Shown here: positions 1 to 59,360 of the stretch, piece after piece | Layout: every line of letters starts with the position of its first letter | How positions within the stretch are numbered: position 1 is the first letter of the stretch | DNA from: Candidatus Woesearchaeota archaeon | Lineage (GTDB): Archaea > Nanobdellota > Nanobdellia > UBA10117 | NCBI GenBank assembly: GCA_964354105.1 | Contig: CAYGXM010000005.1 | Span: 1-59,360, forward strand | Length of the DNA: 59,360 nucleotides | Direction of reading: 5' to 3' | The notes under the pieces: generated by a model | The model's input: only the letters and a program-made list of their open reading frames with translations | Databases searched by the model: none | Told to the model about the DNA's origin: nothing | Translations under genes and position numbers: made by a program

Positions 1-268
1 CAGGCTCTTTTTTGATATCCCTTCCAAGAACTGAAAGCAAGTTTCTGTACGCCTGCCTGACAAGCCAAAATTCTGTGCCTTCAGGAATATCAACTAGGCT
101 ATAATTGACAGCCCCACAATAGGTATTGACCATAACTGTAAAGCGCCCAATCTTGACATGAAAAGCGACATCCGGCTCCCCCTTCTTGTTTAATTTTTCA
201 ACAAGATCCAGATTAGCCAGCTCTGGGAAATTAAAAATTGACTGTCGCGGAGAATGGCGAACGTGCAT
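1..268 (-). CDS. hypothetical protein, C-terminal part runs off the window
   Basis: Hand translation from ATG at 268: MHVRHSPRQSIFNFPELANLDLVEKLNKKGEPDVAFHVKIG..., open to position 1; no family recognised. Confidence 0.5.
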   Translation of the reverse strand, partial: MHVRHSPRQSIFNFPELANLDLVEKLNKKGEPDVAFHVKIGRFTVMVNTYCGAVNYSLVDIPEGTEFWLVRQAYRNLLSVLGRDIKKEP

Positions 269-354
269 TTCAATAATAATTTAAGATGATAGTCATTTAA
301 AACTTGCCAATTAGCTTCAGTAAGACTTAAATAATCTGATGTTCTGCTCTATAT

Positions 355-537
355 ATGCAAAAATTAAAACAACGGCTGACTTTAGCAGCAGTTGCGCTTG
401 CTTGTACACCAATTACTGTAATGCAACTTCTGGCTACAGGTAATCCCCTAGCAATTGAATTGGGCGCAATGGCTGCGATGTTTGCAGGAATGATTTTTGT
501 CCTTGCAGCTGTAAATATGATGGAAAAGAAATGGTAA
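355..537 (+). CDS. small membrane protein
   Basis: 60 aa with two hydrophobic segments; TATA-like sequence upstream; overlaps the next gene start. Confidence 0.5.
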   Translation: MQKLKQRLTLAAVALACTPITVMQLLATGNPLAIELGAMAAMFAGMIFVLAAVNMMEKKW

Positions 538-761
538 CTGCATATGTTTTGGCAACAATAAAGGCCGGTTCTGAAAGGGATGTAAAAGACAAGCTAAGAA
601 GCATTCCAGAAGTTACTGATGTTAACATTCTTTATGGCGAATATGACTTAATAATCAAGATAGATTTGGACGGCATTTCAGAACTCAGCGATTTCATTCT
701 CGATAAAATCAGGGCAATAAGTGCAATTGAAAGAACTACAACATTAATAGTAGCTGGCTAA
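531..761 (+). CDS. stand-alone Lrp/AsnC ligand-binding (RAM) domain protein
   Basis: AYVLATIKAG...LYGEYDLIIKI...IERTTTLIV pattern; no HTH. Confidence 0.85.
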   Translation: MVTAYVLATIKAGSERDVKDKLRSIPEVTDVNILYGEYDLIIKIDLDGISELSDFILDKIRAISAIERTTTLIVAG

Positions 762-762
762 A

Positions 763-1140
763 ATGCTTTTTCTCACTGAAATCATATTGGGAATTTTTAC
801 AAGCTTGTCTTTCATTTTTGGCTTTATTTTATACAAGGCAGCGAGGGAGGAAATTGACAGCTTTGCATCCAGGTTCAATAATAAAAAACTCGCAGTGCTT
901 CTGCCAAAGATTGCATTGCCAATCGCAGGATTATTCGGCCTGGTGCTTGCAATCTCAACTAAATTGGCATTAGAAAAAACCTTGTCGATTTTAGTATTTG
1001 CGTCTGGAATTGTACTTGGCAGCTTGGCTTTGAGGGCTAAAGAAAGGAAGACATTGATGAAGCACATGATTGAAGTTGTTGCCTTTTTCCTGATATTCTA
1101 TTTCGTTGTTCTGGCATTCATTAATTTGGGAAGATTTTAA
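763..1140 (+). CDS. hypothetical membrane protein
   Basis: 125 aa, about 4 hydrophobic segments. Confidence 0.65.
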   Translation: MLFLTEIILGIFTSLSFIFGFILYKAAREEIDSFASRFNNKKLAVLLPKIALPIAGLFGLVLAISTKLALEKTLSILVFASGIVLGSLALRAKERKTLMKHMIEVVAFFLIFYFVVLAFINLGRF

Positions 1141-1216
1141 CTTGAAGCAAAGGCTTGAGCTGAATGAGTTCAGCTGAGCCAAATTTTGGAGCGCAATTTG
1201 CTTGAAGCAAAGGCTT
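1141..1216. repeat. 16-bp direct repeat (CTTGAAGCAAAGGCTT at 1141 and 1201) flanking a hairpin-forming 44-bp segment
   Basis: Exact repeat seen in the sequence; inner AGCTGAA-TGAG-TTCAGCT and CAAATT...AATTTG inverted repeats. Confidence 0.8.
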
Positions 1217-1245
1217 TTAAAACGTCTACAAATGCGTTAATTACG

Positions 1246-1668
1246 ATGGTATTACCCACAGACGTATCACCACAAAAACTCGCGAGAGAAGTAGCCAATG
1301 CTCTAAAAGATAAAATCGCAGCACCAAAATGGGCTGTCTTTGTTAAAACAGGCACGCACAAGGAAAGGCCTCCTCTAGAGAAAGATTGGTGGCATATCCG
1401 AGCAGCTTCTGTTTTAAGAACAGTTTACAGGAATGGTCCTGTTGGAGTTTCAAAGCTAAGGTCAAAATACGGCGGAAATAAACGCAGGGGGGTAAGACCT
1501 CCTCAATTCACAAAAGCATCAGGCGCAATCTTGAGAAAAATTTTACAGCAATTGGAAACTGCAGGCCTGGTAATGAAAGTAAAAGACGGCGTCCATAAAG
1601 GTCGTGTTGTAACGCCTGCAGGAATTTCACTGCTTTCAAAGGCTGCAACCAGGGCAAAACAACAGTAA
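1246..1668 (+). CDS. rps19e: 30S ribosomal protein S19e
   Basis: VKTGTHKERPP...WWHIRAASVLR...YGG motif; ATG at 1246 preferred over the TTG of the ORF track. Confidence 0.97.
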   Translation: MVLPTDVSPQKLAREVANALKDKIAAPKWAVFVKTGTHKERPPLEKDWWHIRAASVLRTVYRNGPVGVSKLRSKYGGNKRRGVRPPQFTKASGAILRKILQQLETAGLVMKVKDGVHKGRVVTPAGISLLSKAATRAKQQ

Positions 1669-1669
1669 A

Positions 1670-1984
1670 ATGGCTAAACAAGAATATATTGAAGATCTCA
1701 GGAAAAAATTAGCACAAGAATCTGTACAGAATGAAAATCAGGAATTCGTGCAGAGACAACTGGACTCTGCAAAAAAGTCGATTGTTCAAAGGTATTTGAC
1801 CCCGGAGGCGAGGCAAAGGCTTGCCAATATAAGAACCGCAAGACCTGCGCTTGCAGATGCTGTCGAAACAGCATTAATGGAAGCCAGTCAAACGGGAATG
1901 TTAAAACAACAGATTGGCGAAATGGAATTGAAGCAATTCCTGGATCAGATAAACCAAAAACCAAAATTCAAAATCATTAAGTAA
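1670..1984 (+). CDS. PDCD5-related DNA-binding protein
   Basis: LTPEARQRLANIRTARP motif; conserved position after rps19e. Confidence 0.92.
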   Translation: MAKQEYIEDLRKKLAQESVQNENQEFVQRQLDSAKKSIVQRYLTPEARQRLANIRTARPALADAVETALMEASQTGMLKQQIGEMELKQFLDQINQKPKFKIIK

Positions 1985-1990
1985 AAGAAA

Positions 1991-2164
1991 ATGGCAAAAG
2001 TTCAAAGTTCCGGAAAAAAGAAACGTCTTGGCAAGGCAGCAAAACAAACAAGGTGGGCTCCTTTCTGGCTGGTCACAAGAAAGCTCGGAAAAGGTGCAAA
2101 AACCCATCCTTCTGCTTTGACAAAAGTAAAAAGAAATTGGAGGAGAACTAAGCTAAGAGCTTGA
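1991..2164 (+). CDS. rpl39e: 50S ribosomal protein L39e
   Basis: Hand translation MAKVQSSGKKKRLGKAAKQTRWAPFW...RNWRRTKLRA; synteny with rps19e and rpl31e. Confidence 0.93.
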   Translation: MAKVQSSGKKKRLGKAAKQTRWAPFWLVTRKLGKGAKTHPSALTKVKRNWRRTKLRA

Positions 2165-2170
2165 TGAAAC

Positions 2171-2611
2171 ATGGTAGAGAGAATCTATAACATTCCATTA
2201 AGGCGCGACGTCGTGATGAGTCCTAAGTGGAGGCGGAGCAAGAAAGCAATCAATGTAATTCAAGCATATTTATTGAAGCACACAAAAGTTTCAAACATAA
2301 AACTTAGCAGATGGATAAATGAATTTGTCTGGGAAAAAGGTGGCAAAAATCCGCCTGCCAAAATCACATTAAAAGTAAGCATTGATAAGGAAAAAAACAT
2401 TGCACGAGCAGAACTTGCAGAACTGCCTAAGAAGGCAACTAGAAAATTAGAGACAAAGAAAAAGGAAGAAGCAAAAGCAAAGAGAGTCGAGGAGAAAAAG
2501 CCGCAAATAGAAGAAGTTCCTGCAGAGGAAGAAAAGACAGAAGAGAAAAAGGAAGAAACAAAGGCTGTTGCGGCTCCGACAGCAAAGCAAGAAGCTGCGA
2601 TGCACAAGTAA
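2171..2611 (+). CDS. rpl31e: 50S ribosomal protein L31e with charged C-terminal extension
   Basis: ERIYNIPLR...KWRRSKKAI...WEKGGKNPP. Confidence 0.96.
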   Translation: MVERIYNIPLRRDVVMSPKWRRSKKAINVIQAYLLKHTKVSNIKLSRWINEFVWEKGGKNPPAKITLKVSIDKEKNIARAELAELPKKATRKLETKKKEEAKAKRVEEKKPQIEEVPAEEEKTEEKKEETKAVAAPTAKQEAAMHK

Positions 2612-2623
2612 CCGGCTGTTAAA

Positions 2624-3310
2624 ATGTCACAAAAACATATTTCTATTTTAAGTTTCCATGGCGACCCAAACATAGGCCTGCATGGGCTTGCAACAGACAA
2701 ATATTGTTTAGTCGGAAAGTGCGTTTCCGACAAGCAAGTTAAGGAATTAGAAGATATTTTTAAAGTTCCAGTCTACAGAACAACTTTGTACGGCACAGAT
2801 TTAATTGGGCTATTTGCGGCCGGCAACTCTTCTGTTCTGTTAATTCCTAAAATAGTTTTTGAAAATGAGCTGAAAGTCCTGAAAAATTTCCTTGAAAAAA
2901 TAAATGTTAAGGTTGCAGTAATCGACACGGAGCACACCGCATTCGGGAACAACATTTTATTAGATGATAAAACTGCGATAATAAGTTCTGCCTTCAACCA
3001 GTCTGCTAAAAAACAAATACATGATGCATTAGGCATTAAACCAATAGTGATGGATTTAGCGCGCATGTCTGTTCCGGGCTCTGTCGGCAAAATTACAAAC
3101 AAGGGTGGAATCTTTTCCCCTAATTTAAGCGATGACGACATCAAAAAAGTAGAATCTTTATTAAAAATTGAAATAGGCTTGGGGACTATAAACTTGGGAA
3201 ATCCGTTCTTATCTGCAGGATTGATTGCAAACAGCTTTGGCTTTGCCATAGGGATACAAAGTTCTGGCTTTGAAATCTCAAGAGTTGATGAAAGTTTAAG
3301 ATTCATCTAA
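2624..3310 (+). CDS. eif6: translation initiation factor 6
   Basis: GDPNIGL...GTINLGNPFLSAGLIANS; synteny. Confidence 0.95.
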   Translation: MSQKHISILSFHGDPNIGLHGLATDKYCLVGKCVSDKQVKELEDIFKVPVYRTTLYGTDLIGLFAAGNSSVLLIPKIVFENELKVLKNFLEKINVKVAVIDTEHTAFGNNILLDDKTAIISSAFNQSAKKQIHDALGIKPIVMDLARMSVPGSVGKITNKGGIFSPNLSDDDIKKVESLLKIEIGLGTINLGNPFLSAGLIANSFGFAIGIQSSGFEISRVDESLRFI

Positions 3311-3354
3311 ACCCTTTACAAGCATTTTTAAACTACCATTTTGCTCTTTTTAGC

Positions 3355-3777
3355 ATGGATAAAAAGGCTTTGCAAGAAAAGTATGTTGAATTGCAACTTT
3401 TATCAATGCAGATAAAACAAGTTGAAGAACAGCTTAATCTTTTAGACCAAAAAACAATGGAGATGGTGAATTTGCGCGAATCCCTTCACAGATTGCATGA
3501 ATTGAAACAAAACTCTAAAGCTCTTGTACCACTCGGCCAGGGCATTTTCACTTCAGGAAATATAGACAATACAAATGAGGTTCTTTTGAATGTCGGCTCT
3601 GGCGTCATGGTGAGGAAAAACACCCATGAAGCTGAAGAGAGCATAACAAAGCAAATTGGCCAGCTGGAAGATATAATTTTAGAACTAAGCCACAGCTTAA
3701 AGGAGTTTGCGACAAAAGCTCAAGCCGTAGAAGCGGAAATAGACAAAATATCATCAAAAGAAGAAAAAGATGTTTGA
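3355..3777 (+). CDS. pfdA: prefoldin alpha subunit
   Basis: LVPLGQGIF...VLLNVGSGVMVRK with flanking coiled coils. Confidence 0.95.
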   Translation: MDKKALQEKYVELQLLSMQIKQVEEQLNLLDQKTMEMVNLRESLHRLHELKQNSKALVPLGQGIFTSGNIDNTNEVLLNVGSGVMVRKNTHEAEESITKQIGQLEDIILELSHSLKEFATKAQAVEAEIDKISSKEEKDV

Positions 3778-4873
3778 CTTCCTGAAGAAAGCGTTCAAAG
3801 GATTTTCTGATAGAGTTAGCAAGCCAGAAGCGCCCAAAACAGAAGCTGAAGAGAAAAAGCCTATTGAGAAAGTTGAAGCTCTCAGGGAAGAAAAACTTAT
3901 TCCTGCTAAAGTTAAAGTGGCAGAGCTAAAACTTCCTGAAGAGATTCCCTTAGAAAAACCAAAAGTTCTCAGAAAGTTAGAACAAAAGGAAAAAGAAAAA
4001 ACATTTATGCAGAGGTTAGCTGCAGTAGTTACAGAATCTAAGTTAACAGATGAGCAATTCAGCAAATTTTTCACGGATTTAGAATTGGAACTGATACAAA
4101 ATAACGTCGCTTTCCCGATTATCCAGCAATTAAGAAATAATTTGGACAAAGAGCTTGTTGGAAAATCAATGCCAAGGGCGCAGATAACTGAAAAAATCAA
4201 AGATATTTTGAGAGATACAATCCTGCATATTTTAGAAACACCCAAACCATTAGATATTTTAGAGTTAGCGAGAGAAAAGAAATCCAAAAATGAAGCCCTT
4301 GTTTTGATGTTTGTTGGCACGAACGGCCACGGAAAGACAACAACTCTTGCGAAACTTACAAATTTATTCCAGAAACATAATTACAAATGCATTCTCGCAG
4401 CTTCAGATACTTTCAGGGCGGCATCAATTGAGCAATTAGAGCATCACGCCAACAAATTAAGTGTAAGGATGATTAAACACAAATACGGCGCAGACCCCGC
4501 TGCTGTAGCATTTGATGCTGTCAAGGCTAAAGACAAGGACATCGTTTTGATTGATACTGCTGGAAGGCAAACACCGGATGCAAATCTGATGGAAGAGATG
4601 GCTAAAATCAAGAGGGTTGCCAAGCCAGACATTACTATTTTTGTAGGAGAATCAATTGCGGGCTCTGATTTAGTAGAGCAGGCGAGGGCATTTAATGAAA
4701 AGATTGGCATAGATGGCATAATTCTTACAAAAGCGGATGTTGATGATAAGGGCGGAGCCTTGTTGTCAGTTGTGCAGGCAACAAACAAACCTATTATGTT
4801 CATAGGAACAGGCCAGAATTATGACGACATAGAGAAGTTCGAGCCTGAGAAGTTTATTAGCAAGATTCTTTAA
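3770..4873 (+). CDS. ftsY: SRP receptor FtsY
   Basis: GTNGHGKTTT, DTFRAAS, DTAGR, TKAD, GTGQ motifs. Confidence 0.97.
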   Translation: MFDFLKKAFKGFSDRVSKPEAPKTEAEEKKPIEKVEALREEKLIPAKVKVAELKLPEEIPLEKPKVLRKLEQKEKEKTFMQRLAAVVTESKLTDEQFSKFFTDLELELIQNNVAFPIIQQLRNNLDKELVGKSMPRAQITEKIKDILRDTILHILETPKPLDILELAREKKSKNEALVLMFVGTNGHGKTTTLAKLTNLFQKHNYKCILAASDTFRAASIEQLEHHANKLSVRMIKHKYGADPAAVAFDAVKAKDKDIVLIDTAGRQTPDANLMEEMAKIKRVAKPDITIFVGESIAGSDLVEQARAFNEKIGIDGIILTKADVDDKGGALLSVVQATNKPIMFIGTGQNYDDIEKFEPEKFISKIL

Positions 4874-4911
4874 CAGATATGCTTTTTAAATCCCTAAATT
4901 AGTGTCTAGAT

Positions 4912-6255
4912 ATGCTAGACAACTTAGGCGAATCCCTCAAGGATAGCTTGAGAAAGCTGTTGAAAATTTCCCTTGTAGATAGAAAGCTTGTTGACGAATT
5001 GGCTGTAGACATAAAGAAATCTCTTCTGGCAGGAGATGTAAACCCTCCGCTTGCAACAAAAATCACTGAATCAATCAAAAAAAGAGCTTTGGAGGAAAAA
5101 CCAAAAGCTGGCTTGACTCATAGAGAGCATGTCATTAACATTGTTTATGAAGAGCTTGTTAAATTATTGGGAGCAGAGCCTGGAAAATTTGAAATCAAAG
5201 AGAAACCAACTAGGATTTTGCTTATCGGCCTTTTTGGCTCTGGAAAGACAACAACAGCTGCAAAGCTTGCAAAACTTTTCAAGAAACAAGGACAGAAAGT
5301 TTGCCTTGTGCAGACTGATACCTGGAGGCCTGCAGCTTATGAGCAATTAAAGCAGCTTTCTGAAAAATTAAATGTTCCATTCTATGGAATAAAAGAAGAG
5401 AAAGATCCAATTAAAATCATAAAGAAATTCGAGCCTGACTTTTCCAGATTTAATGTTATAATTATTGATTCCGCAGGCAGAGATGCTTTGAGTTCAGAAC
5501 TAACCGCAGAGCTGAAAAAATTAAATGAAATCATAAAGCCTCATGAAAAACTTCTTGTGTTATCCGGTGATATTGGCCAGGCTGCAAAAACACAGGCCAA
5601 AGCTTTCCAGGATTCAGTTGGCATTTCAGGAGTAATAATAACAAAACTCGATGGAACTGCCAAAGGCGGAGGTGCTTTGTCTGCTTGTGCAGAAACAAAT
5701 GCTAAGGTAAAATTCATTGGAACAGGCGAACACGTAGATGATTTTGAAGATTACGAACCAAAACGTTTCGTATCTCGTTTGTTAGGTTTAGGAGATCTTC
5801 AGACATTATTATCAAAAGCTGAAGAAGCAATAAAGAAGGAAGAAGCAGAAGCTCTTGCTAAGAAATTCATCAAAGCAGAATTCACTTTTGATGATTTGAT
5901 GAAGCAGATGGAAGCCCTTCAGAAAATGGGGCCTCTGAAGCAGGTGATGTCTATGATTCCGGGAATGGGCATGGCCAAGTTGCCTGAAGAATTGCTGAAT
6001 GTGCAGGAAGGAAAGATGAAATCCTGGAGACATATCATTCAATCAATGACAAAGCAGGAAAGAGATAATCCTGATTTGATTGATGCCTCTCGTGTTAAAA
6101 GAATTGCAAAAGGCTCTGGCAAATCAGAGGCAGATGTTAGGGATTTAATGAAACAATATGCCCAGATGAAGAAAATGATGAAAATGATGGGCAACCAGAA
6201 GCAGATGCAAAAGCTCCAGAAGATGTTAGGCGGTAAAATGCCTATGGGCTTTTAG
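4912..6255 (+). CDS. srp54: signal recognition particle protein SRP54
   Basis: GLFGSGKTTT, DSAGR, TKLDGTAKGGGALS, Met-rich M domain. Confidence 0.98.
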   Translation: MLDNLGESLKDSLRKLLKISLVDRKLVDELAVDIKKSLLAGDVNPPLATKITESIKKRALEEKPKAGLTHREHVINIVYEELVKLLGAEPGKFEIKEKPTRILLIGLFGSGKTTTAAKLAKLFKKQGQKVCLVQTDTWRPAAYEQLKQLSEKLNVPFYGIKEEKDPIKIIKKFEPDFSRFNVIIIDSAGRDALSSELTAELKKLNEIIKPHEKLLVLSGDIGQAAKTQAKAFQDSVGISGVIITKLDGTAKGGGALSACAETNAKVKFIGTGEHVDDFEDYEPKRFVSRLLGLGDLQTLLSKAEEAIKKEEAEALAKKFIKAEFTFDDLMKQMEALQKMGPLKQVMSMIPGMGMAKLPEELLNVQEGKMKSWRHIIQSMTKQERDNPDLIDASRVKRIAKGSGKSEADVRDLMKQYAQMKKMMKMMGNQKQMQKLQKMLGGKMPMGF

Positions 6256-6844
6256 TGCATAAATCTATGAATTCTTTTTGGGAGCAAACTGCTGGGATTA
6301 CATCATCTACTGTAAATGCTGCCTTAGATGTTTGAAGTATGACTGTATGGTATTTTAACAAAGATTCGGTAATTAATCCACTAACTTTTTGGATGCTGTA
6401 ACAACTCCTATTCGGATCTGGAGTGTTATTCGCGACTTCAATAAAATGATAGGGTCTGTTCATGTCCATTTTAATAGGTTTATAGCTATTTGGTTTATAG
6501 TGCATGATGCACTCCATGCCTAAATTATACTTGGAAACTATGTCGTCTAATATTTTAATTTCCTTTGCGAATTGTGGGAAGTTCTTTTGGAGGTATTCTG
6601 GTGAGGCTCCAAAATATTCCCATGAACTCATTTTTATGATAGGAACTACCTGCTCTCCAAACTTAGCTGGGTTAACATGAAAATATATTTTCTTTCCTTC
6701 ATATGTCCAGTCAAGGCCGTGGAATATTGGATTAATTTTTCCTATTAAAGATAATTCGCCTTCGAGCTTTTTCTCAACTGCTTTTACAGATGGAAGATTT
6801 TGTATGTTCATGCCTGAATAGGGAAGCAAAGCCTTAAAAATCAT
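6242..6844 (-). CDS. hypothetical protein
   Basis: 200-aa ORF filling the gap; no family recognised. Confidence 0.6.
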   Translation of the reverse strand: MIFKALLPYSGMNIQNLPSVKAVEKKLEGELSLIGKINPIFHGLDWTYEGKKIYFHVNPAKFGEQVVPIIKMSSWEYFGASPEYLQKNFPQFAKEIKILDDIVSKYNLGMECIMHYKPNSYKPIKMDMNRPYHFIEVANNTPDPNRSCYSIQKVSGLITESLLKYHTVILQTSKAAFTVDDVIPAVCSQKEFIDLCTKSP

Positions 6845-6919
6845 GTTCTAGGGTCTCTTTATGCGCAGGAGCATCAGCGACGAGCATTCGTTCTGGTCAA
6901 GCTCTTGTAAAGAGGTTGA

Positions 6920-7213
6920 ATGGTTCAAAGAGTAGGCGGTTTCCGCTGTAAGACAAGGCATGCCTTGAGAAAGGTACCCAGAACATCCGGAAAAGTGTCT
7001 ATAACAAGGCAGCTACAGCAATTCAACATAGGCGATGCTGTAACCTTAGCTCCAGAGCCAGCTATTCATAACGGAATGCCTCACCCGCGCTATAAAAATA
7101 GAACTGGAAAAATAATCGAAAAGAGGGGTTCTGCTTACATGGTTAGGGTAAGGGACGGAGACACCACTAAAGATTTAATAGCCGCCCCAGTTCATTTAAG
7201 GAGAGTAAAATGA
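6920..7213 (+). CDS. rpl21e: 50S ribosomal protein L21e
   Basis: GMPHPRYKNRTGKI...PVHLR. Confidence 0.96.
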   Translation: MVQRVGGFRCKTRHALRKVPRTSGKVSITRQLQQFNIGDAVTLAPEPAIHNGMPHPRYKNRTGKIIEKRGSAYMVRVRDGDTTKDLIAAPVHLRRVK

Positions 7214-7545
7214 GTGAAGAAATACTGTCAAAAGAGCCTATTGCAATACCTATGCTGGGCGGATTTTTGAAAGAAGCAAAGAAAGAAGACAGGGCTAAAG
7301 TCCAAGATGAGATTGCAGATTATGCCAAAAAAACTTCAAAATTGACTGAAGCCAGCTGTACAAAATTAATTGCAGAGCTCAAAGAACTAAACATACCAGG
7401 AATGACTCCTGAATTAATAGTATCATTAGCTAACATAGCGCCTATCACAATGACGGAAATAAGGGCTGTGATGTCTGGAAAGTCGAATATAAACCCGGAA
7501 AACTTTAAAAGGATACATGAAGTTCTAGTTAAATACGCAGGCTGA
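7210..7545 (+). CDS. rpoF: RNA polymerase subunit Rpo4 (RpoF)
   Basis: Position between rpl21e and DUF655; YAKKTSKL...LANIAPITMTEIR HRDC-like pattern. Confidence 0.85.
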   Translation: MSEEILSKEPIAIPMLGGFLKEAKKEDRAKVQDEIADYAKKTSKLTEASCTKLIAELKELNIPGMTPELIVSLANIAPITMTEIRAVMSGKSNINPENFKRIHEVLVKYAG

Positions 7546-7584
7546 TAACCAGCAGAAGAAAAATGAATGGACTAAACGCGAGCA

Positions 7585-8148
7585 ATGAATATGATACCGC
7601 AGAGAAAAAGCAAGGAAGAGTATGTAGTCATTTTAGACTACTTGCATCATGGGTATCTCGAAGACTCGCGCCCGATGCATAGAAAGGAGCCTATCGCACA
7701 AGGCATTGGCAAATCTTTTTTCACATTGCTTGAACTTGTCCCATCTGTACAACTAAAGCCGCATGACGAAGCTTACATTGGAGAAGGCAAGCGGGACAAG
7801 ATTGCATACATTAAGGGAACTATGTTTTATGACAGATTAACACAAACTGCAAAGGCGGAGCTGCCTTCAGTTATAGAGCGGATAATTTTAGCAAATGAGA
7901 AATTATTCGTGCAGTTCTTCAACACAGCGGGCCCCATCAGCCTCAGGGCGCATCAAGTGGAATTATTGCCTGGTGTCGGCAAAAAACATGCGCAGTCTTT
8001 AATCGATGAAAGGCAAAAGAAGCCATTCGAGTCTTTTGAAGATATAAAAAAGAGAGTTCCTGCAGTTGATCCTATGAAAGTTATTGTAGACAGAATACTT
8101 GCTGAATTACAAGAGAAAGACAGGCACAGATTATTTGTTAGACGCTAA
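7585..8148 (+). CDS. DUF655 putative RNA-binding protein
   Basis: VILDYL, FTLLEL, LRAHQVELLPGVGKK, PFESFEDI. Confidence 0.93.
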   Translation: MNMIPQRKSKEEYVVILDYLHHGYLEDSRPMHRKEPIAQGIGKSFFTLLELVPSVQLKPHDEAYIGEGKRDKIAYIKGTMFYDRLTQTAKAELPSVIERIILANEKLFVQFFNTAGPISLRAHQVELLPGVGKKHAQSLIDERQKKPFESFEDIKKRVPAVDPMKVIVDRILAELQEKDRHRLFVRR

Positions 8149-8504
8149 GGCTTTTTAGTTTTGGGCTCCAAAGCTTTACAATTATCCAAGAGATAAAACT
8201 TATCAGGCTTCAAATCAAAAATTTTTCCATTCAAATAAAATTCATCACCTTTAAAGTCAACTTTCCACGTTGAGCCCCACAAAGCAGTCACAAGCCCGGA
8301 CTCTTCGTCAAAATCCTTAGACGGCTTCTCGGGATGCGTCATCACCAGAACGTTATCTTTTTTTACATTTCCCGTATAAGCATTGATAACTACAAACCCA
8401 TTCCCTGAAAAATCAAGGAATGGCTCTGCCCAAAAAAATTCAGGACCCCAATATTTTATACGTGGTCCTATTTGACATACAAATCCCATAAAGCTATCAA
8501 ACAC
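8145..8504 (-). CDS. hypothetical protein
   Basis: 119-aa ORF, no family recognised. Confidence 0.55.
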   Translation of the reverse strand: MFDSFMGFVCQIGPRIKYWGPEFFWAEPFLDFSGNGFVVINAYTGNVKKDNVLVMTHPEKPSKDFDEESGLVTALWGSTWKVDFKGDEFYLNGKIFDLKPDKFYLLDNCKALEPKTKKP

Positions 8505-8525
8505 ATTAAGTTTAAAATGGTTTTG

Positions 8526-9281
8526 CTAGAACTTTCTTAAAATAGCAAAATATGCACCCCATTGTGTGCCAGGACCATTTTCTTCGTAAGCTTTATCCGA
8601 TAATTTCCAACCATTTAGCAAAGCACTTTTAGCTAGTTGGCCGGGTGGAATTTGAACCCACTTGTGCCAAGCACCAAAATTTTTCCCGCTGACGTGCCTC
8701 CAAACTCTTTGCCCAATATATCTACCTAATTTCAAGTTTCTCCTTTGGTAATCCTTATCTTCTATAGTTTGCATTTTGTAAGGATCATTACTTTCACCGA
8801 TAATTATTGCATCATCAGTTGTTACTGGCAAAAGCCTTCGGAGCAAATTTTCTAAATTTTCAATTGTCCCTGGTGAGCCTAAACCATTTCCGTACATAAT
8901 AACTGTATCAAATTTTCCTTCTGGTAATTTTTTGTTAAAATCCAATTTTTCTGTAGGTGTGTCATAAAATCCTCTTGCAAGATGCACTAAGCTTGGCGAT
9001 TTATCAACGGCTAAAACATCATAATCCTTTCTATCTTTCAAGTACATACCAATTCGTCCGGTTCCACAACCTAAATCGAGAACTCTGCCTTTTGCCTGCT
9101 TAAGGAATTCTTTTTCAAGTGGTCGCATATGTGCTAAAGAAATATAATACTCTAATGGAAATTCTCCCATTCGAATATGATTATCAAGTTCTAATCCTAT
9201 CTTGGGTTGATGGTCGCTATCTGTATGACCATCAAAACATTTACAGCAAAGCTTTCCGAATAAATCGTAAACATACGACAT
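8526..9281 (-). CDS. class I SAM-dependent methyltransferase
   Basis: VLDLGCGTGR motif I, VDKS, KFDTVIM. Confidence 0.9.
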   Translation of the reverse strand: MSYVYDLFGKLCCKCFDGHTDSDHQPKIGLELDNHIRMGEFPLEYYISLAHMRPLEKEFLKQAKGRVLDLGCGTGRIGMYLKDRKDYDVLAVDKSPSLVHLARGFYDTPTEKLDFNKKLPEGKFDTVIMYGNGLGSPGTIENLENLLRRLLPVTTDDAIIIGESNDPYKMQTIEDKDYQRRNLKLGRYIGQRVWRHVSGKNFGAWHKWVQIPPGQLAKSALLNGWKLSDKAYEENGPGTQWGAYFAILRKF

Positions 9282-9305
9282 AAATTTGTAAGAACATAAA
9301 CTTAT

Positions 9306-9797
9306 TTAAGCCTTTAGAACTAATCCAATATCTTCGCCGCAAGTTTTTATCTCTAGAATTTTGAAATAATTCTCGACAGAAGAAAGTTTATCCGCAAACT
9401 TGCTCAATACAGTTATGACGGCAAGCCCTTCTGGCTTAAGGACTCTTGCAATTTCTCTAAACAGATTACCTGCAGATTCAAGATTCTGCAATGTTGTAAA
9501 GCTCAAAACAGTGCTGAAAGTATTATCTTTGTATGGAAGCTGCTCGGCGTCTCCCTGTACCGCCATTTCAGCAGATTTTTTGAGGCTGGCAAAAGAAATG
9601 TCCAGACCATAGAGCTTCCCCTTCAGATATTTTTGAAGCATTCCAGTGCCGGAACCTAAATCAAGGATTGGCTCTTTCAATTGCAAATCTTCAAGCATAA
9701 TTCGATACTTCTCTTCCTGAATATCTCCATATCTGCTATCATAAACGTCTGCAGTTTTGTCATACTGCTCCTTTATTTCCTGCTTTTTTGAGGACAT
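9306..9797 (-). CDS. class I SAM-dependent methyltransferase (Methyltransf_11-like)
   Basis: ILDLGSGTG, GDAEQLPYKDNTF, RVLKPEG. Confidence 0.92.
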   Translation of the reverse strand: MSSKKQEIKEQYDKTADVYDSRYGDIQEEKYRIMLEDLQLKEPILDLGSGTGMLQKYLKGKLYGLDISFASLKKSAEMAVQGDAEQLPYKDNTFSTVLSFTTLQNLESAGNLFREIARVLKPEGLAVITVLSKFADKLSSVENYFKILEIKTCGEDIGLVLKA

Positions 9798-9830
9798 AGC
9801 TTTTTAATCCAAAATTGGCTTTTAAAATGT

Positions 9831-10199
9831 ATGAAAGTCATAATAGACACAAATGCACTGATTTATGCTATTGAGAACAAGATAGACTTATTTCAATTGC
9901 TGAAGGGAAATGAGCCAATCATACCAAATCTTGTTTTAGAGGAGTTGCAGCTCATCAGCAGGGCTGCAAAGAAGGCCTCAGACAGGAAGGCTGCATTTAT
10001 GGCCCTTAAGGTCATGGAATACACATCTTTTGAGATAGTTCATTTGCACGGCGAGACGGATAAGGCCCTAGCTGAACTTGCAAAATCTGTAGATGCTGCT
10101 GTCCTAACAAACGACCTGCTGTTAAAGAGAAAGCTGGCCAAATTAGGAGTAAAGGTCTTGCACATAAGGCAGAAAAAGCTCGTTGAAGAATGGACTTGA
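9831..10199 (+). CDS. PIN-domain protein (Fcf1/Utp23-like)
   Basis: IIDTNAL...VLEEL...TD...LTNDLLL; conserved position upstream of rpoE. Confidence 0.9.
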   Translation: MKVIIDTNALIYAIENKIDLFQLLKGNEPIIPNLVLEELQLISRAAKKASDRKAAFMALKVMEYTSFEIVHLHGETDKALAELAKSVDAAVLTNDLLLKRKLAKLGVKVLHIRQKKLVEEWT

Positions 10200-10290
10200 C
10201 GTTAATAAAGCCAACGAACTTAGGTTCGGGGCCTTGCAAAAAGCTTTTTGCAAAGCTTTAAAAATCATCATTTTGCTTCAGTTTAGTAAA

Positions 10291-10908
10291 ATGTATTACA
10301 AATCTGAAGTCCAAGGCGTTGCAAGAATACCTCCAACATTGTTCTCTGAGCCACTGGAATCTGCAGTGTCCAAGCAATTGAAAACAGATTATGAAGGCCA
10401 GGTGTTTGAGGAATTAGGCAAAGTCATACAAATCTTGGAAGTAAAAGAGATTGCTGAAGGAGTAATAATTCCTGGAGACGGCGCAGCGTATCATAAAACA
10501 AGATTCGTAATGTTGCATTATGTTCCTGAAATAAATGAGATTGTTGAAGGAACAATCAAAGACATTGCAAAATTTGGCGCATTCATGGATTTTGGAGCAT
10601 TTGAAGGCATGATTCATGTCAGCCAGACAATGGACGATTTTGTCAGCTTCTCAAAGGCAGGCTCTCTTACAGGAAAGAAATCAAACAGGAGCTTGAAGAC
10701 TGCTGATTTTGTCAGAGCAAGGATTGTAGCCATAAGCTGGAAAGACCCCAAGAATCCAAAAATAGGATTAACGATGAGGCAGCCAGCCCTTGGAAAAATA
10801 GAGTGGATAGAAGCTGATACAAAAGAAGAGAGAAAAGCTGCCGGCAAGGCAGAGAAAGAAGAAACAAAAGAGAAAAAGGAAAAGAAAGCAAAGAAGGTGA
10901 AGAAGTAA
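10291..10908 (+). CDS. rpoE: RNA polymerase subunit Rpo7 (RpoE')
   Basis: GVIIPGDGAAY, S1 domain FGAFMDFGAFEGMIHVSQ, KIGLTMRQP; ATG at 10291. Confidence 0.96.
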   Translation: MYYKSEVQGVARIPPTLFSEPLESAVSKQLKTDYEGQVFEELGKVIQILEVKEIAEGVIIPGDGAAYHKTRFVMLHYVPEINEIVEGTIKDIAKFGAFMDFGAFEGMIHVSQTMDDFVSFSKAGSLTGKKSNRSLKTADFVRARIVAISWKDPKNPKIGLTMRQPALGKIEWIEADTKEERKAAGKAEKEETKEKKEKKAKKVKK

Positions 10909-11091
10909 ATGGCAAAGCAGGCATGTAAACTCTGCAAATTATTAACAACAGGGCAAAGATGCCCAAGGCATCCTGATGCAAAATTAACAGAAAGCTGGAA
11001 AGGCCGAATCATAATTCTAGACCCTAACACTTCTGAAATTGCGAAGAGAATGGGCATAACCGAAAAAGGAGAATACGCAATTCGTGTTTAG
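10909..11091 (+). CDS. spt4: transcription elongation factor Spt4 (RpoE'')
   Basis: ACKLC...CPRH...WKGRIIILDP...GEYAIRV. Confidence 0.95.
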   Translation: MAKQACKLCKLLTTGQRCPRHPDAKLTESWKGRIIILDPNTSEIAKRMGITEKGEYAIRV

Positions 11092-11093
11092 AA

Positions 11094-11417
11094 ATGGACG
11101 TTAAGATTTTAGCAAAAAAAGATAATTTATTTTTCAACAGAACTCATATTTCAGCTGAAGTTGACCATAGAAACGAAGCTACTCCAAAAAGAGCTGCCGT
11201 AAGAAAAGCTCTTGCTGTCGCATTAAATGCAAATTCAGAATTATTGGCAGTAAGACAGGTAAAATCACAATTTGGTTTCAAGGCCAAATGCACTGCAGTC
11301 TTGTACAAAACAAAGGAAGACATGCAGAAATACGAGCCAAAATATGTAATAGGCAGAGAAGCTGGCCAGAAATTACACAAAGTTAAAGCTGCTACAGCTC
11401 CGGCTGCTGCTAAATAA
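11094..11417 (+). CDS. rps24e: 30S ribosomal protein S24e
   Basis: NLFFNR...ATPKR...FG...EPKY; synteny. Confidence 0.92.
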   Translation: MDVKILAKKDNLFFNRTHISAEVDHRNEATPKRAAVRKALAVALNANSELLAVRQVKSQFGFKAKCTAVLYKTKEDMQKYEPKYVIGREAGQKLHKVKAATAPAAAK

Positions 11418-11430
11418 AAGGTGAAGTAAC

Positions 11431-11619
11431 ATCGCAAAACACAAACATAAGCCTGGAAAGTCAACAAACAAATATTCAAAGTTCAAAGTAGAGGGCACTA
11501 CATTAAAACGAGAAGGCAGAATATGCCCCAAATGCGGCCCAGGAACATTCATGGGCAAGCACAGCGATAGATATCACTGCGGTCGATGCAGTTATACTGA
11601 AAGAATTTCTAAGGCCTAA
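11431..11619 (+). CDS. rps27ae: 30S ribosomal protein S27ae (no ATG/GTG/TTG start; ATC candidate)
   Basis: Hand translation (I/M)AKHKHKPGKSTNKYSKFKVEG...CPKCGPGTFMGKHSDRYHCGRCSYTE; in-frame TGA at 11422-11424. Confidence 0.93.
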   Translation: MAKHKHKPGKSTNKYSKFKVEGTTLKREGRICPKCGPGTFMGKHSDRYHCGRCSYTERISKA

Positions 11620-11816
11620 ATATTTTTTTCCAAACCTTTAAGTTGATAATCAATTGCAGATGCACGCTTTCTTATCATATCAGGTATGTTGGAGACGCGT
11701 CTTCCTTGTTTCTCTGTTCGCTCAATACTCTCAGCCAGGCCCTCCAAAGAGCGTACCTCTTGCCTTATATATTCAAGCCATTTTTTTAATTGCGCTTCTG
11801 TTAGTCGCATTACCAT
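11616..11816 (-). CDS. small hypothetical coiled-coil protein
   Basis: 66-aa ORF with TATA-like sequence upstream. Confidence 0.55.
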   Translation of the reverse strand: MVMRLTEAQLKKWLEYIRQEVRSLEGLAESIERTEKQGRRVSNIPDMIRKRASAIDYQLKGLEKNI

Positions 11817-11877
11817 TTTAGCCTCATTTAATTTACAAGATAGAAGTTTATATAAATATCGATGCTTTTGTCAACAT

Positions 11878-12858
11878 ATGATTTGCTTAGGCATAGAGTC
11901 AACAGCGCATACACTAGGAATTGGAATTGTAAATGATAAATTTGAAGTTCTAGCAAATGAGAAAGAAACATTTACAACAAATGAAGGTGGAATAAGACCA
12001 ATCAAAGCTGCTGAGCATCATGTTTTGTTCTTTGAATCTGTTCTTCAGCGAGCTTTAGAGAAAGCCAAACTAAATCTAAAAGATATCAATTTAGTTGCGT
12101 TCTCACAAGGGCCGGGGCTTGGGCAATGCTTAAGGATTGGAGCTGTTGCTGCGAGAACTCTTGCATTAAAACTGAAAGTCCCAATTATTGGAGTCAATCA
12201 CTGTATTGCACATGTCGAATCTGGAAAAATAACATCAGGATTCAAAGATCCTGTAACCCTGTATGTTTCTGGGGCTAACACACAAATACTTGCGCTAGCT
12301 TCAGGCAGATATCGTGTATTTGGAGAAACATTGGATACTGGAGTTGGCAATTTTCTGGATAGTTTTGGCAGAGTGCTTGGAATAGGATTTCCAGCAGGCC
12401 CCAAAATCGAAGCCCTTGCTGCAAAAGGCAAGAAGTATATTGAACTTCCTTATACAATAAAGGGAATGGATTTTACATTTTCTGGAATCTTAACAAAATT
12501 AGAGCAATTATACAAAACAAAAAGGTATTCCAAAGAAGATTTATGCTTTTCAGCGCAGGAAACTGTTTTTGCAATGCTGACAGAAGCAACAGAAAGAGCT
12601 GTCGCACACATAAATAAAAAAGAAGTTGTTCTTACTGGAGGAGTTGCTTCGAATCAAAGACTTGCTGAAATGTTGAAAATCATGTGTAAGGAAAGAAATG
12701 TGAAATTTGCTGCTGTTCCGAGGCCTTTAGCAACAGATAATGGTGCAATGATAGCTATGCTAGGCATTTTAGAAAGCAAGGCAGGCATTAAACAAGACAT
12801 AAGAGATACCAAAGTAAATCCTTATCAGAGAACAGACCAGATTGATGTAACATGGTGA
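11878..12858 (+). CDS. kae1: tRNA t6A synthesis protein Kae1 (KEOPS)
   Basis: LGIESTAH, VNHCIAH, VSGANTQ, GGVASN, DNGAMIA; ATG at 11878. Confidence 0.97.
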   Translation: MICLGIESTAHTLGIGIVNDKFEVLANEKETFTTNEGGIRPIKAAEHHVLFFESVLQRALEKAKLNLKDINLVAFSQGPGLGQCLRIGAVAARTLALKLKVPIIGVNHCIAHVESGKITSGFKDPVTLYVSGANTQILALASGRYRVFGETLDTGVGNFLDSFGRVLGIGFPAGPKIEALAAKGKKYIELPYTIKGMDFTFSGILTKLEQLYKTKRYSKEDLCFSAQETVFAMLTEATERAVAHINKKEVVLTGGVASNQRLAEMLKIMCKERNVKFAAVPRPLATDNGAMIAMLGILESKAGIKQDIRDTKVNPYQRTDQIDVTW

Positions 12859-13193
12859 AGATTGTTTTGCCGAATGGAGAAAGCATAGAAGCAGATTACG
12901 CCAAAACCCATCTAAAAAGGATTGCGGGCCTCAGTGGCTGCAAAGAGAAGAAATGCATGCTGTTCAAATTTCCATTATCTGCAAGATGGGGTTTTTGGAT
13001 GCCAAATATGGATTATCCAATAAAGATGATTTTCATAAACAAAGAAAAAGAAATTGTAGACGTAAAAGATGCTATTCCTTTGACAAAAGACCCTAAGACT
13101 TGGAAGCGTTACAAACCTTGCAAAAGTTGCAAGTATGTTCTGGAAACACCTTTTGAGCATAACATTAAAATAGGGGATAAATTACAATTCTAA
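12852..13193 (+). CDS. DUF192 family protein
   Basis: GL...MLFKF...FWMPNMDYPIKMIFI...YVLE...KIGDKL. Confidence 0.85.
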   Translation: MVKIVLPNGESIEADYAKTHLKRIAGLSGCKEKKCMLFKFPLSARWGFWMPNMDYPIKMIFINKEKEIVDVKDAIPLTKDPKTWKRYKPCKSCKYVLETPFEHNIKIGDKLQF

Positions 13194-13194
13194 C

Positions 13195-13323
13195 ATGGGA
13201 TTGCTTGAAGATATGCTGAAGTTAACAAAACTGAAGGCAAAACACGCAAAGGAAGATATACACAAATGCGTTAAGAGCGAATTAAAGAAGGCTGAAGAAA
13301 GAGAAAAGGCCAAGAAGAAGTAA
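13195..13323 (+). CDS. small basic hypothetical protein (42 aa)
   Basis: Hand translation MGLLEDMLKLTKLKAKHAKEDIHKCVKSELKKAEEREKAKKK; starts 1 nt after the DUF192 stop in the common AACATG context. Confidence 0.5.
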   Translation: MGLLEDMLKLTKLKAKHAKEDIHKCVKSELKKAEEREKAKKK

Positions 13324-13426
13324 TATACTTTTGTAAGACGTCTTGAAAAGGTGAATCTCTTTATGTTAGTTTAGTTTCCCTGAAAGTTTAGCACTTGGCC
13401 TTACAACACTTAAGAGATATCTAAAA

Positions 13427-13930
13427 TCACAATTCAACTTTTACTTCTTTCAGAATTCTTTCCCAATTAACTGTTGTAATGTAATGTATTTTAACATCCT
13501 TTCTTAGCTTGACTTTTTCTATAAAAGGATCTTTAGACTTAAAGGAAATTGTTGCTATGACTTTTTTTGCATCCAGGGCCTGCTCAACAAGCTGTTTGAA
13601 TCTTTCAGAATGAACTTCCATGTTCCCAATCTCATCAATTGCTACAAAATCGGCAGATTCCAAAGCCCACTCTATTGCAGGAATCGCAACTCTTTCGAAA
13701 GCTTCAACATCTAAGCCGTATTTTGAAACGATTGGTGGTTTTATTTCAATAGAAGCAAATATCGCCTCTTTGCCTGTATGCAAATCAATAACTTTGAAGC
13801 CCCACCTCTCGCCATCTCTGCGGATTTCAGGAGTATGAATCCCGCCAACATTTTTGCCCTTTATTGCATCTGCAAGCAAAGTAGACTTGCCAGAAGCTGG
13901 CGGTCCGCTGATTAGAATGTTTTGTTTCAT
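13427..13930 (-). CDS. NTPase (THEP1/NTPase_1 family)
   Basis: ISGPPASGKST, IRRDGERWGF, IDEIGNME. Confidence 0.92.
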   Translation of the reverse strand: MKQNILISGPPASGKSTLLADAIKGKNVGGIHTPEIRRDGERWGFKVIDLHTGKEAIFASIEIKPPIVSKYGLDVEAFERVAIPAIEWALESADFVAIDEIGNMEVHSERFKQLVEQALDAKKVIATISFKSKDPFIEKVKLRKDVKIHYITTVNWERILKEVKVEL

Positions 13931-13999
13931 TTGTGGCCAATTTAAACAATGATTAGAACTTAATAAACATTTTTAAGCACTCAAATCGCTAAAATTGTA

Positions 14000-14974
14000 A
14001 TGGCCACTATTACGGTAAAGAATGTAAGAAAGACTTTCAAGAGCTATACGAGAGAAGCGGGCCTTTTACATGCAGTAAAATCTCTTGTTGCGAGAAAGCC
14101 AAGAATAGTTAAAGCTCTCAATGGTGCAAGTTTGAACATTGAAACAGGCGAAATCTTAGGCTTAATAGGCCCAAATGGCGCCGGCAAATCAACGCTAATT
14201 AAAATTCTTTGCGGCGTACTAATGCCAGATTCTGGCAAAATAAGTTGTTTAGGTTTTAATCCTTGGGTAGATCGCATAAAATATGTTCAAAACATAGGTG
14301 TTGTATTTGGCCCGCACAAAGGCCAGCTTTGGTGGGACTTGCCGGCAATAGACACTTATTATTTTATCAAAGAACTTTACGAAATTCCATCTGTAGAATT
14401 TGGCAAAAGGTTAGCTTACTTTACAAAATTGTTAGGAGTTGAAAATCTAACAAAGAGCCCTGTTCGCAATTTATCACTAGGGGAGAGAATGAAGTGCGAA
14501 CTCATTGCAGCATTATTGCATAATCCAAAATTGGTATTTCTGGATGAGCCCACAGTCGGCGTCGACATCATTTCAAAGGAAAAAATTCGAGAATTCATAT
14601 TGAAAGTCAACAAAGAACAACATACTACGTTTATTATTACTACGCATGACATGTCTGATATCGAAAAACTTTGCAAGCGCATTGTTATTATCAACTATGG
14701 AAAAATAGTTTACAATGGCTTGCTCTCGAAACTTAAAGATCAGTTTAAAGAAAAACACCTCGACATAAAATTAGCTGAAAAAGGCAAACCATTCAAACTT
14801 GAGGGTTGCAAAGTACTTAATCAAAATCATTTAACATTAAAAATTGAAGTTAATACCAGGAAAAAAGATATCAACGATGTTGTACAGCATTTGCTTTCGA
14901 GATACAAGGTTACAGATTTGACTATAACTGACCCAGACATTGAAGAAGTTGTCAAGAAGATTTATAGGGCATAA
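14000..14974 (+). CDS. ABC transporter ATP-binding protein (DrrA-like)
   Basis: GPNGAGKST, LSLGERMK, FLDEPT, TTH. Confidence 0.95.
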   Translation: MATITVKNVRKTFKSYTREAGLLHAVKSLVARKPRIVKALNGASLNIETGEILGLIGPNGAGKSTLIKILCGVLMPDSGKISCLGFNPWVDRIKYVQNIGVVFGPHKGQLWWDLPAIDTYYFIKELYEIPSVEFGKRLAYFTKLLGVENLTKSPVRNLSLGERMKCELIAALLHNPKLVFLDEPTVGVDIISKEKIREFILKVNKEQHTTFIITTHDMSDIEKLCKRIVIINYGKIVYNGLLSKLKDQFKEKHLDIKLAEKGKPFKLEGCKVLNQNHLTLKIEVNTRKKDINDVVQHLLSRYKVTDLTITDPDIEEVVKKIYRA

Positions 14975-14975
14975 C

Positions 14976-15773
14976 ATGTTCCAAAAATCTTTAGCTTATG
15001 TTAAAATTGCACTTAAAGACATCATAGCATACAAGTTTGAAGTAGCCATCTGGACATTGATAACACCAATCACCCTTGCAGTTTACTATTTTCTATGGAA
15101 AGCAATCTATGCATACGCCGGATCTGCAGTTATAAGAGGTTATACATTTAACGAGCTAATCAGTTATTTTATTCTGATCCAACTCACTGGAATGTTTATC
15201 TGGACTAATATAGACCAACGACTTAGCAGAGACATACAGCGAGGTACATTTATCCTAAAATTAATTCGACCAATGGGAGTATTCAAATCAACTTTACTTA
15301 AAGAATCTGGTCAAATAGCTTTTGTAATAGCGGTCCAAGCCATACCATTACTTGCAATTGGTGCAATTTTCTTTGGATTGAGCTTTACAACATGGACTGC
15401 TACCTGCCTTGCATCAATTTCATTTATCCTTTCTGTGATTCTAAGCTTAACATTCGTTTTCTTTGTAGGGCTTAGCGCGTTTTGGGTAACTCAGTATTAT
15501 GGATTAAAGCGTATTAGAGAAGGAGTAACATGGTTTTTGGGTGGCGGTGTCGTACCACTAGCCTTTTTTCCACCATTTTGGCAAAAGGCATTTAGTTTTT
15601 TGCCATTCCAATACATGCAGTACGCGCCAGTTCAAATTTATCTTGGCAAATACGCAGGTTCAGATGCGCTAATCGTTATGTTGATTCAAGTAATATGGAT
15701 TGCTACGTTTTACGCGCTAATTAAATTAATTTGGCCGAAAGCTATGGCACACTTTTCGGCGGTTGGTGGTTAA
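14976..15773 (+). CDS. ABC-2 family permease
   Basis: I..G....LIRPM, GG.VPL.FFP...LPFQY...P; 6 TM; ATG at 14976. Confidence 0.88.
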   Translation: MFQKSLAYVKIALKDIIAYKFEVAIWTLITPITLAVYYFLWKAIYAYAGSAVIRGYTFNELISYFILIQLTGMFIWTNIDQRLSRDIQRGTFILKLIRPMGVFKSTLLKESGQIAFVIAVQAIPLLAIGAIFFGLSFTTWTATCLASISFILSVILSLTFVFFVGLSAFWVTQYYGLKRIREGVTWFLGGGVVPLAFFPPFWQKAFSFLPFQYMQYAPVQIYLGKYAGSDALIVMLIQVIWIATFYALIKLIWPKAMAHFSAVGG

Positions 15774-16561
15774 TGGCTAAATTATTGAGAATCTGGAAAG
15801 GCGCAATGAAGCTTGTCTTGAGTGGCGAGGTAGCGTATAGGTTTAATTTCATCCTTACAGTTATAGCATATCTTCTTTTTAGTGTAACAGGGCCAATTAT
15901 TGCCTTGCTCATCTATAATGTTTCATCTGGAATTCCTGGATGGACTTTTGAGGAATTTTTACTGCTGAGCGGAACGTTCACCATAGCAAGCGGCATAAAT
16001 TATACATTCTTAGCAGGTATAAGCTGGGAAACAATTGAAAAAATCTGGCAAGGGACATATGATGCTGTCTTAATCCGGCCAGTAAGGCCCTTGGCGCTGG
16101 CAACTGCAACTGCTTTCAATACAGATAACCTGCCAAACATAGTTGTAGGTTCCGCAATAGTAATTTTCGCTTTTTCAAAATTAAATTTAGCATTAAATGC
16201 TAATATGTTAGTTAGTTATATTTTCTTGCTTGGTTTGGCTATTTTGTTTTTTTACTCTCTTGATATAATTATAACATCGCTTGCATTTCTAGTTACAAAA
16301 TCAGGAGTATTAATGAGCATCTTGGATGAAATATTAGGTTTAGGCAAAAATCCAATTTCCATTTTTGGTGCAACAGGCATGATTTTATTCACATTTATCT
16401 TTCCAATTGGTCTGGCTGCATTTTATCCGGCATCAGCGCTACTTGGAAAACTCTCTTTGCCTGCTATTGCCGAGCTTGCAGTTGTAGCCTTTGCCTTTTT
16501 TGGAATTAGTCTGCTTGCATGGAGCTTTGCAATTAAGAAATACACTTCTGCTGGCGGCTAA
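15773..16561 (+). CDS. ABC-2 family permease
   Basis: GIPGWTFEE, GTYDAVLIRPV, NPISIF, FYPAS; coupled TAATG start at 15773. Confidence 0.88.
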   Translation: MAKLLRIWKGAMKLVLSGEVAYRFNFILTVIAYLLFSVTGPIIALLIYNVSSGIPGWTFEEFLLLSGTFTIASGINYTFLAGISWETIEKIWQGTYDAVLIRPVRPLALATATAFNTDNLPNIVVGSAIVIFAFSKLNLALNANMLVSYIFLLGLAILFFYSLDIIITSLAFLVTKSGVLMSILDEILGLGKNPISIFGATGMILFTFIFPIGLAAFYPASALLGKLSLPAIAELAVVAFAFFGISLLAWSFAIKKYTSAGG

Positions 16562-16563
16562 AG

Positions 16564-16704
16564 CTAAGGAATCAGCTTTTTGACTTTAGTAACTGCACCA
16601 GTTACTGCATCTTTTGTAGCATGCGGATAGAGCCAGAGGCCTACAACTAGTAAAATTAATATCACGACTGCAATTACCATCAATGCTCCGCCTTTTTTAT
16701 CCAT
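16564..16704 (-). CDS. small single-pass membrane protein (46 aa)
   Basis: Hand translation MDKKGGALMVIAVVILILLVVGLWLYPHATKDAVTGAVTKVKKLIP; GGAG SD upstream. Confidence 0.7.
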   Translation of the reverse strand: MDKKGGALMVIAVVILILLVVGLWLYPHATKDAVTGAVTKVKKLIP

Positions 16705-16705
16705 T

Positions 16706-16858
16706 TTATTCTCCCATTCCAGGTATCATACCCTTAATGCCTTCAAATTTATCCGTTATTACGCTCAAATCTCCGCCAGTATAGTACCAAATTGCTGCTA
16801 TAATTAAAATTATTACAACAATAATTATCCATTTGCGCGATTTTCCTTGTGCTTTCAT
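16706..16858 (-). CDS. small single-pass membrane protein (50 aa)
   Basis: Hand translation MKAQGKSRKWIIIVVIILIIAAIWYYTGGDLSVITDKFEGIKGMIPGMGE; abuts both neighbours. Confidence 0.7.
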   Translation of the reverse strand: MKAQGKSRKWIIIVVIILIIAAIWYYTGGDLSVITDKFEGIKGMIPGMGE

Positions 16859-16859
16859 G

Positions 16860-18140
16860 TTACTTCCTCTTAACAAGCTTAGATCTTATAAATTTTCCCC
16901 GGCTTTCTATCTCTGCTCTTTTTAATTTTCCTAATTCCTGCCTTTTCCCGTGCTTTCCTGTTTGCGTCCAGAACTTCTTGCCTTTTTCCCTAAAACCCTG
17001 AACTTGTTGATTTAGGGCTTTGACTGCCCAGCTAACCGCAGTGTTCAAATTAAAGTGTACATACTCCGCATTAAAAACTTTGGAAGGAACTGCTAATCTC
17101 AAATGTACGGAATATTTTACATTTTTGCCTTCTTTCGTTTCGTATTGTTTTATATGGACTAAAAAATAGATTATATTTTTGAAATAATCTCTTTTTATCT
17201 TTTCATAAAATTCTGCTACTTGCTCCCTGACTGCATCGTATAACTGTCCTGGAAGAGCTTCACAGCCGAAGAATTGAATACCCCAATATTCTGGCGCCTT
17301 TTCCCTGAAAAAGACTTCCAATAAATCTCTAGTTGTAACGATGCCTACCGGCTTTCTATCTTGTGCTATAATCAAATCTGATATTTTATGCTCAAACATT
17401 TCTGCGACTGCTCTTCCTAAATTTTCAGTAGGAGATACAGTAAAAATTGATGCCGAAGCCAAATCGCTGATTGGCGTATCCATCATTACATTTTTTGCCG
17501 TTTGAAATGACCTGTTTCCTGTAAAAGACCCTTTTCCAAGTCTGCTTCCCCTATCAAAGCCCTGGCGCTTGCCTTCCGGATTTAAGAGATATTTTTCAAA
17601 TAAATCTGTAAGGGAAAATACAGAGATTATTCTTCCTAATTTATCTATAATAGGCGCATGGCTGAAATGCCTTTCGCGCATCTCGTTTAAAGCATCACCA
17701 AGCCTGGACCCCTGCTCAAAAACCATCAATCCCTTGCCAGCAATTTCTGCAACCTTTAATTTTGCAAGGTCTGGCATTTTCGGCAAAAGCGCCAAAATAT
17801 CTCTGGACCTTACAACTCCTATGACTTTATCCTTTTTCATCACAGGAAGCAGGCAAGGATAGCTATTGTACATCAGCTCTGCAGCCTTGAAAACATCTGT
17901 ATCCCCTGTAACGACTGGGGGGTGCATTACAAAATTTCCGATGTCCGCATTTGGATTTAATTTGGATTCTATTAATAGGGTTCTATCTAAAATTCCCTTA
18001 TATGTAGTTTTGAATTTCTTGTCAAAAATCACAACGTAGCGCTCATCTTCTTGCTGCAATTTCCCTATAGCTTCTGTTATTTTAGCAGATGCATCAAGCT
18101 TAAGAAAATCCCGCTGCATAATCTCTGAAACGCTAGCCAT
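16860..18140 (-). CDS. CBS-domain protein (4 CBS) with C-terminal HPF/RaiA-like domain
   Basis: CBS repeats (LPVMKKDKVIGVV; APIIDKLGRIISVFSLTDL; PVGIVTTRDLL); C-terminal beta-alpha-beta-beta-beta-alpha pattern. Confidence 0.8.
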   Translation of the reverse strand: MASVSEIMQRDFLKLDASAKITEAIGKLQQEDERYVVIFDKKFKTTYKGILDRTLLIESKLNPNADIGNFVMHPPVVTGDTDVFKAAELMYNSYPCLLPVMKKDKVIGVVRSRDILALLPKMPDLAKLKVAEIAGKGLMVFEQGSRLGDALNEMRERHFSHAPIIDKLGRIISVFSLTDLFEKYLLNPEGKRQGFDRGSRLGKGSFTGNRSFQTAKNVMMDTPISDLASASIFTVSPTENLGRAVAEMFEHKISDLIIAQDRKPVGIVTTRDLLEVFFREKAPEYWGIQFFGCEALPGQLYDAVREQVAEFYEKIKRDYFKNIIYFLVHIKQYETKEGKNVKYSVHLRLAVPSKVFNAEYVHFNLNTAVSWAVKALNQQVQGFREKGKKFWTQTGKHGKRQELGKLKRAEIESRGKFIRSKLVKRK

Positions 18141-18273
18141 GATTCAAACAAAGACTACAGATATTTATATCTTTAGCTTGGCTAGCTTGGCTCGCTGTAA
18201 AGTCTTATGGTATGTTTGGCTTTCCTAGGCCATAACAGATTCCCCTCAGTCGATAGCTTTAAAAATGGAATTT

Positions 18274-18296
18274 CCGAAGCGGTAATACCGCTTCGG
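18274..18296. promoter_or_regulatory. perfect inverted repeat CCGAAGCGGT-AAT-ACCGCTTCGG upstream of rpl1
   Basis: 10-bp arms seen in the sequence, between the TTTAAAAA box (~18258) and the rpl1 start. Confidence 0.55.
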
Positions 18297-18314
18297 CGGG
18301 AGTTCGAGTGAACG

Positions 18315-18962
18315 ATGGCGATTGAAAAAGCTAAGGTTCTAGATGCGATAAAGAAATCACGAGAGGGGGAAAAAAGAAACTTTTCCCAGACTATCGAATT
18401 AATAATTAATTTGAAAGAGCTTGACATCAGGAAAGAAGAAGGAAAGATTGAGGAATTCCTGGAGCTTCCTGCTGGCAGAGGCAAGCCGGCGAAAGTTTGC
18501 GCTCTAATTGGGCCTGAATTGAAAGACGCCGCAAAGAAAGTTTGTGATAATTTTGTCGTATCTGATGATTTCGATTCGTTTGATAAAAGAAAAATCAGGA
18601 AACTGGCAAGGGAACATGATTTTTTCATAGCGCAGGCAAACATCATGCCTGCGATTGCAAAGACTTTTGGTAGGTTCTTATCTCCACTAGGAAAGATGCC
18701 GAGCCCTAAGGCTGGCCATGTAGTTCCTCCAAAAGCAAACATCGAACCTCTTGTCAAAACTTTGAAAAAGAGTGTAAAATTGGTGATAAAGAAAGCTCCT
18801 GTTTTCCAGACTATAATTGGAACAGAAAACATGACTGATGAAGAATTACACCAAAATGCTATTGCAGTAATTGAGAAACTAAAGGGGAGATTGCCGAAAG
18901 GCGAGCACAACATAAAGGCTGTCTTGATTAAAACAACAATGGGCAAGCCTGTAAAGGTGTAA
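18315..18962 (+). CDS. rpl1: 50S ribosomal protein L1
   Basis: KRNFSQTIELIINLK, LGKMP, KTTMG. Confidence 0.98.
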   Translation: MAIEKAKVLDAIKKSREGEKRNFSQTIELIINLKELDIRKEEGKIEEFLELPAGRGKPAKVCALIGPELKDAAKKVCDNFVVSDDFDSFDKRKIRKLAREHDFFIAQANIMPAIAKTFGRFLSPLGKMPSPKAGHVVPPKANIEPLVKTLKKSVKLVIKKAPVFQTIIGTENMTDEELHQNAIAVIEKLKGRLPKGEHNIKAVLIKTTMGKPVKV

Positions 18963-18963
18963 C

Positions 18964-19761
18964 ATGGAAACTAAAAAGATAAGTAAAAGCATAGAGTTGA
19001 AGAAGAAGAAAGTCACAGAACTAACTAATCTTCTCGATAAAAATAAGACTATCGGCCTCGTCAATTTAGCTAACCTGCCTGCCAAGCAATTGAAAGCTGT
19101 CAGGGCAAAATTAAAATCCAATGTAACATTCATATTCGCAAAGAAAACTCTCCTGAAAAGGGCATTTGAATCTTCAAAAAGGCCGTCCGTAAAACACATG
19201 GCGCAGCATCTTGACGGGATATATCCTGCAATTGTTGTTTCACAATTGGATGCTTTTGAGCTGTTCAGGCAATTAAAGAGCAGCAGGCAGATGGTAGCTG
19301 CAAAGCCTGGCCAGCTAGCTCCTGCTGACATTATGATTTCAGCAGGCCCAACCCCATTTACACCAGGCCCCGCAATATCTGAATTGGCTCAATTGGGTCT
19401 TAAAACTAAAGTAGAGAGCGGCAAGATAGTGATAAGAGAAGATTCTGTTGTTGTAAGGCAAGGCCAGCCAGTACCATCACTTGCAGCATCTATGCTGACA
19501 AGACTTGGAATAACACCCATGCAGATTGGAGTTACTTTAACTTATGTCTTGGAAAACGAGGATTTGTACAATGCGCCAATATTGGATGTAGATATTGGCA
19601 AATATACGGAAGACTTAAAAACTGCTTTCCTTAACGCTTTTAAGCTCGCAATCGAACTTGGACTTGCAACCAAAGAAACGATTGCATTACTGGTACAAAA
19701 AGCGTACCGCGGGGCAAAAGCCCTGGACGAGAAGGTCTCCAAAACTCAAGCTCGAACATAA
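18964..19761 (+). CDS. rpl10: 50S ribosomal protein L10 (P0), lacking the acidic tail
   Basis: AKPGQLAPADI...GPTPFTPGP...KVESGKI. Confidence 0.97.
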   Translation: METKKISKSIELKKKKVTELTNLLDKNKTIGLVNLANLPAKQLKAVRAKLKSNVTFIFAKKTLLKRAFESSKRPSVKHMAQHLDGIYPAIVVSQLDAFELFRQLKSSRQMVAAKPGQLAPADIMISAGPTPFTPGPAISELAQLGLKTKVESGKIVIREDSVVVRQGQPVPSLAASMLTRLGITPMQIGVTLTYVLENEDLYNAPILDVDIGKYTEDLKTAFLNAFKLAIELGLATKETIALLVQKAYRGAKALDEKVSKTQART

Positions 19762-19763
19762 CG

Positions 19764-19807
19764 AAAATGGCAGCGCTGAAATGCTGATGCATTTCACTGG
19801 TCATTTT
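19764..19807 (+). promoter_or_regulatory. intercistronic hairpin between rpl10 and rpl12
   Basis: TGAAATGC-TGAT-GCATTTCA inner stem, AAAATGGCAG/CTGGTCATTTT outer stem. Confidence 0.5.
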
Positions 19808-19829
19808 TGCAGTAAAGGAATAAGCAAAA

Positions 19830-20129
19830 ATGGAAAACATATACGCAGCAATGTTGCTGCACAAAGCGGGGAAAAAAATAGACGAAGCTTCTATGGAAGC
19901 AGTGCTCAAAGCCGCAGGCACCACAGCTGACAAGGCTCTAATCAGGGCAACTGTCACAGCTCTAAAAGATGTTGACATTGATAAAGTGATTAAAGAAGCT
20001 ATAGCCGTACCGGCAGCTCCTGTAGCTGCAGCGGCGCCAACAGCAGCTCCAGCCAAAAAGAAAGAAGCAGAAGAGGAAAAGAAGACTGAAGAAGAGGCTG
20101 CAGCAGGATTGGGCGCACTTTTCGGCTAA
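19830..20129 (+). CDS. rpl12: 50S ribosomal protein L12 (P1)
   Basis: [12 protein letters not shown]...[12 protein letters not shown]. Confidence 0.98.
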
Positions 20130-20147
20130 TGTCACACCATTACATTC

Positions 20148-20972
20148 ATGGAATTGAGCGCAAACGCGGAGATAGAGAAACTTCGGCAACAAATAGCCCA
20201 GTTGGGGAAAGAGCTTGAATCGCTTAACAATTCCAAAGAGTCCTGGTACAAGGAAAAAACTTCTTTTGATTCTTTTCTTTCAAACACCATAGCAGAAGCA
20301 AATGAGCTGAAGGCAAAGAAAAAAATTACTGATGAAGAAATTAAAAACAAAAAAGTTCTAAGAACTACATTGAACAAAGAGTTGAAGGAGTTATCTATAA
20401 AAATAAAGAGCTTGCAAAAACCAGCTGCAAGCACTAAACTGAAAAAGAGATTATCCCCTGATGCTGCAAAAAAACAGATAGAAGCCATGCAGTATGCTAT
20501 TGAGACTGAAGGCCTGAGCTTTGAAAAAGAAAAGCAGTACATGGATAGGATAAACCAGCTGAAGGCTGAGCTTGCCCAGTCCCCATTGGAAGCTGCAGGC
20601 GCGCCAAAAGAGCTTCGGGAGACGCTAATTACAAAAAAATCCAGGGCTGATTTGATACATGTTGAGATTCAAAAGCTGGCAGAGGATTCTACGAAAGGCT
20701 TTGACCAGCTGACTGCAAAGGCCAAGGCAATAATTGAAGCTAAAAACAAAAGGCTGGAAATACAGGGAAAATTAAAGGATCTTAAGTTGCAAATTGAGGC
20801 CAAAAACCAGGATTTGGCTGAATCCCTAAACCAGTGGCTTTTGATAGCAAAGGACCTGCCGACACCGGTTTCAGCTGAGATGACTGAAGCGGATGTAATC
20901 AACAAGTTTAAGAATTCCAAGAAGCTTACTAAAGATGACATATTAAAGCTACAAAGATTGGCCACAAGGTAG
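20148..20972 (+). CDS. archaeal coiled-coil protein (COG1340-like)
   Basis: Long heptad pattern, IETEGLSFEKEKQ..., C-terminal KFKNSKKLTKDDIL. Confidence 0.75.
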   Translation: MELSANAEIEKLRQQIAQLGKELESLNNSKESWYKEKTSFDSFLSNTIAEANELKAKKKITDEEIKNKKVLRTTLNKELKELSIKIKSLQKPAASTKLKKRLSPDAAKKQIEAMQYAIETEGLSFEKEKQYMDRINQLKAELAQSPLEAAGAPKELRETLITKKSRADLIHVEIQKLAEDSTKGFDQLTAKAKAIIEAKNKRLEIQGKLKDLKLQIEAKNQDLAESLNQWLLIAKDLPTPVSAEMTEADVINKFKNSKKLTKDDILKLQRLATR

Positions 20973-20997
20973 CATTAAAATTGTAGCAAACAAGCAC

Positions 20998-23439
20998 ATG
21001 GATAAAAAAGAGTTAATGAGGCAATTTAGCAAAAAGTGGAAAGAATATTACGCTTTGCACGTTTTTGAAGAAAGAGGTTTTAATAGAAAAAAGTGCAGTT
21101 CTTGTGGCAAAAACTTCTGGACCCTTGATAGAAAAAGGAAGCGCTGTGGCGATGCAACTTGCGTTCCATATTCTTTTATAGGGAAAAAATTCGGCTGGAA
21201 GCACGATTATGTTGACACCTGGAGGGAATTTGCAAGATTTTTCCAGGAACACAACAGAACTGTGATTCCAAGATATCCGATAGTTGCCAGATGGCGTGAT
21301 GACACCTGGTTTGTCCAGGCTTCAATCTATGATTTCCAGCCGCACGTAGTTTCTGGAGAATCGCAGCCGCCAGCAAATCCTTTAATTGTTGCACAACCTT
21401 GCTTCAGGTTTAATGATGTTGAAAATATTGGTGTAACAAGCAGGCATAACAGCAATTTTGTAATGCTTGGCCAGCACAATTTTGTTTCAGGACATAGAGA
21501 AGACTGGAAAGATGAAGATATTGCTCTAGTTATTGACTGCTTGAAGCATTTCAAAATCAATGAAAAAGAAATTACTTTTGTCGAGTCTGCCTGGATGGGC
21601 GGCGGAAATGCAGGCCCTTGCTTCGAAGTTTTTGCGGGCGGGATGGAAGTTCTAACAACAGTTTTTATGCAATATGCATTGACTGAAAAAGGCTTGAAAG
21701 ATCTGCCTTTAAAAGTTGTAGACATTGGTTGGGGCTTGGAAAGGCTGGCTTGGCTCCTTAACGGCACTCCAACATCATATGAGATTACTTTTGATCCTGT
21801 TGACAAGAAATTTGCAAAGGCGATTGGATTCAAAATGGACACTGCATTCATGAAAAAATTCACCAAGTTGAATGCAAATTTGGATTTGACTGAACCTTAT
21901 GCTGATAAGGAATTGAAGATTGTTGCTCGAAAATTAAAGCTAAAGCCTGAAAAACTAATGGAAAAATTAGAACCGATAAGGGCTTTCTATTCGATTTTAG
22001 ACCACAGCAAGACTTTATTGTTTGCAATCGCTGATGGTGCTTTGCCTTCAAACACGGGCGGTGGCTATAACCTCAGGTTTTTGCTGAGAAGAGCATTGAG
22101 ATTGGGGGAAAAATTTGGCTGGAATATTGATTTAGGCTGGCTGGCAAGGGAGCATGCACAGGCCCTTTATGGAAAAGCCAGGCCCCGTTCCGTTTTAAGT
22201 GAAACTGGAGAAGAGCTTTCAGAGGCGCAGTTGATGCCTATGTATCCTGAATTAAGGCAGGCGCTTCCCGATGTAGAAAAAATCCTGAATTTTGAGATGA
22301 AAAAATACAGTGAAAGCAAGCAAAAGATTTCCCAGTTCCTGGAATCGTTTTTGAAGAAGAAAAAGAAAATTGATGAGCGTGAGTTGTTGCAATTATATGA
22401 GAGCCAGGGTGCTTTGCCTGAAGATGTTGCAGCTGCAGCAGAGAAATTTAATGTCAAGGTAAAGATTCCTGAAGATTTCTATTCAAAAGTCGCAAGCAGG
22501 CATGCTGTAATGAAAGCAAAAGCTTTGCCAAAAGAACTGCTGCAATTAAAATTGCCTGCAACAGACCAGCTTTTTTACATAAATGAAAAAATGCAGGAAT
22601 TCGATGCCAAAGTCCTCAAAATTATAGATAACAGGCTTGTTATTTTAGACAAGACTGCATTCTACCCCACATCGGGCGGGCAGATTTGTGATATTGGCTG
22701 GCTTGCAGATTCAGGTAAAGTAATAAATGTAGAGAAAATCGGAAATGTTATTGCGCACGAAGTTGAAAACATCAGATTCAGGGAGGGGCAATTCATACAC
22801 GGAAGGATTGATTTTGACAGAAGACTGCAATTGATGAGGCACCATACTGCAGTTCATATTGTAAACGGTGTATGTAAAAATCAGTTAGGAAGCCATATTT
22901 ATCAGGCAGGCTCTGAAAAAACTCCTGAAAAGGCAAGATTGGACATAACTCATTACCAAAACCTAACTCCTGAAGAGCTAAAGAGAGTAGAAGCTTTAGC
23001 AAACGAGATTGTTCTGGCAGGTTTGCCTGTAAATAAGAAAATACTTCCGAGAGCAGATGCTGAAAAGAAATATGGAATGAGAATTTATCAGGGCGGCGCT
23101 GTTCCAGGAGCAAGCATAAGAATTCTGGAAATTCCTGGCTGGGATGTAGAAGCCTGTGGTGGCACACATGTCTCAAATACGATAGAAATAGGCCCAATCA
23201 AGATTCTCAATAGCAGGAGAATTCAAGATGGCATTATCAGATTAGAACTAGTTGCAGGAAAGCGGGCTATAGAAGAATTCCAGAAATCAGAGCAGCAATT
23301 GCAGCAATCCTCACAAGTCTTTTCTGTGCAGAATGACCAGCTGCCAAAGACCTGCGATAGATTCTTCAGAGAATGGAAAGAGCAGAGAAAAGAAATTGAA
23401 AAGCTAAAGCAAGGCCAACAAAGGGAAAAGAAAGAATAA
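20998..23439 (+). CDS. alaS: alanyl-tRNA synthetase (editing domain present, C-Ala absent)
   Basis: QPCFRFNDV, DIGWGLERL, DHSKT, HHTAVH and CGGTH editing motifs. Confidence 0.98.
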   Translation: MDKKELMRQFSKKWKEYYALHVFEERGFNRKKCSSCGKNFWTLDRKRKRCGDATCVPYSFIGKKFGWKHDYVDTWREFARFFQEHNRTVIPRYPIVARWRDDTWFVQASIYDFQPHVVSGESQPPANPLIVAQPCFRFNDVENIGVTSRHNSNFVMLGQHNFVSGHREDWKDEDIALVIDCLKHFKINEKEITFVESAWMGGGNAGPCFEVFAGGMEVLTTVFMQYALTEKGLKDLPLKVVDIGWGLERLAWLLNGTPTSYEITFDPVDKKFAKAIGFKMDTAFMKKFTKLNANLDLTEPYADKELKIVARKLKLKPEKLMEKLEPIRAFYSILDHSKTLLFAIADGALPSNTGGGYNLRFLLRRALRLGEKFGWNIDLGWLAREHAQALYGKARPRSVLSETGEELSEAQLMPMYPELRQALPDVEKILNFEMKKYSESKQKISQFLESFLKKKKKIDERELLQLYESQGALPEDVAAAAEKFNVKVKIPEDFYSKVASRHAVMKAKALPKELLQLKLPATDQLFYINEKMQEFDAKVLKIIDNRLVILDKTAFYPTSGGQICDIGWLADSGKVINVEKIGNVIAHEVENIRFREGQFIHGRIDFDRRLQLMRHHTAVHIVNGVCKNQLGSHIYQAGSEKTPEKARLDITHYQNLTPEELKRVEALANEIVLAGLPVNKKILPRADAEKKYGMRIYQGGAVPGASIRILEIPGWDVEACGGTHVSNTIEIGPIKILNSRRIQDGIIRLELVAGKRAIEEFQKSEQQLQQSSQVFSVQNDQLPKTCDRFFREWKEQRKEIEKLKQGQQREKKE

Positions 23440-23491
23440 ACTAAACCGATATGTATAAATATCAAGCGTTCTTTATATTTGATGACACAAA

Positions 23492-24016
23492 ATGGTTGCG
23501 CCTCTATCCATTCAACTACTTAAAAATGAATTTTATCTTACGAATGAAGAAATTATTCTAATTGCAAATATAGTTCGTAACATTGAAGATGCGCGTCTAC
23601 TTGCAATGACAATAAGACGAAGCCCTAACGCGCAGGACTATGAAAGCTTCGCTAAAAAAATACAATATAACTTAACCGAAGCGTATGGATATTTTTCTTT
23701 CGTAGAAAAAATTGCAATTCGCCTCGAAAAGAAATTACTGAGCGTTAGAGGTGAGAAGAAACTGGCAGAAGAAGAGAAGTGGGCAATTGGGTTATGTAAG
23801 AATATTAAACGAGCATTAATTACCCAACAGAATTTTGCTCAAGAAATTGTATATCTTACGCTAAAGCCCTCAACCCCTAAAACTGTAAAACTTATTATTA
23901 AAAATGCAGGGCAATTGGAAAACCGTTTAAAAACTATAGAGACTTACATAATGGCACTAAAACAATTAGAAATCCGCTTAGAAAGACAAGAAGCAGAATT
24001 CGCCAAAAAAGCCTGA
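23492..24016 (+). CDS. hypothetical helical protein
   Basis: 174-aa ORF with own TATA-like box. Confidence 0.6.
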   Translation: MVAPLSIQLLKNEFYLTNEEIILIANIVRNIEDARLLAMTIRRSPNAQDYESFAKKIQYNLTEAYGYFSFVEKIAIRLEKKLLSVRGEKKLAEEEKWAIGLCKNIKRALITQQNFAQEIVYLTLKPSTPKTVKLIIKNAGQLENRLKTIETYIMALKQLEIRLERQEAEFAKKA

Positions 24017-24184
24017 GGGTTAATTCTAAGAGGAATCTATCAAGTTCTATAAAACCTAAACATCTAAGCCTTATGGCTAATTAACACTAAGAGATTCAAA
24101 TTAAGCTTATTTCTTCCTTTCTTCTTTCTGCATTTCTAACCTTAAGCATTAATCAAAAACAAACCTGTGCTATAAAAGATTTGC

Positions 24185-24895
24185 TTATCTCATCTTCTTT
24201 CTTTTGGCAGCTGGCTCTTCTTTCTTAGCAGTTGCCACTGGTGCTGCTACTGCCGGCGCTCCCGGTGTTCCTGGTGTTGCTGCTGCTGTCGGGGCTGCCT
24301 GGGCAATTGCCTCTGCGGCTGCCTTCTCTTCAGCTTCCAATTTAGCAAGCTCTTCCTTGATTGCTTTTCTTTCAACATCAAGCTGTGATTTTTCTTCTGC
24401 AGTTAATTCTGTTCTTTCTTCTTTGATTATTTTATCATAAATTCCTGCTTTGATTTCTTTTATCACAGCACGTGGATCTTTGCCTTCTACCTTTACTCCG
24501 AGAGATTTGCAAGTTCCGGCCAATTCAATGATTTTTTCTTTCATAGTTTTTCCGGTTAGAGCATCAGATTTGATTTTTGCAACTTTGATAAGATGTGGAA
24601 TTTTTAGAGCAGAAACTATTTTTGTTCCTGCTGCACCAGAACCTTTCTCTGCAGCAGCTTCCTTCAATAAAAGAGCAGATGAAGGTGGCAAGCCTACTGT
24701 AATTTCGAAAGATTTTGCATCTATGTCAACAACTACTTTTACAGGAACGTCCATTCCTGCCATTGCTTTAGTTTTTTCATTGATTTGCTGGACTACCTGG
24801 CCTACATTGATGCCCTTTCCGCCCAGTGCAGGGCCTAGTGGCGGGCCTGCAGATGCCTGTCCGCCTTTGACCATCAAATTTATTGTCTCTTTCAT
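24185..24895 (-). CDS. rpl11: 50S ribosomal protein L11 with long C-terminal extension
   Basis: GGQASAGPPLGPALG, PPSSALL, GTCKSLGV. Confidence 0.97.
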   Translation of the reverse strand: MKETINLMVKGGQASAGPPLGPALGGKGINVGQVVQQINEKTKAMAGMDVPVKVVVDIDAKSFEITVGLPPSSALLLKEAAAEKGSGAAGTKIVSALKIPHLIKVAKIKSDALTGKTMKEKIIELAGTCKSLGVKVEGKDPRAVIKEIKAGIYDKIIKEERTELTAEEKSQLDVERKAIKEELAKLEAEEKAAAEAIAQAAPTAAATPGTPGAPAVAAPVATAKKEEPAAKRKKMR

Positions 24896-25383
24896 TATCT
24901 TTCCTCTCTTTCCTGCTTTTCCTTTGCAGCTTCCTCAGCTGTTGATTCCGCTTTGGTTAAAACCTTTACTGAATCCAGGCTTATTGTTATAGGTATAGGG
25001 ACTGCAGCCTCCAGTAACTCTAATATAACTTGCGATTTCTGCAGGTCAATCCTGCTGATTTTTGCCTTTTCTCCTTTGAATGGGCCTGCAATTATCTGCA
25101 CAATGTCTCCTTTGTGAATATCAACCTGCTCTGGCTTGAACTCAATCATGTGTTCAATCTCTTCCATCTTAGTAGGGGTTCTAAGAACACCGCCTACGTA
25201 TGGAACGCCGGATGAAATCTCTTTGATTATATCTGGATTATCTGCTTCTATCAGAATATAGCCCGCCATTCCATGCGGAAAGAACAATGCAGATACGCCT
25301 TTGACTTTCTTTGCATTACTCGCCAGAAAGTCCAGGACTTGCGCTTCCCTGCCTACTGTTGTTCTTAATATATAGAGTGCCAT
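24895..25383 (-). CDS. spt5: transcription elongation factor Spt5
   Basis: NGN domain (RTTVGRE, GYILIEA) plus KOW (GDIVQIIAGPFKGEKAKI). Confidence 0.97.
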   Translation of the reverse strand: MALYILRTTVGREAQVLDFLASNAKKVKGVSALFFPHGMAGYILIEADNPDIIKEISSGVPYVGGVLRTPTKMEEIEHMIEFKPEQVDIHKGDIVQIIAGPFKGEKAKISRIDLQKSQVILELLEAAVPIPITISLDSVKVLTKAESTAEEAAKEKQEREER

Positions 25384-25384
25384 T

Positions 25385-25780
25385 TTAGATCATTTGTATC
25401 AATTGTACAATCATCGCGATTATGAAGCCCACCATTCCTATTACAATAATTCCAAGGCCTGACGCCTTTACAATTGCCTTGAATTCTTCTGAATCTGGCT
25501 TTTTAGTTACTTTCAAAACGCGGCCATACTCTGAGAATTTTTCCCTAAAATTTGGCATCTTTAATTTAGGCATATAGAACTTCTGTTTTCCCTCTAATAT
25601 TTGCTGTAATTTAGGATTAGCAAATTGTATTTTTGGCTTTTGTTCCTCAGCTTTTATTTCTGGCTGAGGTTGAGAATTCTGGCTAGTCTCATCTTTCCCA
25701 AGCGAAATATCTGATTTCGCTGGGCCGCGCTGAACTTCATTCAGCTTCGGTTTCTCCTTGCTACCTTCATTTAAATCCAT
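25385..25780 (-). CDS. secE: protein translocase SecE/Sec61-gamma with N-terminal extension
   Basis: EYGRVLKVTKKPDSEEF...GLGIIVIGMVGFII. Confidence 0.93.
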   Translation of the reverse strand: MDLNEGSKEKPKLNEVQRGPAKSDISLGKDETSQNSQPQPEIKAEEQKPKIQFANPKLQQILEGKQKFYMPKLKMPNFREKFSEYGRVLKVTKKPDSEEFKAIVKASGLGIIVIGMVGFIIAMIVQLIQMI

Positions 25781-25867
25781 AACAATAAACAGAGGAAATA
25801 TTAGGTTTAAAAGCTTTCTGATTTTGAAGGTAATCTTATATTGTTAATGTTCTAATTAAAAGCTAAT

Positions 25868-26521
25868 ATGCCCGATATACCCGCAAATGAGTTATTTAAT
25901 ATGCCTGATTTAGAAAAGAAATTAGGAGGTCTAGAGAGTAGAGGTAAATTTAATACCATAGTTAAATTAGCTAAGGAATATAACTTATCAGCTGAGTTAT
26001 TAAACAAAGAAGCAGAAATCTGTAACCTATGCGGCGAGCAGGCAATAAGAGTATTACATGTTTTATCGCTTTCAGACCCTAGAAACGAACATCCTTCTTA
26101 CACATATTTCAAAGAGCTACCAATAGCCACTACTTACGAGCTAAATATTAGTGCTGACCTCAAAAAAATAGACCTTATTATAAGGAACAGACTAGCTACC
26201 CGAATTGAAAGTCTAAATGGAAATGACCTCAAAAATGAATTAGAAACTACAAAAGCTCTTTTGGCGAGGGAAACTAACCGCACAGTTTATGAAAAAGACA
26301 GCGGTTATTCATCAGACATACATTACAAAGATAATAATGTATTTTCTAAGTATGAAATACGGCTCTGTAATAAGCATAATACTCCAAAACAATTAAAGAA
26401 AGTCGTTAGCAGCAGAATAGAACAGTTCGCTACCGCCTTCTTTGGCTATATTCCTAATACTGCTATTAAACAAACTACAACAAAAGGACCAACGGGCAGA
26501 AAATACGACGTTATAATGTAA
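25868..26521 (+). CDS. hypothetical protein inserted between ftsZ and secE
   Basis: 217-aa ORF on the opposite strand to its neighbours. Confidence 0.65.
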   Translation: MPDIPANELFNMPDLEKKLGGLESRGKFNTIVKLAKEYNLSAELLNKEAEICNLCGEQAIRVLHVLSLSDPRNEHPSYTYFKELPIATTYELNISADLKKIDLIIRNRLATRIESLNGNDLKNELETTKALLARETNRTVYEKDSGYSSDIHYKDNNVFSKYEIRLCNKHNTPKQLKKVVSSRIEQFATAFFGYIPNTAIKQTTTKGPTGRKYDVIM

Positions 26522-26529
26522 GCTTTTTC

Positions 26530-27630
26530 TTAGTCAATAAACTCAATTCCCAAGTTAGTTGAAAGCTCTAATTTTCTCTTGCTTCCCAGTGTTTGTCTTG
26601 GCCCGAATATCTGCGGGCTTCTTACACCTGTTATGACGAGCATTACTCTGATTGCATTCTGCAGTTCTGGGCTTATCTGAGCGCCCCAGATTACATTTGC
26701 CTTGTCATCCAATTTTGTTGAAACTGTTTCAACAACTTTCTTTGCTTCATCCAGAGTCATGTTTGGCCCGCCTGTAACATTAATCAATGCACCTGTTGCC
26801 CCCGTTATGTCAACATCAAGTAATGGATTCTTTATTGCCTTTTCAACAGCTTCCGGCGCCCTGTTTTCAGTGTCGGATTCGCCTACACCTATCATGGCAA
26901 TTCCGCCGCCTGTCATTACAGTGCGGATATCTGCAAAGTCCAGATTAATCAGGCCTGGCTTTGTAATCAATTCTGCAATTCCTTTTACAGCATTAGTTAA
27001 GATTTCATCTGCTACCTTGAAAGCAGTGTGCAATGGCAAATCTGGTGCTAATTCTATTAACTTATCATTAGGAATTACAATTAAAGTGTCTGTAAACTGC
27101 TCCAGTCTTTCAAGACCACCAGTTGCATTCTCGAATCGCTTGTTGCCTTCCATTGTAAACGGCAATGTAACGATTGCAACAGTAAGAATTCCGAGTTTTT
27201 TGGCAATTTCTGCTACAATAGGGGCAGCACCTGTTCCTGTTCCCCCACCTAAACCACAAGTAATGAAAACCATGTGAGCATCCCTTAATGCTTCCTTGAT
27301 GTCTGCTTCATTTTCCTTGGCTGCATCTTCCCCGACTTTAGGGTCCGAGCCGGCGCCTAAGCCGCCAGTCAGCTCTTTTCCAATTAGTATCTTTTTGTCA
27401 GCAATTGTTGCCAGTAGATCTTGGGCATCAGTATTTGCGGCAATTGTTTCGGCGCCTATAATTCCAATCTCCGCAATCCTATTGATGGTATTGTTGCCAG
27501 CTCCGCCTATTCCAATAACCTTGATTCTTGCCTTTTTTGCAGAAAGCAGTTGTTCTAGTTCCTGATCGATAGCTGCAGGTGGAATATCGCGCTTTATGGA
27601 ACTGGGTATATAGGCCATGTATCGCCTCAC
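26530..27630 (-). CDS. ftsZ: cell division protein FtsZ
   Basis: GIGGAGNN, GGGTGTG, NLDFAD; start may be the ATG at 27618. Confidence 0.98.
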   Translation of the reverse strand: MRRYMAYIPSSIKRDIPPAAIDQELEQLLSAKKARIKVIGIGGAGNNTINRIAEIGIIGAETIAANTDAQDLLATIADKKILIGKELTGGLGAGSDPKVGEDAAKENEADIKEALRDAHMVFITCGLGGGTGTGAAPIVAEIAKKLGILTVAIVTLPFTMEGNKRFENATGGLERLEQFTDTLIVIPNDKLIELAPDLPLHTAFKVADEILTNAVKGIAELITKPGLINLDFADIRTVMTGGGIAMIGVGESDTENRAPEAVEKAIKNPLLDVDITGATGALINVTGGPNMTLDEAKKVVETVSTKLDDKANVIWGAQISPELQNAIRVMLVITGVRSPQIFGPRQTLGSKRKLELSTNLGIEFID

Positions 27631-27759
27631 TAAGTTGTGATAACACCCTCTCAGATGTTTAAAAACATTTGTTCAGATGAGAATATACTATTTTACTTAA
27701 CGACGAGGGTTATCTCTTTGCGTTCATTATCTAAAAAATTGAGAACTGGCACTCTGGCC

Positions 27760-28443
27760 TTAAGAGCTTCCCTTAGTTTCAGGTGTTTTTTCTGTCTTTT
27801 CTTCTGCTTTCTCTTCTTTAGTTTTCTTTTCCTTGGAAATAAATTTGATTTCCTTGTCTTTTATTTCTGGAATTAGCTTCTTCAACTGGACTGCTTTGAT
27901 CTCTCCTGCCTTTTCTGGCAGTTTTTTGCTGATTTTGATGTCAATTTCTTTTTCTCCAACAGATATTTCTGGCTCCCAGTCTTTCAGCATTGCAGAAATC
28001 TTTTCTTTAACATCTGTTACTTCTTTTCTGATTTTAATCCAGAACTTCAGAGCTTTTCCTGCTAAAGGATGGTTGAAATCTATAGTTACTCTGCCGCTAC
28101 TTACAGAGCGGATTGTAGCAAGCACGCCATCGATGTTTACCTGCAGGCCTGGAGTCGGATAAACTCCTTTTTCCTTAAAAGTCTGCAAAGGAATTAGCTG
28201 CATCATTTTTGGATTTCGCAAACCAAAAGCATCTTCAGGCTTCAGCTCAATTTCATATTCCTGCCCAACAGATTTTCCTTCCATTGATTTATCAACAGCA
28301 GGCAATAGCATGCCAGAGCCTATGCAAGTTACAACAGGCCCTCTTTCCTTATCATCAACAGTTGAATCAAAAACTTGATTTGTAGCAATAACTCTGCCAG
28401 TGAAGTCCACTTCCACAAAGTCGCCTTTTTTTAGTGCAGTCAT
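27760..28443 (-). CDS. slyD: FKBP-type peptidyl-prolyl isomerase (SlyD-like)
   Basis: GDFVEVDFTGR, PEDAFGLR, IDFNHPLAGK. Confidence 0.93.
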   Translation of the reverse strand: MTALKKGDFVEVDFTGRVIATNQVFDSTVDDKERGPVVTCIGSGMLLPAVDKSMEGKSVGQEYEIELKPEDAFGLRNPKMMQLIPLQTFKEKGVYPTPGLQVNIDGVLATIRSVSSGRVTIDFNHPLAGKALKFWIKIRKEVTDVKEKISAMLKDWEPEISVGEKEIDIKISKKLPEKAGEIKAVQLKKLIPEIKDKEIKFISKEKKTKEEKAEEKTEKTPETKGSS

Positions 28444-28479
28444 GATAATGAAACCAAAATGAGAGGTTTTTAACTTTAT

Positions 28480-29016
28480 CTAATTAAGCACACCCTCTAA
28501 ATTCTCTAACGCATTGTACAAAACCTGTGTTTCGATTCCTTCTTTTTGAAGCTTTTTTCTAAGAGAATTTATGTGGCCCGCTCCAACTATAACCATACCA
28601 TCGCCATTTTTCTTTATCTTTTCTGCCCATTGTTTTTCACGTTTATATTTATAGAATAACTTTTGGAGCCAGGTTTTCTCTTCGATATCGTATTCTCTTA
28701 TTCCCTTATCAAGATAGATAACTTCGCTGCCGGATGCTGAAGCAGCCACCTTCATAGAATAGCGACCGTTGTTGCCTTCAGTATAGATCCGTTTTGGTTT
28801 GTATTCTCCAATAAGTCTGCATTCAACAGCAAAGCATTTTACAGCTTCAGCGCGGATTTTGTGAAGTTGGTCGCGCAGTTCAACAGTTTTGCTGTCTAGT
28901 TTTACACCATAACCATTTTTCATCCACATTTCTTCTAAGCGTTTATTAAATTCGCTAACTATACTTACTGCATTAGGAAGATGAGCTTCACCCACAATTA
29001 GGCATTTCCTTGTCAT
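28480..29016 (-). CDS. EreA/ChaN/TraB-like superfamily protein
   Basis: IVGEAH, IYTEG and VIVGAGH motifs. Confidence 0.5.
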   Translation of the reverse strand: MTRKCLIVGEAHLPNAVSIVSEFNKRLEEMWMKNGYGVKLDSKTVELRDQLHKIRAEAVKCFAVECRLIGEYKPKRIYTEGNNGRYSMKVAASASGSEVIYLDKGIREYDIEEKTWLQKLFYKYKREKQWAEKIKKNGDGMVIVGAGHINSLRKKLQKEGIETQVLYNALENLEGVLN

Positions 29017-29018
29017 TT

Positions 29019-29348
29019 TTACCTCTTCCCTTTTTGTGGCTCGTAATAAATATCTACATACATCTGATGAAAATCAAAAGATACTGCAGAATTATTTGTT
29101 TTATAGTTGCTACATCCTGCAGTTGAGCCGCGATCAATTTCTTCAATTTTGCCTTCTAATGGTGAAATTTCTATGTGGTCAACAGAGTCTTGCGGTCGCG
29201 GTCCAATTTTGGTGTGTTTATGTTTGGCTATAAGTGTTAGCGATTCAGGAAAAATAGACACGGGCAAATTAGTTATTATGTCCTCTACTAATTTTTTCTT
29301 TTCTTCATTTTCTGCGTTTATTTTCCAGTTTACCATTTTTATCTCCAA
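29019..29348 (-). CDS. hypothetical protein
   Basis: 109-aa ORF in a tight minus-strand run. Confidence 0.55.
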   Translation of the reverse strand: MEIKMVNWKINAENEEKKKLVEDIITNLPVSIFPESLTLIAKHKHTKIGPRPQDSVDHIEISPLEGKIEEIDRGSTAGCSNYKTNNSAVSFDFHQMYVDIYYEPQKGKR

Positions 29349-29788
29349 TTCTGCATAATAGCAGAGATATCGCTATGGCCTGTATCTTCAAGATGCTTAC
29401 GATACATTTGTTTTTTGTTACGGCCATGCCAAAGTTTGATAGCAGTTTGGCAAGGTATTTCATCTACAAGTCTAATTTTTAAAGTTGGAATTTTTAATTT
29501 GTTTTCATAACATGAGCCATCGCCCCGTTCATTTGCACGTGCGGCAAAACCACCTTTCATCTTAACAAAATATTTTGATTTTATTGGCGCAGGTAGATAC
29601 AAGATAACTGCATCATCAAATTCAACCTCTGCCCTCCTACACGCAAATGTAAGTGGTAAATAGAGCGAATCTGCGAAAGGCGAATTTGGATTAAGGCCTT
29701 CTATTTCTATGCGATGATGTCTGCGCAAAGTAGTTCCGTGCCATAATCCGCCAGCATAATTTCGTGGAATTAAAGACATATGTATCAC
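29339..29788 (-). CDS. putative ADP-ribosyltransferase-fold (KptA/PARP-like) protein
   Basis: LWHGT..I..EGL.P, SLYL, A..RA, VILYL, YE..IP..I pattern. Confidence 0.5.
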   Translation of the reverse strand: MIHMSLIPRNYAGGLWHGTTLRRHHRIEIEGLNPNSPFADSLYLPLTFACRRAEVEFDDAVILYLPAPIKSKYFVKMKGGFAARANERGDGSCYENKLKIPTLKIRLVDEIPCQTAIKLWHGRNKKQMYRKHLEDTGHSDISAIMQNWR

Positions 29789-30216
29789 CTTAGATTAGCG
29801 AACAGGACAGAGCCATCACTGCCTGCTGTTGGGATTACGTTTGTGATAAATGACAAGATAGCAGGTATTAACAGCATGATTATTACCAGCCTTGTGTATT
29901 TCTTCTGCTTTGGTATCATTAAGTACAGGGCTACAAGGCCTAATGCAATTATCAGATTAATCATTGGGCCTGCTAATGCTACAAACGTATCACTCTTTAC
30001 AGTGTTGCTGTTGTATGTAGTAAAGAAGTTCTGGTTGAAGAAGCTTCTAGTTCCATTTTCAGGTGATTCAAATAGGTGCATTTTTGGATTTAAGCCTAGC
30101 TCAGAAGCTACGAGCCAGTGACCCGTCTCATGAGCAATAATGTTTCCGTAAAGGCCTCCAAATAGTATTAGGCCTAGGACAATACCGCGCATCAGTGGCT
30201 TAGTTTTGATTACCAT
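29785..30216 (-). CDS. M50 (site-2 protease)-like membrane metallopeptidase
   Basis: AHETGH in a TM segment, VALAGPMIN, SDG. Confidence 0.8.
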   Translation of the reverse strand: MVIKTKPLMRGIVLGLILFGGLYGNIIAHETGHWLVASELGLNPKMHLFESPENGTRSFFNQNFFTTYNSNTVKSDTFVALAGPMINLIIALGLVALYLMIPKQKKYTRLVIIMLLIPAILSFITNVIPTAGSDGSVLFANLR

Positions 30217-30317
30217 TTCTATATGGTAATAAGCTAAATACCTTTATAAATGTTACTATATGGAAGGTATATAGGACTTATAAAGAAGCCTTTTTAAAGA
30301 AAAACAGCTATTCTAAC

Positions 30318-30592
30318 TGGCGAGCTAGTCTGCCCGGCCAGGGAGCGGGTGTTACAGTAAATTCCCTTTAGACTGAGACGAAGCTTTGAGAGCGGCTGCT
30401 TATGCAGTTAGCTGTCCTAGTGTATGGCGTCGAAGTACAGTCTCTATGGACGTCAAGATTAGGAAACTCCGTTAGATCCGGAAGGAAGCAGCGGTAACTT
30501 AGTTTTGGTGTGCTATAGTTCAATTGTATGGAGCTTTCATTGGGGTAAAACAGTTAGTTGTTAAGTAAGTCCACCACAGGGCCTGCTCGCCA
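30318..30592 (+). ncRNA. signal recognition particle (7S) RNA
   Basis: Helix 8 signature TTAGATCC-GGAA-GGAAGCAGC; terminal helix TGGCGAGC...GCTCGCCA; ~275 nt; TATA box upstream. Confidence 0.92.
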
Positions 30593-30600
30593 CTTTCAAT

Positions 30601-31080
30601 ATGAAAACTGGCTATCTCTTAATGTTGATTTTGTTTGTAGGTATAATTTTTGTAAGCGGATGCGTTCAGAAGCAAACAGAGGAAAAATGTAGACTGAGCC
30701 TTTGCGATTGCAAATGCCACACTGGAGAAATTCAGGAAGACAAAGGCCTGCTTTGCGGTATAAATTGTCTTGGCGAATTTGGCGTTTCAGGCTGTGAAAT
30801 TCAGAATGGCAATTGTACCGAAATTTATGATGTAGGAACCCAAGCCAAACAAAAATGCATGAATCTCTGTGCCTCTGCAACACAAGACTTGCAGGCTGGG
30901 CCTTGCCTCTCCGATAACAATCCTAACTGGAATGTGCTTGATTGGGTATGTGATGTAGCTCATTCTCCAAGACAAGATGTTGACAATCTAGCTGAAAATC
31001 AATGTTCTGCCTTTAAAGCAGGCACGGCAAAGCATTTTGTTGAAGTTACACCTGCTTGTGAATTCATCAGAGAGAACTAA
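30601..31080 (+). CDS. Cys-rich exported/lipoprotein
   Basis: Signal peptide ending VSGC; 15 Cys. Confidence 0.75.
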   Translation: MKTGYLLMLILFVGIIFVSGCVQKQTEEKCRLSLCDCKCHTGEIQEDKGLLCGINCLGEFGVSGCEIQNGNCTEIYDVGTQAKQKCMNLCASATQDLQAGPCLSDNNPNWNVLDWVCDVAHSPRQDVDNLAENQCSAFKAGTAKHFVEVTPACEFIREN

Positions 31081-31114
31081 AGACTTTTAAGAGTAAATTT
31101 GAGTTTTATTTTAT

Positions 31115-31242
31115 GCCGAGATGGCCCAACCTGGTATAAAACGAAATTGGCGAATTTCGCTAATTTCCTTACAGGAAAAGGCGAAGGATTGCTAATCCTT
31201 TTTCCCGCAAGGGATTTGTGGGTTCAAATCCCACTCTCGGCG
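31115..31242 (+). tRNA. tRNA-Ser(GCT) with 42-nt D-loop intron (31136-31177)
   Basis: GCCGAGA/TCTCGGC acceptor, AAGGA-TT-GCT-AA-TCCTT anticodon arm, long variable arm; BHB CCTG/CAGG with GT|A and AA|A bulges. Confidence 0.92.
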
Positions 31243-31252
31243 CTTGATAAAA

Positions 31253-32113
31253 ATGAAAATTCTTGCAGTAAGCGATTTTGACAATGGCTTTCCAAAAGGA
31301 TTAGCTAAAAAACTAAGGAAGGAAAATCCTGATGTAATTCTTACCGCCGGTGACTTGTGCTATGGTTATAAAATTAGAAAGATAATGTTTGGCCACTACA
31401 AATCAAACGTGGAATGGTATGATACTATCGGCAGGAAAAAAGCAAAAAAACTCCTATTGGAATCTGTTAGGCACGGAAATAAGGTTCTAAAATTTCTCAA
31501 TAGCTTAGATGCGCCAGTCTTTTTAGTGATAGGGAATAACGATAGAACTGGTGTTAAGAGGAAAAAGAAGGGCTGGAAATTTAATCAAAAGGATTTGTTC
31601 AGTCCTTTGCTGAAAAAATACAAAAATATAATTCCTATTGATTTAAGTGGGGCCAAATTCGAAGGCTTTTATCTTATTGGTTATGGGCAGAGTAACTCTT
31701 CCCCGGAACTGCCAATGTACAAATTCCAAAAAGAAGAGCTAACAAAAAAACAGTTATCCAAAAAGCTGAAAGATTTTAAGCGCTGCATTAAGACACTCGA
31801 CAAGTTTTTCAAAAAGGCTGAGCCTAGGAAAACAATCTTTTTAGTTCATAATGCTCCATTTAATACAAAGTTAGATAAGATTACAAGTAAATCTGCTCCA
31901 AAAGCAGTTCGAGGTAAGCATTTTGGCTCTTTAGTTGCTCGTAAAATCATAGAAAAATACAAACCTCTCCTCTGTGTTGGCGGTCATATGCACGAAGGAT
32001 TTGGGGTTGATAAAATTGGAAGGACTCTTTGTGTCAATAATGGTGCCACATTTGAAAGCCATTATGCAACAATAGGCATTAAAAATAGCAAAGTCAAAGT
32101 TAAACTAAAATGA
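31253..32113 (+). CDS. metallophosphoesterase (calcineurin-like)
   Basis: AVSD, AGDL, GNND, VHNAP, GHMHE. Confidence 0.9.
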   Translation: MKILAVSDFDNGFPKGLAKKLRKENPDVILTAGDLCYGYKIRKIMFGHYKSNVEWYDTIGRKKAKKLLLESVRHGNKVLKFLNSLDAPVFLVIGNNDRTGVKRKKKGWKFNQKDLFSPLLKKYKNIIPIDLSGAKFEGFYLIGYGQSNSSPELPMYKFQKEELTKKQLSKKLKDFKRCIKTLDKFFKKAEPRKTIFLVHNAPFNTKLDKITSKSAPKAVRGKHFGSLVARKIIEKYKPLLCVGGHMHEGFGVDKIGRTLCVNNGATFESHYATIGIKNSKVKVKLK

Positions 32114-32553
32114 AAGCTTACTTAACTTGGGGAATTGGTTATGGGAAAAGCCGAGAGCTTGCCGAGATAAATGCACAAGCTGATGCAAATCTTGACAAAA
32201 TCAAGATTGGCAAGCTTACAAAATTAGAAATTCCTAAATGCGAAGTTGTTGAAAACAAGAAAGCCTTGCTGGAATTAAAAGGAAGTTTCTTTGGAATTGT
32301 ACTGCAAAACTGCAAGAAAGGTGAAGTTGCAGCATCTTTAGTTCTAGGATTAACTGAAGAAAAAATAATAATTGGGCATGGAAAAGCTGGCGGCCTGGTA
32401 AAAGCTGAAAGGGAAGCTGAATTTGAAGTCAAAAAGGCAATTCAGGAACAGAAATTAGCTCTTGATGGTATTGATTATCACATAGCCGCAGATGCGCCAG
32501 CTAAGAAAGATACATTTGGCTGTGCAATTGTTGCTTTAATTCTAGTTGAATAG
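32110..32553 (+). CDS. pyruvoyl-dependent arginine decarboxylase homologue, probably inactive
   Basis: Aligns by eye with PvlArgDC (G..YG...A...A..ANL; FGCAIVAL), but the Ser-Ser cleavage site reads LTK. Confidence 0.65.
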   Translation: MKAYLTWGIGYGKSRELAEINAQADANLDKIKIGKLTKLEIPKCEVVENKKALLELKGSFFGIVLQNCKKGEVAASLVLGLTEEKIIIGHGKAGGLVKAEREAEFEVKKAIQEQKLALDGIDYHIAADAPAKKDTFGCAIVALILVE

Positions 32554-32590
32554 AAAGGCTTTATAATTGATTTTTAGAGCTTAAACTTAC

Positions 32591-32741
32591 GGGACGGTAG
32601 CTCAGCCTGGGAGAGCACACGACTGAAGATCCCAGAGCAGACATCGTGGGGAATCTATCAGCTATCGCTGATAAGTCCACAATCGGGTGTTCAAAATTGA
32701 GAAGTCACTTTGGCTTCCCACAGAAATTCACCCCCGTCCCA
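32591..32741 (+). tRNA. tRNA-Phe(GAA) with three introns (32629-32642, 32652-32682, 32696-32727)
   Basis: Removing the three segments gives a canonical cloverleaf: GGGACGG/CCGTCCC, CACGA-CTGAAGA-TCGTG, GGGTC, GGGTG-TTCAAAT-CACCC. Confidence 0.88.
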
Positions 32742-33447
32742 TATCTAATGCCAAATTAATTTTGCTTAAATTTCGTTGATTATTAGATCCTATCAATTCC
32801 ATCCATCTCCTTAGATTTTTCCAGCCTGAAATGTAAATCGAAGATCCAATACTTGTAAAACCGCGCTTATCTTTAGTAACAACATCATACGCAACGTAAA
32901 AATAAAATCCTAATTCTCGCAGTAATCTCTCTATTTGTTTAATTGCTTGCTTACTTTTTTGGTTTATCTTAATAACAGGATAGCCATGATTATAAGTTTT
33001 TAGCGATACGCAGCCATCAGTATCAAAAATTCCTCGTAAATATGCGCGCGATAAATCCGTATTGTTTAAAATAATATTTGGAATAGACCAATTTGTTTTT
33101 CGTCCAATATTAACACCTAAACTTTCTAAGTAATATACGATGCCTTTTGAACGAAATTGGATATGAATAGTATTCTGGCCTTTATGTTCGCCTATTTTCA
33201 GGCTAACATTAAACAAATTTTTCAAGAGTGGCAATAAAATATTTTGAAAATATTCTCTATCTTTTTTAGAATTACCACTTATGCCAATCATATGTTCAAT
33301 ACTGCCACTGTGATGCGCATATCGCAACACATATCCATCACCAGCCAATACGCCTAAAAATTCAGCTAATTTTCCATCTACAGATTTAGGTAATTTAATA
33401 CCGCGTTTTACATCCTTACGACTAAAATATTTGAACACTTCTTTCAT
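32728..33447 (-). CDS. free-standing LAGLIDADG (intein-type DOD) homing endonuclease
   Basis: LAEFLGVLAGDG and YLRGIFDTDG motifs; no intein splicing domains. Confidence 0.9.
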   Translation of the reverse strand: MKEVFKYFSRKDVKRGIKLPKSVDGKLAEFLGVLAGDGYVLRYAHHSGSIEHMIGISGNSKKDREYFQNILLPLLKNLFNVSLKIGEHKGQNTIHIQFRSKGIVYYLESLGVNIGRKTNWSIPNIILNNTDLSRAYLRGIFDTDGCVSLKTYNHGYPVIKINQKSKQAIKQIERLLRELGFYFYVAYDVVTKDKRGFTSIGSSIYISGWKNLRRWMELIGSNNQRNLSKINLALDMGRG

Positions 33448-33489
33448 CGGTATATTATAGTAAACAAATCAAATAAAGCTATGTTACTA

Positions 33490-34656
33490 CTATAAGTCTA
33501 AACCTAAAGCAAAACTCTTTCCCTTCTCAGTAACATAACTATAGTAAGGCCAGAAAGTTTGCTGCAATCTATTGCCTGATGTATGCATGATTTCTGCATA
33601 TTGTTCTGCAATGCCCCGCATTTTCTTCCTCTTTGCAGCTCTAATAAACAACTTCAACAAAAGTTCAGGTTGCTGGTGCATTACAAATTTCTTATTAGCT
33701 TCTGATTTTGCCTGCTGAACTCCTGCTAAAGCAAGATAGCGGGCATAAACAAGGAAACGCCAGTGCTGCCATCTGCTGATTCTTGCTAAAAACATGCTTG
33801 CATCAGCCAAATTTTGATATGCAAATTCCAAATCTGAGGATTTGGTATACTCTGCGGGAATGTTTTGGTCTAACCATAAAATCAAACTGTCTATATCTTC
33901 ATTAACATAATCTGAAATCTTCAGCATATCTTTTGTATTGAATGATTTAAAGATTAATTTCAGCAAAGTAAAGATGCTTTCTTCTTTTTCTCTTCCAAAT
34001 AGTTTAATGTCAGCTTCTGTCAGCATTTTGTCATCGCCTGCCAGCATCTGCAGGTCATTTATCGCTGCTCTTAAGTCGCCATTTGAACTTACAGCTAATT
34101 TCTGCATGGCTGGCAATTCATATTTTACATTTTCCTTGGCACAAATTTCTCTCAATCTAACTAAAATGTCGATTGCACTTAATTGTTTGAACTCTACAAG
34201 CTCGCAATAAGCCCTTAGAGATTTTAATTTATCGGAATAAGCATCATTTGCAGTCAGTATAATTGGAAAATTGCTTTCTTTTATGACATCTGCAATCGAA
34301 CCAACTCCGCCTCTATCCTGATGTCCTGATAAGCCATCAATTTCATCAACTAAAATCAATTTCTTTTGGCCAAATAAGCTGACTTGCTTGACAGCAGGCA
34401 TTAGAACATTTATTATGGAATCTGCATTCCTGCAATCAGAAGCATTTAGTTCTATTAATTCCAAATTAAGCTCATTAGCAAGAGCTTTTACAATAGATGT
34501 CTTGCCATTTCCAGTCGGTCCGTGCAGTAAAAGAGCTTTTTTGCGAACTCTTGGGAAATTTCTTACAAAGTTTACAACAGAGCCTGCAACAAGAGCTTGT
34601 CCAGCTACCTCTTTTACTTTCTTAGGATTGTATTTCTTTATCCAAGGCTCAACCAT
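33490..34656 (-). CDS. rfcL: replication factor C large subunit
   Basis: PWIKKYNPK, GPTGNGKTS, ELNASD, LVDEIDG, WRFLVY. Confidence 0.96.
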   Translation of the reverse strand: MVEPWIKKYNPKKVKEVAGQALVAGSVVNFVRNFPRVRKKALLLHGPTGNGKTSIVKALANELNLELIELNASDCRNADSIINVLMPAVKQVSLFGQKKLILVDEIDGLSGHQDRGGVGSIADVIKESNFPIILTANDAYSDKLKSLRAYCELVEFKQLSAIDILVRLREICAKENVKYELPAMQKLAVSSNGDLRAAINDLQMLAGDDKMLTEADIKLFGREKEESIFTLLKLIFKSFNTKDMLKISDYVNEDIDSLILWLDQNIPAEYTKSSDLEFAYQNLADASMFLARISRWQHWRFLVYARYLALAGVQQAKSEANKKFVMHQQPELLLKLFIRAAKRKKMRGIAEQYAEIMHTSGNRLQQTFWPYYSYVTEKGKSFALGLDL

Positions 34657-35296
34657 TTTTTCCTTTCACCAACAAAAATTTATTAGATTGCCAAAAACAC
34701 TCAACGCTTTTTTCTTTTGCCTTATAGCGCTCCCTGCACCACCAAACATTTCCTGCATTTCTAGGCTCTACAAACCAATCTTGCCTATGGAAATATAGAT
34801 TAGCAGGGTTCCATTTTTCACCAAGTCCATCCGTTCTTATCTGCACCAATTCGTTACCTTCAAAGCTTCTTCCAAATCTCGCGACTATATTTCTAATCGT
34901 AATATCTTGTATGTGTGTAGTACTTTCTTCTTGTTTCAAATAATCAAGGCTAGAGTTAATATTAGATTGTGCATTATCAAAAACTTCGGAAGCATTTTTT
35001 ACCAACCATTCCAGTTCTTCAGCATGCTGTTTAAAATGCTCGTAATATGCATCTTCATATAACTTACAGGCTCTTGCATAGTCTAAAACAACATACTTAC
35101 CTTCAAGTATATTCACTTGCGCATTCCAAACTAAATTTTCCCCGGTAACCCATCCAATCATCCAACTGCCTTCGCCAAGATTTTCATCAAATTCTTTGAT
35201 CTTTTGGTCTCGTTTTTTACCCAAATAGCCCAGCCTGGTTAAAATTACATACTTGTCTATTTCTACTTGACTTTTCTCTGCATATTCACTTCCCAT
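34649..35296 (-). CDS. hypothetical protein
   Basis: 215-aa ORF overlapping the rfcL start; no family recognised. Confidence 0.7.
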   Translation of the reverse strand: MGSEYAEKSQVEIDKYVILTRLGYLGKKRDQKIKEFDENLGEGSWMIGWVTGENLVWNAQVNILEGKYVVLDYARACKLYEDAYYEHFKQHAEELEWLVKNASEVFDNAQSNINSSLDYLKQEESTTHIQDITIRNIVARFGRSFEGNELVQIRTDGLGEKWNPANLYFHRQDWFVEPRNAGNVWWCRERYKAKEKSVECFWQSNKFLLVKGKNG

Positions 35297-35304
35297 AATG
35301 CCTC

Positions 35305-36012
35305 CTACCTTAGTATAAAATAGACTCTTTTCCTCTCTTTGCCCTTGTTTTCAAATTCTGTTATCTCAATCTGGCCACATTCCTTTGTGTTTTTGACGTG
35401 CGTGCCGCCGTCAGCTTGTATGTCAACAGTTCCAATTGATACAATTCTTAATTCAGGAATAGTTGGTGGCAAAACATGTGCCAGTTTTACAATAGATGGA
35501 ATCTTCATGGCTTCTTTGTAAGGCAAAAATTTAGTCTCAACATTAAGCCCGCTGACTAAAATCTCATTTGTTTTTTGTTCAAATTCCTTGAATCTATCTT
35601 TGACTTCAGGCCCGCTGAAGTCGATATGCGCAACATCTGTTCTAAGCTGGTTGCCTGTTATCAATGAATTTGTTTCTTTGTTTATAACTGCAGATAAAAT
35701 ATGGCATGCAGTGTGCATCCTCATCAGTTTATAGCGGCGATCCCAATCCAAATAACCGTTAACTTTATCCCCAGTTTTCAATCCAATAGCATCAACTTCA
35801 TGAAGAATTTGCTGACCAAGCTTCTTCACCATCATGACTTGAAATATTTGGCCATCTGATATTCTAACAAGCTTTCCTCTGTCATCAATCTGACCACCAC
35901 TTTCAGGATAAAAGACAGTTTTGTCCAAAAACACATTCTTGCCTTCAACATTTACAACAGTAGCTTCAAAATCCTGCAAATAACTATCTTTTAGATAAAG
36001 TAATTCAGTCAT
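35305..36012 (-). CDS. alaX: free-standing alanyl-tRNA editing protein AlaX-M
   Basis: LYLKDSY, FYPESGGQ, HTACH, ADGGTH. Confidence 0.95.
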   Translation of the reverse strand: MTELLYLKDSYLQDFEATVVNVEGKNVFLDKTVFYPESGGQIDDRGKLVRISDGQIFQVMMVKKLGQQILHEVDAIGLKTGDKVNGYLDWDRRYKLMRMHTACHILSAVINKETNSLITGNQLRTDVAHIDFSGPEVKDRFKEFEQKTNEILVSGLNVETKFLPYKEAMKIPSIVKLAHVLPPTIPELRIVSIGTVDIQADGGTHVKNTKECGQIEITEFENKGKERKRVYFILR

Positions 36013-36737
36013 TTTCGCATTACAGATATTGCTGCGGTAACATATTCTTTGACCTTTGTATGATCTAACTCATCCGCATAATCCTTCATTAGCTGTCCTT
36101 CTGCATCAATTGAAGCATCAAATTCCCGAATCAAATCTCCAATATCTGCAACCCTTTTGGCATTAAGTCCTCCTGCAAATACGGCTCTTGCGCCTAAATT
36201 ATGAATTCTGCTTGCAACGGCTTTGCTTGTTTTTAGATTAAGGGGTTTGCCTGCGCCCATTGACTGATCAATTATAACATAATCTATAAATTTAGCATAT
36301 GGCCGCATCTTTTCTTCCATCTTTCCAGTATCATCTTCGAACATTTGGTTTTCAATCTGAAAAATTGTCTTAAGGTTGTGTTTCTCCTTTAAATCTTCAA
36401 AATATTTCACTGGCGGGTATTCCATGTTTAATTGTATTGCATTACATTCGCCTTTTGCGGAATCAATTGCAATTTCGATACTTCTCCAAGGATCTTTTCT
36501 ATCGCGCCAATGGCTATCACACCAGTGAAGAGTTCTTAGGGAGTTCGCCGGCATTTTATTCATAAGATTAGCAATATCACCAAGAGCTGCGTATCTTCCT
36601 CTTTGTGATTTCTCTCTAAGAGTAGTGTGGCTCATCAAAACACCATACATTCCAAAAGTTCCATTTAGTGCATCATTCATTATTGTGACATCTTCTAATG
36701 TCGTAAAACCTGTTACGCCAATATACGCTTTTTCCAT
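36009..36737 (-). CDS. TrpF (PRA isomerase)-like TIM barrel protein
   Basis: YIGVTG, IQLN, IDQSMGAG, FAGGLN; no other trp genes nearby. Confidence 0.6.
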   Translation of the reverse strand: MEKAYIGVTGFTTLEDVTIMNDALNGTFGMYGVLMSHTTLREKSQRGRYAALGDIANLMNKMPANSLRTLHWCDSHWRDRKDPWRSIEIAIDSAKGECNAIQLNMEYPPVKYFEDLKEKHNLKTIFQIENQMFEDDTGKMEEKMRPYAKFIDYVIIDQSMGAGKPLNLKTSKAVASRIHNLGARAVFAGGLNAKRVADIGDLIREFDASIDAEGQLMKDYADELDHTKVKEYVTAAISVMRK

Positions 36738-36739
36738 TT

Positions 36740-37693
36740 TTATTTTCCGCCAATGAGAGCAAATTCTGCCAGCATTGCAAACAGTTGTACAAACTCATTG
36801 CAGCCTTCCACTAATCTAAATTCAGTTTCTCCGCATGCTCTGATGAGTTTAATCTTTATTTTCTCATCAAGATTCATATTCTGAATTTCTTTTTGTATTT
36901 GTTTTATCACATCTATTCCAGATAAGCCGTGTTTCACTATAACATCTGTCAAAATCTTCTTTGCTTCAATGAATTTTCCTTCAACTGCTTTCTTTACAAC
37001 AGATTCAATCTCTTTTGGCTCTGCAAAACTAACAACTTGTGAAATAATCTTGTTGTTTATCTCAGAAGAAACTGCTGCGCAGGCCTGCAATAAATTGTGC
37101 GCTTTTCTCATGTCCCCTTCTGAAGCTTCATAAATCAAGTCTGTTGCATCTTTTTCCAGCTTGAAGCCCTCAGTTTTTGCAACAGTCTGCAAAACAGCTT
37201 CAACAATCTCTTTCGGCAGTGGCTTAAATCTAAAAATAGTACATCTGCTTTGTATAGGTGGAATGATTTTGCTGCTGTAATTACAACTTAAGATAAATCT
37301 GACTGTCTGCGTATAATCTTCCATAATTCTTCTGAGGGCATCCTGTGCTTCTTTTGTCAAAGCATCGGATTCATCTAAATAAATGACTTTGAAAGGGACA
37401 TTTTCAACAGCTCTGGTTCTTGCAAAATCCTTTATTTTGACACGGACAACATCGATACCGCGCTCGTCAGAAGCATTCAGCTCCATGATGTTGTCTTGCC
37501 AGGTATCTCCATACAATTCTTTTGCCATCGCCATTGCTGCAGTCGTTTTTCCAACGCCGGCTGGCCCTGCAAACAAAAGATGTGGAAAATTCTTGGCTTT
37601 GATAAAAGCCTCTAGCCTTCTGGTTATCTCTTCCTGGCCTCTAACCTCAGACAGCTTCTTAGGCCTGTATTTCTCAGTCCATACATCAAGCAT
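36740..37693 (-). CDS. rfcS: replication factor C small subunit
   Basis: WTEKYRP, GPAGVGKTT, ELNASDERGID, IQSRC. Confidence 0.98.
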   Translation of the reverse strand: MLDVWTEKYRPKKLSEVRGQEEITRRLEAFIKAKNFPHLLFAGPAGVGKTTAAMAMAKELYGDTWQDNIMELNASDERGIDVVRVKIKDFARTRAVENVPFKVIYLDESDALTKEAQDALRRIMEDYTQTVRFILSCNYSSKIIPPIQSRCTIFRFKPLPKEIVEAVLQTVAKTEGFKLEKDATDLIYEASEGDMRKAHNLLQACAAVSSEINNKIISQVVSFAEPKEIESVVKKAVEGKFIEAKKILTDVIVKHGLSGIDVIKQIQKEIQNMNLDEKIKIKLIRACGETEFRLVEGCNEFVQLFAMLAEFALIGGK

Positions 37694-37878
37694 TTTAGCT
37701 CCGCAAGCACCACTTTAATCTAAACAGGAAGTTTTTTAACTTATAAGATTTTGTAGCCTGCTATGCATACAAAGGGTGGTTATCGGATCTGTCCACAATA
37801 GAAATTCTTTAAATAGCTCAATTAATGCTTCTCAACATATGGCTATGTTTAAACTGATTAAACGGGGGCCTTAGAAAC

Positions 37879-40800
37879 ATGGAAACAGACTTACTGAAAA
37901 TTGATGCGTGGGTGCATGATTTTTGGAAAAAGAACAAAATCAGGGAAAAAGTTCTAAAATCAAGGCAGGGGAAGAAAAAATTCTATTTCTTAGATGGCCC
38001 GCCTTATGCGACCGGCTATGTTCACATAGGAACTGCCAGAAACAAAACAATCAAAGATTACTATCTCAGATACAACAGAATGAAAGGTTATGATGTGTGG
38101 GTCCAGCCAGGCTACGACACGCATGGTTTGCCTATCGAAAGCAAAGTGGAGAAAAAATTAGGCATTACTTCTAAACAGCAAATAGAGAAGATGGGCATTG
38201 ACAAATTCAACAAAGAATGCGCAAAGTTTGCCACAGAATTTGTTGATTTTATGGCCAAAGCATTCCTAGATTTAGGTATATGGTACGATTGGGAACATCC
38301 CTATTATACTTACACAAACGAATACATTGACGGAGCATGGTATACCCTAAAAGTAGCGTACGACAAAGGCCTGCTGCATAAAGGCAAGTATCCTGTGCAT
38401 ATTTGCCCGCATTGTGAAACTGCATCAGCATTCTATGAAATAAACTACAAAAGCATAGAAGAAGAAGCTATAATAGTTAAATTCAAATTAAAGGAAAAGA
38501 AAAACGAATACTTGTTGATTTTTACAACGACTCCATGGACTTTGCCTGCAAATACTGGCGTCATGGTTAATCCAGCTAGCACTTATGTCAGGGCCAAGTT
38601 CGGCAATGAGGTCTGGATATGCTCTGAAGATACCTTGCAATCAATTGCCAATTCAATAGACAGGAAATATGAGTTATTGGAAAAATTTCCTGGCAAGAAA
38701 TTGGTGGGATTAAAATATGAAGGTCCATTCAGTGATCTTCCTTTGCAAAAAAACATTACACCGAAAGTTGTGCCATCTGCAAGATTTGTTGATGCTAAAG
38801 AAGGAACTGGCTTAGTCCATGCTGCGCCAGGTCACGGCCAGGAAGATTATCAAGTTGGCATGGAGCATGGTTTGGCATTATTGTCTCCTGTACGTTTGAA
38901 TGGAACGTACACTGAAGAAACCGGAAAATATGCAAACAAATTCGTGAAAGATGCTGATCTAATACTAATTGAGGATTTGGAAAAGAAAAACTTGCTGGTC
39001 AAAACGCAGAAGATAGAGCATGATTATCCCTTCTGCTGGCGTTGCGACAGCGCACTTTTATTTGCGGCTGTGCCGCAATGGTTCTTCAAAGTAAAAAGTT
39101 TCAAAGATAAATTACTCGTGTTAAATGAAAAAATAAAATGGGTTCCTGAATGGGGAAGAAAAAGGTTTTACGATTGGCTCGTAAACATTTCAGACTGGCC
39201 GATTTCAAGGCAACGTTATTGGGGCATACCAATACCAATCTGGACTTGCGAGAAATGCTCTGAATTGAAAATTGTAGGCTCTGTATACGAGCTTCCAGAG
39301 AAACTAAAGGACGTGCATCGTCCTTTCATAGATAAAATAACGTTCAAATGCAAATGCGGAGGCGTGATGAAAAGAACTCCTGACGTTTTGGATGTTTGGT
39401 TCGATTCTGGCGTGGCTTCCTGGGCTTCAATCCAATATCCGAAGAACAAAGAGCCTTTTGAATCGATGTGGCCGCCAGAATTCAACACCGAAGGCACAGA
39501 TCAATTCAGAGGCTGGTGGAATTCGCAGTTATTGACAAGTTATGTTACATTTGGCAAACTTCCTTTTAAGGCTATAAGGGTCCACGGATTAACCTGGGAC
39601 AAAGTTGGCCATCCGATGAGCAAGAGCAGGGGAAATTTTGTAGAGCCTCATGAGATTTTCAATAAGTACGGGCGAGATGCTTTGAGATTTTACTTGCCTT
39701 ATGATGACCCAAGCTTAGAATTTAGATTTGACTGGGAAGGCAGGGGAAAACCGTTGATGAGATTCTTCACTTTATTCTTTAATGTAATAAATTATATCGA
39801 AGCAAGCGGCAAAAAAATAGATAGTGCAAATAAATTAGATATAGAAGATAAATGGATAATCTCTAAAGTCAATTCATTATTACAAAAAGTAACTAATTTT
39901 AATGATACTTATTTAGAATATTTATCAATCCAAGCGATAGATAATTTCATTGCAGAGGAGTTCAGCAGGTTCTACATAAAAATTGTCAGGGATAGAATTT
40001 CTGCTGGAGACGAAGCTGCGATTTACACATTATACTATGTTTTAGACAGATTAGTTAAAATGCTGGCCCTGCTAATTCCTTTTTCAACAGAATATATATA
40101 TCAAAAGCTGTTAAGAGGCAAGAAAGACCTGCTAAGCGTGCACCTCTGTGATTGGCCTGTTGCAGACGAAAAAGCAATAAATTCTAAATTAGAAGCTGAA
40201 ATAACTCACGTAAAAGATGTTTTGTCTACTGTTTTAGCATTACGGGACAAAATTCCAAGAGGAATAAAATGGCCAATCAAATCTGCAGTTCTAATTTCAG
40301 AAAATGAAGAGCTAAAATCTGCAGTAAAGGAACATTCTGAGTTAGTCAAAAGGCTTGCAAATATCCTAAACATAGAAATTTCGCACGAATTAAAAGGCCT
40401 TAGGCACAGGGTTAAAGCAGACTTCAGCAGAATAGGGCCTAAATTCGGCAGGGATGCTGCAGAAGTTGTGGCAAAAGTAGCTGCGACATCTGCTGAATCT
40501 ATGTTAAGACAATTAAAGAAAGAGAACAAATTAGTTTTGGACCTTAGTAAAAAGAAAGTTGAATTAGAACGCGATGATTTGATTATAGAAGAGATTCTAC
40601 CATTTGGCGTGATAGGCGGAATATTCGGCAACTATTCATTGTATTTGGAGATTGAAGAAACTCAGGAAATGCTGCAAAAGGGCTTTGTAAGGGAATTTAC
40701 GAGAGCTGTGCAGGCATTAAGAAAGAAAGCAAACTTGCAGAAATCAAACAGGATTGCTTTGTTTGTATCTGCACTTGCAAGCTCGCAGGCAGCTTTGCAG

Positions 40801-40932
40801 AATCAAGCAAAAGAAATCGCACAGAAAGTTGGCGCTAGCTCAATTGATTTTGTTGCAATAAAGGCAATTGAAGCAAAAAAGAACAGAGATAGAATATCTG
40901 TAAAGAACTTTGAAGCTAGCTTTGGATTTTAA
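37879..40932 (+). CDS. ileS: isoleucyl-tRNA synthetase
   Basis: DGPPYA..HIG, WTLPAN, GTGLVH, DW.ISRQRYWG, MSKS. Confidence 0.98.
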   Translation: METDLLKIDAWVHDFWKKNKIREKVLKSRQGKKKFYFLDGPPYATGYVHIGTARNKTIKDYYLRYNRMKGYDVWVQPGYDTHGLPIESKVEKKLGITSKQQIEKMGIDKFNKECAKFATEFVDFMAKAFLDLGIWYDWEHPYYTYTNEYIDGAWYTLKVAYDKGLLHKGKYPVHICPHCETASAFYEINYKSIEEEAIIVKFKLKEKKNEYLLIFTTTPWTLPANTGVMVNPASTYVRAKFGNEVWICSEDTLQSIANSIDRKYELLEKFPGKKLVGLKYEGPFSDLPLQKNITPKVVPSARFVDAKEGTGLVHAAPGHGQEDYQVGMEHGLALLSPVRLNGTYTEETGKYANKFVKDADLILIEDLEKKNLLVKTQKIEHDYPFCWRCDSALLFAAVPQWFFKVKSFKDKLLVLNEKIKWVPEWGRKRFYDWLVNISDWPISRQRYWGIPIPIWTCEKCSELKIVGSVYELPEKLKDVHRPFIDKITFKCKCGGVMKRTPDVLDVWFDSGVASWASIQYPKNKEPFESMWPPEFNTEGTDQFRGWWNSQLLTSYVTFGKLPFKAIRVHGLTWDKVGHPMSKSRGNFVEPHEIFNKYGRDALRFYLPYDDPSLEFRFDWEGRGKPLMRFFTLFFNVINYIEASGKKIDSANKLDIEDKWIISKVNSLLQKVTNFNDTYLEYLSIQAIDNFIAEEFSRFYIKIVRDRISAGDEAAIYTLYYVLDRLVKMLALLIPFSTEYIYQKLLRGKKDLLSVHLCDWPVADEKAINSKLEAEITHVKDVLSTVLALRDKIPRGIKWPIKSAVLISENEELKSAVKEHSELVKRLANILNIEISHELKGLRHRVKADFSRIGPKFGRDAAEVVAKVAATSAESMLRQLKKENKLVLDLSKKKVELERDDLIIEEILPFGVIGGIFGNYSLYLEIEETQEMLQKGFVREFTRAVQALRKKANLQKSNRIALFVSALASSQAALQNQAKEIAQKVGASSIDFVAIKAIEAKKNRDRISVKNFEASFGF

Positions 40933-41210
40933 TTGCTCTCAAATCTCTTAAGCAAACCATCCAATTGTTCCGCTGATAAATTTTCACTTCTTAAAGGATC
41001 AACTTCCGAATATCGTATGGGATAATTGTATTTCTTAATTGCCTGCTTGGCTGCGAAAAAATAAATCTGCCTTAAACACATATTGTTGAAATTCTCTTGT
41101 GTCAATCTCAGATAATACTTTGGAGGTTGGCTGGGATTATCTGTTTCTTCGAGATAGCGGGAAGGCGGTACTCTACCGCAGACTATATCCTCCATGAATC
41201 CCTTATCCAT
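40929..41210 (-). CDS. hypothetical protein
   Basis: 93-aa ORF filling the ileS-tbp gap. Confidence 0.5.
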   Translation of the reverse strand: MDKGFMEDIVCGRVPPSRYLEETDNPSQPPKYYLRLTQENFNNMCLRQIYFFAAKQAIKKYNYPIRYSEVDPLRSENLSAEQLDGLLKRFESN

Positions 41211-41283
41211 GCTAAAAATAAAGCAACAAAACTTAAGAAGCTTTATAAATGGGTTTTTAAAGGTTTATAAAGAGGCGCATTTC

Positions 41284-41880
41284 ATGGCAACAAGTAAAAC
41301 TAAAGTTCTGAAAAAGGATAGAAAAGGCAAACCAACGGTTTATACAAAAACACAAAATGTTGTTGTTTCAGCATCAATTCACAGAGAATTACCTTTAGAG
41401 AGATTGGCTGCAAAACTAGAACGAGCAGATTACAATCCTGAAACTTTTCCAGGCTTGATTTTGAAAATAGATGTTCCAAAAGCATCTGCGTTGCTGTTTA
41501 GCTCTGGAAAAATCATCTGCACAGGCACAAAATCATTAGGCGAAGCCAGAAAAGCAATCGATGTTATTGTTGAAAAACTAGAAGCAATTCAATTGAAAGT
41601 AAAAGGTGAGCCAGATATCGAAGTTCAAAATATGGTTGCTTCCGGCGATGTTGGCGGCCGATTGAACTTAAATGAAATCATGATAAAGTTCGAAAATACA
41701 GAATACGATCCAGAGCAGTTCCCAGGACTTGTCTATAAATTGCCGAACTCACACATAACATTTTTGCTGTTCGGAACAGGCAAAATAGTCATAACTGGAG
41801 CTAAATCCGAAAAAGAGATTGTTGAATCTGTATACACTTTAAGGGATCAGCTGATAAAAGCTGGCTTGCTCAAAGACTGA
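41284..41880 (+). CDS. tbp: TATA-box binding protein
   Basis: Two repeats: YNPETFPGL/YDPEQFPGL and LFSSGKI/LFGTGKI; ATG at 41284. Confidence 0.98.
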   Translation: MATSKTKVLKKDRKGKPTVYTKTQNVVVSASIHRELPLERLAAKLERADYNPETFPGLILKIDVPKASALLFSSGKIICTGTKSLGEARKAIDVIVEKLEAIQLKVKGEPDIEVQNMVASGDVGGRLNLNEIMIKFENTEYDPEQFPGLVYKLPNSHITFLLFGTGKIVITGAKSEKEIVESVYTLRDQLIKAGLLKD

Positions 41881-41889
41881 TTGTTTACC

Positions 41890-41923
41890 ACTGCAGTGTA
41901 TACTGCAGTAAAGAAATTTCTTT
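41890..41923. promoter_or_regulatory. palindrome cluster upstream of mcm (ACTGCAGT-GTAT-ACTGCAGT; AAAGAAATTTCTTT)
   Basis: Seen in the sequence, directly adjoining TTTAAATA. Confidence 0.45.
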
Positions 41924-41969
41924 AAATAACCATTAGAGAGCAAAGTATCGTGTGCGTGATGGGGGTGCA

Positions 41970-43994
41970 ATGCTTGCAGAACAACTGGTATCAAAATATA
42001 GAACTTTCATTGAGAAATATTACTACAATGATCTTCTTAACAACATCAAGAAGGGCTTAACTTCTCTATATATCGATTTTGGCGCTTTGGCAAAATTTGA
42101 TTTGGAATTGTCTGAGCAGTTATTAAGCACGTTTGATGATGGTATTGAGAATTTTGAAGAAGCCATAAAATCTCTGGATATACCAGAAGCAAAATACCCT
42201 ATAAGAGTAAGGCTGGTAAATCTTCCAAAATCTTCATTTGTCAAGATCAGGGACGTTAGAGGAAAGCATTTGGGCCAGGTTATCTCAACAGAAGGCCTGA
42301 TAAGACAGGCATCAGACATCAGGCCTAAAATTACAGTTGCAACATTCGAGTGCCCTGGCTGTGGCGCACAAATGCTGATAGAGCAAGCCGGTGGAAAATT
42401 CAGGGAACCCATAAAATGCGCTTGCGGCAGAAGCGGAAAATTCAGGCTGATTTCAAAAAAATTAGTCGACATGCAGCGCCTTATTATTGAAGAAACTCCG
42501 GAAGCTATGCGTGGCGGAGAGCAGCCAAAAAGAATTGCTTTATTCTTGGAAGAAGATTTATTGGATCCCAAATTAGAGAAAAAACATTACCCTGGAAACA
42601 AAATTATAATAGTTGGTGTCGTAAAAGAAATTCCCATACTTTTGAAAACGGGCGGTATTTCTACAACATACGATTTATGTGTAGAGGCGAATTCTGTCGA
42701 TACGGTAGAAGAAGAATTTGAAGAGATTGAACTCACAGCTGAAGATGAACGCCTGATTAAAGAATTAGTATCAAAGCCAAACGTATACGAAAAACTAACA
42801 AAATCTATTGCGCCGTCTATTTATGGGCATGAAAATATCAAAGAAGCAATCGTTATGCAATTATTCGGCGGCGTAAAAAAAGAGAGAGAAGATGGTACAA
42901 GAACAAGAGGCGACATCCATGTATTCTTAGTTGGAGATCCTGGTTCTGGTAAATCTGAATTATTAAGATATGTTGCGACATTGGCGCCTAAGGCAAGGTA
43001 CATTGCAGGAAAAGGCGCATCTGCTGCTGGAATAACCGCAACTGTCGTTAGAGATGAATTCATCAGGGGCTGGGCCCTGGAAGCTGGAGCTTTAGTTTTA
43101 GCAAATAAAGGAATTGCCTGCATTGATGAATTGGATAAAATGACTCCTGAAGATACAAGTGCAATGCACGAGGCATGCGAGCAGCAAACAATCACGATCG
43201 CAAAAGCAAATATTCACGCAACGCTAAAGGCCGAAACATCAATACTTGCAGCCGCCAATCCTAAATTCGGCAGATTTGATCCTTATGATCCCATCGCAAA
43301 GCAAATAGACCTTCCGCCAACTTTGCTGAACAGGTTTGACTTGATTTTTCCAATCAAAGATATTCCAAATGCAGAGCGTGATGATAAAATTGCACAGCAT
43401 ATCTTGGAACTCGCGCAGGATCCAAATGCGAAAAAGCCGGAAATTAGCGGCGACTTGCTGAGGAGATTTATTGCATATGCAAAGCAAAAATGTTTCCCAA
43501 AATTAACTTCTGGTGCGATAGAGGAAATAAAACAATTCTATGTAACATTAAGGGCTGGTGCAGCAAAAGACGAGGGAGATATCAAATCAATTCCTATTTC
43601 AGCTAGACAATTAGAAGCCCTCGTAAGACTTGCAGAAGCATCTGCGAGAATAAGGCTTGCGGATAAAGTTACGAGGTCAGATGCGCAACGCGCAATCAGA
43701 TTGTTGAAATCATCGATGGAAGAAGTTGCATTTGATATAGAAACTGGCCGTTTTGATATAGACAGAGTTACAACTGGAATAACTGCCGTGCAAAGATCAC
43801 AAATCGCATCAATAAGAAGAATACTAGACATGCTAACAGAAAAGATAGGCAAGTCAATACCGCTGCAAGATATAATCAAAGAAGCTGAGGCTGAAGGCAT
43901 CGACAGGGCAAAAGCTGAAGATATAATCGAAAATCTGAAAAAGAAGGGCGACATAATGGAACCTAGGCCAGGCTTACTAACAAAAGTAGGGTGA
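41970..43994 (+). CDS. mcm: MCM replicative helicase
   Basis: C4 zinc finger, GDPGSGKS, IDELDKM, LLNRFDL, SARQLE; no intein. Confidence 0.98.
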   Translation: MLAEQLVSKYRTFIEKYYYNDLLNNIKKGLTSLYIDFGALAKFDLELSEQLLSTFDDGIENFEEAIKSLDIPEAKYPIRVRLVNLPKSSFVKIRDVRGKHLGQVISTEGLIRQASDIRPKITVATFECPGCGAQMLIEQAGGKFREPIKCACGRSGKFRLISKKLVDMQRLIIEETPEAMRGGEQPKRIALFLEEDLLDPKLEKKHYPGNKIIIVGVVKEIPILLKTGGISTTYDLCVEANSVDTVEEEFEEIELTAEDERLIKELVSKPNVYEKLTKSIAPSIYGHENIKEAIVMQLFGGVKKEREDGTRTRGDIHVFLVGDPGSGKSELLRYVATLAPKARYIAGKGASAAGITATVVRDEFIRGWALEAGALVLANKGIACIDELDKMTPEDTSAMHEACEQQTITIAKANIHATLKAETSILAAANPKFGRFDPYDPIAKQIDLPPTLLNRFDLIFPIKDIPNAERDDKIAQHILELAQDPNAKKPEISGDLLRRFIAYAKQKCFPKLTSGAIEEIKQFYVTLRAGAAKDEGDIKSIPISARQLEALVRLAEASARIRLADKVTRSDAQRAIRLLKSSMEEVAFDIETGRFDIDRVTTGITAVQRSQIASIRRILDMLTEKIGKSIPLQDIIKEAEAEGIDRAKAEDIIENLKKKGDIMEPRPGLLTKVG

Positions 43995-44659
43995 TGAAAA
44001 TGCAATTAAAACAAAGGGAAATCGCAAAAAGAACTTGGGTCTGCAATCTGATGCAGGGAAGCTACACAAAAAGCCAAGGGTGGACGCCTAGCTTTATTGA
44101 ATACAACGGTGAAAAATATTCCAGGGTTGCAATAGTTGGAAGCGTCGTATCAAAATTTGTTTCCGAAGACGGGAATTATGCATCAGTAACAATTGACGAT
44201 GGAACTGAAACAATACGGCTGAAAGCATTCGGGCCTGATGTGCAAAAATTGAAGGATATTTTTGTCGGTTCTTTAGTGAGATGTTTTGGAAAAGTCAGGC
44301 AGTGGTCTGACGAGATTTATCTTATGCCTGAAATCGTACACATTCTCGAAGATCCAAATTGGCTGCTCATACATAAATTGCAACTTGGAAAACCTTCAGG
44401 AGCGGTAAGGCCTGAAGAGAGCAAGCCGCAGGTCGCTGAGCAGGCGGCTGTAGAAATTTTAAAATCTGATGCGACTGCTATGCAGACAAAAGTCTTTGGC
44501 ATGATAAAAGACCTGGATTCCGGACTCGGAGCAGACATAGATGCAGTAATTTCTAAATCAGGATTATCTGAAGAAGAAGCCAAAAATATTCTGTTTAGTC
44601 TGCTGAAATCGGGGGATATTTACGAGCCTAAGAAAGGCAAGTTGCGAGTGCTGGTGTAA
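43991..44659 (+). CDS. RPA2/RPA32-like OB-fold plus winged-helix protein
   Basis: RVAIVGSVV, IDDGTETIRLKAF OB fold; C-terminal GDIYEPKKG wH. Confidence 0.85.
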   Translation: MMKMQLKQREIAKRTWVCNLMQGSYTKSQGWTPSFIEYNGEKYSRVAIVGSVVSKFVSEDGNYASVTIDDGTETIRLKAFGPDVQKLKDIFVGSLVRCFGKVRQWSDEIYLMPEIVHILEDPNWLLIHKLQLGKPSGAVRPEESKPQVAEQAAVEILKSDATAMQTKVFGMIKDLDSGLGADIDAVISKSGLSEEEAKNILFSLLKSGDIYEPKKGKLRVLV

Positions 44660-44750
44660 GGTTTATTAATCAGATTTTATATTGTGTAGGTTAATGGCCA
44701 CAATACCGCCCATACTTGCTCCGCACAGGCATCACTGGAAAGCTCGCAGC

Positions 44751-45299
44751 ATGTTGCATAAAGAATTTAAGGACATATTTGCAGCTGAAATAATTTCCAT
44801 GACTGGTGGCTTGCTAGCTGGAACCCTGCTTGCAATTTACATCGACAAGATATTGCTTATTCCTGGTTTATTCATTCTTTTGCCCGGCTTTCTGGAGATG
44901 CGCGGCAATATATCAGGAGCCTTAGCGGCTAGGCTTGGAACAGCCCTTGATTTAAGAAAAATGCCTGCGATAATAAGCAAAAATGGTGATATAAAACAAA
45001 ATATTCTTGCGACTTTTGTTGAAGTCTTAGTTGTAGCACTAAGCTTGGCAACAGTTGCTTATGCAGTTACTTACTTTATTTTTGGCACGGCAACCTTACT
45101 GATATTCTTGATTGCGATAATTGCAGCATTGATTTCAAATTTCATAGAAGTTGCCCTTACCACATATACCACATTCTGGCTTTTCAAGAAAGGCCACGAT
45201 CCTAATGACATTATGGGCCCGTATGTTACAACAACAGGGGATATTGTCAGCGTGGCCAGCTTGCTCATTGCAATAACAATCGTAATATGGATAGCCTAG
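44751..45299 (+). CDS. MgtE-type membrane domain protein (first half)
   Basis: LPGFLEMRGNISGALAARL, DPNDIMGPYVTTTGD; start could be 44695. Confidence 0.85.
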   Translation: MLHKEFKDIFAAEIISMTGGLLAGTLLAIYIDKILLIPGLFILLPGFLEMRGNISGALAARLGTALDLRKMPAIISKNGDIKQNILATFVEVLVVALSLATVAYAVTYFIFGTATLLIFLIAIIAALISNFIEVALTTYTTFWLFKKGHDPNDIMGPYVTTTGDIVSVASLLIAITIVIWIA

Positions 45300-45847
45300 C
45301 TAAAAAAATACTAAAGGAAAGTTTGAAAATACTCATAGCTGCTTCTATAATAAGCAGTGTCGGCGGAATAGGTTTTGAAGTCCTTAAGGTAAAGATTGCT
45401 GCGCTAATTCCGTTATTAATAATGCTTCCTGCGCTTAATGATATGATTGGAGATTTTGGCACAATCATATCCAGTAAATTCACGCTTTTGCTTTACCAGA
45501 AAAAGATACACAAAAGCTGGTGGAAATCCTTTGAATTGGGAGATCAGTTCAGAATAATCAGCACTATAGCACTCTTTGCAGCTTTTTATCTTGGAGTGCT
45601 ATCTGTTATAATAGCGCACATTCAGGGCGCAGCAATAAGCGTCATAGAAGCATTGAAGGTAATTGCAATTGCGTTTATGTCAACTGCAACTCTAGTTATG
45701 GTAATATTTTTCCTGGCAATAATCGGCGGGTTATGGGTTTACAAAAGAGGCAAAGACCCCAATAATTTCTTAATCCCTATAACAACTTCAGTTGCAGATC
45801 TAAGCAGCCTTATTCTCTTTTCTTTGATGGTTGCTTTCCTTTTCTAA
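45287..45847 (+). CDS. MgtE-type membrane domain protein (second half)
   Basis: LPALNDMIGDFG, DPNNFLIPITTSVAD. Confidence 0.85.
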   Translation: MDSLAKKILKESLKILIAASIISSVGGIGFEVLKVKIAALIPLLIMLPALNDMIGDFGTIISSKFTLLLYQKKIHKSWWKSFELGDQFRIISTIALFAAFYLGVLSVIIAHIQGAAISVIEALKVIAIAFMSTATLVMVIFFLAIIGGLWVYKRGKDPNNFLIPITTSVADLSSLILFSLMVAFLF

Positions 45848-46439
45848 ATCTGAGCCCGATAACATAAACTTCTGCTGATTCCCTCAAGGATGCTGATGGC
45901 TTCACAATTTTTACTGCTGCAAAACTTTTTTTAACCTCCGAAACAAAAGCCTCATAATCTACGCCGCGGAAAGCTTTTGTGACAAAAATTCCATCTTGCT
46001 TCAGAATTTTTTTGGTGATTTGCAAGGCTCTGAACGACAACAGCATCGCTATTCCTATATCTCTAGTCCTAATGCCGGAAAATTCGGGTGCAACATCTGA
46101 AATTACAACATCTGCAGCTCTGTTTAGTTTTTGCTTTATTTTTTCTACTGTACTTTCCTTGAAAATGTCCCCCAATACAGATTCGTAATTGTTGCCTAAA
46201 CTAATTATGGGCTTGATATCGACTCCAATTACCTTGCCATTTGGGCCTACAAATTGCAGAGCAACCTGTGACCAGCTTCCTGGTGCAGCCCCTAAATCTA
46301 TAACTATATTTCCTCTTCCAATAAAATGAAACTTTTTTTGCAATTCCAGCAATTTATAGGCAGATCTTGCTCTATATTTCTCTGCTTTAGCTTTCTTGTA
46401 GAAAAATTCGCCTTTCCGCTGTTTAAGCCATTGGTCCAT
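45810..46439 (-). CDS. rlmE: 23S rRNA methyltransferase RlmE/FtsJ
   Basis: YRARSAYKL, DLGAAPGSW, SDVAP, FVTK, SAEVY. Confidence 0.96.
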   Translation of the reverse strand: MDQWLKQRKGEFFYKKAKAEKYRARSAYKLLELQKKFHFIGRGNIVIDLGAAPGSWSQVALQFVGPNGKVIGVDIKPIISLGNNYESVLGDIFKESTVEKIKQKLNRAADVVISDVAPEFSGIRTRDIGIAMLLSFRALQITKKILKQDGIFVTKAFRGVDYEAFVSEVKKSFAAVKIVKPSASLRESAEVYVIGLRFRKGKQPSKKRE

Positions 46440-47219
46440 TCACTTCAAAAAGCCTTTTGATTTTAAAAACTCTCCCAAAATGTCTTTGGCTTGGGCCTTA
46501 GTAGATTCGACACTAATTCCTACATCTAAGTATTTTATTTGGGTTCCGCGCGATTCGTAGAGATTTATCAGTTCTTTGCTTTCATACATCGGCTTCAGCA
46601 GCCTTTGCATTTCATAATTTTTCTCATGCTTATCCTGCTGGTCCGGCCTTTCTTTTATGCGCCTAATTACTTCTTCAACATCCTTTACTGTGGAAATCAC
46701 TATAAGATTTGGGGAATTTTGCAATGCCAAGATATTTCCATCGAGCGATATGGCATCTTCTAGCGTCCATTTCTGGCCCTTTTGCCGGGCGTCTACAATC
46801 TGATAAGTATAACTGCTCATATCGTTTCTGCTTTGCAAAACTAATTTGCCCATAGCCAATGCAGGCCCTATTTCCCTGTTGAATAAAACTCGCCTGTCTT
46901 CTGCATAAGCTGTTGCAATTGTTTTTGTATCATATACGCGTCCATTATCACCTAAATATTCCTCCCTAATTACCGCGCCATGCCATGCATGCGTCGGCTC
47001 GGCAGAAAATATTACATCATATTTTGATATATCCAGAAAATATTTTTTATCTGGCTGGTTAAACTGCGGGTGATATTTTTCCTTCTGCCAAAATTCAACT
47101 AAATCGGTATAAGTTAAATGATTTTCTTCGCAAAATTCTTTACAAGCTTCACCAACTTTACCTTTTCCTGTTCCATCTATACCTTCAAAAATAACTGAAA
47201 TGCCTTTGTAAGGATGCAT
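46440..47219 (-). CDS. tmk: thymidylate kinase family protein
   Basis: IFEGIDGTGKG, AEPT, QSRN.MSSY.YQ. Confidence 0.8.
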   Translation of the reverse strand: MHPYKGISVIFEGIDGTGKGKVGEACKEFCEENHLTYTDLVEFWQKEKYHPQFNQPDKKYFLDISKYDVIFSAEPTHAWHGAVIREEYLGDNGRVYDTKTIATAYAEDRRVLFNREIGPALAMGKLVLQSRNDMSSYTYQIVDARQKGQKWTLEDAISLDGNILALQNSPNLIVISTVKDVEEVIRRIKERPDQQDKHEKNYEMQRLLKPMYESKELINLYESRGTQIKYLDVGISVESTKAQAKDILGEFLKSKGFLK

Positions 47220-47309
47220 CGTTTCATCCGTTGTGCGGAATTTTAAATAGATTTGTGGCTTTCAGAAAACAAACATTAGTTTTTTAAAGCATATTGCAAT
47301 TGTTTACTC

Positions 47310-48080
47310 ATGTATACAGTACTGAAGATTCCATTTGACAAATGCATAGTCGAGAAAGAAAGAAGAGGAGCTGCATTAGGCCCTGATAGGATAGAGAAAG
47401 AATACAACGACTTTTTTGAAGCTCCTAAGGTCAGCTGGCTTTCTGCCCCGATTTCAGACGACTTTGAGAAACTCCATAAAGAGATATCTTTTATTGTAGA
47501 AAAGGAAAAACCTATCGTTAGTTTAGGTGGCGATCATTCAACAAGCTATGGAGTAATGAAAGGCTTCTCCAAACAAAAAGGCGAAAATGCCTGCCTGTTA
47601 TTTTTTGATGCGCATTTTGATTGCCAAGATGATTTTGTACCGCCAACACACGAGGATGTTTTGAAAGCTGCTGTAAAAGAGGGCTTCTTCAAATCTGAAG
47701 ATATCTTTGTTGTTGGCGTAAGAAATTACACCAAAGAAGAACTTGCCTTTATTCAGCAAAATAAGATTAAATTTCAACTGGCTAGCGACTTCTCTCCAGA
47801 AGAGATAACAAACTTTGCAAAAAAATATAATAACATTTACTTTAATTTAGACATTGATGTTATTGATCCAAGTTTTGCTCCTGGAACAGGCTGGCCAGAA
47901 CCGCTCGGATTAAACCCAAAAGATGTTTTGGGCATAATTTTGCATCTAAAAGGTAAAATAAAGCTTCTAGATATAGTAGAAGTTAGCCCTCCTAAAGATA
48001 TAAATAACATTACGTCGAGGCTAGCAGCGAAATTTTTAGTAGAGTTTATTAAAAATAGGGCTAGTTCGTCAATTGTATAG
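47310..48080 (+). CDS. speB: agmatinase/arginase family hydrolase
   Basis: GGDHS, FDAHFD, DIDVIDP..APGTG, EVSP. Confidence 0.88.
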   Translation: MYTVLKIPFDKCIVEKERRGAALGPDRIEKEYNDFFEAPKVSWLSAPISDDFEKLHKEISFIVEKEKPIVSLGGDHSTSYGVMKGFSKQKGENACLLFFDAHFDCQDDFVPPTHEDVLKAAVKEGFFKSEDIFVVGVRNYTKEELAFIQQNKIKFQLASDFSPEEITNFAKKYNNIYFNLDIDVIDPSFAPGTGWPEPLGLNPKDVLGIILHLKGKIKLLDIVEVSPPKDINNITSRLAAKFLVEFIKNRASSSIV

Positions 48081-48122
48081 TTTAGGCGACAGTTTTATAA
48101 AGCTTATTTTTGTCCTTTAGAT

Positions 48123-48419
48123 ATGTCTTCGATTTGGAACGCAGCAAAAATCAAGGGTTCAAGAATATTTTTGCGAGAGAAACCCATTGAATTATTACTC
48201 TGCTTAACAAGAGGAAATATCAAGGAGAAATATCCATCTATGCTTGCTAAGGATTCAAAGTGCACGTACAGTCATACTGTGCATTTGCTACAAAGAATGG
48301 AAAAAGTGGAATTAGTACGGTTTGAAAAGAAAGGCAGGTTAAAGATTGTCTCTTTAACCAAAAAGGGCCAAGAAATTTCAGACCTATTAGAATCTTTGGC
48401 AAAAACATTCGGAAGATAA
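48123..48419 (+). CDS. winged-HTH transcriptional regulator
   Basis: CTYSHTVHLLQRME...KKGRLK..LTKKG. Confidence 0.8.
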   Translation: MSSIWNAAKIKGSRIFLREKPIELLLCLTRGNIKEKYPSMLAKDSKCTYSHTVHLLQRMEKVELVRFEKKGRLKIVSLTKKGQEISDLLESLAKTFGR

Positions 48420-48437
48420 ATACAGGAGGCTAAAAAA

Positions 48438-48593
48438 ATGGTAGAAGGTTATTGTGTAAAATGCAAGGCGAAAAGGGAAATTAAAGATCCTAAAAATACA
48501 ACCATAAAAGGCAAGGCAGGCACAAGGCCAGCTGTAAAAGGCACTTGCCCGAAATGCGGTACAGGGATGTTTAGAATAGGCTCATCAATTTAA
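48438..48593 (+). CDS. DUF5679-type small zinc-ribbon protein (51 aa)
   Basis: Hand translation MVEGYCVKCKAKREIKDPKNTTIKGKAGTRPAVKGTCPKCGTGMFRIGSSI; GGAGG SD. Confidence 0.88.
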   Translation: MVEGYCVKCKAKREIKDPKNTTIKGKAGTRPAVKGTCPKCGTGMFRIGSSI

Positions 48594-48602
48594 CGAACGA
48601 TA

Positions 48603-49025
48603 ATGCTCAATTCTACACATCTTCTTTTTTCTTTTCTTTTTGGTTCTTTATTTCTCGATTATATTCATCCTTTATCTCTTACTGCAAAAATAATCTTTGC
48701 TGCTTTGCTATTAATAGGAACATCACTTCCTGATTTGGATTTGAAGATTCCATCCCTCAAACACAGGGGTATTCTTCACACAATCTGGCCTATTATTTTA
48801 ATTTTGATTGTGAATTATTTCCTGAAAAGTTTCATCCCATATTCAATTGCTGCTTTAGCTTTGGGCTATGGCAGTCACTTGTTTGCTGATGCAATAACCA
48901 AAGAAGGCGTAGCACCATTGTCTCCATTAAGCAAACAGGAGATAAAAGGCCCAATAAAAGTAGGCTCGCTTGCTGAATTTGTTGTGGCTGCAATTGTCTT
49001 GACGTATTTACTTCTGAGAATCTAA
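48603..49025 (+). CDS. metal-dependent membrane hydrolase (YdjM/DUF457-like)
   Basis: TH, LPDLD, HRGILH, SHLFADAIT..G..PL. Confidence 0.88.
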   Translation: MLNSTHLLFSFLFGSLFLDYIHPLSLTAKIIFAALLLIGTSLPDLDLKIPSLKHRGILHTIWPIILILIVNYFLKSFIPYSIAALALGYGSHLFADAITKEGVAPLSPLSKQEIKGPIKVGSLAEFVVAAIVLTYLLLRI

Positions 49026-49487
49026 AGCTTCTGCATATTGCTTTACCCTGTCCAAAGCGGGGCTTACTAAAAATTCAGTGATGTAATTGGATATTACCGG
49101 CTTTATCTCGCCGAATTCTGTGATTCTGTAGCCTTCCGGAAGTTTTTCTATCAGTTTCAGGTCTTTCAATCTTCTAAGCTGCCTTCTGATGTTTGGCGCA
49201 GATGCGCCAGGTTTATCTTTCAATTTCTCTAAAAAGTTCTCTATCTGCAGGAATTGCTTATTTTTCCTGACAGTTAACAGCAAGTCAAAAATGTCGACAA
49301 TGACATCGCGGCTCTCTCCAGGATTCAGCAAACCAATGGATAAAAGAAATTTTTTGCTTAATTCTTTGCCGCTTAATGCTGCTGGCTCTTCGTACTTCCG
49401 CAAAGTTATTTCCTGTAACGGTAAATCCTTTAGGGCTCTTTTTTGCATGTATTTAATTAGCATAAAGTCTTTAAAATGCTTTTTCAA
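49008..49487 (-). CDS. hypothetical winged-helix-like protein
   Basis: PNIRRQLRRLKDLKLIEK...YRIT pattern. Confidence 0.65.
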   Translation of the reverse strand: MKKHFKDFMLIKYMQKRALKDLPLQEITLRKYEEPAALSGKELSKKFLLSIGLLNPGESRDVIVDIFDLLLTVRKNKQFLQIENFLEKLKDKPGASAPNIRRQLRRLKDLKLIEKLPEGYRITEFGEIKPVISNYITEFLVSPALDRVKQYAEALDSQK

Positions 49488-49496
49488 TTAATTTGC

Positions 49497-50063
49497 ATGG
49501 CATTAGAGCAATTAAGCGGGCTTAGGAGCAAATTATTAGCTCCATTTTTGTTTAAAGCAAATCCCGCAATTATTACAATTATTTCCTTTTTGTTTGCAAT
49601 TTTTACAGGTTATTTATTTTTTTTGGGCTCTTGGAGTTTAGGCGCGCTAACGTTGATAATTTCTGCAGTCTTGGATGCATTAGATGGAGAGATTGCCAGG
49701 AAATACAAAGTTGCCACAAAATTCGGTGATTTATTAGATCACACTTTTGATAGGATAGCTGATGCTGCAATCTTCATAGGATTGGCATTTAACCCGCAAA
49801 TGCCTTCAGTTTTGACATTGCTGGCACTAATTGCAATTCTTCTTGCGTCATACGCAGGAACAGAAGCGCAGGCATTAATGGGAAAACGGCTCTATACAGC
49901 TTTAGTAGGCAGGGCAGACAGGCTTGTAATTTTATTTGCAGCAGCCTTATTGATGCCTTTCTACTCAAATGCAATGTTCTATGCTATCTTGGCAATTGGA
50001 ATACTGTCTGTACTGACATTTTTCCAGAGAACAATCAAAACTGCAATCACATTAAGACGCTGA
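49497..50063 (+). CDS. CDP-alcohol phosphatidyltransferase
   Basis: D.LDG..AR...T.FG..LD...DR.AD signature. Confidence 0.93.
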   Translation: MALEQLSGLRSKLLAPFLFKANPAIITIISFLFAIFTGYLFFLGSWSLGALTLIISAVLDALDGEIARKYKVATKFGDLLDHTFDRIADAAIFIGLAFNPQMPSVLTLLALIAILLASYAGTEAQALMGKRLYTALVGRADRLVILFAAALLMPFYSNAMFYAILAIGILSVLTFFQRTIKTAITLRR

Positions 50064-50067
50064 TTCG

Positions 50068-50556
50068 CTAATACCAAACTTTCTTTATTTTCAGCAGATA
50101 TGCTATTGTATTTGTAGCAACGTGAAATACCGGCGTCAATACAAGAACAATGACTACTATTTCTATACTTGGAAGTTCAACGATTGAAACAAAGAGTAAT
50201 GCGCCAATTATGAAATCCAACTGGTCTATAATCGGCCAAGATTTTCCTGATGCAATATTTAATCTTCTCTTGATGAGGCTTTTAACTAAATCTCCAACTA
50301 AGGCTCCAATTGACAAAAGTAAGCCTGCTAAAAATCTTCCTTGCAGAATTCCGATAAATGTGCCAACTAAAATCCCGCCAAAAAATCCTGGCCAAGTCTT
50401 TCCTTTCCCAAGAATCGGCGTTTTATTCCACTTTTTGTTGAAATCAATTGGAAATTTGCCTTTGAAAAATTTCCCAAATAAAACAGGAACTGCATTTGCT
50501 ACGTAAGCTGGAAAGATAAACCAGATTGCAGCGATTATCAGATTCAAAATGTCCAT
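50068..50556 (-). CDS. carS: CDP-archaeol synthase (DUF46)
   Basis: PAYVAN..P, PID, LGKGKTW.G, GDL..S.IKRR, DQLDF. Confidence 0.92.
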   Translation of the reverse strand: MDILNLIIAAIWFIFPAYVANAVPVLFGKFFKGKFPIDFNKKWNKTPILGKGKTWPGFFGGILVGTFIGILQGRFLAGLLLSIGALVGDLVKSLIKRRLNIASGKSWPIIDQLDFIIGALLFVSIVELPSIEIVVIVLVLTPVFHVATNTIAYLLKIKKVWY

Positions 50557-50581
50557 AAGAATAGCTGGAATTTATAAATAT

Positions 50582-50609
50582 AAAAAGGTTTGCGCATCTC
50601 TGCGCAACC
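50582..50609 (-). terminator. hairpin plus U-tract terminator
   Basis: Minus strand GGTTGCGCA-GAGA-TGCGCAAACC-TTTTT. Confidence 0.65.
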
Positions 50610-50620
50610 CGTAATTAAAA

Positions 50621-50692
50621 CTATCTTCTCCTTTTTTTTGCTTTTCTTTTGACTTTTCTTCTAACTTTTTTGTGCTTTTTTCTTTTTGCCAT
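50621..50692 (-). CDS. 23-aa Lys/Arg-rich micropeptide
   Basis: Hand translation MAKRKKHKKVRRKVKRKAKKRRR; GAGGT 6 nt upstream; TTTAATATA box; downstream terminator. Confidence 0.65.
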   Translation of the reverse strand: MAKRKKHKKVRRKVKRKAKKRRR

Positions 50693-50764
50693 TTGATTAC
50701 CTCAAAAATAAATGCTATTTCCTATATTAAAGTATTGCGGTATTTTAAATTTGAGTTAAAAAAA

Positions 50765-51751
50765 TTATTTTTGGTATTTTTTATTTTCTGTTTGCTTTTC
50801 TACTGGAGTTTTCCAGAAATAATATGCTGACAAACCAATGAACCACAAAGTCATCAAAGAAGGCATGACTGCATAATTCCACGCCATTCCTTCGGTTATA
50901 TTTACTGCACCTTCAGATAAAAATTTCTGTCCACCTCCATAAACGTCACTCCACCATTTGTAAACTGCAAACATCAGGCCAGTATGTACTGCCATTGCAG
51001 TCGGCAGTGCTGCGGGCTTGCTGAAAATTTTTTCAAGTTTATGTCGCCATGGATGTTTTTGGGCATAAATCCTCTCTTCTTCCTCTCTTGAAATTAACAA
51101 TTTCTTATCTTTAGCCCTGTGATATTTTGCCTTTATCTTGTCTGCTAGTGATTTAAGCTGAGGCGCATATTTTTTAATTAAGTACCTGTACTCTTCGCTT
51201 TCTTTTGTTTTTCTAGCGGACAAATCTTTGTGCTTATCAATTATTTTATCATTATGTTTAAAGCCCTGCGCCATTAAACAACCTGCCGCAGCCATAAAAA
51301 TTATGCTTACAAGCTCGCCACCAAAAAAGTTCAGGGCTTCCCACTCATAGCCCGTAAACTTGAGCTCCGGCCACCATAATGGCACACTGACCATTAGATT
51401 ATGAGCAAAATCATGGCACCAATAATAATAGCAGTGCAGGAAACTGCTGACTGTCGCCATGGCAGATCCCAAAGCAACCTTAGCATAGCCTACATATCGT
51501 ACATACCATGGCTCTGGTTTTGTTGTTGGACTTGATTTTGAGAAATTAGCATCATTTCCAAAATAACAGAAATCACAATCACAATCTTCTGGGTGCTGAT
51601 GCTCCTGCACTATTTCTGACAGCTCTGTTGCATCTTTTAGCTCACTTTTGCTGGCCACAATCCCATTTCCATTTTCACTTCCATTTTCCAGCAAATAATT
51701 ATGATTCGGTGTTTCCCCGACTTGCTCATCTAATACATCCTCAAGGGCCAT
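50765..51751 (-). CDS. hypothetical membrane protein with His/Cys cluster
   Basis: 328 aa; HQHPEDCDCDFC; several TM segments. Confidence 0.7.
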   Translation of the reverse strand: MALEDVLDEQVGETPNHNYLLENGSENGNGIVASKSELKDATELSEIVQEHQHPEDCDCDFCYFGNDANFSKSSPTTKPEPWYVRYVGYAKVALGSAMATVSSFLHCYYYWCHDFAHNLMVSVPLWWPELKFTGYEWEALNFFGGELVSIIFMAAAGCLMAQGFKHNDKIIDKHKDLSARKTKESEEYRYLIKKYAPQLKSLADKIKAKYHRAKDKKLLISREEEERIYAQKHPWRHKLEKIFSKPAALPTAMAVHTGLMFAVYKWWSDVYGGGQKFLSEGAVNITEGMAWNYAVMPSLMTLWFIGLSAYYFWKTPVEKQTENKKYQK

Positions 51752-51823
51752 GCGCGAAAAATTAAATTATCAGCAAATGTTTTAAGGCTTTACAATTCCC
51801 ATCTCTGTTTTGAAAAGATGCTA

Positions 51824-52651
51824 TTACAATTCATCTAGCGGGCTTTTAATTTTCCTTAGCTCTGCAGATGAGACTTTTGTATAAATTTGTGTTGTGCTGA
51901 GGTCTGCATGGCCTAGCAGCTCTTGGATTTTTCTTACATCCACGCCTGCTTCCAATAAATGTGTTGCAAAGCTGTGCCTTAATGTGTGTGGTGATATTTC
52001 CTTTTTGATTCCTGCCTTGGCTGCAATTTTTTGCATCGCCATTTGAATTGCTCTTGGCTTTAGAGCCCCTTCATTTCCTTTGAAGATGTATTCATCTGCA
52101 GCTGCACCATTTGTTAATTTTTCCAATTCTGGCTTGAGTTTCTCTGCAATGTTGAAGAATCTGTCCTTTGAGCCTTTTCCGGACCTGACCCAGGCGATAC
52201 CTTCATTTAATTCTAGATCTCTCACTTTCAAATTTACTGCTTCAGAAACGCGCAAGCCTGCAGAATACATCAATTCCAGCAAAAGCTTATGTTTTGGATT
52301 GTCTGCAGCAGCTAGCAAGGCGTTAATCTCATCTTTTGATAGGGCAGTTGGCACTCTCTTGGGAACTTTGATGTTTTTGGGTAAATCCACTACCTTCTTG
52401 AGAACTTCTTCGAAAAGGAACTTTATGGCAGATTTGGCTAGGGTCATACTCCTGATAGATACCTTGTGGGGGTTAGCATCATCAACCAAATGTGCCAGGA
52501 AACCTCTAGCATCATCAGAACCTAGCTGTTCAATGTCTTTGTTTGCGAACTCGATGAACTTTTGCAGAAAGAAGTTATATGTCTTGACAGTTCTGGGGCT
52601 GAAACCACGGAGCTTTAATTCTACAGCAACTTTCTCCAGTAGTGTGGCCAT
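51824..52651 (-). CDS. xerA: XerA-type tyrosine recombinase
   Basis: GLRVSEA, GKGSKDR, HTLRHSFATHLL, LGHADLSTTQIYT; no IntI-specific insertion. Confidence 0.93.
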   Translation of the reverse strand: MATLLEKVAVELKLRGFSPRTVKTYNFFLQKFIEFANKDIEQLGSDDARGFLAHLVDDANPHKVSIRSMTLAKSAIKFLFEEVLKKVVDLPKNIKVPKRVPTALSKDEINALLAAADNPKHKLLLELMYSAGLRVSEAVNLKVRDLELNEGIAWVRSGKGSKDRFFNIAEKLKPELEKLTNGAAADEYIFKGNEGALKPRAIQMAMQKIAAKAGIKKEISPHTLRHSFATHLLEAGVDVRKIQELLGHADLSTTQIYTKVSSAELRKIKSPLDEL

Positions 52652-52681
52652 AGGATATTAATTTTATACGCAAATATATAG

Positions 52682-52709
52682 CTTGCGTTTAGTGTATCTT
52701 ATACGCAAG
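52682..52709. other. dif-like recombination site CTTGCGTTTAG-TGTATC-TTATACGCAAG
   Basis: 11-6-11 geometry, arms 9/11 inverted-identical; 31 bp upstream of xerA; extra half-site TTATACGCAAA at 52664-52674. Confidence 0.65.
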
Positions 52710-52733
52710 TTTTGAAGCTAAAATGCTTCAAAA
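52710..52733. repeat. perfect inverted repeat TTTTGAAGC-TAAAAT-GCTTCAAAA
   Basis: 9-6-9, directly abutting the dif-like site. Confidence 0.7.
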
Positions 52734-52738
52734 TGGCT

Positions 52739-52765
52739 TAGATTAAAGAGTTTAATCAATAATCA
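52739..52765. repeat. 27-bp direct repeat copy 1 (TAGATTAAAGAGTTTAATCAATAATCA)
   Basis: Identical to 53099-53125; contains GATTAAA-GAG-TTTAATC. Confidence 0.9.
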
Positions 52766-52850
52766 TACTATTTAGATTGAGTAAAAATAAGAAAAATAAA
52801 AATAAAACAAAAAAAGGACTCTACCTAACTAAAGATTAGTAGCTAGAATC

Positions 52851-52994
52851 TTAGTATCTGCTTCGTCTTGGGGCCTTTTTGGCGTAACATTCTCTGCAAT
52901 AAACTGGCTTACCTTCCGTTGGTTGGAATGGTACTTGGCACGGTTGTTTACATTCAGTGCAGGTTGCATCGAACATTTTTCTTTCGAAATCCAT
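52851..52994 (-). CDS. CxxC-x17-CxxC zinc-ribbon protein, copy A (47 aa)
   Basis: Hand translation MDFERKMFDATCTECKQPCQVPFQPTEGKPVYCRECYAKKAPRRSRY. Confidence 0.92.
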   Translation of the reverse strand: MDFERKMFDATCTECKQPCQVPFQPTEGKPVYCRECYAKKAPRRSRY

Positions 52995-53098
52995 TTTACG
53001 TATTTCCTAGCAATCTTTGAAATCTTATTCAGACGTCTCTGATTTGCTAAAAAATACAGAAAATAGGGGTTTATAAGCTTTAGTAAGCCGATTTAGCC

Positions 53099-53125
53099 TA
53101 GATTAAAGAGTTTAATCAATAATCA
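53099..53125. repeat. 27-bp direct repeat copy 2
   Basis: Identical to 52739-52765. Confidence 0.9.
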
Positions 53126-53138
53126 GATATTTCAGCAT

Positions 53139-53537
53139 CTAGAAATGTGCTGTTATTTTCATTGTGCCATACTTCAGAGCTTCGTATTTCTCGCCCATAG
53201 ATTTAGCCAATGGCATTAAAGCAGGGTTAAAAACATCCATTCCTAGTCTATAATGGCGTTCGGATGTCCACCCCGGTTGGATAGTTTGTGGATCAAAAAA
53301 ACCGAAACCATATACTGCAATGGGCGCATCTACTTTAAGCAAAAGATCGTTTATTAACAGGTTTTTTCGCTCGATGTTGAAATAGGCTTGTTCGTAGCCT
53401 ATTTTTAATTTAGATACTAGCTCTCCTAATTTTGGATTTTGCTTGCTAAATGACTTTAACTCATCAGAAAGAAGTTTCTTAAATTGTTCAAATCTCTCTT
53501 CAGCAACTAGTGCGTCGTCTCTTTTCATTTCAACCAT
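53139..53537 (-). CDS. hypothetical protein
   Basis: 132-aa ORF with own TATA-like box. Confidence 0.65.
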   Translation of the reverse strand: MVEMKRDDALVAEERFEQFKKLLSDELKSFSKQNPKLGELVSKLKIGYEQAYFNIERKNLLINDLLLKVDAPIAVYGFGFFDPQTIQPGWTSERHYRLGMDVFNPALMPLAKSMGEKYEALKYGTMKITAHF

Positions 53538-53636
53538 AGCTTATTGTTAATATTGACATTTAAAAGCCTTATGGCAAGTTTAAGCAAAATTAAGAAAAAT
53601 AAAAAATAATTGACCTCTAACTACTGAAAGCTAGAT

Positions 53637-53771
53637 TTATCTTCCGCGTTTCTTCATGAAGCACTCTCTGCAGAACACTGGCCTTCCTTCTTGTGGTTGG
53701 AAAGGTACTTGTGTCTGTTGCCCGCATTCAGCGCAGGTTGCAGGGTACATCTTTCGTTCTCTAAATTCCAT
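53637..53771 (-). CDS. CxxC-x17-CxxC zinc-ribbon protein, copy B (44 aa)
   Basis: Hand translation MEFRERKMYPATCAECGQQTQVPFQPQEGRPVFCRECFMKKRGR. Confidence 0.92.
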   Translation of the reverse strand: MEFRERKMYPATCAECGQQTQVPFQPQEGRPVFCRECFMKKRGR

Positions 53772-53877
53772 TTTACTTTATCCTAGCAAATCTCTAATTT
53801 CCTCTCAGAAATCGACTACTTGCTTACATAATTAAAATATAGGGGTTTTTAAATCTTTAGGCTCTGCTTAGCCTGCT

Positions 53878-54138
53878 TTACTCCAAAACTGAAATATTAG
53901 CAAAAAGCACATCATCATCAGACCGTTGAGTATCTTCCCAATAATCTGTAAGTTCTTTTGCCCTATTCTTTAGCCTCTTAATCAAATCGGGATTCGATTT
54001 AACATATTTTCCAAGTGGCGAATTTGAACTTGGACCATTCAGCAAACTTTCGATTGAAGCTGATGAAGCTTTATGTATGAATGTTTCAAAGCGATTATCT
54101 AAATAGTTTATTGTGGGTTTTTGATACTCCATCGTCAT
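53878..54138 (-). CDS. hypothetical protein
   Basis: 86-aa ORF with own TATA-like box. Confidence 0.6.
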   Translation of the reverse strand: MTMEYQKPTINYLDNRFETFIHKASSASIESLLNGPSSNSPLGKYVKSNPDLIKRLKNRAKELTDYWEDTQRSDDDVLFANISVLE

Positions 54139-54181
54139 ATATTATTGCCATATTGGCATATATAAGCTTTTCTCACAAACT

Positions 54182-54213
54182 AAAATCTCTGATTTTTGAT
54201 TAAAGATTTTAAG
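54182..54213. repeat. 32-bp direct repeat copy 1 (AAAATCTCTGATTTTTGATTAAAGATTTTAAG)
   Basis: 31/32 identical to 54705-54736; forms a hairpin. Confidence 0.9.
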
Positions 54214-54216
54214 GCT

Positions 54217-54660
54217 TTAGCTCACTTCTGCGGCTAGCGCAGCTAGCCGTTTTTGAGCATAATTATGATCGGCCTCAAGGGCTTTTTTAATTGTCTTTTT
54301 GCCTCTTTTTGGCCCTGCGCATTTGACATAATAGGCCCATAATAGGTCTAAATTCTCTAAAACCAGCTTTGTTCCGCGAATAATGGCATCAAGGCTCTCC
54401 TTGTTGCATTCATCTATGACTTCTCGCGTTATCTCTGGTGGATCCTTGGTATCTTCAAGCATTTCTTGCAGTTTTGCACAATATTCTTTTTGCAAGTTTG
54501 ATAGCTTATCCTGAAGGCTCTTTTCATCAGGCAAGGTTATTGTCTGTTTGATAGCATAGAGGTTTAGGTTAAAGTTTGGCACATATTTAGTTTTATAGAT
54601 AAGAGCCTCTAATTCTTGTGCGTCTCTAAAAAGTTTGATTACGTCAATGTCTTTTGTCAT
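54217..54660 (-). CDS. hypothetical helical protein
   Basis: 147-aa ORF with own TATA-like box. Confidence 0.65.
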   Translation of the reverse strand: MTKDIDVIKLFRDAQELEALIYKTKYVPNFNLNLYAIKQTITLPDEKSLQDKLSNLQKEYCAKLQEMLEDTKDPPEITREVIDECNKESLDAIIRGTKLVLENLDLLWAYYVKCAGPKRGKKTIKKALEADHNYAQKRLAALAAEVS

Positions 54661-54704
54661 ATGAATAATTCTATATTGAAATTTATAAGAGTTTCGAACA
54701 AATC

Positions 54705-54736
54705 AAAATCTCCGATTTTTGATTAAAGATTTTAAG
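54705..54736. repeat. 32-bp direct repeat copy 2
   Basis: 31/32 identical to 54182-54213; overlaps the stop codon of the wHTH gene. Confidence 0.9.
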
Positions 54737-55262
54737 CGATTTTATAGTAAACGTCTTTTCCTTCCTGATCTTTCTTCAGTAAATTCATAGAATACAGCTT
54801 GCTTAGCTTTAAGGCCGCATTTGGCCTTGAGATCTTCAGGTTTTTGGCAACTTCTGCGGCTTGGATTTTCTTCTTTTTCCTCACAAAATCGAAGACTTTT
54901 TGCTCATTTGAGGAAAGCTTGATTTTTGATTCCTTTTCCTTGACAGTGATTCTTTGAGTCTCTATCTTTGCAATTCTGGTACTTAATTCGTCAAGTTTCG
55001 CATTAATTTCATTTAATGCATCAATTACTATCGCTAATAATTTTTCATTGACAATTTTGGCCTGGGTGAGTGGATGCTGTTGCAGTTTTTGCAAATCAGT
55101 ATTCCACTCGCGCAGAACCGCGTGCTCCAGTTTGGGTTTCTGTCTTGGCCGTGATTTAACCGTCGTTGTAACTGCGGCTGCGCGTATTTTTTGCTTGATC
55201 TCCGGTTTAGGCGACGCAGGCCGCTTTTCTGGCTTCCGACGAAGAAAATCAAATAATCCCAT
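54732..55262 (-). CDS. coiled-coil plus C-terminal winged-HTH protein
   Basis: LSSNEQKVFDFV...AAEVAKNLKISRPNAALKLSKL...GKDVYY; ATG at 55262 (MGLFDFLRR). Confidence 0.8.
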   Translation of the reverse strand: MGLFDFLRRKPEKRPASPKPEIKQKIRAAAVTTTVKSRPRQKPKLEHAVLREWNTDLQKLQQHPLTQAKIVNEKLLAIVIDALNEINAKLDELSTRIAKIETQRITVKEKESKIKLSSNEQKVFDFVRKKKKIQAAEVAKNLKISRPNAALKLSKLYSMNLLKKDQEGKDVYYKIA

Positions 55263-55275
55263 GTGTTTTTCGACG

Positions 55276-55330
55276 TTAAACGCGTTAAACATGTGTTTAG
55301 ATGTGTTTAACAGTTAAACACTTTAAACAC
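55276..55330. repeat. array of six TAAAC motifs at 9-10 bp spacing
   Basis: TTAAAC at 55276, 55285, 55314, 55323; reverse copies at 55295 and 55305; includes GTGTTTAA-CAG-TTAAACAC. Confidence 0.75.
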
Positions 55331-55660
55331 TTCAACTATATATACTTTTTGCTATAATTTCGCCAAAAAAGCCAGGGATTTTGGTGAAAACTTAGGAGAA
55401 ATCTGCTAAAAAACTAACAAAATTTTTACTATTTTTTGATCAAAAATTTTATCAAGATTTTTACCGGAAAACCAGGGGAATTTCCCAGGGCCTGCCGCTT
55501 AAACCTAGCTGGAAGTGAGGTAAAATCTCCTTTAAGATTTAACCCTTAAATCAATCTTTAGCTTCAAATTAGCTCAAAAGTGAGTGTTCAGAAGGACTAA
55601 AATCTGCCTAAACTAGCGCCAAAACCTGGAGAGATGAAAAAAGCTTAAGAAATTATTTAA

Positions 55661-55687
55661 TTTCCATATTACAGTTCAATATGGAAA
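55661..55687. promoter_or_regulatory. perfect inverted repeat TTTCCATATT-ACAGTTC-AATATGGAAA
   Basis: 10-bp arms upstream of the promoter of the second Lrp-domain gene. Confidence 0.5.
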
Positions 55688-55744
55688 GGCTTAAAAGTGA
55701 GATAAGCTTATATTCTCAAGCACATAATAAGATGCGGTGAAAAA

Positions 55745-55972
55745 ATGCTAGCTTACATTTTGTTAGGGGTCCAACCTAATACTGAGGATAAAGTTTACCA
55801 GAAGCTTAAAAAATTGAAAGAAGTGAGACTTGTTAATCTATTATTCGGAAGCTGGGATGTAATCGCGCAGGTCGAAGTGCCGAATACGGCTGCTTTGAAC
55901 GAATTTATGCTTGACAAGATCAGAAAGATAACAGAAGTGAGCATGTCAGCCACAATGATAGTGGCAAAGTGA
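55745..55972 (+). CDS. stand-alone Lrp/AsnC ligand-binding domain protein
   Basis: AYILLGV...LFGSWDVIAQVEV...SATMIV. Confidence 0.85.
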   Translation: MLAYILLGVQPNTEDKVYQKLKKLKEVRLVNLLFGSWDVIAQVEVPNTAALNEFMLDKIRKITEVSMSATMIVAK

Positions 55973-56055
55973 GAGAGTTAGGCATTACTATATATACTCT
56001 TCAAAATAAAAAAAATCGACTCACAGAGGCGCTATTTAATACAAATTAACGAGGC

Positions 56056-56679
56056 ATGGCATTCTTAAGGATAAAGCCAGTTCGAAAGGTGTGTAAAGAC
56101 ACTGGGAAAGCTTCTACATACCATTATGTCTATGAAGTTGAATCTTATAAGAGCAGGGGGAAAGTAAAACAAAAAACATTGCGGCTCCTCGGCAGATACA
56201 TCCAGCTTGAGAAACAAAAACAAAAGAATTTTCCTATTAAAAGGGCGCTAGGGTGCGATTCTAAAGAACAACTTTTCAAAGAAATATTTGCACTAAATCT
56301 TGCAAACTATGGATTTGAGCCTGATACGCCTGACATTTTCAGGCGCGACAACATCATTGCAAACCTAAAAACCTGCAAGGTGTTTGATATGAATTCCAAT
56401 AGGGACATTTATTTGAACTTGAATGGCAAATTTTTTGGCACGTACACATTAAAGAAAGCTATAAAATCAGATGCTACAAACCTAGTTGATTTTGTCAAAG
56501 CAATCACAGATTCCGGGGCAATAGGCATCGAATTTTCAGAATTCAAGAACCATAAAGAAGGCCATGAGCCCAGTCATAATCTAAAGCTCCTGCAAATCAT
56601 CCTAGACAGGTTTGGATCAAATCTGGATAAGATGAAAGAAATGGATTTTGAAACATTCAAGGAAGAAATAGGCTACTAA
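56056..56679 (+). CDS. hypothetical protein with IS1634-transposase-like N-terminal domain
   Basis: MAFLRIK...YVYEVESY...GKVKQKTLRLLGRY; no DDE core recognised. Confidence 0.55.
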   Translation: MAFLRIKPVRKVCKDTGKASTYHYVYEVESYKSRGKVKQKTLRLLGRYIQLEKQKQKNFPIKRALGCDSKEQLFKEIFALNLANYGFEPDTPDIFRRDNIIANLKTCKVFDMNSNRDIYLNLNGKFFGTYTLKKAIKSDATNLVDFVKAITDSGAIGIEFSEFKNHKEGHEPSHNLKLLQIILDRFGSNLDKMKEMDFETFKEEIGY

Positions 56680-56759
56680 GTGAATCTCTTAATGGTGTTT
56701 TTGCTTTTCCCTCAATAAGCAAGTTTAGTTTTACAAACCTTGAGAAATAACACTTCGTT

Positions 56760-57197
56760 CTAGGCTTTCTTTTCAGCTTTTGCTTCTGTACCTATTACAA
56801 ATTTAGGCAGCTTTATTGGGGTTGGCAATCTTAACTGGCTTGCCATTGCAATAGACTGCAATAAACCGATTTCTAGCGCCCTGTTATTAACAATCAAGGC
56901 GATGTTTTCATCTGGCAAAGCTTTCTTCTCTTTCCAGCTCTTTTCAATATCATCAAGCTCTTTCTTGTCGCCCAAATAAAATATTGTTCCTTCAACTTCT
57001 ATCTTGGAGCCATTTTCGCCGTATGTTGTTGTAAAGAGAAAATCAAAATCCATGCCTTGTTTCTTGTCTTCTCCAATTACAAGATTTTTCTTCTCTACAT
57101 TAGAAATTTTAATGTTGGTAGAAATAGTCATTTTCCTCTGCAAAGGCTTTCGCTCTGCAAGAATCTTGTTTATCTGGTCTGCAACTATGTAACCCAT
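56760..57197 (-). CDS. conserved archaeal protein, possibly SecB-like/arcadin-1-like fold
   Basis: INKILAER, ISTNIKI, FDFLFTTTY, IEVEG, LRLPTPIKLPK pattern; family assignment from memory. Confidence 0.55.
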   Translation of the reverse strand: MGYIVADQINKILAERKPLQRKMTISTNIKISNVEKKNLVIGEDKKQGMDFDFLFTTTYGENGSKIEVEGTIFYLGDKKELDDIEKSWKEKKALPDENIALIVNNRALEIGLLQSIAMASQLRLPTPIKLPKFVIGTEAKAEKKA

Positions 57198-57221
57198 GAT
57201 TTCAGCTCTGAAATAAGCTAT

Positions 57222-58091
57222 TTAACAGTTTCGCAAGCCTTCCCCAAACCTAATTTGTTTAGGCTCTTTGCAAGGACGTCTTCCACCATAATAGCGCTCC
57301 TTCAAAGCGCTGCAATCTATTTTCTTGCCATCCCAAGTTATTGCAGCTTTTTGGTTATTGCAATTAGGATAAGCGCTGCAGCCTTCCTGGCCAGTATATG
57401 TTAATTCCATGTTGTATTTCTGGCCTAATTCTTTTGCCAGTACTTTAACATTATCCCATTCTTCTTCCGAAAGCTTTTCCAAATCCCTTGCCCTGCCCTG
57501 ATAAACCGGCTTGAGGAAGTGCAATCTTGTCTTTTGATAGTCTGCCCTGCAATGTTTATCAACAATCTTGATTATATTTTCCAAATCATTGTAATTTTCC
57601 TTTAGCACGCACGTATGGAATGAATAATTGTACTGCAAATCTCTTGCCCGCTTAACGCTCTCAAGCATGTTCTTTATTGGCTGCCGGTCGAAAACATCCA
57701 GCGGATTTTCGGTGCTTGTTGCTATGCAGTCATGTAAATCCCAGTTGCCATGTATCGAAAATACCAATTCATCAATATACGGCCTGCAGGCCTGCAATTC
57801 TTCAATTGGCAAGGCTTCGTGATCGCTATAATTGCCGGATGTTAAAACAATAACTTGTCTGTTCTCGGCTTTTGTGGCCTTTACAATTCGCTGAAAATCC
57901 GGGTGCTTAGGTGGGTCGCCGCCAGAAAACCTAATAATCTCAAAATCAGCATATTCTTTGACAAACCTTATGATGCTGTCTAAAGATACATATGTAGCTA
58001 TATCTGCAAAATCTGACACCGCTTCGGATGAGCACATCTTGCAATGAAGCGAGCATGCGTTAGTTATCTCAATTGTTAGCTCTTTTGACAT
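57222..58091 (-). CDS. radical SAM protein with C-terminal Cys cluster (SPASM/Twitch-like)
   Basis: CSLHCKMC, FSGGDP, C-terminal CSAYPNC...C...C. Confidence 0.92.
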   Translation of the reverse strand: MSKELTIEITNACSLHCKMCSSEAVSDFADIATYVSLDSIIRFVKEYADFEIIRFSGGDPPKHPDFQRIVKATKAENRQVIVLTSGNYSDHEALPIEELQACRPYIDELVFSIHGNWDLHDCIATSTENPLDVFDRQPIKNMLESVKRARDLQYNYSFHTCVLKENYNDLENIIKIVDKHCRADYQKTRLHFLKPVYQGRARDLEKLSEEEWDNVKVLAKELGQKYNMELTYTGQEGCSAYPNCNNQKAAITWDGKKIDCSALKERYYGGRRPCKEPKQIRFGEGLRNC

Positions 58092-58125
58092 GCAAAAGAA
58101 TGGATGGAAAGGAATAAGAAATTAG

Positions 58126-58236
58126 CGGGCCCGGGATGATTTGAACACCCGTTAGACGCTGGTTGCACAGCAAGCTCCGCAAACGAAGTTTGCCCTACCG
58201 CAAGCGCCTGTCCTATCCAAGCTAGACGACGAGCCC
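58126..58236 (-). tRNA. tRNA-Arg(GCG) with 37-nt intron at 37/38 (58161-58197)
   Basis: GGGCTCG/CGGGCCC acceptor; GGCGC-TTGCGG|A-GCGTC; BHB helix TTGC/GCAA. Confidence 0.92.
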
Positions 58237-58275
58237 TTAAACAGATTTAAAAATCCAAGATTTAAAAGCTTACAT

Positions 58276-58363
58276 AGCCCTATCGTCCAGCGGTCAAGGA
58301 TACAAGCCTCTGGTTATAGCAAAGAGAAAGCTTGGGACACCGGTTCGAATCCGGTTAGGGCTA
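58276..58363 (+). tRNA. tRNA-Gln(CTG) with 15-nt intron at 37/38 (58314-58328)
   Basis: A1-U72 acceptor AGCCCTA/TAGGGCT; CAAGC-CTCTGG|A-GCTTG; BHB helix CTCT/AGAG. Confidence 0.93.
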
Positions 58364-58372
58364 CTAATCAAA

Positions 58373-58807
58373 ATGAGTTACAAACAGGAAATGTCGGTAT
58401 TCGGAAGCTATGTAACTTACTTATTCATAGCTCTAGGCTTCCTTTTAACATCCCATATAACACAATTCTACCAGTTAATTGTAGCATTCGCTATTCTGTA
58501 TGCAATTGTCTTTCCAATTCGGATGGTTTGGTTCAAGAACAGGCCTAAAATGGAGCCACACCACGACTGGATTTCAAAGTTTACAGCTAATTCGTTAATC
58601 AGCATACACACAGCCAGAGCTGTAATCCTTGCCTCTGTCCTGCTATCGTACTTTAGCTTCAAGCCAATGTTTATGGCTCTGGGAGCTTTAATGATAGCTA
58701 TGGTTTGCATATCCAGATATCTCTTAAGAAAACACAGGCCTATGGATATCGCGGCTGGCCTGTTAGTAGGCTCTCTAATCGCAACGGTTGTTTTGGCGTT
58801 TGTTTAG
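58373..58807 (+). CDS. PAP2 family membrane phosphatase
   Basis: RP, SIH, SR-x5-H-x3-D motifs. Confidence 0.85.
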   Translation: MSYKQEMSVFGSYVTYLFIALGFLLTSHITQFYQLIVAFAILYAIVFPIRMVWFKNRPKMEPHHDWISKFTANSLISIHTARAVILASVLLSYFSFKPMFMALGALMIAMVCISRYLLRKHRPMDIAAGLLVGSLIATVVLAFV

Positions 58808-59132
58808 CATTATCACTTTTAGTTTTTCTTAACTTCTTGGATATTTTTGCGTGCGCATGGCTTCCGCTTGGATCATATGGGCAAAATTTTTCTTGTTTCA
58901 GCTTGTTATATTCGCGTGTAACATACCCGGCAAGCTTGTTTCTTAACTTTTTCAAGCTGTATCGGATTTCTGGATTGTATGTTGGACTTATAGATACTAA
59001 AGTTTGCTCATAACCGATCAACTTGTTAACTAAATCCTTATTTGCTTCAAAATCAGACGACAGCGCATGATTATACTTGCCTAGTATTATATTTCCAGCA
59101 GTTTTGATATAATGCGAAACTGGAGTTCCCAT
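58740..59132 (-). CDS. hypothetical protein
   Basis: 130-aa ORF; 3' end overlaps the PAP2 gene. Confidence 0.5.
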   Translation of the reverse strand: MGTPVSHYIKTAGNIILGKYNHALSSDFEANKDLVNKLIGYEQTLVSISPTYNPEIRYSLKKLRNKLAGYVTREYNKLKQEKFCPYDPSGSHAHAKISKKLRKTKSDNAKQTPKQPLRLESLLTGQPRYP

Positions 59133-59198
59133 CTCCAGTGTTTAAAGAAAAGTGATTTAAGGCTTGCTAATCGATTACTGATAGGATTTTTAATTGCT

Positions 59199-59360
59199 TT
59201 ATTGGTGCTGAATTTCATTCATTAGATAAAGCCGCTCTTTATCATCAAGGTAATTCACCAGTTCCGTATAGCGTGTTCTAACCATAAGCGAGTTTATTCC
59301 CGTAGCCTCTTCAACATCCCGCTGCGTCCTTTCTTGATCGCATAAAATAGATGCTATGTA
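59199..59360 (-). CDS. TFB/TFIIB-like protein, C-terminal fragment
   Basis: Hand translation YIASILCDQERTQRDVEEATGINSLMVRTRYTELVNYL matches the second cyclin repeat/HTH pattern; N-terminus lies outside the window. Confidence 0.7.
   Translation of the reverse strand, partial: YIASILCDQERTQRDVEEATGINSLMVRTRYTELVNYLDDKERLYLMNEIQHQ

Follow-up and report, generated by a model that had tools for sequence, protein, structure and literature searches.

The window, i.e., the whole stretch of 59,360 nucleotides that was analysed, is contig C5 of a genome assembly of 723 kb (14 contigs, 87% complete, 39% G+C) belonging to a DPANN archaeon of the class Nanoarchaeia. This genome is referred to as G000, its sister genome as G001, and the other G numbers designate related genomes. 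On the forward strand, positions 32591-32741 of the window carry a tRNA-Phe(GAA) gene made of four exons of 38, 9, 13 and 14 nt, which are interrupted by three inserts of 14, 31 and 32 nt. The exons are collinear within these 151 nt, being neither split nor permuted, and the CCA is not encoded at the 3' end. The features of the locus are the following:

32552..32567, + strand: putative promoter, with a purine-rich BRE-like element AGAAAGGC followed by a TATA box TTTATAAT
32591-32628, + strand: exon 1, tRNA positions 1-37 including 17a, with the acceptor 5' strand, the D arm (G15, G18, G19 and G20), the anticodon-stem 5' strand and the loop CUGAAG (anticodon GAA, G37)
32629-32642, + strand: intron 1, 14 nt, at the canonical site 37/38, AUCCCAGAGCAGAC
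32643-32651, + strand: exon 2, positions 38-46, AUCGUGGGG, with A38, the anticodon-stem 3' strand and G44-G46
32652-32682, + strand: intron 2, 31 nt, in the variable loop at 46/47, AAUCUAUCAGCUAUCGCUGAUAAGUCCACAA
32683-32695, + strand: exon 3, positions 47-59, UCGGGUGUUCAAA, with U47, C48, the T-stem 5' strand and T-loop positions 54-59
32696-32727, + strand: intron 3, 32 nt, in the T loop at 59/60, AUUGAGAAGUCACUUUGGCUUCCCACAGAAAU
32728-32741, + strand: exon 4, positions 60-73, UCACCCCCGUCCCA, with U60, the T-stem 3' strand, the acceptor 3' strand and the discriminator A73

Before splicing, the 5' part of the gene reads GGGACGG UA GCUC AGCCUGGGA GAGC A CACGA CUGAAG (14 nt) A UCGUG GGG (31 nt), and the part that follows the 31-nt insert reads UC GGGUG UUCAAA (32 nt) U CACCC CCGUCCC A. 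Relative to tRNA position 1, the TATA box begins 31 nt upstream and has its center about 27 nt upstream. G000, G010 and G003, which represent three genera, have the block AGAAAGGCTTTATAA in identical form ahead of tRNA-Phe, followed by a spacer that has diverged; such a pattern is consistent with a promoter function of the BRE/TATA block.

Identity of the joined tRNA

When the three inserts are removed, the exons join across the three junctions as CTGAAG-ATCGTGGGG-TCGGGTGTTCAAA-TCACCC and form a sequence of 74 nt that ARAGORN calls tRNA-Phe(GAA). The minimum-energy fold of this 74-mer is the canonical cloverleaf, without defects (-30.8 kcal/mol), and it carries the anticodon GAA together with G15:C48, G18, G19, G20, G37 and A73. 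G20 and A73 are identity elements of tRNA-Phe. Both the identity and the 74-nt cloverleaf had been proposed in a sequence-only reading of this DNA and hold in this analysis; the sites and lengths given there for the inserts (14 nt at 37/38, 31 nt at 46/47 and 32 nt at 59/60) are exact to the base. Splicing by the BHB rule restores a variable loop (NNGTC) and a T loop (TTCAAAT) that are conserved in relatives, the junctions giving G46-U47-C48 and UUCAAAU as in nearly all aligned relatives.

In its unspliced form, the locus yields no tRNA with ARAGORN, with or without the intron mode, or with Rfam, at the gathering score and at E up to 10. A standard annotation of G000 would list no tRNA-Phe, and the gene described here supplies the tRNA that the translation apparatus of this genome-reduced archaeon would otherwise seem to lack. 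Within the assembled 87% of the genome, neither ARAGORN nor a search with the pattern of the tRNA-Phe 5' half, which occurs once, revealed a second tRNA-Phe gene, and there is no intronless copy. Two further loci that ARAGORN labels as Phe are other tRNAs. The first one (C8:15095-15217) is a type-II tRNA-Leu(GAG) with an intron at 37/38, as indicated by its long variable arm, A73 and the loop UUGAGG, and the second one (C1:99991-100112) is a tRNA-Val(GAC) with an intron in the D arm and an intact anticodon arm CCUGC-UUGACGU-GCAGG.

Relaxed splice motifs and a conformational switch

In the BHB geometry that was applied, the two strands of a central helix of 4 bp are each followed by a bulge of 3 nt, and the precursor is cut within this bulge, two nt 3' of the strand. 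For intron 1, the anticodon stem (5 bp) serves as the exon-side helix, the 5' bulge is AG|A and the 3' bulge AC|A, and the central helix pairs C32-U33-G34 with CAG, i.e., 3 bp followed by A.G, beyond which lies a 2-bp helix closed by a triloop. Intron 2 has the HBh' form, with a central helix of 4 bp between G41-U42-G43-G44 and CCAC, bulges GG|A and AA|U, and a hairpin of its own of 10 bp; its exon-side helix is missing (C40.C48). Intron 3 has the hBH form. Its exon-side helix is provided by the T stem (5 bp), its 3' bulge reads AU|U and its central helix pairs U54-U55-C56 with GAA, i.e., 3 bp followed by A.A, and its 5' cut site lies within a 5x2 internal loop ahead of the hairpin of the intron. 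The well-formed half of the BHB is thus found on the exon side in introns 1 and 3 and on the intron side in intron 2. The two insert helices named in the sequence-only reading are recovered as GUGG/CCAC with 4 bp and as UUC/GAA with 3 bp plus an A.A mismatch, and the BHB-like ends that it assigned to all three inserts are present in relaxed form, none of the three motifs being a strict hBHBh'.

When each intron was shuffled in place, a BHB at least as good was obtained with P = 0.003 for intron 1, 0.007 for intron 2 and 0.06 for intron 3. Stronger support than these shuffle tests is provided by the orthologues, which present the same exons with and without inserts in independent assemblies. 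The inserts are not self-splicing introns of group I or II, since 14-32 nt is far too short for such elements and Rfam gave no match at E up to 10. A reading of intron 2 as a C/D-box sRNA was rejected, as the partial match to sR28 (17 nt, E = 1.7) corresponds to the hairpin alone and there is no C box.

Introns 1 and 2 have motifs that draw on the same nucleotides. The anticodon stem, which the intron 1 motif uses as its exon-side helix, contains the pairs of G41-G43 with C29-C27, and the central helix of the intron 2 motif joins these three nucleotides to CAC of intron 2. The two BHBs cannot be fully formed together because both need G41-G43, and the precursor would therefore have to switch conformation between the two cleavages. 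Constrained folding of the whole precursor gave -52.7 kcal/mol when the anticodon stem was formed along with the intron 1 helix, and -50.9 kcal/mol when the intron 2 helix was formed and the D arm left intact. In the unconstrained minimum (-57.8 kcal/mol), the intron 2 helix is formed and UCCCAG of intron 1 pairs with CUGGGA of the D loop. By constrained folding, the conformers lie within 2-5 kcal/mol of each other; as these differences are small and the models ignore proteins and tertiary contacts, the direction of the switch cannot be deduced from them, although the folds slightly favor a removal of intron 2 first. The earlier suggestion that splicing may be ordered, made on the ground that the intron 2 helix uses nucleotides of the anticodon stem, keeps its structural basis, since this helix uses G41-G44, of which G41-G43 are shared with the anticodon stem; what this supports is a conformational switch and not an obligatory order. 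Moreover, neither intron 1 nor intron 2 depends evolutionarily on the other, since intron 1 is absent from G001 and intron 2 is absent from G003, G011 and G031.

Orthologues and lability of the introns

The pattern of the tRNA-Phe 5' half matched in 36 of 61 related genomes; with additional patterns, the gene was also located in G010 and G001. The number and the sites of the introns vary widely among these orthologues:

G015, G012, G005 and most of the order and class: no tRNA-Phe intron
G011, G025 and G047: one intron, at 37/38
G017: one intron, at 59/60
G003 and G031: two introns, at 37/38 (11 nt in G003) and 59/60
G010: three introns, at 28/29, 37/38 (14 nt) and 46/47 (31 nt)
G001: at least three introns, in the anticodon-stem 5' strand (28/29-like), at 46/47 (32 nt) and at 59/60 (38 nt), with none at 37/38; the 5' end of this gene is cut off by a contig end

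Four sites (28/29, 37/38, 46/47 and 59/60) are used in the family, of which G000, G010 and G001 hold three each. The introns appear to be evolutionarily labile passengers, with different genomes holding different subsets of the four sites. The exons are identical or nearly so among orthologues, and the acceptor and T stems change by compensatory pairs only. In intron 2, which is shared by G000, G001 and G010, no change affects the CCAC strand, the two bulges or the first A:U pair of the intron helix, and the distal hairpin is built from different, compensated sequences in the three genomes. Taken as a whole, such a conservation pattern points to a selected, expressed gene with spliced passengers, and not to a pseudogene or to an assembly artefact.

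We consider it very probable that the locus is a functional tRNA-Phe(GAA) gene with three BHB-type introns and, in this assembly, the sole such gene of this small-genome DPANN archaeon of the class Nanoarchaeia. Its own BRE/TATA promoter would drive a precursor of about 151 nt with introns at 37/38, 46/47 and 59/60. An α-type EndA, presumably a homotetramer, would cut two nt 3' of each central-helix strand, in the 3-nt bulges, and RtcB would ligate the four exons into the 74-nt tRNA, to which the CCA would be added after ligation. A second tRNA-Phe gene or a second EndA subunit might still lie in the 13% of the genome that the assembly lacks.

Three other explanations were weighed. A decaying pseudogene, disabled by its inserts and replaced by a working tRNA-Phe in the unassembled 13% of the genome, would agree with the 87% completeness of the assembly and with the imperfection of all three BHB motifs, but it is very unlikely, as the exons are without defect, with cloverleaf and identity elements intact, the promoter is conserved and the splice motif of intron 2 has been kept through compensatory change in three genomes. 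Against it also stands the comparison with G001, in which all comparable exon bases are identical (46/46, exons 2 and 4 being identical as a whole) while intron 2 and intron 3 have diverged to 67% and 58% identity, respectively. Furthermore, G001 and G010, which were assembled independently, also carry multi-intron versions only.

It is highly improbable that one of the inserts is kept in an unusually large mature tRNA, either the 46/47 insert as an enlarged variable arm or the 59/60 insert in the T loop. The hairpin of intron 2 indeed sits at the place of a type-II variable arm and the exon-side half of the intron 2 BHB is missing, but the conserved parts of the 46/47 insert are the CCAC strand and the AA|U bulge and not the hairpin, and the tRNA-Phe of most relatives has a variable loop of 5 nt and a T loop of 7 nt, with the very sequences that splicing restores here. 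A T loop of 39 nt would also destroy T54-A58 and the contacts with the D loop. An assembly or binning artefact, in which chimeric joins would mimic inserts, is hardly credible at all, even for a metagenome-assembled genome in 14 contigs, given that about 32 kb of the 59-kb contig precede the gene and that homologous inserts occur at the same sites in the independently assembled G001, G010, G003, G017 and G031.

Concerning the origin of the introns, a blastn-short search found no paralogous copies of the three introns in G000, which thus exhibits no sign of their recent transposition. The possibility that a LAGLIDADG gene carried the T-loop intron into the tRNA-Phe locus was rejected, since G001 harbors the 46/47 and 59/60 introns and no endonuclease gene. 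A search with the upstream metallophosphoesterase did not find a conserved neighborhood of tRNA-Phe in the family, and the pattern of exon 1, intron 1 and exon 2 retrieved only nine loci from public collections, three of them by chance, and no additional orthologue with a 46/47 intron. The orthologue set, with zero to three introns, four sites and two mutually exclusive motifs, offers a natural experiment on the gain and loss of introns, on splicing order and on the substrate range of an α-type endonuclease that seems devoid of the known specificity loops.

Splicing endonuclease, known systems and T-loop introns elsewhere

The genome encodes the enzymes that this processing would need. EndA (C4:60680-61354, minus strand, 225 aa) matches PF02778 and PF01974 (E = 3e-27) and has one N-terminal domain (residues 53-121) and one catalytic domain (residues 131-217). 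Its catalytic residues Y161, H171 and K202 are invariant among 17 enzymes of the order and class aligned with those of M. jannaschii and N. equitans, and its closest structural relatives by sequence are the N. equitans α subunit (3IEY_A) and the M. jannaschii α4 enzyme (1A79). RtcB is encoded at C6:4341-5677 (528 bits). In the assembly, which is 87% complete, tblastn at E up to 100 returned nothing credible as a second EndA subunit, and the single gene is not a three-unit fusion. Similarly, an EndA match was found in 37 of 41 related genomes, with one gene each, apart from fragments at contig ends in G008 and G014 and a possible second copy in G037, which is full-length in an assembly that is 66% complete.

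The literature describes three classes of broad-specificity EndA, namely (αβ)2 enzymes with CSL/L1, ε2 enzymes with ASL/L2 and DPANN α enzymes with L3. According to the published model, relaxed BHB motifs are cleaved only by an EndA that has L1, L2 or L3, and the α4 enzymes of DPANN carry L3 (Kaneta et al., 2018, PMC5829648), the name given by these authors to the lysine-rich insert of the N. equitans and ARMAN-2 EndA (PMC3239211). This lysine-rich insert of six residues between the catalytic Tyr and His is absent from the EndA of G000 and of 16 relatives, all of which align without gap with M. jannaschii between these two residues, the N. equitans α subunit being six residues longer. At the place of the Crenarchaea-specific loop (CSL), the G000 enzyme is 10 residues shorter than the P. 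aerophilum α subunit, and the whole order presents a conserved HG(V/I)KEKR segment, which exceeds that of M. jannaschii by three residues. The CSL and ASL are extra loops of the N-terminal domain with a conserved lysine, and one of the lysines of the HG(V/I)KEKR segment might take the role of the CSL lysine. Some members of the family, but not all, have an N-terminal extension rich in Lys and Glu, about 50 residues long.

Judged from these alignments, the EndA of this lineage does not seem to fit neatly in the loop model of relaxed-motif cleavage. A single α-type EndA may process the relaxed introns, perhaps aided by the KEKR segment. As a broader and more tentative proposal, which we regard as possible but rather doubtful, one homotetramer-type EndA without CSL, ASL or L3 would process hBH and HBh' introns of the D arm, the variable loop and the T loop throughout this order of Nanoarchaeia, with the short conserved K-E-K-R insert instead of these loops. 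If true, this would represent an independent minimal route to broad EndA specificity, coupled with a very fast turnover of introns.

Archaeal tRNA genes are described with "up to three introns," as in the tRNA-Glu of P. calidifontis and the tRNA-Pro of P. islandicum (Kanai, 2015, PMC4390854), and these three-intron genes of Thermoproteales are tRNA-Glu(UUC) and tRNA-Pro(UGG) (Sugahara, 2008, as summarized by Kanai, 2015, PMC4390854). The three introns of the present tRNA-Phe equal the highest number given in that review, with which the earlier statement that triple-intron tRNAs are rare and known mainly from Thermoproteales agrees; multiple-intron tRNA genes and incomplete tRNA sets had already been reported in DPANN genomes (Kaneta et al., 2018, PMC5829648). 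The tRNA-Phe gene thus joins the known multi-intron archaeal tRNA genes, since cases are documented in both Thermoproteales (PMC4390854) and DPANN (PMC5829648).

Like the three-intron genes of Thermoproteales, it is one collinear gene with three short introns, one at 37/38 and the others at non-canonical sites, with BHB or relaxed BHB junctions, and it is missed by standard tRNA finders. It differs from them by its lineage, a DPANN Nanoarchaeia genome of about 0.7 Mb with 39% G+C instead of a hyperthermophilic crenarchaeon, by a single α-type EndA instead of an (αβ)2 heterotetramer with the Crenarchaea-specific loop, and by the lack of detected intron paralogues in G000, whereas Thermoproteales exhibit transposed intron families. 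With the DPANN systems described by Kaneta et al. (PMC5829648), G000 shares a single α-type EndA, a large number of tRNA genes whose introns are multiple or non-canonically placed, and a tRNA set that is incomplete with standard predictors, but the α4 enzymes of these systems have L3, in place of which G000 presents the HG(V/I)KEKR segment at the CSL position. The tRNA-Phe case backs the published suspicion that "missing" DPANN tRNAs are hidden multi-intron genes. Three ectopic introns, one of them in the T arm, with BHB-like junctions are also found in a eukaryotic nuclear tRNA gene, which is however processed by a eukaryotic endonuclease and has no evolutionary link with the present gene.

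The three-intron layout is known but rare, and the enzyme, a single α-type EndA that lacks L3 and seemingly also the CSL, is a more interesting point than the layout of the gene. Also worth keeping are the occupation of three out of four sites in close relatives, the mutually exclusive motifs of introns 1 and 2 and a half-motif that recurs in the T loop. Indeed, a partial census of disrupted tRNAs, in which a scan for acceptor-stem and T-arm signatures was followed by a reading of the sequences by eye, identified a 59/60 insert with a clear motif in at least four other tRNA genes of G000, and an ambiguous case in a fifth one:

C1:97313-97469, minus strand: initiator tRNA-Met, 59/60 insert with clear motif
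C3:77468-77684: tRNA gene, 59/60 insert with clear motif
C4:9469-9664: tRNA gene, 59/60 insert with clear motif
C12:2024-2148: tRNA gene, 59/60 insert with clear motif
C3:27701-27861: tRNA-Tyr, T-loop insert with ambiguous motif register

Most 59/60 introns follow one design, with the T stem, an NN|U60 bulge and the pairing of U54-U55-C56(-R57) with GAA, GGA or UGAA of the intron tail, and 3 or 4 central pairs are formed in 8 of the 10 cases examined among the G000 genes and the tRNA-Phe of relatives. As U54-U55-C56 is universal, any tRNA offers a half-motif for 59/60, which may explain the recurrence of this site. The closest parallel within the genome is the initiator tRNA-Met, which also harbors three inserts, one of them at 59/60 with the T stem, an AU|U bulge and a UUCA/UGGA helix, and in both genes a LAGLIDADG gene converges on the 3' end. 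It differs from tRNA-Phe by its other intron sites, which are in the D loop and in the 43/44 region, and by a central helix of full 4 bp.

A homing-endonuclease gene converging on tRNA-Phe

The tRNA-Phe(GAA) gene, which carries introns 1, 2 and 3 at positions 37/38, 46/47 and 59/60, is met in convergent orientation by an intact gene for a LAGLIDADG homing endonuclease.

Genes at the tRNA-Phe locus (window coordinates)
32591-32741, plus strand: tRNA-Phe(GAA), exon 4 at 32728-32741
32728-33447, minus strand: LAGLIDADG homing-endonuclease gene, 239 aa, intact (PF14528, E = 1.4e-13)

The complement of exon 4 provides the last four codons and the TGA stop of the LAGLIDADG gene, and the border between intron 3 and exon 4 is the exact point at which this gene ends. 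In the sister genome G001, tRNA-Phe is followed after 10 nt by the end of an RFC-like gene (70% identical), from which it follows that the LAGLIDADG gene entered the studied genome as an insertion of some 738 nt and that introns 2 and 3 are the older elements. All LAGLIDADG paralogues of the studied genome (n = 4) adjoin tRNA genes, namely those for Phe, Tyr, initiator Met and Arg(TCG).

Inserts in the T loop, a further intron site and pairing of intron 1

Five further tRNA genes of the same genome bear a T-loop insert at or near 59/60.

Other tRNA genes with a T-loop insert (contig coordinates, studied genome)
C1:97313-97469, minus strand: initiator tRNA-Met
C3:27701-27861, plus strand: tRNA-Tyr
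C3:77468-77684, minus strand: tRNA gene
C4:9469-9664, plus strand: tRNA gene
C12:2024-2148, minus strand: tRNA gene

A half-motif composed of the T stem, an NN/U bulge and a helix of the UUC/GAA type was recognized in four of these five genes, the register being ambiguous in the fifth, tRNA-Tyr.

Two close relatives, G001 (locus L054, positions 1-141) and G010 (locus L038), have in tRNA-Phe an intron near 28/29 that interrupts the anticodon stem on its 5' strand and in G010 measures 22 nt (TTAGCCAAAAGCTAAGCTCAAA); this intron is absent from tRNA-Phe of the studied genome. A single genome having all four tRNA-Phe intron sites would surpass the three introns published as the maximum for an archaeal tRNA gene (PMC4390854).

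Within intron 1, UCCCAG (window 32630-32635) is perfectly complementary to CUGGGA of the D loop (32607-32612), and the two are predicted to be base-paired when the precursor adopts its minimum-energy fold. Likewise, the D loop CCUGG of G010 can pair with CCAGG of its intron 1 in a shifted register. Such pairing may have a role in folding or may be due to chance.

Candidate splicing enzymes and further RNA genes

Candidate splicing enzymes, both encoded outside the window
C6:4341-5677, minus strand: match to the tRNA ligase RtcB, in two parts
C4:60680-61354, minus strand: tRNA splicing endonuclease EndA

Positions 23-426 of the RtcB profile match C6:4341-5585 and positions 1-26 match 5600-5677; between the two parts lie 14 nt and a TAA stop, and this split near the 5' end of the gene could represent a mini-intron or a frameshift. 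At its N terminus EndA has an extension of roughly 50 residues rich in Lys and Glu (MGKKHKHKEKPE...), which can be aligned to some members of the family alone, namely G003, G008, G009, G010 and G016, in part also G004, G006 and G007, and which is missing from the remaining EndAs of the order.

Other RNA genes in the window
30435-30532, plus strand: putative SRP RNA
31115-31242, plus strand: type-II tRNA-Ser(GCT) with a large D-loop insert (miscalled Arg(GCG) by ARAGORN; only 22 bits with Rfam)
58126-58236, minus strand: a further intron-containing tRNA gene, on the strand opposite to tRNA-Gln(CUG)
58276-58363, plus strand: tRNA-Gln(CUG) with a 14-nt intron at 37/38

The loop of the last gene reads CUCUGG / UUAUAGCAAAGAGA / A, and its designation as Pyl(cta) by the intron mode of ARAGORN is wrong. 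Among the Rfam models, the putative SRP RNA best matches that of the bacterial small SRP RNA (97 nt) rather than the archaeal one, with 45.3 bits, barely above the cut-off, and may be the S domain alone of a longer archaeal SRP RNA or of a reduced one.

Follow-up and report, generated by a model that had tools for sequence, protein, structure and literature searches.

How does the gene of a homing endonuclease come to end inside a tRNA gene, and do the introns of this tRNA gene play any part in it? The question is raised by a locus in the window (the whole stretch of DNA that was analysed, 59,360 nt from a Woesearchaeota archaeon), where a free-standing LAGLIDADG gene converges on, and overlaps, a tRNA-Phe(GAA) gene interrupted by three introns (Table 1). 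Introns, inteins and phage genomes are known to harbour homing endonucleases. As for tRNA genes, they are landing sites of archaeal integrative elements, and Randau & Soll (2008) put forward the idea that introns protect them from such elements (PMC3293823, PMC4090602), while direct evidence tying mobile elements to tRNA disruption was lacking (PMC3293823, Sugahara 2012).

Table 1. Features of the endonuclease/tRNA-Phe locus (positions in the window)
Feature	Position	Strand	Remarks
tRNA-Phe(GAA) gene, three introns	32591..32741	+	own multi-intron finder; ARAGORN fold of the spliced sequence
Intron 1, 14 nt, canonical position 37/38	32629..32642	+	central helix CTGA/GCAG pairs at 3/4 positions (by hand)
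Intron 2, 31 nt, position 46/47, variable loop	32652..32682	+	bulge-helix-bulge (by hand)
Intron 3, 32 nt, T-loop position 59/60	32696..32727	+	relaxed bulge-helix-bulge, TTC/GAA
Overlap, 14 nt	32728..32741	both	last tRNA exon on +, nuclease codons M-G-R-G-stop on -
LAGLIDADG homing endonuclease gene, free-standing, two-motif	32728..33447	-	239 aa + TGA stop
Endonuclease stop codon TGA	32728-32730	-	
Leader between RFC-L stop and endonuclease ATG, 42 nt, left end of the cassette	33448..33489	-	
Gene of RFC-L (replication factor C large subunit), flanking the insertion on its left	33490..34656	-	Pfam AAA, RFC1 lid, Rad17

The ORF is confirmed as an intact, monomeric two-motif LAGLIDADG endonuclease of the I-DmoI type. 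It matches Pfam PF14528 (LAGLIDADG_3) with 51.3 bits (cut-off 22.5) and the PDB profiles of PI-PfuI (8e-13), I-DmoI (~1e-8) and I-Tsp061I. The first motif is LAEFLGVLAGDGYV, with the catalytic D37 in G36-D37-G38, and the second is LRGIFDTDGCV, with the catalytic D144 in T143-D144-G145; both aspartates are invariant among the 14 family members compared. In the AF2 model (pLDDT 92.4, pTM 0.90), secondary-structure elements follow the doubled alpha-beta-beta-alpha-beta-beta-alpha order of the pseudo-dimeric LAGLIDADG fold, and the best Foldseek matches of this model are the endonuclease domain of the TliVMA intein, I-DmoI and I-Tsp061I (probability 1.00; E = 1e-10 to 1e-12 for I-DmoI and the TliVMA domain), the bI3 maturase being also among the fold matches. 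Finally, dN/dS ranges from 0.08 to 0.14 among orthologues, which indicates purifying selection (values for pairs involving orthologue L153 are unreliable, its N-terminal indel not being codon-aligned).

Comparison with the congeneric genome G001 shows that the ORF is an insertion. In relatives, RFC-L converges directly on tRNA-Phe, and in G001 the RFC-L stop codon lies only 10 nt from the tRNA-Phe 3' end, whereas here the same gap is filled by about 750 bp (leader and ORF). Genomes G005 and G012 are also empty at this site, and their tRNA-Phe is intronless. Synteny of RFC-L and tRNA-Phe was not found beyond the taxonomic order of the window, and a search for related loci with the single protein gave no match. 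A search with a family HMM for degraded nuclease remnants at 30 RFC-L loci of relatives returned nothing except in G020; this same search gave no remnants at 28 other RFC-L loci. No terminal repeats, target-site duplication or leftover tRNA fragment were detected within 32450-33650. Nor does the locus look like an integrase-type element: there is no att duplication, and the adjoining genes encode RFC-L and a 147-aa protein without Pfam match. The sequence-only reading, which had described a free-standing nuclease with no intein or intron around it, is borne out by the Pfam match, the invariant aspartates, the empty site in G001, and the absence of flanking direct repeats and tRNA fragments.

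On its left side, the cassette begins with a leader in which homology ends at the RFC-L stop codon and no tRNA-like sequence was found. Orthologues from two unrelated gene contexts share some 45 nt of conserved sequence immediately before the ATG, and a TATA-like GCTTTATTTGA has its centre about 26 nt upstream of this codon. The leader is promoter-like and may provide the cassette with its own promoter. A scan for bacterial promoters and terminators gave results at chance level, such models being irrelevant to archaea.

On its right side, the ORF runs into the tRNA-Phe gene. This gene was missed by ARAGORN, with and without -i, and by Rfam, both at the gathering threshold and at E<=10. Removal of the three introns yields a 74-nt sequence which ARAGORN folds into a perfect tRNA-Phe(GAA) cloverleaf and which is identical at 65 of 74 positions to the intronless tRNA-Phe of G005, so that the earlier description of a triple-intron tRNA holds. 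Hand analysis shows a complete bulge-helix-bulge (BHB) for intron 2 (central helix GTGG/CCAC, bulges GG-A and AA-T, internal hairpin), while the central helices of introns 1 and 3 pair at only three of four positions (relaxed hBH). No second Phe-like gene was found, and this is the sole tRNA-Phe detected in the 87%-complete assembly. A second "tRNA-Phe" called by ARAGORN at C1:99991 was rejected, being a tRNA-Val(GAC) whose D-arm contains an intron.

The overlap between ORF and tRNA, also noted beforehand, corresponds exactly to the last tRNA exon (tRNA positions 60-73), with the stop codon abutting intron 3; owing to repeated A/T, this intron boundary can slide by 1-3 nt. The coincidence of stop codon and intron boundary has no special meaning, as all three bases of the TGA belong to the exon (T-stem GGGTG and position 60) and as the stops of other family members lie anywhere between +60 and -86 nt from the tRNA edge.

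Could nuclease and tRNA have come into contact simply by chance, the genome being compact, or could the ORF be a decaying relic that is no longer active? Genes are tightly packed and frequently overlap in this 0.72-Mb genome, and some family members contain in-frame stops. The distribution of the family nevertheless makes this explanation extremely improbable, and we regard it as effectively refuted. Of 107 family ORFs, 68 have a tRNA terminus within -90 to +60 nt of their stop codon (a more sensitive detector raises this number to 76, leaving 31 without detected tRNA partner), versus only 10 (1.8%) of the 566 other ORFs of this genome, i.e. an odds ratio of 97 (p 6e-54; none of the p-values given in this text is corrected for shared ancestry). 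Added to this are the intact ORF, a dN/dS of about 0.1, the conserved catalytic residues, and an overlap that is kept in orthologues. The ORF is an insertion relative to G001 and its family is found systematically at tRNA gene ends, both of which agree with the earlier view that its contact with the tRNA is not fortuitous.

Two docking classes can be distinguished: in class A, the nuclease lies upstream of, and reads into, the 5' end of a tRNA on the same strand; in class B, to which this ORF belongs, it converges into the 3' end of a tRNA on the opposite strand. Class-A cassettes end upstream of or inside the tRNA promoter, which implies that these enzymes do not necessarily recognise the tRNA itself. 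Two sister members, L020 and L142, are docked on the same tRNA, tRNA-Arg(UCU), but at opposite ends; its acceptor-stem sequence, which is the same when read inward from either end, may be the half-site that is recognised. The identity of the partner tRNA is clustered on the nuclease tree, with 25 changes versus a mean of 36.7 and a minimum of 32 after shuffling (none of 500 shuffles reached 25). Our data thus show a family-wide docking rule as well as a link between nuclease and tRNA identity. Identity labels were taken solely from the structural finder or from intronless ARAGORN calls; those from ARAGORN -i were not used, as it often misnames the anticodons of intron-bearing tRNAs. One case stands apart: in G020, the family ORF L018 is located inside a tRNA, for which ARAGORN accepts far too many splice-site solutions. 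Another ORF (C12:1522-2022), which converges on a tRNA-Gly with a T-loop intron, turned out not to be a LAGLIDADG gene.

The family is large and apparently undescribed, as we found no published description of it. Its hosts are Woesearchaeota/Nanoarchaeia-type DPANN archaea. Within the class, 141 of 401 genomes contain it, frequently in multiple copies, and so do 12 of 41 relatives; there are four to six copies in this genome, about one locus being common to G001. Such a sporadic distribution, together with multiple divergent copies, is the signature of selfish elements.

Are the introns involved in targeting? The sequence-only reading had suggested that the nuclease might cut intron-less tRNA alleles and thereby home jointly with the intron. 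Under such collaborative homing, the enzyme would cut intron-less tRNA-Phe at the intron site, the intron would protect its carrier, and both would be co-converted, thereby providing a route for tRNA intron gain; the most plausible site would be T-loop position 59/60, 14 nt from the ORF. An intron is indeed found at 59/60, directly beside the ORF end, in all four orthologous nuclease-bearing alleles, and relatives G005 and G012 carry alleles with neither introns nor nuclease. Furthermore, both class-B nucleases of this genome are docked on tRNAs with three introns, including one in the T-loop, namely tRNA-Phe and initiator tRNA-Met (C1:97313-97469). However, every allele of the sub-clade has the 59/60 intron, with or without nuclease (G001 and G003 lack the latter), and the G001 tRNA-Phe has both a variable-region and a T-loop intron. 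T-loop introns are also common anyway in this genome (about 7 of 36 tRNAs), and many partner tRNAs are intronless, including the tRNA-Phe on which the class-B relative L106 sits.

A comparison of nuclease adjacency with intron presence, of the kind that had been suggested, gives the same answer. Introns of any kind occur in 31 of 45 nuclease-adjacent tRNAs and in 35 of 54 tRNAs of the same loci or genome that are not next to a nuclease (p 0.83), and variable- or T-loop introns in 11 of 45 and 14 of 54, respectively (p 1.0); here as in the docking counts, tRNAs were called with two home-made finders of limited sensitivity and with ARAGORN. No intron class is thus enriched beside nucleases, and such a missing statistical association is what the sequence-only reading had itself named as counting against its model. 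The only trend is a weak one: T-loop introns are somewhat more common at 3'-docked (class B, 6/24) than at 5'-docked partners (class A, 4/46; p 0.08), which still leaves 18 of 24 class-B partners without T-loop intron. Nuclease and intron are therefore not co-distributed among alleles, and collaborative homing in the strict sense is unlikely. Members of the family settle at the ends of intron-bearing and intronless tRNA genes alike. What survives is a weaker form of the proposal, in which introns lie inside the likely co-conversion tract, tRNA-Phe alleles being intron mosaics.

The orthologues of the nuclease (L149-L156), which come from metagenome samples ERZ27247709, SRR9617863, SRR32234027, ERZ28563803 and ERZ27254767, document these mosaics. 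The 14-nt overlap is identical in orthologues whose nucleases are 93%, 77% and 74% identical to ours. Intron 2 shares about 95% identity with the L153 intron, although the L153 nuclease is only 74% identical, and it is unrelated to that of L149, although the L149 nuclease is 93% identical. There are three types of T-loop introns, which follow another pattern than intron 2, and three types of variable-region introns at two positions, while anticodon-arm introns come and go (intron 1 is missing from the G001, L149, L151 and L153 alleles). The 74%-identity orthologue is moreover flanked by unrelated genes (M50-like and DUF357), and the Phe-linked class-B members L106, L133 and L135 also have no RFC-L nearby. 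Sequence comparison thus points to the tRNA, rather than the RFC-L neighbourhood, as the anchor of the cassette.

Movement between two gene contexts needs either non-homologous joining on one side, or a nuclease and a tRNA that move as a unit. The latter would be the case if leader, ORF and intron-bearing tRNA-Phe formed a composite cassette, moving as one piece or replacing the resident tRNA (a kind of "tRNA allele drive"). Homology between the two contexts does comprise exactly the leader, the ORF and the complete tRNA-Phe, its two limits being the leader and the 5' end of the tRNA, and the mosaic alleles, in which intron 2 of our genome (G000) resembles that of L153 rather than that of L149, would fit. 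Yet tRNA exons are conserved regardless, so that only the introns and the leader are informative. As a near-identical tRNA-Phe occupies the same place in G001 without nuclease, the tRNA is resident and not imported. There are also no terminal repeats or duplicated tRNA remnants, and one tRNA-Phe was found per assembly. We therefore consider a composite cassette distinctly unlikely.

A fourth possibility is that the protein has been domesticated, either as a maturase-like helper for a multi-intron pre-tRNA or as a locus-specific regulator. In favour of this, purifying selection on the gene is strong, organellar LAGLIDADG maturases exist (bI3 among the fold matches being one such maturase), and the partner tRNAs of this genome are unusually rich in introns. 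On the other hand, the gene is missing from G001 and from most relatives having the same intron-bearing tRNA, both catalytic aspartates are invariant, and many partner tRNAs have no intron. Archaeal cells excise BHB introns with a protein endonuclease, and these introns are not known to need maturases, which also counts against a helper function. Domestication, raised as an alternative in the sequence-only reading, is thus highly unlikely given the patchy distribution of the gene.

The explanation that we favour, and consider probable, is a selfish and still functional free-standing LAGLIDADG cassette of about 750 bp, which homes at tRNA gene ends; we infer that the enzyme cleaves DNA, where its target site lies, and that homing takes place. 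Each branch of the family is tied to one tRNA species, and the enzyme would cut nuclease-less alleles at or beside the end of "its" tRNA gene. An allele that bears the nuclease would then serve as the repair template, so that the cassette is copied in, with the conserved tRNA acting as a recombination arm; at this locus, the cassette has been inserted exactly between the RFC-L stop codon and the tRNA-Phe 3' end. As the mature tRNA sequence is kept intact, insertion would cost the host little. The overlap would have a simple origin, as the ORF would lack a stop codon of its own and run on until the tRNA sequence supplies one. The three introns would be bystanders for targeting, which may nevertheless be shuffled as they lie inside the probable co-conversion tract.

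This last point leads to a bolder reading, which is possible although, on balance, doubtful: double-strand breaks made by tRNA-docked LAGLIDADG nucleases may drive gene conversion through the tRNA, with ORF-less BHB introns hitch-hiking. In this way, introns too small to encode anything would travel from one allele or species to another, replace one another and spread. The footprint of this process would be mosaic tRNA-Phe alleles discordant with the nuclease phylogeny, as well as the same nuclease-tRNA block in two gene contexts.

Several known systems resemble this cassette in part. Free-standing homing endonucleases of T-even phages perform "intronless homing", and one of them, SegB, is encoded in the tRNA gene cluster of phage T4. 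As in these phages, the nuclease gene lies outside any intron or intein, between conserved genes and beside tRNA genes, is polymorphic for presence/absence between relatives, and would be expected to spread via double-strand-break repair with co-conversion of neighbouring DNA. Unlike SegB, which is a GIY-YIG enzyme of a phage, the nuclease described here is a LAGLIDADG enzyme of a cellular archaeon, its ORF is fused to a tRNA terminus in a fixed orientation with the stop inside the tRNA, and its family has diversified over many tRNA species. The fold, with two motifs and their catalytic aspartates, is shared with I-DmoI and I-Tsp061I, encoded by rRNA BHB introns, and with PI-PfuI and the TliVMA enzyme, which are intein domains. 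Carriage is phenotypically silent in all these cases; in contrast, our free-standing enzyme would achieve silence by inserting just outside the mature tRNA.

Collaborative homing was reportedly described by Zeng, Bonocora & Shub in 2009 for F-CphI, a free-standing enzyme encoded beside the intron-containing psbA of cyanophages; mobE/nrdB is a further case. The arrangement is similar here, with a free-standing nuclease gene directly beside a gene with ORF-less introns, but the co-distribution of intron and nuclease is not seen, and the introns are protein-spliced BHB introns instead of group I introns. Finally, archaeal integrative elements are likewise mobile DNA at tRNA gene termini in small, intron-rich archaeal genomes, but they are characterised by an integrase, att sites and partial tRNA duplication, none of which is found here, where the agent is a homing endonuclease.

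Selfish nucleases would have a new niche in a large cellular family that remains harmless because it is parked just outside the mature tRNA, and that has radiated across many tRNA species in a major group of DPANN archaea. The same family offers natural meganucleases, with long and diverse targets, that are readily available. The RFC-L/tRNA-Phe locus is a good place to study it, as occupied alleles, empty alleles with introns (G001) and empty alleles without introns (G005 and G012) coexist among close relatives. More generally, the family places a testable agent beside two open questions, namely why tRNA genes of small-genome archaea are so heavily and variably interrupted, and whether introns protect tRNA genes from mobile DNA, as hypothesised by Randau and Soll. 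If introns do hitch-hike, the gain and turnover of non-canonical archaeal tRNA introns, so far unexplained, would be driven at the DNA level by these nucleases.

The stretch is contig C5 of a 723-kb archaeal assembly (14 contigs, 39% G+C), and its RFC gene has its nearest named relatives in Candidatus Woesearchaeota and Nanoarchaeota MAGs. Neither ARAGORN nor Rfam reports a tRNA at 32591-32741. A tRNA was recovered there by a custom finder that permits a single insert in each of three places: anticodon arm, variable region and T arm. After splicing, the resulting 74-mer forms a perfect tRNA-Phe(GAA) cloverleaf (ARAGORN), identical at 65 of 74 positions to the intronless tRNA-Phe of a relative (G005). 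By hand analysis, intron 2 shows a textbook bulge-helix-bulge (BHB) motif (GTGG/CCAC, bulges GG|A and AA|T), and introns 1 and 3 are relaxed, with three of four central pairs each. A search of the assembly (87% complete) gave no further tRNA-Phe.

Features of the window (positions in nucleotides)
Feature	Position	Strand	Details
Nuclease ORF	32728..33447	-	239 aa; TGA stop at 32728-32730
tRNA-Phe exon e1	32591-32628		
tRNA-Phe intron i1	32629-32642		14 nt, position 37/38
tRNA-Phe exon e2	32643-32651		
tRNA-Phe intron i2	32652-32682		31 nt, position 46/47
tRNA-Phe exon e3	32683-32695		
tRNA-Phe intron i3	32696-32727		32 nt, position 59/60
tRNA-Phe exon e4	32728-32741		
tRNA-Ser(GCT)	31115-31242	+	with insert; acceptor and T arm confirmed by custom end detector
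Intron-bearing tRNA	58126-58236	-	divergent from next
Intron-bearing tRNA	58276-58363	+	Rfam 51.6 bits; custom finder tRNA-Gln(CTG), 15-nt intron; ARAGORN '???' or Pyl(cta)
Small SRP RNA match	30435-30532	+	bacterial Rfam model, 45.3 bits (gathering score 40)
Inverted repeat	33474-33488 / 33529-33543		15 nt, 87% complementary

The tRNA-Ser(GCT) gene is miscalled as tRNA-Arg(gcg) by ARAGORN -i; synteny of RFC-L (the replication factor C large subunit gene), tRNA-Phe and tRNA-Ser(GCT) extends throughout the order. The SRP match is presumably the conserved core of an archaeal SRP RNA.

The nuclease gene at tRNA-Phe is an insertion. The ancestral arrangement in the order is RFC-L converging on tRNA-Phe: in the congeneric genome G001, 10 nt separate the RFC-L stop codon from the tRNA-Phe 3' end, and the gap is about 40 nt in G005 and another relative, G012. 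In the window, the two genes are separated by 748 nt (33489 down to 32742), consisting of a 42-nt leader and the part of the ORF lying outside the tRNA. The empty site in these three relatives bears out the sequence-only reading, which had described the ORF as free-standing; its observation that the ORF ends antisense in the 3' end of a three-intron tRNA also holds, the overlap being exactly the last exon. We found no nuclease remnants in the other RFC-L loci of relatives with the family HMM, and neither direct repeats nor tRNA fragments flanking the insert. One arm of the inverted repeat lies at the leader's left end (TAGTAACATAGCTTTA, minus strand) and the other within the final 50 nt of RFC-L; the pairing may be fortuitous or may form a terminator-like hairpin for that gene.

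Orthologues in public metagenomes (93, 77, 76, 74, 71, 65 and 59% identity) are nearly all 239 aa long (235 aa for the 65% one). The RFC-L context is common to the 93% and 77% orthologues, but the 74% orthologue lies between an M50-like gene and DUF357, without RFC-L, and the 65% one has a similar arrangement, judged from the gene list alone. The 14-nt run into a multi-intron tRNA-Phe is identical at the 93%, 77% and 74% loci (...ATGGG(A/G)(C/G)(G/C)GGGGTGA). Between the two contexts, homology takes in the ORF, about 45 nt before its ATG (including a TATA-like GCTTTATTTGA) and the entire tRNA-Phe, and stops at the RFC-L stop codon on one side and the tRNA 5' end on the other. As tRNA-Phe is kept in both contexts and RFC-L is not, the tRNA is the constant partner of the nuclease and the other flank is not. 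RFC-L is also absent near three more nucleases of other families that converge on the 3' end of tRNA-Phe.

The protein itself is a monomeric LAGLIDADG endonuclease that is intact, and dN/dS of 0.08-0.14 among orthologues indicates purifying selection. It matches Pfam LAGLIDADG_3 at 51.3 bits (cut-off 22.5), and the only residues invariant among 14 aligned family members are those of the two motifs, including the catalytic aspartates D37 and D144. The AlphaFold2 model (pLDDT 92.4, pTM 0.90) shows a doubled alpha-beta-beta-alpha-beta-beta-alpha order. I-DmoI, I-Tsp061I and intein endonucleases are nearest by both sequence (PDB matches of the family profile: PI-PfuI, I-Tsp061I, I-DmoI and V-ATPase intein endonuclease domains) and fold (Foldseek matches, E 1e-12 to 1e-10: TliVMA intein endonuclease, I-DmoI-DNA complexes and I-Tsp061I). 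The profile also matches LAGLIDADG domains within open frames of 560-1530 aa in relatives (e.g. L026 and L027), presumably inteins in housekeeping genes, so that these genomes contain both free-standing and intein-borne relatives.

The family has 4-6 paralogues in the window's genome and is present in 12 of 41 relatives and in 141 of the 401 genomes of the class, often in multiple copies. We examined 107 distinct family ORFs of free-standing size from about 90 genomes, scoring as docked those with a tRNA terminus -90 to +60 nt from the ORF stop. With custom-written tRNA finders, which miss D-arm and acceptor introns, 47 lie at the 5' end of a same-strand tRNA (class A) and 21, including the window ORF, at the 3' end of an opposite-strand tRNA (class B), whereas the same detection scores 10 of 566 other ORFs of the window's genome as docked (odds ratio 97, Fisher p 6e-54, ancestry uncorrected). 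With a more sensitive detector that looks for the acceptor stem and T arm alone, the family count rises to 49 + 27 = 76 of 107, the gains being mostly multi-intron initiator tRNA-Met. Family ORFs always point into the tRNA and usually lack a stop codon of their own; the stop comes from U8-A9-G10 (TAG), from another part of the tRNA, from a T-loop intron or from the TAA within the TATA box of the tRNA. On the maximum-likelihood nuclease tree, nucleases cluster by the identity of their partner tRNA (25 changes vs a shuffled mean of 36.7 and minimum of 32; 0 of 500 shuffles), and docking class weakly so (15 vs 18 changes; 21 of 500 shuffles). Sister nucleases occupy opposite ends of one tRNA species (e.g. 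L020 and L142, tRNA-Arg UCU), and the window protein groups loosely with other class-B members on tRNA-Phe.

Individual loci illustrate these arrangements. Three class-A ORFs on tRNA-Ile GAU (L080, L108 and L129) take as their stop the TAA of a TTATAA box that precedes the tRNA by about 25-30 nt, so that stop codon and TATA box of the tRNA coincide; in L081, the last codons contain a TATA-like TTTTAAAC before the ORF reads into the tRNA. In the window's genome, the initiator tRNA-Met(CAT) (C1:97313-97469(-); A1-U72, acceptor AGCGGGG) has introns in the D loop, after the anticodon arm and in the T loop (59/60); class-B ORF L003 (C1:96664-97350(+)) converges on its 3' end and stops inside the T-loop intron. 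At C3:27701-28665, a family nuclease (C3:27936-28568) is flanked by tRNAs on both sides: a tRNA-Tyr(GTA) carrying introns in the anticodon arm and T loop ends 75 nt before its start, and its final 15 nt are shared with the 5' end of the tRNA that follows (His by ARAGORN). This unit has an orthologue in G001. Finally, L018 (relative G020, CP070803.1, about 195.6 kb; 1485-2232) is a 225-aa family ORF inside a tRNA gene, with acceptor, D arm and the 5' strand of the anticodon stem on one side (1485-1516) and that stem's 3' strand, T arm and acceptor on the other (2197-2232); a helix GGTGAAAG/CTTTCACC joins the two junctions. It is either an ORF-bearing BHB intron or a disrupted gene.

Introns and nuclease of the tRNA-Phe alleles
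Allele	Nuclease	Introns
Window's genome (G000)	yes	37/38 + variable type a + T-loop type 1
L149	yes, 93%	variable type c at 43/44 + T-loop type 1
L151	yes, 77%	~29/30 + variable type b + T-loop type 2
L153	yes, 74%, other context	~29/30 + variable type a + T-loop type 2
G001	no	like L151
G003 (relative)	no	37/38 + T-loop type 3
G005, G012	no	none

The sequence-only reading had proposed that introns and nuclease home together. This is improbable: G001 and G003 show that the introns occur without the nuclease, and many partner tRNAs across the family are intronless. The survey of tRNAs modelled by one structural finder, with phylogenetic non-independence ignored, gave no link either, as adjacent and non-adjacent tRNAs do not differ in carrying any intron (31/45 vs 35/54, p 0.83), at least two introns (9/45 vs 9/54, p 0.79) or variable- or T-loop introns (11/45 vs 14/54, p 1.0). 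The proposal thus lacks the statistical association that the sequence-only reading had itself set as a test. Co-homing would fit a weak trend for T-loop introns at 3'-docked partners (6/24 vs 4/46, p 0.08) and the location of both class-B nucleases of the window's genome on three-intron tRNAs, although T-loop introns are common there (about 7 of 36 tRNAs). Among close relatives (the window, L149, L151, L153, L030 and L031), tRNA-Phe intron content is reticulate: the single T-loop site has three sequence types, the two variable-region sites have three between them, and the anticodon arm has an intron at 37/38, one at ~29/30 or no intron. Pair swaps also alter the acceptor stem (GGGACGG, GGGAGCG, GGGGACG and GGGGCGG).

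As functional analogues, the phage free-standing nucleases (SegB of the T4 tRNA cluster) come closest, together with collaborative homing as in F-CphI/psbA. Full-text literature searches turned up no account of LAGLIDADG genes sitting at the ends of archaeal tRNA genes. Integrase-type elements have been proposed at a tRNA-Thr, direct evidence being noted as lacking (PMC3293823), and the mechanism of tRNA-intron transposition is stated to be unknown (PMC4090602). We infer that the nuclease would cleave alleles that lack it, at the end of its cognate tRNA gene or next to it, and that the cassette would be copied in through repair from an occupied allele, the tRNA supplying one conserved homology arm. 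As the insertion lies outside the mature tRNA, tRNA function would be kept. The DNA of the acceptor stem has the same sequence when read inward from each end, and a half-site there could account for ORF 3' ends facing the tRNA at either terminus, but this is hypothetical because class-A cassettes do not extend past the tRNA promoter, ending there or earlier. Conversion tracts through the tRNA are suggested by the mosaic of introns and by the occurrence of one nuclease-tRNA block in two contexts; introns may thus be hitch-hikers, a weaker form of the co-homing proposal.

Follow-up and report, generated by a model that had tools for sequence, protein, structure and literature searches.

Immediately upstream of a tyrosine recombinase gene, xerA, a DPANN archaeon of the Woesearchaeales carries a short inverted repeat that resembles dif. 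The locus raises the question of whether this repeat is the recombination site of the encoded enzyme, an element of the promoter only, a docking site for captured genes or a product of chance. The window, i.e. the whole stretch of DNA analyzed, is a complete 59-kb contig; the assembly to which it belongs measures 723 kb in 14 contigs and is 87% complete. The initial annotation of the window had reported xerA together with a dif-like site, a third half-site and a 9-6-9 inverted repeat, and each of these was found where it had been placed, with 30 nt between the dif-like site and the ATG of xerA.

Recombinase gene and genome context

xerA (51824-52651, minus strand) is an ORF that encodes a tyrosine recombinase of 275 aa. 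The product scores 242.8 bits with the NCBIfam model NF040815 (recomb_XerA_Arch; cut-off 220) and remains below the cut-offs of the profiles for IntI, XerC, XerD and XerS. Its Pfam domains are Phage_integrase and a SAM-like N-terminal domain, and the closest solved structure is that of P. abyssi XerA (4a8e, E=3.7e-50). The catalytic residues R134, K159/K162 (GKGSK loop), H222, R225, H248 and Y257 give the series R-K-H-R-H-Y. By its sequence, the product is XerA. No other PF00589 match and no other tyrosine recombinase was detected in the genome, which is 87% complete. RadA is encoded in the same genome, so crossovers and chromosome dimers are to be expected. The 3' neighbors of xerA are core lipid genes, for CDP-archaeol synthase (carS) and a CDP-alcohol phosphatidyltransferase. 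Identity of XerA to its relatives drops with taxonomic distance, from 95% (genus) through 55-69% (family) to 43-54% (order), which fits vertical descent.

Layout of the dif-like site

The dif-like site (52682-52709, plus strand) is 28 bp long, has an 11-6-11 geometry and reads CTTGCGTTTAG-TGTATC-TTATACGCAAG. The left arm CTTGCGTTTAG occupies 52682-52692, the spacer TGTATC 52693-52698 and the right arm TTATACGCAAG 52699-52709; the two arms are complementary at 9 of 11 positions. On the gene strand the site extends from -58 to -31 relative to the ATG of xerA. The third half-site, TTATACGCAAA (52664-52674, plus strand), has the same (direct) orientation as the right arm and reads TTTGCGTATAA on the gene strand, at -23 to -13. 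Between the two, a TATA-like box of a putative promoter was read from the sequence as CTATATATT on the gene strand (52673-52681, minus strand), at about -30 to -22 with its center approximately 25 nt before the ATG. The order on the gene strand is therefore dif, TATA-like box, half-site and ATG. Inspection of the sequence ahead of xerA found no Shine-Dalgarno sequence, hence the mRNA is probably leaderless. On its other side the dif-like site is abutted by the perfect 9-6-9 inverted repeat (52710-52733), TTTTGAAGC-TAAAAT-GCTTCAAAA, which could be an accessory or insulating hairpin. An Rfam search of 52500-55500 returned no match.

Chance repeat or genuine site

11-6-11 repeats that pair at 9/11 positions or better number 289 in the 723-kb genome, which means that an inverted repeat of this kind is not significant by itself; it is this abundance that would favor a repeat arisen by chance in AT-rich DNA between genes. 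The full dif-like site, however, has a single occurrence in the 723-kb, 87%-complete assembly. When the genome was scanned with a weight matrix built only from the sites of seven other genera (own genus left out), 52682-52709 ranked first of 1.45 million positions. The runner-up, C7:12701, was rejected on inspection, being neither palindromic nor equipped with the CG cores. Half-site-like 9-mers number 11 in the 59-kb window, and three of the 11 fall inside the 46 nt from 52664 to 52709. Uniqueness, matrix rank and clustering of half-sites together indicate that the context, not the repeat, makes the site significant.

The 28-mer of E. coli dif, taken verbatim from the literature for this comparison, agrees with 52682-52709 at 17 of 28 positions. 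The spacers are identical at 5 of 6 positions, as the initial annotation had claimed. T. kodakarensis dif also shares 17/28 bases with the site. Identity of 17/28 to either of these dif sites is reached by about 3-5 per 10,000 random 28-mers.

Conservation in relatives and metagenomes

Among relatives that range from members of the same family to members of the same class, xerA is preceded by clear 11-6-11 sites that read GTTCGTWTAA-TGTATR-TTATACGAAC. These sites have 19-22 of 28 bases in common with E. coli dif and up to 20/28 with T. kodakarensis dif. A genome-wide scan of 61 related genomes with a degenerate site pattern gave 33 matches in 30 genomes, against 14 matches for the reversed pattern that served as control. 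A match lies within about 500 nt of xerA in 16 of the 61 genomes, and in 14 of these 16 it is the sole match. Metagenome contigs were scanned starting from the site, which yielded more than 120 matches, and 80 of these were read. A xerA homologue within 1.2 kb was found on 38 contigs, with the site 5' of the gene in all 38; 12 contigs are without a recombinase despite enough flank, two have a recombinase farther off and 28 are too short, so that the site is linked to xerA on 38 of the 52 informative contigs. A search upstream of DPANN xerA genes had been proposed with the initial annotation, and 11-6-11 sites are what it returned in these 16 relatives and 38 contigs.

dif sits anywhere between 6 and 460 nt before the ATG of xerA; in many metagenome lineages it abuts a TATA-like box or is 6-50 nt away from the xerA start. 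The spacer occurs in both orientations relative to xerA, which makes the inverted orientation in this genome unremarkable.

Three species of the genus can be compared: the genome studied here, G001, and a sister species represented by the metagenome contig L082, whose XerA is 93% identical. A block of 59 nt comprising half-site, TATA-like box, dif and one hairpin arm is invariant among the three, and G001 and L082 have exactly the dif-like site found here. Conservation fades in the leader and past the block, the flanks being approximately 80-87% identical. The 9-6-9 repeat is identical in L082; in G001 (locus L003) the 9-bp stem is retained and the loop inverted, from TAAAAT to TATTTTA, a typical palindrome flip.

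The chance reading is thereby already refuted by the comparative sequence data: a site that is unique, tops an independent matrix, recurs by xerA in dozens of genomes and lies within an invariant block leaves it a negligible probability.

Within the family, a CTATWTAWTT box followed by TTGCGTATAA is kept at the same place in G001, G003, G010 and G013. G003, G010 and G013 have a roughly full 11-6-11 proximal site that ends at the ATG of xerA, and in G010 the distal site has decayed. From this pattern of proximal and distal sites, the family seems to have had two tandem dif sites, of which different lineages kept different ones. Additional half-sites near the ATG of xerA occur in G041 and in the genus g18 as well. 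Two more dif-like sites were observed in G003 downstream of a zinc-finger gene at a contig end (C5:157-298, locus L036). If, as is probable, that end joins the contig beginning with xerA, G003 would have as many as three sites. The scaffold of another relative, G020, has a 100-N gap 230 nt upstream of xerA and is therefore unusable as a closed reference.

Site, promoter and possible autoregulation

The palindrome overlaps the BRE position of the putative xerA promoter, and another half-site stands between the TATA-like box and the ATG. This arrangement would suit a transcriptional operator of xerA that is nothing else, bound by XerA or, for example, by the product of a winged-helix (wHTH) gene that is a conserved neighbor. 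An operator of this sort would not call for the 11-6-11 geometry and the sequence of dif, which the site has; nor does it agree with single-copy conservation across the class while the promoter context changes (6-460 nt, both orientations). The family member G005 bears on the same point. Its site (C1:51975-51998) has kept the position that it has here, downstream of the zinc-finger and wHTH genes, whereas its xerA is located on another contig (C2:52917-53711) with no site ahead of the gene. Both junctions are flanked by core genes that are syntenic with other contigs of the own genome, from which it follows that a rearrangement broke the module exactly between dif and xerA and that the site was kept. 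Persistence of the site with no adjoining xerA argues that it is more than a promoter element, and a role as operator only appears improbable. Plausible unlinked sites were found in other relatives, e.g. in G025, where the site is 20 kb from xerA; they fit the linked and unlinked arrangements published for archaea (PMC5357621).

A recombination site may also act on transcription. With dif at the upstream (BRE) edge of the TATA-like box and a half-site before the ATG, XerA occupying dif or the half-site would probably repress its own promoter, itself probably leaderless. Judged from the position of site and half-site, autorepression of xerA, which would be a form of the autoregulation proposed with the initial annotation, has about an even chance of being real. 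The extra half-site of the promoter, which is lineage-specific, may be left over from a second site that is decaying.

The wHTH gene (54732-55292, minus strand) encodes a coiled-coil and winged-helix protein of 186 aa with weak ArsR-, TrmB- and Lrs14-like matches, all below cut-off. Its place near xerA/dif is conserved throughout the order; this family has it on the 5' side, others have it convergent at the 3' end. A regulatory or accessory role of its product in the xerA/dif module is possible.

A repeat with the core GATTAAAGAKTTTAA, part of a 7-3-7 palindrome, was observed at 52739-52765, 53099-53125, 54198-54229, 54721-54752 and approximately 55314-55328. The copies precede xerA, the 47-aa zinc-finger gene and genes of 86 and 147 aa; the wHTH promoter contains a similar motif. 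Two copies are identical at 27 of 27 positions; those at 53099 and 54198 are missing from L082 together with the adjoining genes. Their position upstream of genes makes these repeats more operator- or promoter-like than recombination sites, and they look like a shared operator/promoter element of a local regulon.

Variable neighbor genes

The initial annotation had further suggested that the site may be an integration hotspot for adjacent variable genes. The flanks do vary between sister species: four single genes present here within 10 kb (50765-51751, 53139-53537, 53878-54138 and 57222-58091) are absent from L082. The gap between xerA and carS holds two different plus-strand genes in G001 and none in G003 and G005. 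None of the indels relative to L082, however, is located at dif or bounded by dif-like sequence, and the suggestion is not supported here. The window contains no second dif-like site (best other match 18/28), and no full or half site outside 52664-52709 bounds the variable genes. An assignment of these genes to IMEX or dif modules was rejected for the window on the same ground.

A broader form of the idea would make the locus an integron-, pdif- or IMEX-like platform for Xer-mediated gene capture, with dif as docking site and the extra half-site as the scar of earlier insertions, either between dif and xerA or in the array of neighbors. The four single-gene indels lend themselves to it, as do several relatives. 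In genus g18 and in L073 a single ORF separates a full site from a half or degenerate one at the start codon of xerA; L069, L097 and L108 carry a different ORF of about 100 aa between dif and xerA; and G003 may have up to three dif-like sites. The single-ORF inserts and the multiple sites of G003 agree with a housekeeping XerA/dif that doubles as a small capture platform, single genes being inserted between dif and a decaying second site. The layout of full site, TATA-like box and half-site seen here would then be an empty or collapsed state. The window itself gives a different picture. Beyond the lack of a second site and of bounding half-sites, the interval between dif and xerA holds only the TATA-like box, and the dif-adjacent zinc-finger gene (47 aa) is conserved across the family. 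The array genes point toward the recombinase, and the GATTAAAGAKTTTAA repeats of the array look like regulatory elements of the genes that follow them. Such a platform is thus unlikely here, and a double role for the housekeeping module is similarly doubtful.

Integrons, including the archaeal ones, share with this locus a tyrosine recombinase, a site by its gene and small variable genes nearby (PMC9668308). They differ in that attC-type sites are absent here, the neighbors are co-oriented with xerA and so opposite to cassettes, and the indels are not at the site. The IntI-specific additional domain around patch III was defined in PMC9668308; XerA is without this insertion of roughly 45 residues, about 65 residues (180-245) of VchIntIA (2a3v) aligning to 20 here. 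The score with the IntI profile TIGR02249 is 223.7, under the cut-off of 265. An identification of the locus as an integron was rejected on account of the missing domain and the low score.

Matching 28-mers turned up on three viral contigs as well, in two cases between terS and terL. These two are phage-like contigs from IMG/VR, in which the dif/lox-like 28-mers lie between the small and large terminase genes (L045, 2794-2817; L046, 4152-4175). The 28-mer of L046 is identical to the site adjoining xerA on the metagenome contig L054. No homology was found between the three viral contigs and other loci from the same scans, and they are therefore uninformative on integration at this locus.

Chromosome position

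GC skew in the window follows the coding strand. On a 180-kb contig of G019 the cumulative skew has a maximum within 1 kb of dif; it has several extremes, which track the coding strand. The check by GC skew that had been proposed with the initial annotation is thus uninformative, since skew that tracks gene orientation does not place the terminus. The distance from the single orc1/cdc6 gene to the module is 14 kb in G041 (C3: orc1/cdc6 at 6.3 kb, dif at 20.85 kb) and 64 kb in G019 (C1: cdc6 at 78 kb, dif at 141.7 kb), a proximity unexpected for a terminus-associated site. With the skew following the coding strand and orc1/cdc6 this close in two relatives, a terminus position of xerA/dif is not supported. 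A terminus location of dif is not strict in archaea (PMC2958812), and it is not required for FtsK-independent archaeal systems.

Comparison with known systems

The XerA/dif systems of P. abyssi, T. kodakarensis and T. acidophilum likewise have a single XerA with the same catalytic residues (PMC2958812, PMC11840125). Like the locus described here, archaeal XerA/dif has a unique 28-bp 11-6-11 site and no known FtsK requirement; its core is of the TAA-N6-TTA type, and that of the present site reads TAG-N6-TTA. The dif site of T. kodakarensis is ChIP-validated (PMC11840125). The dif sites of P. abyssi and T. kodakarensis have 15-17 of 28 bases in common with the present site. The outer arm reads TTGCG/TTCG here and TTGGA/TTTGA in the Thermococcales, and one arm here ends in TAG. 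The extra half-site and the abutting hairpin are further differences from the Thermococcales systems, in which dif does not adjoin xerA (PMC2958812), unlike the present site with its position on the xerA promoter.

Linkage as such has been described. An 'individual xerA/dif module' is known from some archaea, and both linked and unlinked arrangements occur (PMC5357621). Haloferax volcanii and Halobacterium salinarum have dif upstream of a xerA-containing operon (PMC11840125). The haloarchaeal and other archaeal linked modules likewise carry the dif-like site on the 5' side of xerA. In contrast to the haloarchaea, the organism here belongs to the DPANN (Woesearchaeales), xerA is monocistronic, and the site, no more than 30 nt away from the gene, overlaps the core promoter.

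Among bacteria, XerS/difSL (streptococci, lactococci) and XerH/difH (Helicobacter, Campylobacter) also combine one recombinase with a site adjoining its gene. These two systems depend on FtsK, and difSL is 31 bp long with an 11-bp center. An identity of the present protein with XerS was rejected: NF003462 gives 80 bits, short of its cut-off of 267, and the spacer of the present site measures 6 bp. Cre/loxP of phage P1 is another case of one recombinase on a near-palindromic site, and we take the relatives' sites TTCGTATAATGTATATTATACGAA to have about 25 of 28 bases in common with the loxP core. loxP has a 13-8-13 structure and is phage-borne, whereas the protein here matches XerA, not Cre, and is encoded among chromosomal core genes, with CDP-archaeol synthase next door.

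XerA/dif and linked xerA/dif modules are thus already in print, and the locus is not a new kind of system. A literature search found no paper on DPANN in combination with XerA or dif. What the comparative data add is the wide occurrence, in an uncultured DPANN group, of a dif site linked to the xerA promoter.

Proposed function

The locus is most probably a single-recombinase XerA/dif module for chromosome dimer resolution, with the cognate dif 30 nt upstream of the gene. The initial annotation had proposed a single-recombinase module, and the proposal is supported: the protein is a XerA equivalog and the sole tyrosine recombinase detected, and equivalent sites lie 5' of xerA in relatives. Counted against dimer resolution were the nearness of the module to orc1/cdc6 in two relatives and a left arm that ends in TAG and not in TAA. 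The core reads TAG-N6-TTA in this genus and TAA-N6-TTA in relatives, and the latter is the most conserved feature of archaeal dif (PMC11840125). TAG variants adjoin xerA elsewhere too, e.g. in L056.

If XerA works here as its homologues do in P. abyssi and T. acidophilum, dimers would arise when sister chromosomes cross over in a RadA-dependent manner. Each 11-bp arm would bind one XerA monomer, and two copies of dif would synapse as a tetramer. Cleavage by Tyr257 would take place at the borders of arm and spacer, and strand exchange over the 6-bp spacer via a Holliday junction would restore monomers without FtsK. Differences between the two arms, at positions 8 and 11, may determine which strands are exchanged first.

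For the Woesearchaeales-type DPANN, the sites give a probable dif consensus of approximately WGTKCGTWTAA-TGTATR-TTATRCGAACT, which is nearer to bacterial dif and loxP than to Thermococcales dif. As dif is usually welded to the xerA promoter in this group, it offers a simple marker for genome annotation. The pair is a compact combination of enzyme and substrate for biochemistry, and on it the idea can be tested that a recombination site doubles as the operator of its own recombinase.

Follow-up and report, generated by a model that had tools for sequence, protein, structure and literature searches.

DPANN archaea possess tiny, streamlined genomes, and to our knowledge little is known about either gene regulation or gene acquisition in these organisms. 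In the minimal mobile elements of Neisseria, homologous recombination exchanges variable genes located between conserved flanks. Integrons, including archaeal ones (bioRxiv 10.1101/2022.02.06.479319), carry tandem small, mostly orphan genes beside a tyrosine recombinase, and both pdif modules (Acinetobacter plasmids) and integrative elements exploiting Xer (IMEX) place variable gene modules beside the Xer/dif system. Archaeal XerA on its own reportedly recombines dif in vitro (PMC2958812). Among regulators, CapS is a dimeric repressor that recognises TTAA half-site palindromes, both those of its own promoter and those of the promoter driving the downstream operon (PMC13373217).

Here we analyse a window (the whole stretch of DNA under study, 59,360 nucleotides) in which four copies of a palindromic repeat, termed R, lie among small genes between a wHTH gene and dif/xerA. 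We put at about even the probability that this is a variable locus near dif that houses a conserved operator array, with R as the putative operator.

Sequence, placement and specificity of the repeat

Six co-oriented minus-strand ORFs occupy the interval and a TATA-like box can be read by eye upstream of each, in line with what had been noticed from the sequence before any comparison. The 15-bp core GATTAAAGAKTTTAA likewise occurs where it had been placed, in four copies starting at 52741, 53101, 54198 and 54721, all on the plus strand, against 0.11 expected by chance; none of 100 shuffles reached four. Allowing up to one mismatch, no further copy was found in the 14 contigs (723 kb) of the genome. 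The core is part of a 17-base palindrome, GATTAAA-N3-TTTAATC, with a 7-3-7 layout and TTAA-type half-sites, accompanied by one or two extra GATT/AATC half-sites. With up to one mismatch the palindrome matches four times in 723 kb, three of these at the array, and exact TTAAA-N3-TTTAA matches 11 times genome-wide, five of them within 52743-55326, of which the fifth lies in the wHTH leader. A metagenome-wide scan with the 17-nt core returned single chance matches alone, the pattern being too short for such a search.

The four copies form two near-identical pairs, as had been proposed. Copy A1 (52739..52765, core palindrome GATTAAAGAGTTTAATC at 52741-52757), which lies 31 nt from dif, is identical over 27 nt to A2 (53099..53125), whose extended similarity to the B copies reaches 53135, while the 32-nt copies B1 (54182..54213, core 54198-54214) and B2 (54705..54736) are one base apart. 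Because the core is palindromic, an alternative reading makes the two pairs inverted copies of a single unit of about 33 nt, 82% complementary. Three of the four repeats follow the stop codons of the wHTH, p147 and p132 genes by 0-13 nt, much as first described, with B2 overlapping the wHTH stop codon, and the fourth lies 86 nt past the stop of the zinc-ribbon gene Zn1. Both p147 and Zn1 have direct R repeats on either side in the window, and each R site lies upstream of the next small gene, 23-31 nt from its TATA box. The arrangement recurs in L213, an independent public assembly, at 99.98% identity over 4473 nt spanning the array, and is therefore not an assembly artefact.

Folding of the repeat and the question of transcription signals

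The sequence-only reading had described the repeats as hairpins and the 32-nt pair as better folded on the minus strand. Neither description held: folding energies of the four repeats were not clearly better than those of shuffles (z -0.06 to -2.0), and the 32-nt pair gave -7.1 kcal/mol on the minus strand versus -8.1 kcal/mol on the plus strand. Hairpin or attC-like folding of R was consequently dropped as not significant. Since the arms of R are conserved without compensatory change and the hairpin energies are close to those of shuffles, recognition would appear to be by a protein rather than through nucleic-acid structure.

It had also been suggested that the repeats are transcription signals common to the small genes, either terminators past the stops or antisense BRE-TATA promoters (AAAG-ATTTTAAG, plus strand). 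The position of three copies just past stop codons, the T-runs on both strands of the palindrome, and the resemblance of AAAGATTTTAAG to the local promoters AAAGATTTAAAAACCCC and AAAGCTTATAAACCCC all agree with this. However, the motif is specific to the locus and found at no other gene end genome-wide, the stems are weak and A/T-rich, unlike the stable G+C-rich hairpin and/or T-run, recurring at the ends of many genes, that marks an intrinsic terminator, and neither termination nor TBP binding would need G/C ends and exact arms conserved class-wide. We consider this explanation very unlikely. R was also rejected as a MITE or IS remnant, as there are no copies beyond the locus and no transposase nearby, and an Rfam search for non-coding RNA at 49-59 kb gave tRNA alone.

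XerA and its dif site

The xerA gene (51824..52651, minus strand, 275 aa) encodes a Pfam Phage_integrase domain with a SAM-like N-terminal domain and is the sole PF00589 match, hence the sole tyrosine recombinase, in the genome. Its product passes the NCBIfam model recomb_XerA_Arch (242.8 bits, cut-off 220) and fails the integron integrase model, which it matches in two pieces (223.7, cut-off 265), in agreement with the earlier remark that the IntI insertion is missing. The sole full dif-like match in the genome, CTTGCGTTTAG-TGTATC-TTATACGCAAG (52682..52709), is conserved in relatives and has the 28-bp length, 11-bp inverted arms and 6-bp spacer of an archaeal XerA/dif system; an extra dif half-site lies at 52665-52673. 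No dif-like or degenerate dif site was found within 7 mismatches in the array (52.7-55.3 kb). XerA is the housekeeping enzyme with its own dif, and the R repeats, by sequence, are neither part of the XerA/dif system nor sites of dif type. The 450-bp intergenic region was rejected as a replication origin: cdc6/orc1 lies on a different contig and, in the two relatives where a single contig carries both genes, at a distance of 62-187 kb, and GC skew merely tracks gene orientation.

Conservation of R across the class

What the initial reading overlooked is that R, to judge from comparison with relatives, is an old and conserved site that belongs with the wHTH gene and is far older than the array. 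R occurs at or just past the wHTH stop codon, the position of B2, in at least five families of the order, in other genera of family f1 and in other orders of the class, where the wHTH proteins are 27-35% identical. The palindrome arms are conserved in sequence and the spacer varies. R directly adjoins the promoter of the following gene in other genera, at 4-11 nt from the TATA box, and in some families it is found between wHTH and xer genes that converge, a position that offers no promoter to act on.

A second R copy adjoins dif in the host's family and is usually 24-34 nt away from it in f1, including genera in which xer is not adjacent; wHTH and xer are themselves adjacent and convergent in 12 genomes of four other families. 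Both observations would fit R and the wHTH protein having an accessory or architectural role in the Xer/dif system or in organising the terminus, comparable to the cer and psi accessory sequences or to MatP with its matS sites, such that a protein bound at R near dif controls or orients XerA recombination and the small genes are bystanders. We find this doubtful and quite improbable, given that the R-to-dif spacing is not fixed (8 to 147 nt; 83 nt in strain L075), that in family f4 dif is on the far side of xer relative to R, that archaeal XerA is reported to need no partner in vitro, as cited above, and that synteny is broadly conserved in these small genomes, p145, p207 and an AsnC-like gene being linked as well.

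The wHTH protein as candidate regulator

The coiled-coil wHTH gene (54732..55262, minus strand, 176 aa) is single-copy and conserved across the class, being found in 59 of 251 genomes, and its product is the presumed R-binding protein. It gives weak TrmB and ArsR matches. The structural model predicts a disordered basic tail and coiled coil in the N-terminal part, with a long helix at 64-113, followed by a wHTH domain at 118-175; the fold matches of the model are MarR, ArsR and AspA proteins. By sequence the closest solved domain is the wHTH of CapS (E 2e-6), with which the protein shares the recognition-helix pattern IS-x-x-NA-x-x-[KR]-L-x-K-L.

The leader and promoter of the gene (55263..55344, minus strand) contain GTTTAAC/GTTAAAC boxes that are conserved in all families examined, with 4-7 GTTAAAC(AC) boxes in the leaders of 23 of 23 genomes, and TTAAACACTTTAA at 55314 shares with R the TTAAA-N3-TTTAA geometry. 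TTAA-N5-TTAA dyads are enriched over the locus background, 16-fold upstream and 28-fold downstream of the wHTH gene. R has the features expected of a candidate wHTH operator, namely a dimer-compatible palindrome beside promoters that is related to sites in the regulator's own promoter. Its tentative assignment to the wHTH protein draws on adjacency, on motif relatedness and on the distant solved relative. Pointing the same way are the leader boxes in every family examined and the binding of TTAA palindromes by CapS. The chances are evenly divided, in our estimate, that the four repeats are a conserved 17-bp palindromic protein-binding site and putative operator of the adjacent wHTH protein, which is the best explanation we can offer. 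According to this model, the wHTH protein would dimerise through its long helix and bind the GTTAAAC boxes over its own leader, resulting in autoregulation; it would also bind the R sites in the short downstream intergenic regions and might thereby co-regulate or insulate the small genes between itself and dif/xerA.

Several points count against the operator model. A location 23-31 nt upstream of a TATA box is not the classical position of an archaeal repressor site, and since some families have R between convergent wHTH and xer genes without a promoter, the conserved role of R may concern the wHTH gene or the architecture of the locus rather than downstream promoters. Alone, the model also leaves unexplained the identical R found after each new gene in a sister species, and a promoterless ORF lying there between perfect 26-bp R repeats, both described below.

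Genes of the array and their variation between strains

Here the array comprises five genes and four R copies, versus one gene and two R copies in other genera. Zn1 (52851..52994, minus strand) encodes a 47-aa CxxC-x17-CxxC zinc-ribbon (Pfam zf_Tbcl_2, 1e-17; TIGR04272) and is a conserved resident, which other genera too carry between wHTH and dif. Its paralogue Zn2 (53637..53771, minus strand, 44 aa; Pfam zf_Tbcl_2, 3.5e-20) is 66% identical to it, with flanks duplicated along with those of Zn1, and an exact Zn2 protein look-up found none on record. The gene p147 (54217..54660, minus strand), of unassigned function, is the resident downstream of the wHTH gene, and a sister species has an orthologue, p147', at the same position (54% identical); querying with p147' brought up no further haplotypes. 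Searches of Pfam, NCBIfam, PHROGs and PADLOC for functions of the array genes yielded, zinc-ribbons aside, only a weak prokaryotic RING/C1 zinc finger in the sister-species gene c155. In an all-against-all comparison the cassettes were mutually unrelated except for c98/c199, Zn1/Zn2 and p147/p147'. An integrated provirus or plasmid was rejected as an origin of the array, as the wHTH gene and the zinc-ribbon are single-copy conserved chromosomal genes and xer is the sole recombinase.

Two segments of the minus-strand array are strain-specific. The first (53133..53576) carries a promoter together with the orphan p132 (ORF 53139-53537, 132 aa), whose sequence homologues amount to one identical copy; the breakpoint of the segment lies 16 nt from R, without a repeat. 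The second (53861..54206) carries the orphan p86 (ORF 53878-54138, 86 aa) along with a promoter and R copy B1; no homologue of p86 was found beyond its own copy, and the junction of the segment is a 5-nt TAAAG repeat. Strain L075, about 96% identical across the shared array, is without both p86 and p132, and the B1-p86 segment is missing from the sister species as well. More generally, where the flanks are 96-99.9% identical, strains differ by the insertion or deletion of single genes, and they do so exactly in the wHTH-to-dif interval, which is a strain-variable hot spot. The array has expanded by duplicating an R-promoter-zinc-ribbon unit and by gaining orphan genes, some of them together with an intergenic module that bears R.

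The gene-capture or shuffling array originally proposed, possibly driven by Xer, would have been contradicted by a motif scattered over gene ends genome-wide at a locus invariant among relatives; since the motif is not so scattered and gene content differs, the picture of a variable, cassette-like locus survives. The mechanism put forward finds no support, for XerA is the sole tyrosine recombinase and has its own dif, the array contains no dif-like site, and R has a 7-3-7 layout, unlike a tyrosine-recombinase core site. As a mechanism, capture would make R the recombination or joining site of a non-integron array in which small genes move as ORF-plus-R units, crossover being site-specific (by some enzyme, or by XerA with a wHTH helper) or occurring by short homology via portable 26-33 nt R modules. 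Besides the single-gene differences and the direct R repeats around p147 and Zn1, it is favoured by the sister species, which has other genes at the same spot, each then followed by R: the inserts c98/c199 and c155 each stop 11-14 nt short of an identical GATTAAACTCTTTAATCTAAGCTAAA, and the promoterless c155 lies between the perfect 26-bp direct R repeats. In addition, contigs of the same-genus genome G001 break or branch at R, and B1 with p86 looks imported because B1 plus promoter is merely 76.5% identical to B2, below the between-species identity of B copies. However, the two well-resolved insertions in the window (p132 and B1-p86) have no R-by-R junctions, the 7-3-7 palindrome does not match the geometry of core sites of tyrosine recombinases, with their 6-8 bp overlap, and the only recombinase is a housekeeping one. 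Furthermore, c155 occurs in one context alone (three samples), providing no sign of independent mobility, R is very much older than the array, and most of the genes carry their own promoters. We judge capture at R fairly unlikely.

A broader reading, which we judge unlikely, is that R and the coiled-coil wHTH protein constitute a new dif-adjacent platform, class-wide in DPANN, acting either as a non-integron cassette system or as a terminus-organising nucleoprotein complex that doubles as an insertion hot spot, with small genes captured, exchanged and lost as ORF-plus-R units.

To return to the operator model, the locus offers a conserved candidate regulator-operator pair (the wHTH protein with R sites and GTTAAAC boxes) whose noncoding conservation reaches class level, and, beside dif/xerA, a hot spot with precise limits in which near-identical strains differ by orphan genes. 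If R mediates gene turnover, this would be a new kind of archaeal cassette system; if it does not, the locus is a clean model for where new genes land and come under a resident regulator.

Comparison with known systems

The CapS-type 'controller of adjacent pathways' repressors (PMC13373217), the source of the closest solved domain, resemble the wHTH protein in length and in the C-terminal location of the wHTH. Their TTAA half-site palindromes likewise lie in their own promoter and before downstream genes, and the downstream gene set varies among genomes. In contrast, the protein described here is archaeal, has a disordered basic tail and coiled coil N-terminally instead of a STAS domain, is without a partner kinase, and has putative sites also at its own stop codon and near dif. 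AspA of plasmid pNOB8, with its centromere site, is similarly an archaeal wHTH protein with a palindrome beside its own gene (binding here being presumed); however, there are no ParA or ParB partner genes at this locus, and the fold similarity is generic to wHTH domains.

Likeness to integrons extends beyond tandem orphan genes beside a recombinase to the repeat after ORFs, the strain-dependent cassette content and one promoterless ORF between identical repeats. The differences are that the recombinase is a XerA without the IntI-specific additional domain, that a 17-bp perfect palindrome in 27-33 nt repeats replaces attC sites, which are imperfect palindromes of 57-141 nt that fold as single strands, with the RYYYAAC/GTTRRRY (R/L) boxes absent, as previously recognised, that the array genes carry their own TATA-like boxes (6 of 6, c155 in the relative being the exception among cassettes) where integron cassettes lack promoters and share a common one, and that several junctions lie outside the repeat. 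The modules differ from pdif modules and IMEX in not being bounded by dif-like sites, the genome having one dif and one half-site. As in Neisseria minimal mobile elements, close strains carry different genes in one and the same slot, with no dedicated mobility gene, but here the slots lie beside dif and are punctuated by a conserved putative protein-binding palindrome.

Array structure and the repeated palindrome

The window is one entire contig of a metagenome-assembled, DPANN-type archaeal genome (723 kb, 14 contigs, approximately 39% G+C), and holds six minus-strand ORFs between 52739 and 55262, each with a TATA-like box upstream, as described in the sequence-only reading. These are zinc-ribbon gene Zn1 (47 aa), p132, zinc-ribbon gene Zn2 (44 aa), p86, p147 (the p genes being named by length in amino acids), and a wHTH gene (176 aa). 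The 15-bp core GATTAAAGAKTTTAA is present at 52741, 53101, 54198, and 54721 (0.11 occurrences expected from shuffles), and no further copy with up to 1 mismatch was found elsewhere in the genome. Near-identity of the two repeat pairs was likewise borne out, the 27-nt copies (A1, A2) showing no difference and the 32-nt copies (B1, B2) differing by 1 base. An independent public assembly (L213) matches the array at 99.98% identity over 4473 nt, and the structure is thus real.

The core forms a perfect palindrome (GATTAAA-GAG-TTTAATC, here named R) that is slightly degenerate in the B copies; because it is palindromic, the two repeat pairs can also be taken as one ~33-nt unit in inverted copies. 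R is confined to the array locus: GATTAAA-N3-TTTAATC with up to 1 mismatch has 4 matches genome-wide, 3 of them at this locus, and exact TTAAA-N3-TTTAA has 11, including 5 within 52743-55326, the fifth of which falls in the wHTH leader. In the window genome, 23-31 nt separate R from the TATA box of the gene that follows it; in other genera the distance is 4-11 nt. Three repeats are located, as claimed, 0-13 nt past a stop codon; their description as hairpins is weak, with fold-energy z-scores of -0.06 to -2.0, and the fold energies contradict the claim that the 32-nt pair folds better on the minus strand. That R serves as a terminator or antisense promoter is, on balance, very improbable.

Recombinase and dif

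The recombinase beside the array (xer) is the sole PF00589 protein of the genome; its score clears the archaeal XerA equivalog cut-off and falls short of that for integron integrases. The sequence-only reading had noted that the IntI insertion is missing. A 28-bp dif-like site, unique in the genome, lies immediately upstream of its gene (52682-52709), and the array itself holds no dif-like sequence at up to 7 mismatches. In family f1 of the order, a distance of 24-34 nt usually separates dif from the nearer R (range 8-147 nt), and xer follows dif only in the window's genus. An accessory or architectural role of R in the Xer/dif system is distinctly unlikely.

Variation among strains and sister species

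The interval from wHTH to dif differs between strains. Within the window's species, strain L075, whose wHTH protein is 97% identical to the window's and whose shared array DNA is 90-96% identical, reads wHTH, R, p147, Zn2, R, Zn1, R, dif, xer. It therefore misses two window segments: 53861-54206, where p86 and a promoter accompany R copy B1 and the junction is a 5-nt TAAAG repeat, and 53133-53576 (a promoter and p132), whose insertion point is 16 nt away from R and shows no repeat. For the two orphan genes, p86 and p132, the sole sequence homologues are the identical copies on L213. B1 and its promoter share 76.5% identity with B2, compared with ~87% for the B copies of this species and its sister species, which suggests that the B1-p86 segment was imported.

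L075 also carries a ~52-nt two-hairpin element (GCTGAA..TTCAGC, AGAAAAA..TTTTTCT) at 2654-2705 and 3323-3375, one copy in the Zn2 leader and the other between R and dif. The element resembles a miniature module of a mobile or terminator-like kind, and no full copy of it turned up in the window's genome. Elsewhere in the window, a 289-aa gene (57222-58091; region 57232-58120), with a CxxxCxxC motif near its N-terminus as read by eye, sits between p145 and a tRNA gene. Genome G001 of the same genus lacks it there (L012); it is a second insertion specific to a strain or species. The tRNA gene (58276-58364 by ARAGORN, anticodon left uncalled; Rfam tRNA score 51.6 bits) probably contains an intron.

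Sister-species contigs with an identical wHTH protein diverge at the Zn2-Zn1 junction, which holds a 72-nt scar in L083 and L086, the inserted gene c98 followed by R in L084 (left flank 99.9% identical to that of L083), and c199, R, c155, R in L082 and L085. The inserted ORFs each stop 11-14 nt short of an identical GATTAAACTCTTTAATCTAAGCTAAA; c155 is promoterless, with perfect 26-bp direct repeats of GATTAAACTCTTTAATCTAAGCTAAA on both sides, and p147 and Zn1 in the window are similarly flanked by direct R repeats. On its own terms, the cassette idea of the sequence-only reading is unrefuted, the motif being confined to the locus and the interval variable among strains, but only some junctions coincide with R. 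This counts against gene capture through R, whether by site-specific recombination or by short homology, as do the single context from which c155 is known, the much greater age of R than of the array, the presence of own promoters on most genes, and an R that lacks tyrosine-recombinase core-site geometry; such capture is possible, but unlikely.

The 199-aa protein of c199 (L082:7160-7759) is an internal tandem duplication of the 98-aa protein of c98 (L084:5225-5521), with residues 103-198 95% and residues 1-67 36% identical to c98. G001 contains two alternative paths from a CarS-like gene to the zinc-ribbon gene (L011, contig C70, and L010, contig C75): one runs through xer, dif, and R, like the window, and the other through a short, 211-aa XerA-like recombinase without the N-terminal domain, accompanied by unrelated genes; there, the end of a 175-aa ORF consists of 35-44 nt of xer 3' sequence, and a dif half-site adjoins an R-like copy. 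The same short recombinase replaces xer and dif at 11990-12745 of L077, a 163-kb contig from a related species. In another genus (L087:11026-20543), the DNA immediately past dif contains, in place of xer, a toxin-antitoxin pair (PIN/MazE) along with many genes that lack annotation; synteny therefore also breaks on the far side of dif.

Conservation and a candidate R-binding protein

With all compared loci set so that the wHTH gene is on the plus strand, synteny upstream is stable (Sec61-beta, eIF-2-beta, DUF424, PAP2, p145, p207, and an AsnC-like RAM-domain gene, then a ~450-bp spacer), and the common downstream core in family f1 is wHTH, R, one small gene (usually a zinc-ribbon gene), R, and dif. 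In 12 genomes of four other families of the order, wHTH and xer are adjacent and convergent, with dif beyond xer. In at least five families of the order, an R-type palindrome occurs at the stop codon of wHTH or just past it, and the same holds in other orders of the class (e.g. GTTAAAAACTTTTAATC, GATTAAAACTTTTTATC), whose wHTH proteins are only 27-35% identical to the window's. Of 251 genomes of the class, 59 have the wHTH gene, which is single-copy. Across relatives the arms of R are kept, the spacer is free, compensatory changes are absent, and folding is weak, which together indicate that R is read by a sequence-specific protein.

The wHTH protein is a candidate for this role. In its model, a disordered basic N-terminus is followed by a long helix (64-113) and, at the C-terminus, the wHTH domain; fold matches are to MarR, ArsR, and AspA proteins. 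The closest solved domain by sequence is that of CapS (E 2e-6), with a recognition-helix pattern in common; CapS is a dimeric repressor whose binding sites, palindromes with TTAA half-sites, lie in its own promoter and ahead of the adjacent, variable operon (PMC13373217). Every one of the 23 genomes examined has 4-7 GTTAAAC(AC) boxes in the wHTH leader. TTAA-N5-TTAA dyads show 16-fold enrichment upstream of the gene and 28-fold enrichment downstream, and the R half-site ATTAAAC is 1 base apart from the leader box GTTAAAC. On these grounds we infer that R is a putative operator of the wHTH protein.

The ~400-bp spacer between the wHTH and AsnC-like genes (55345-55744) is gene-free and of similar length across genera; its AAAGTGAG boxes, 3-5 in number, are co-oriented, and one of them lies shortly before the TATA box of the AsnC-like gene. 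Position 55536 has a second palindrome that is perfect, GATTTAACCCTTAAATC, and the spacer matches no Rfam family.

The best-supported reading, to which we give about an even chance, is a conserved operator array of the wHTH regulator within a dif-proximal, strain-variable locus of small genes. Not all of the alternatives are mutually exclusive with it. The locus is a variation on known kinds, namely arrays of operators with their regulator and variable islands close to dif, with a minority chance of being a new cassette platform.
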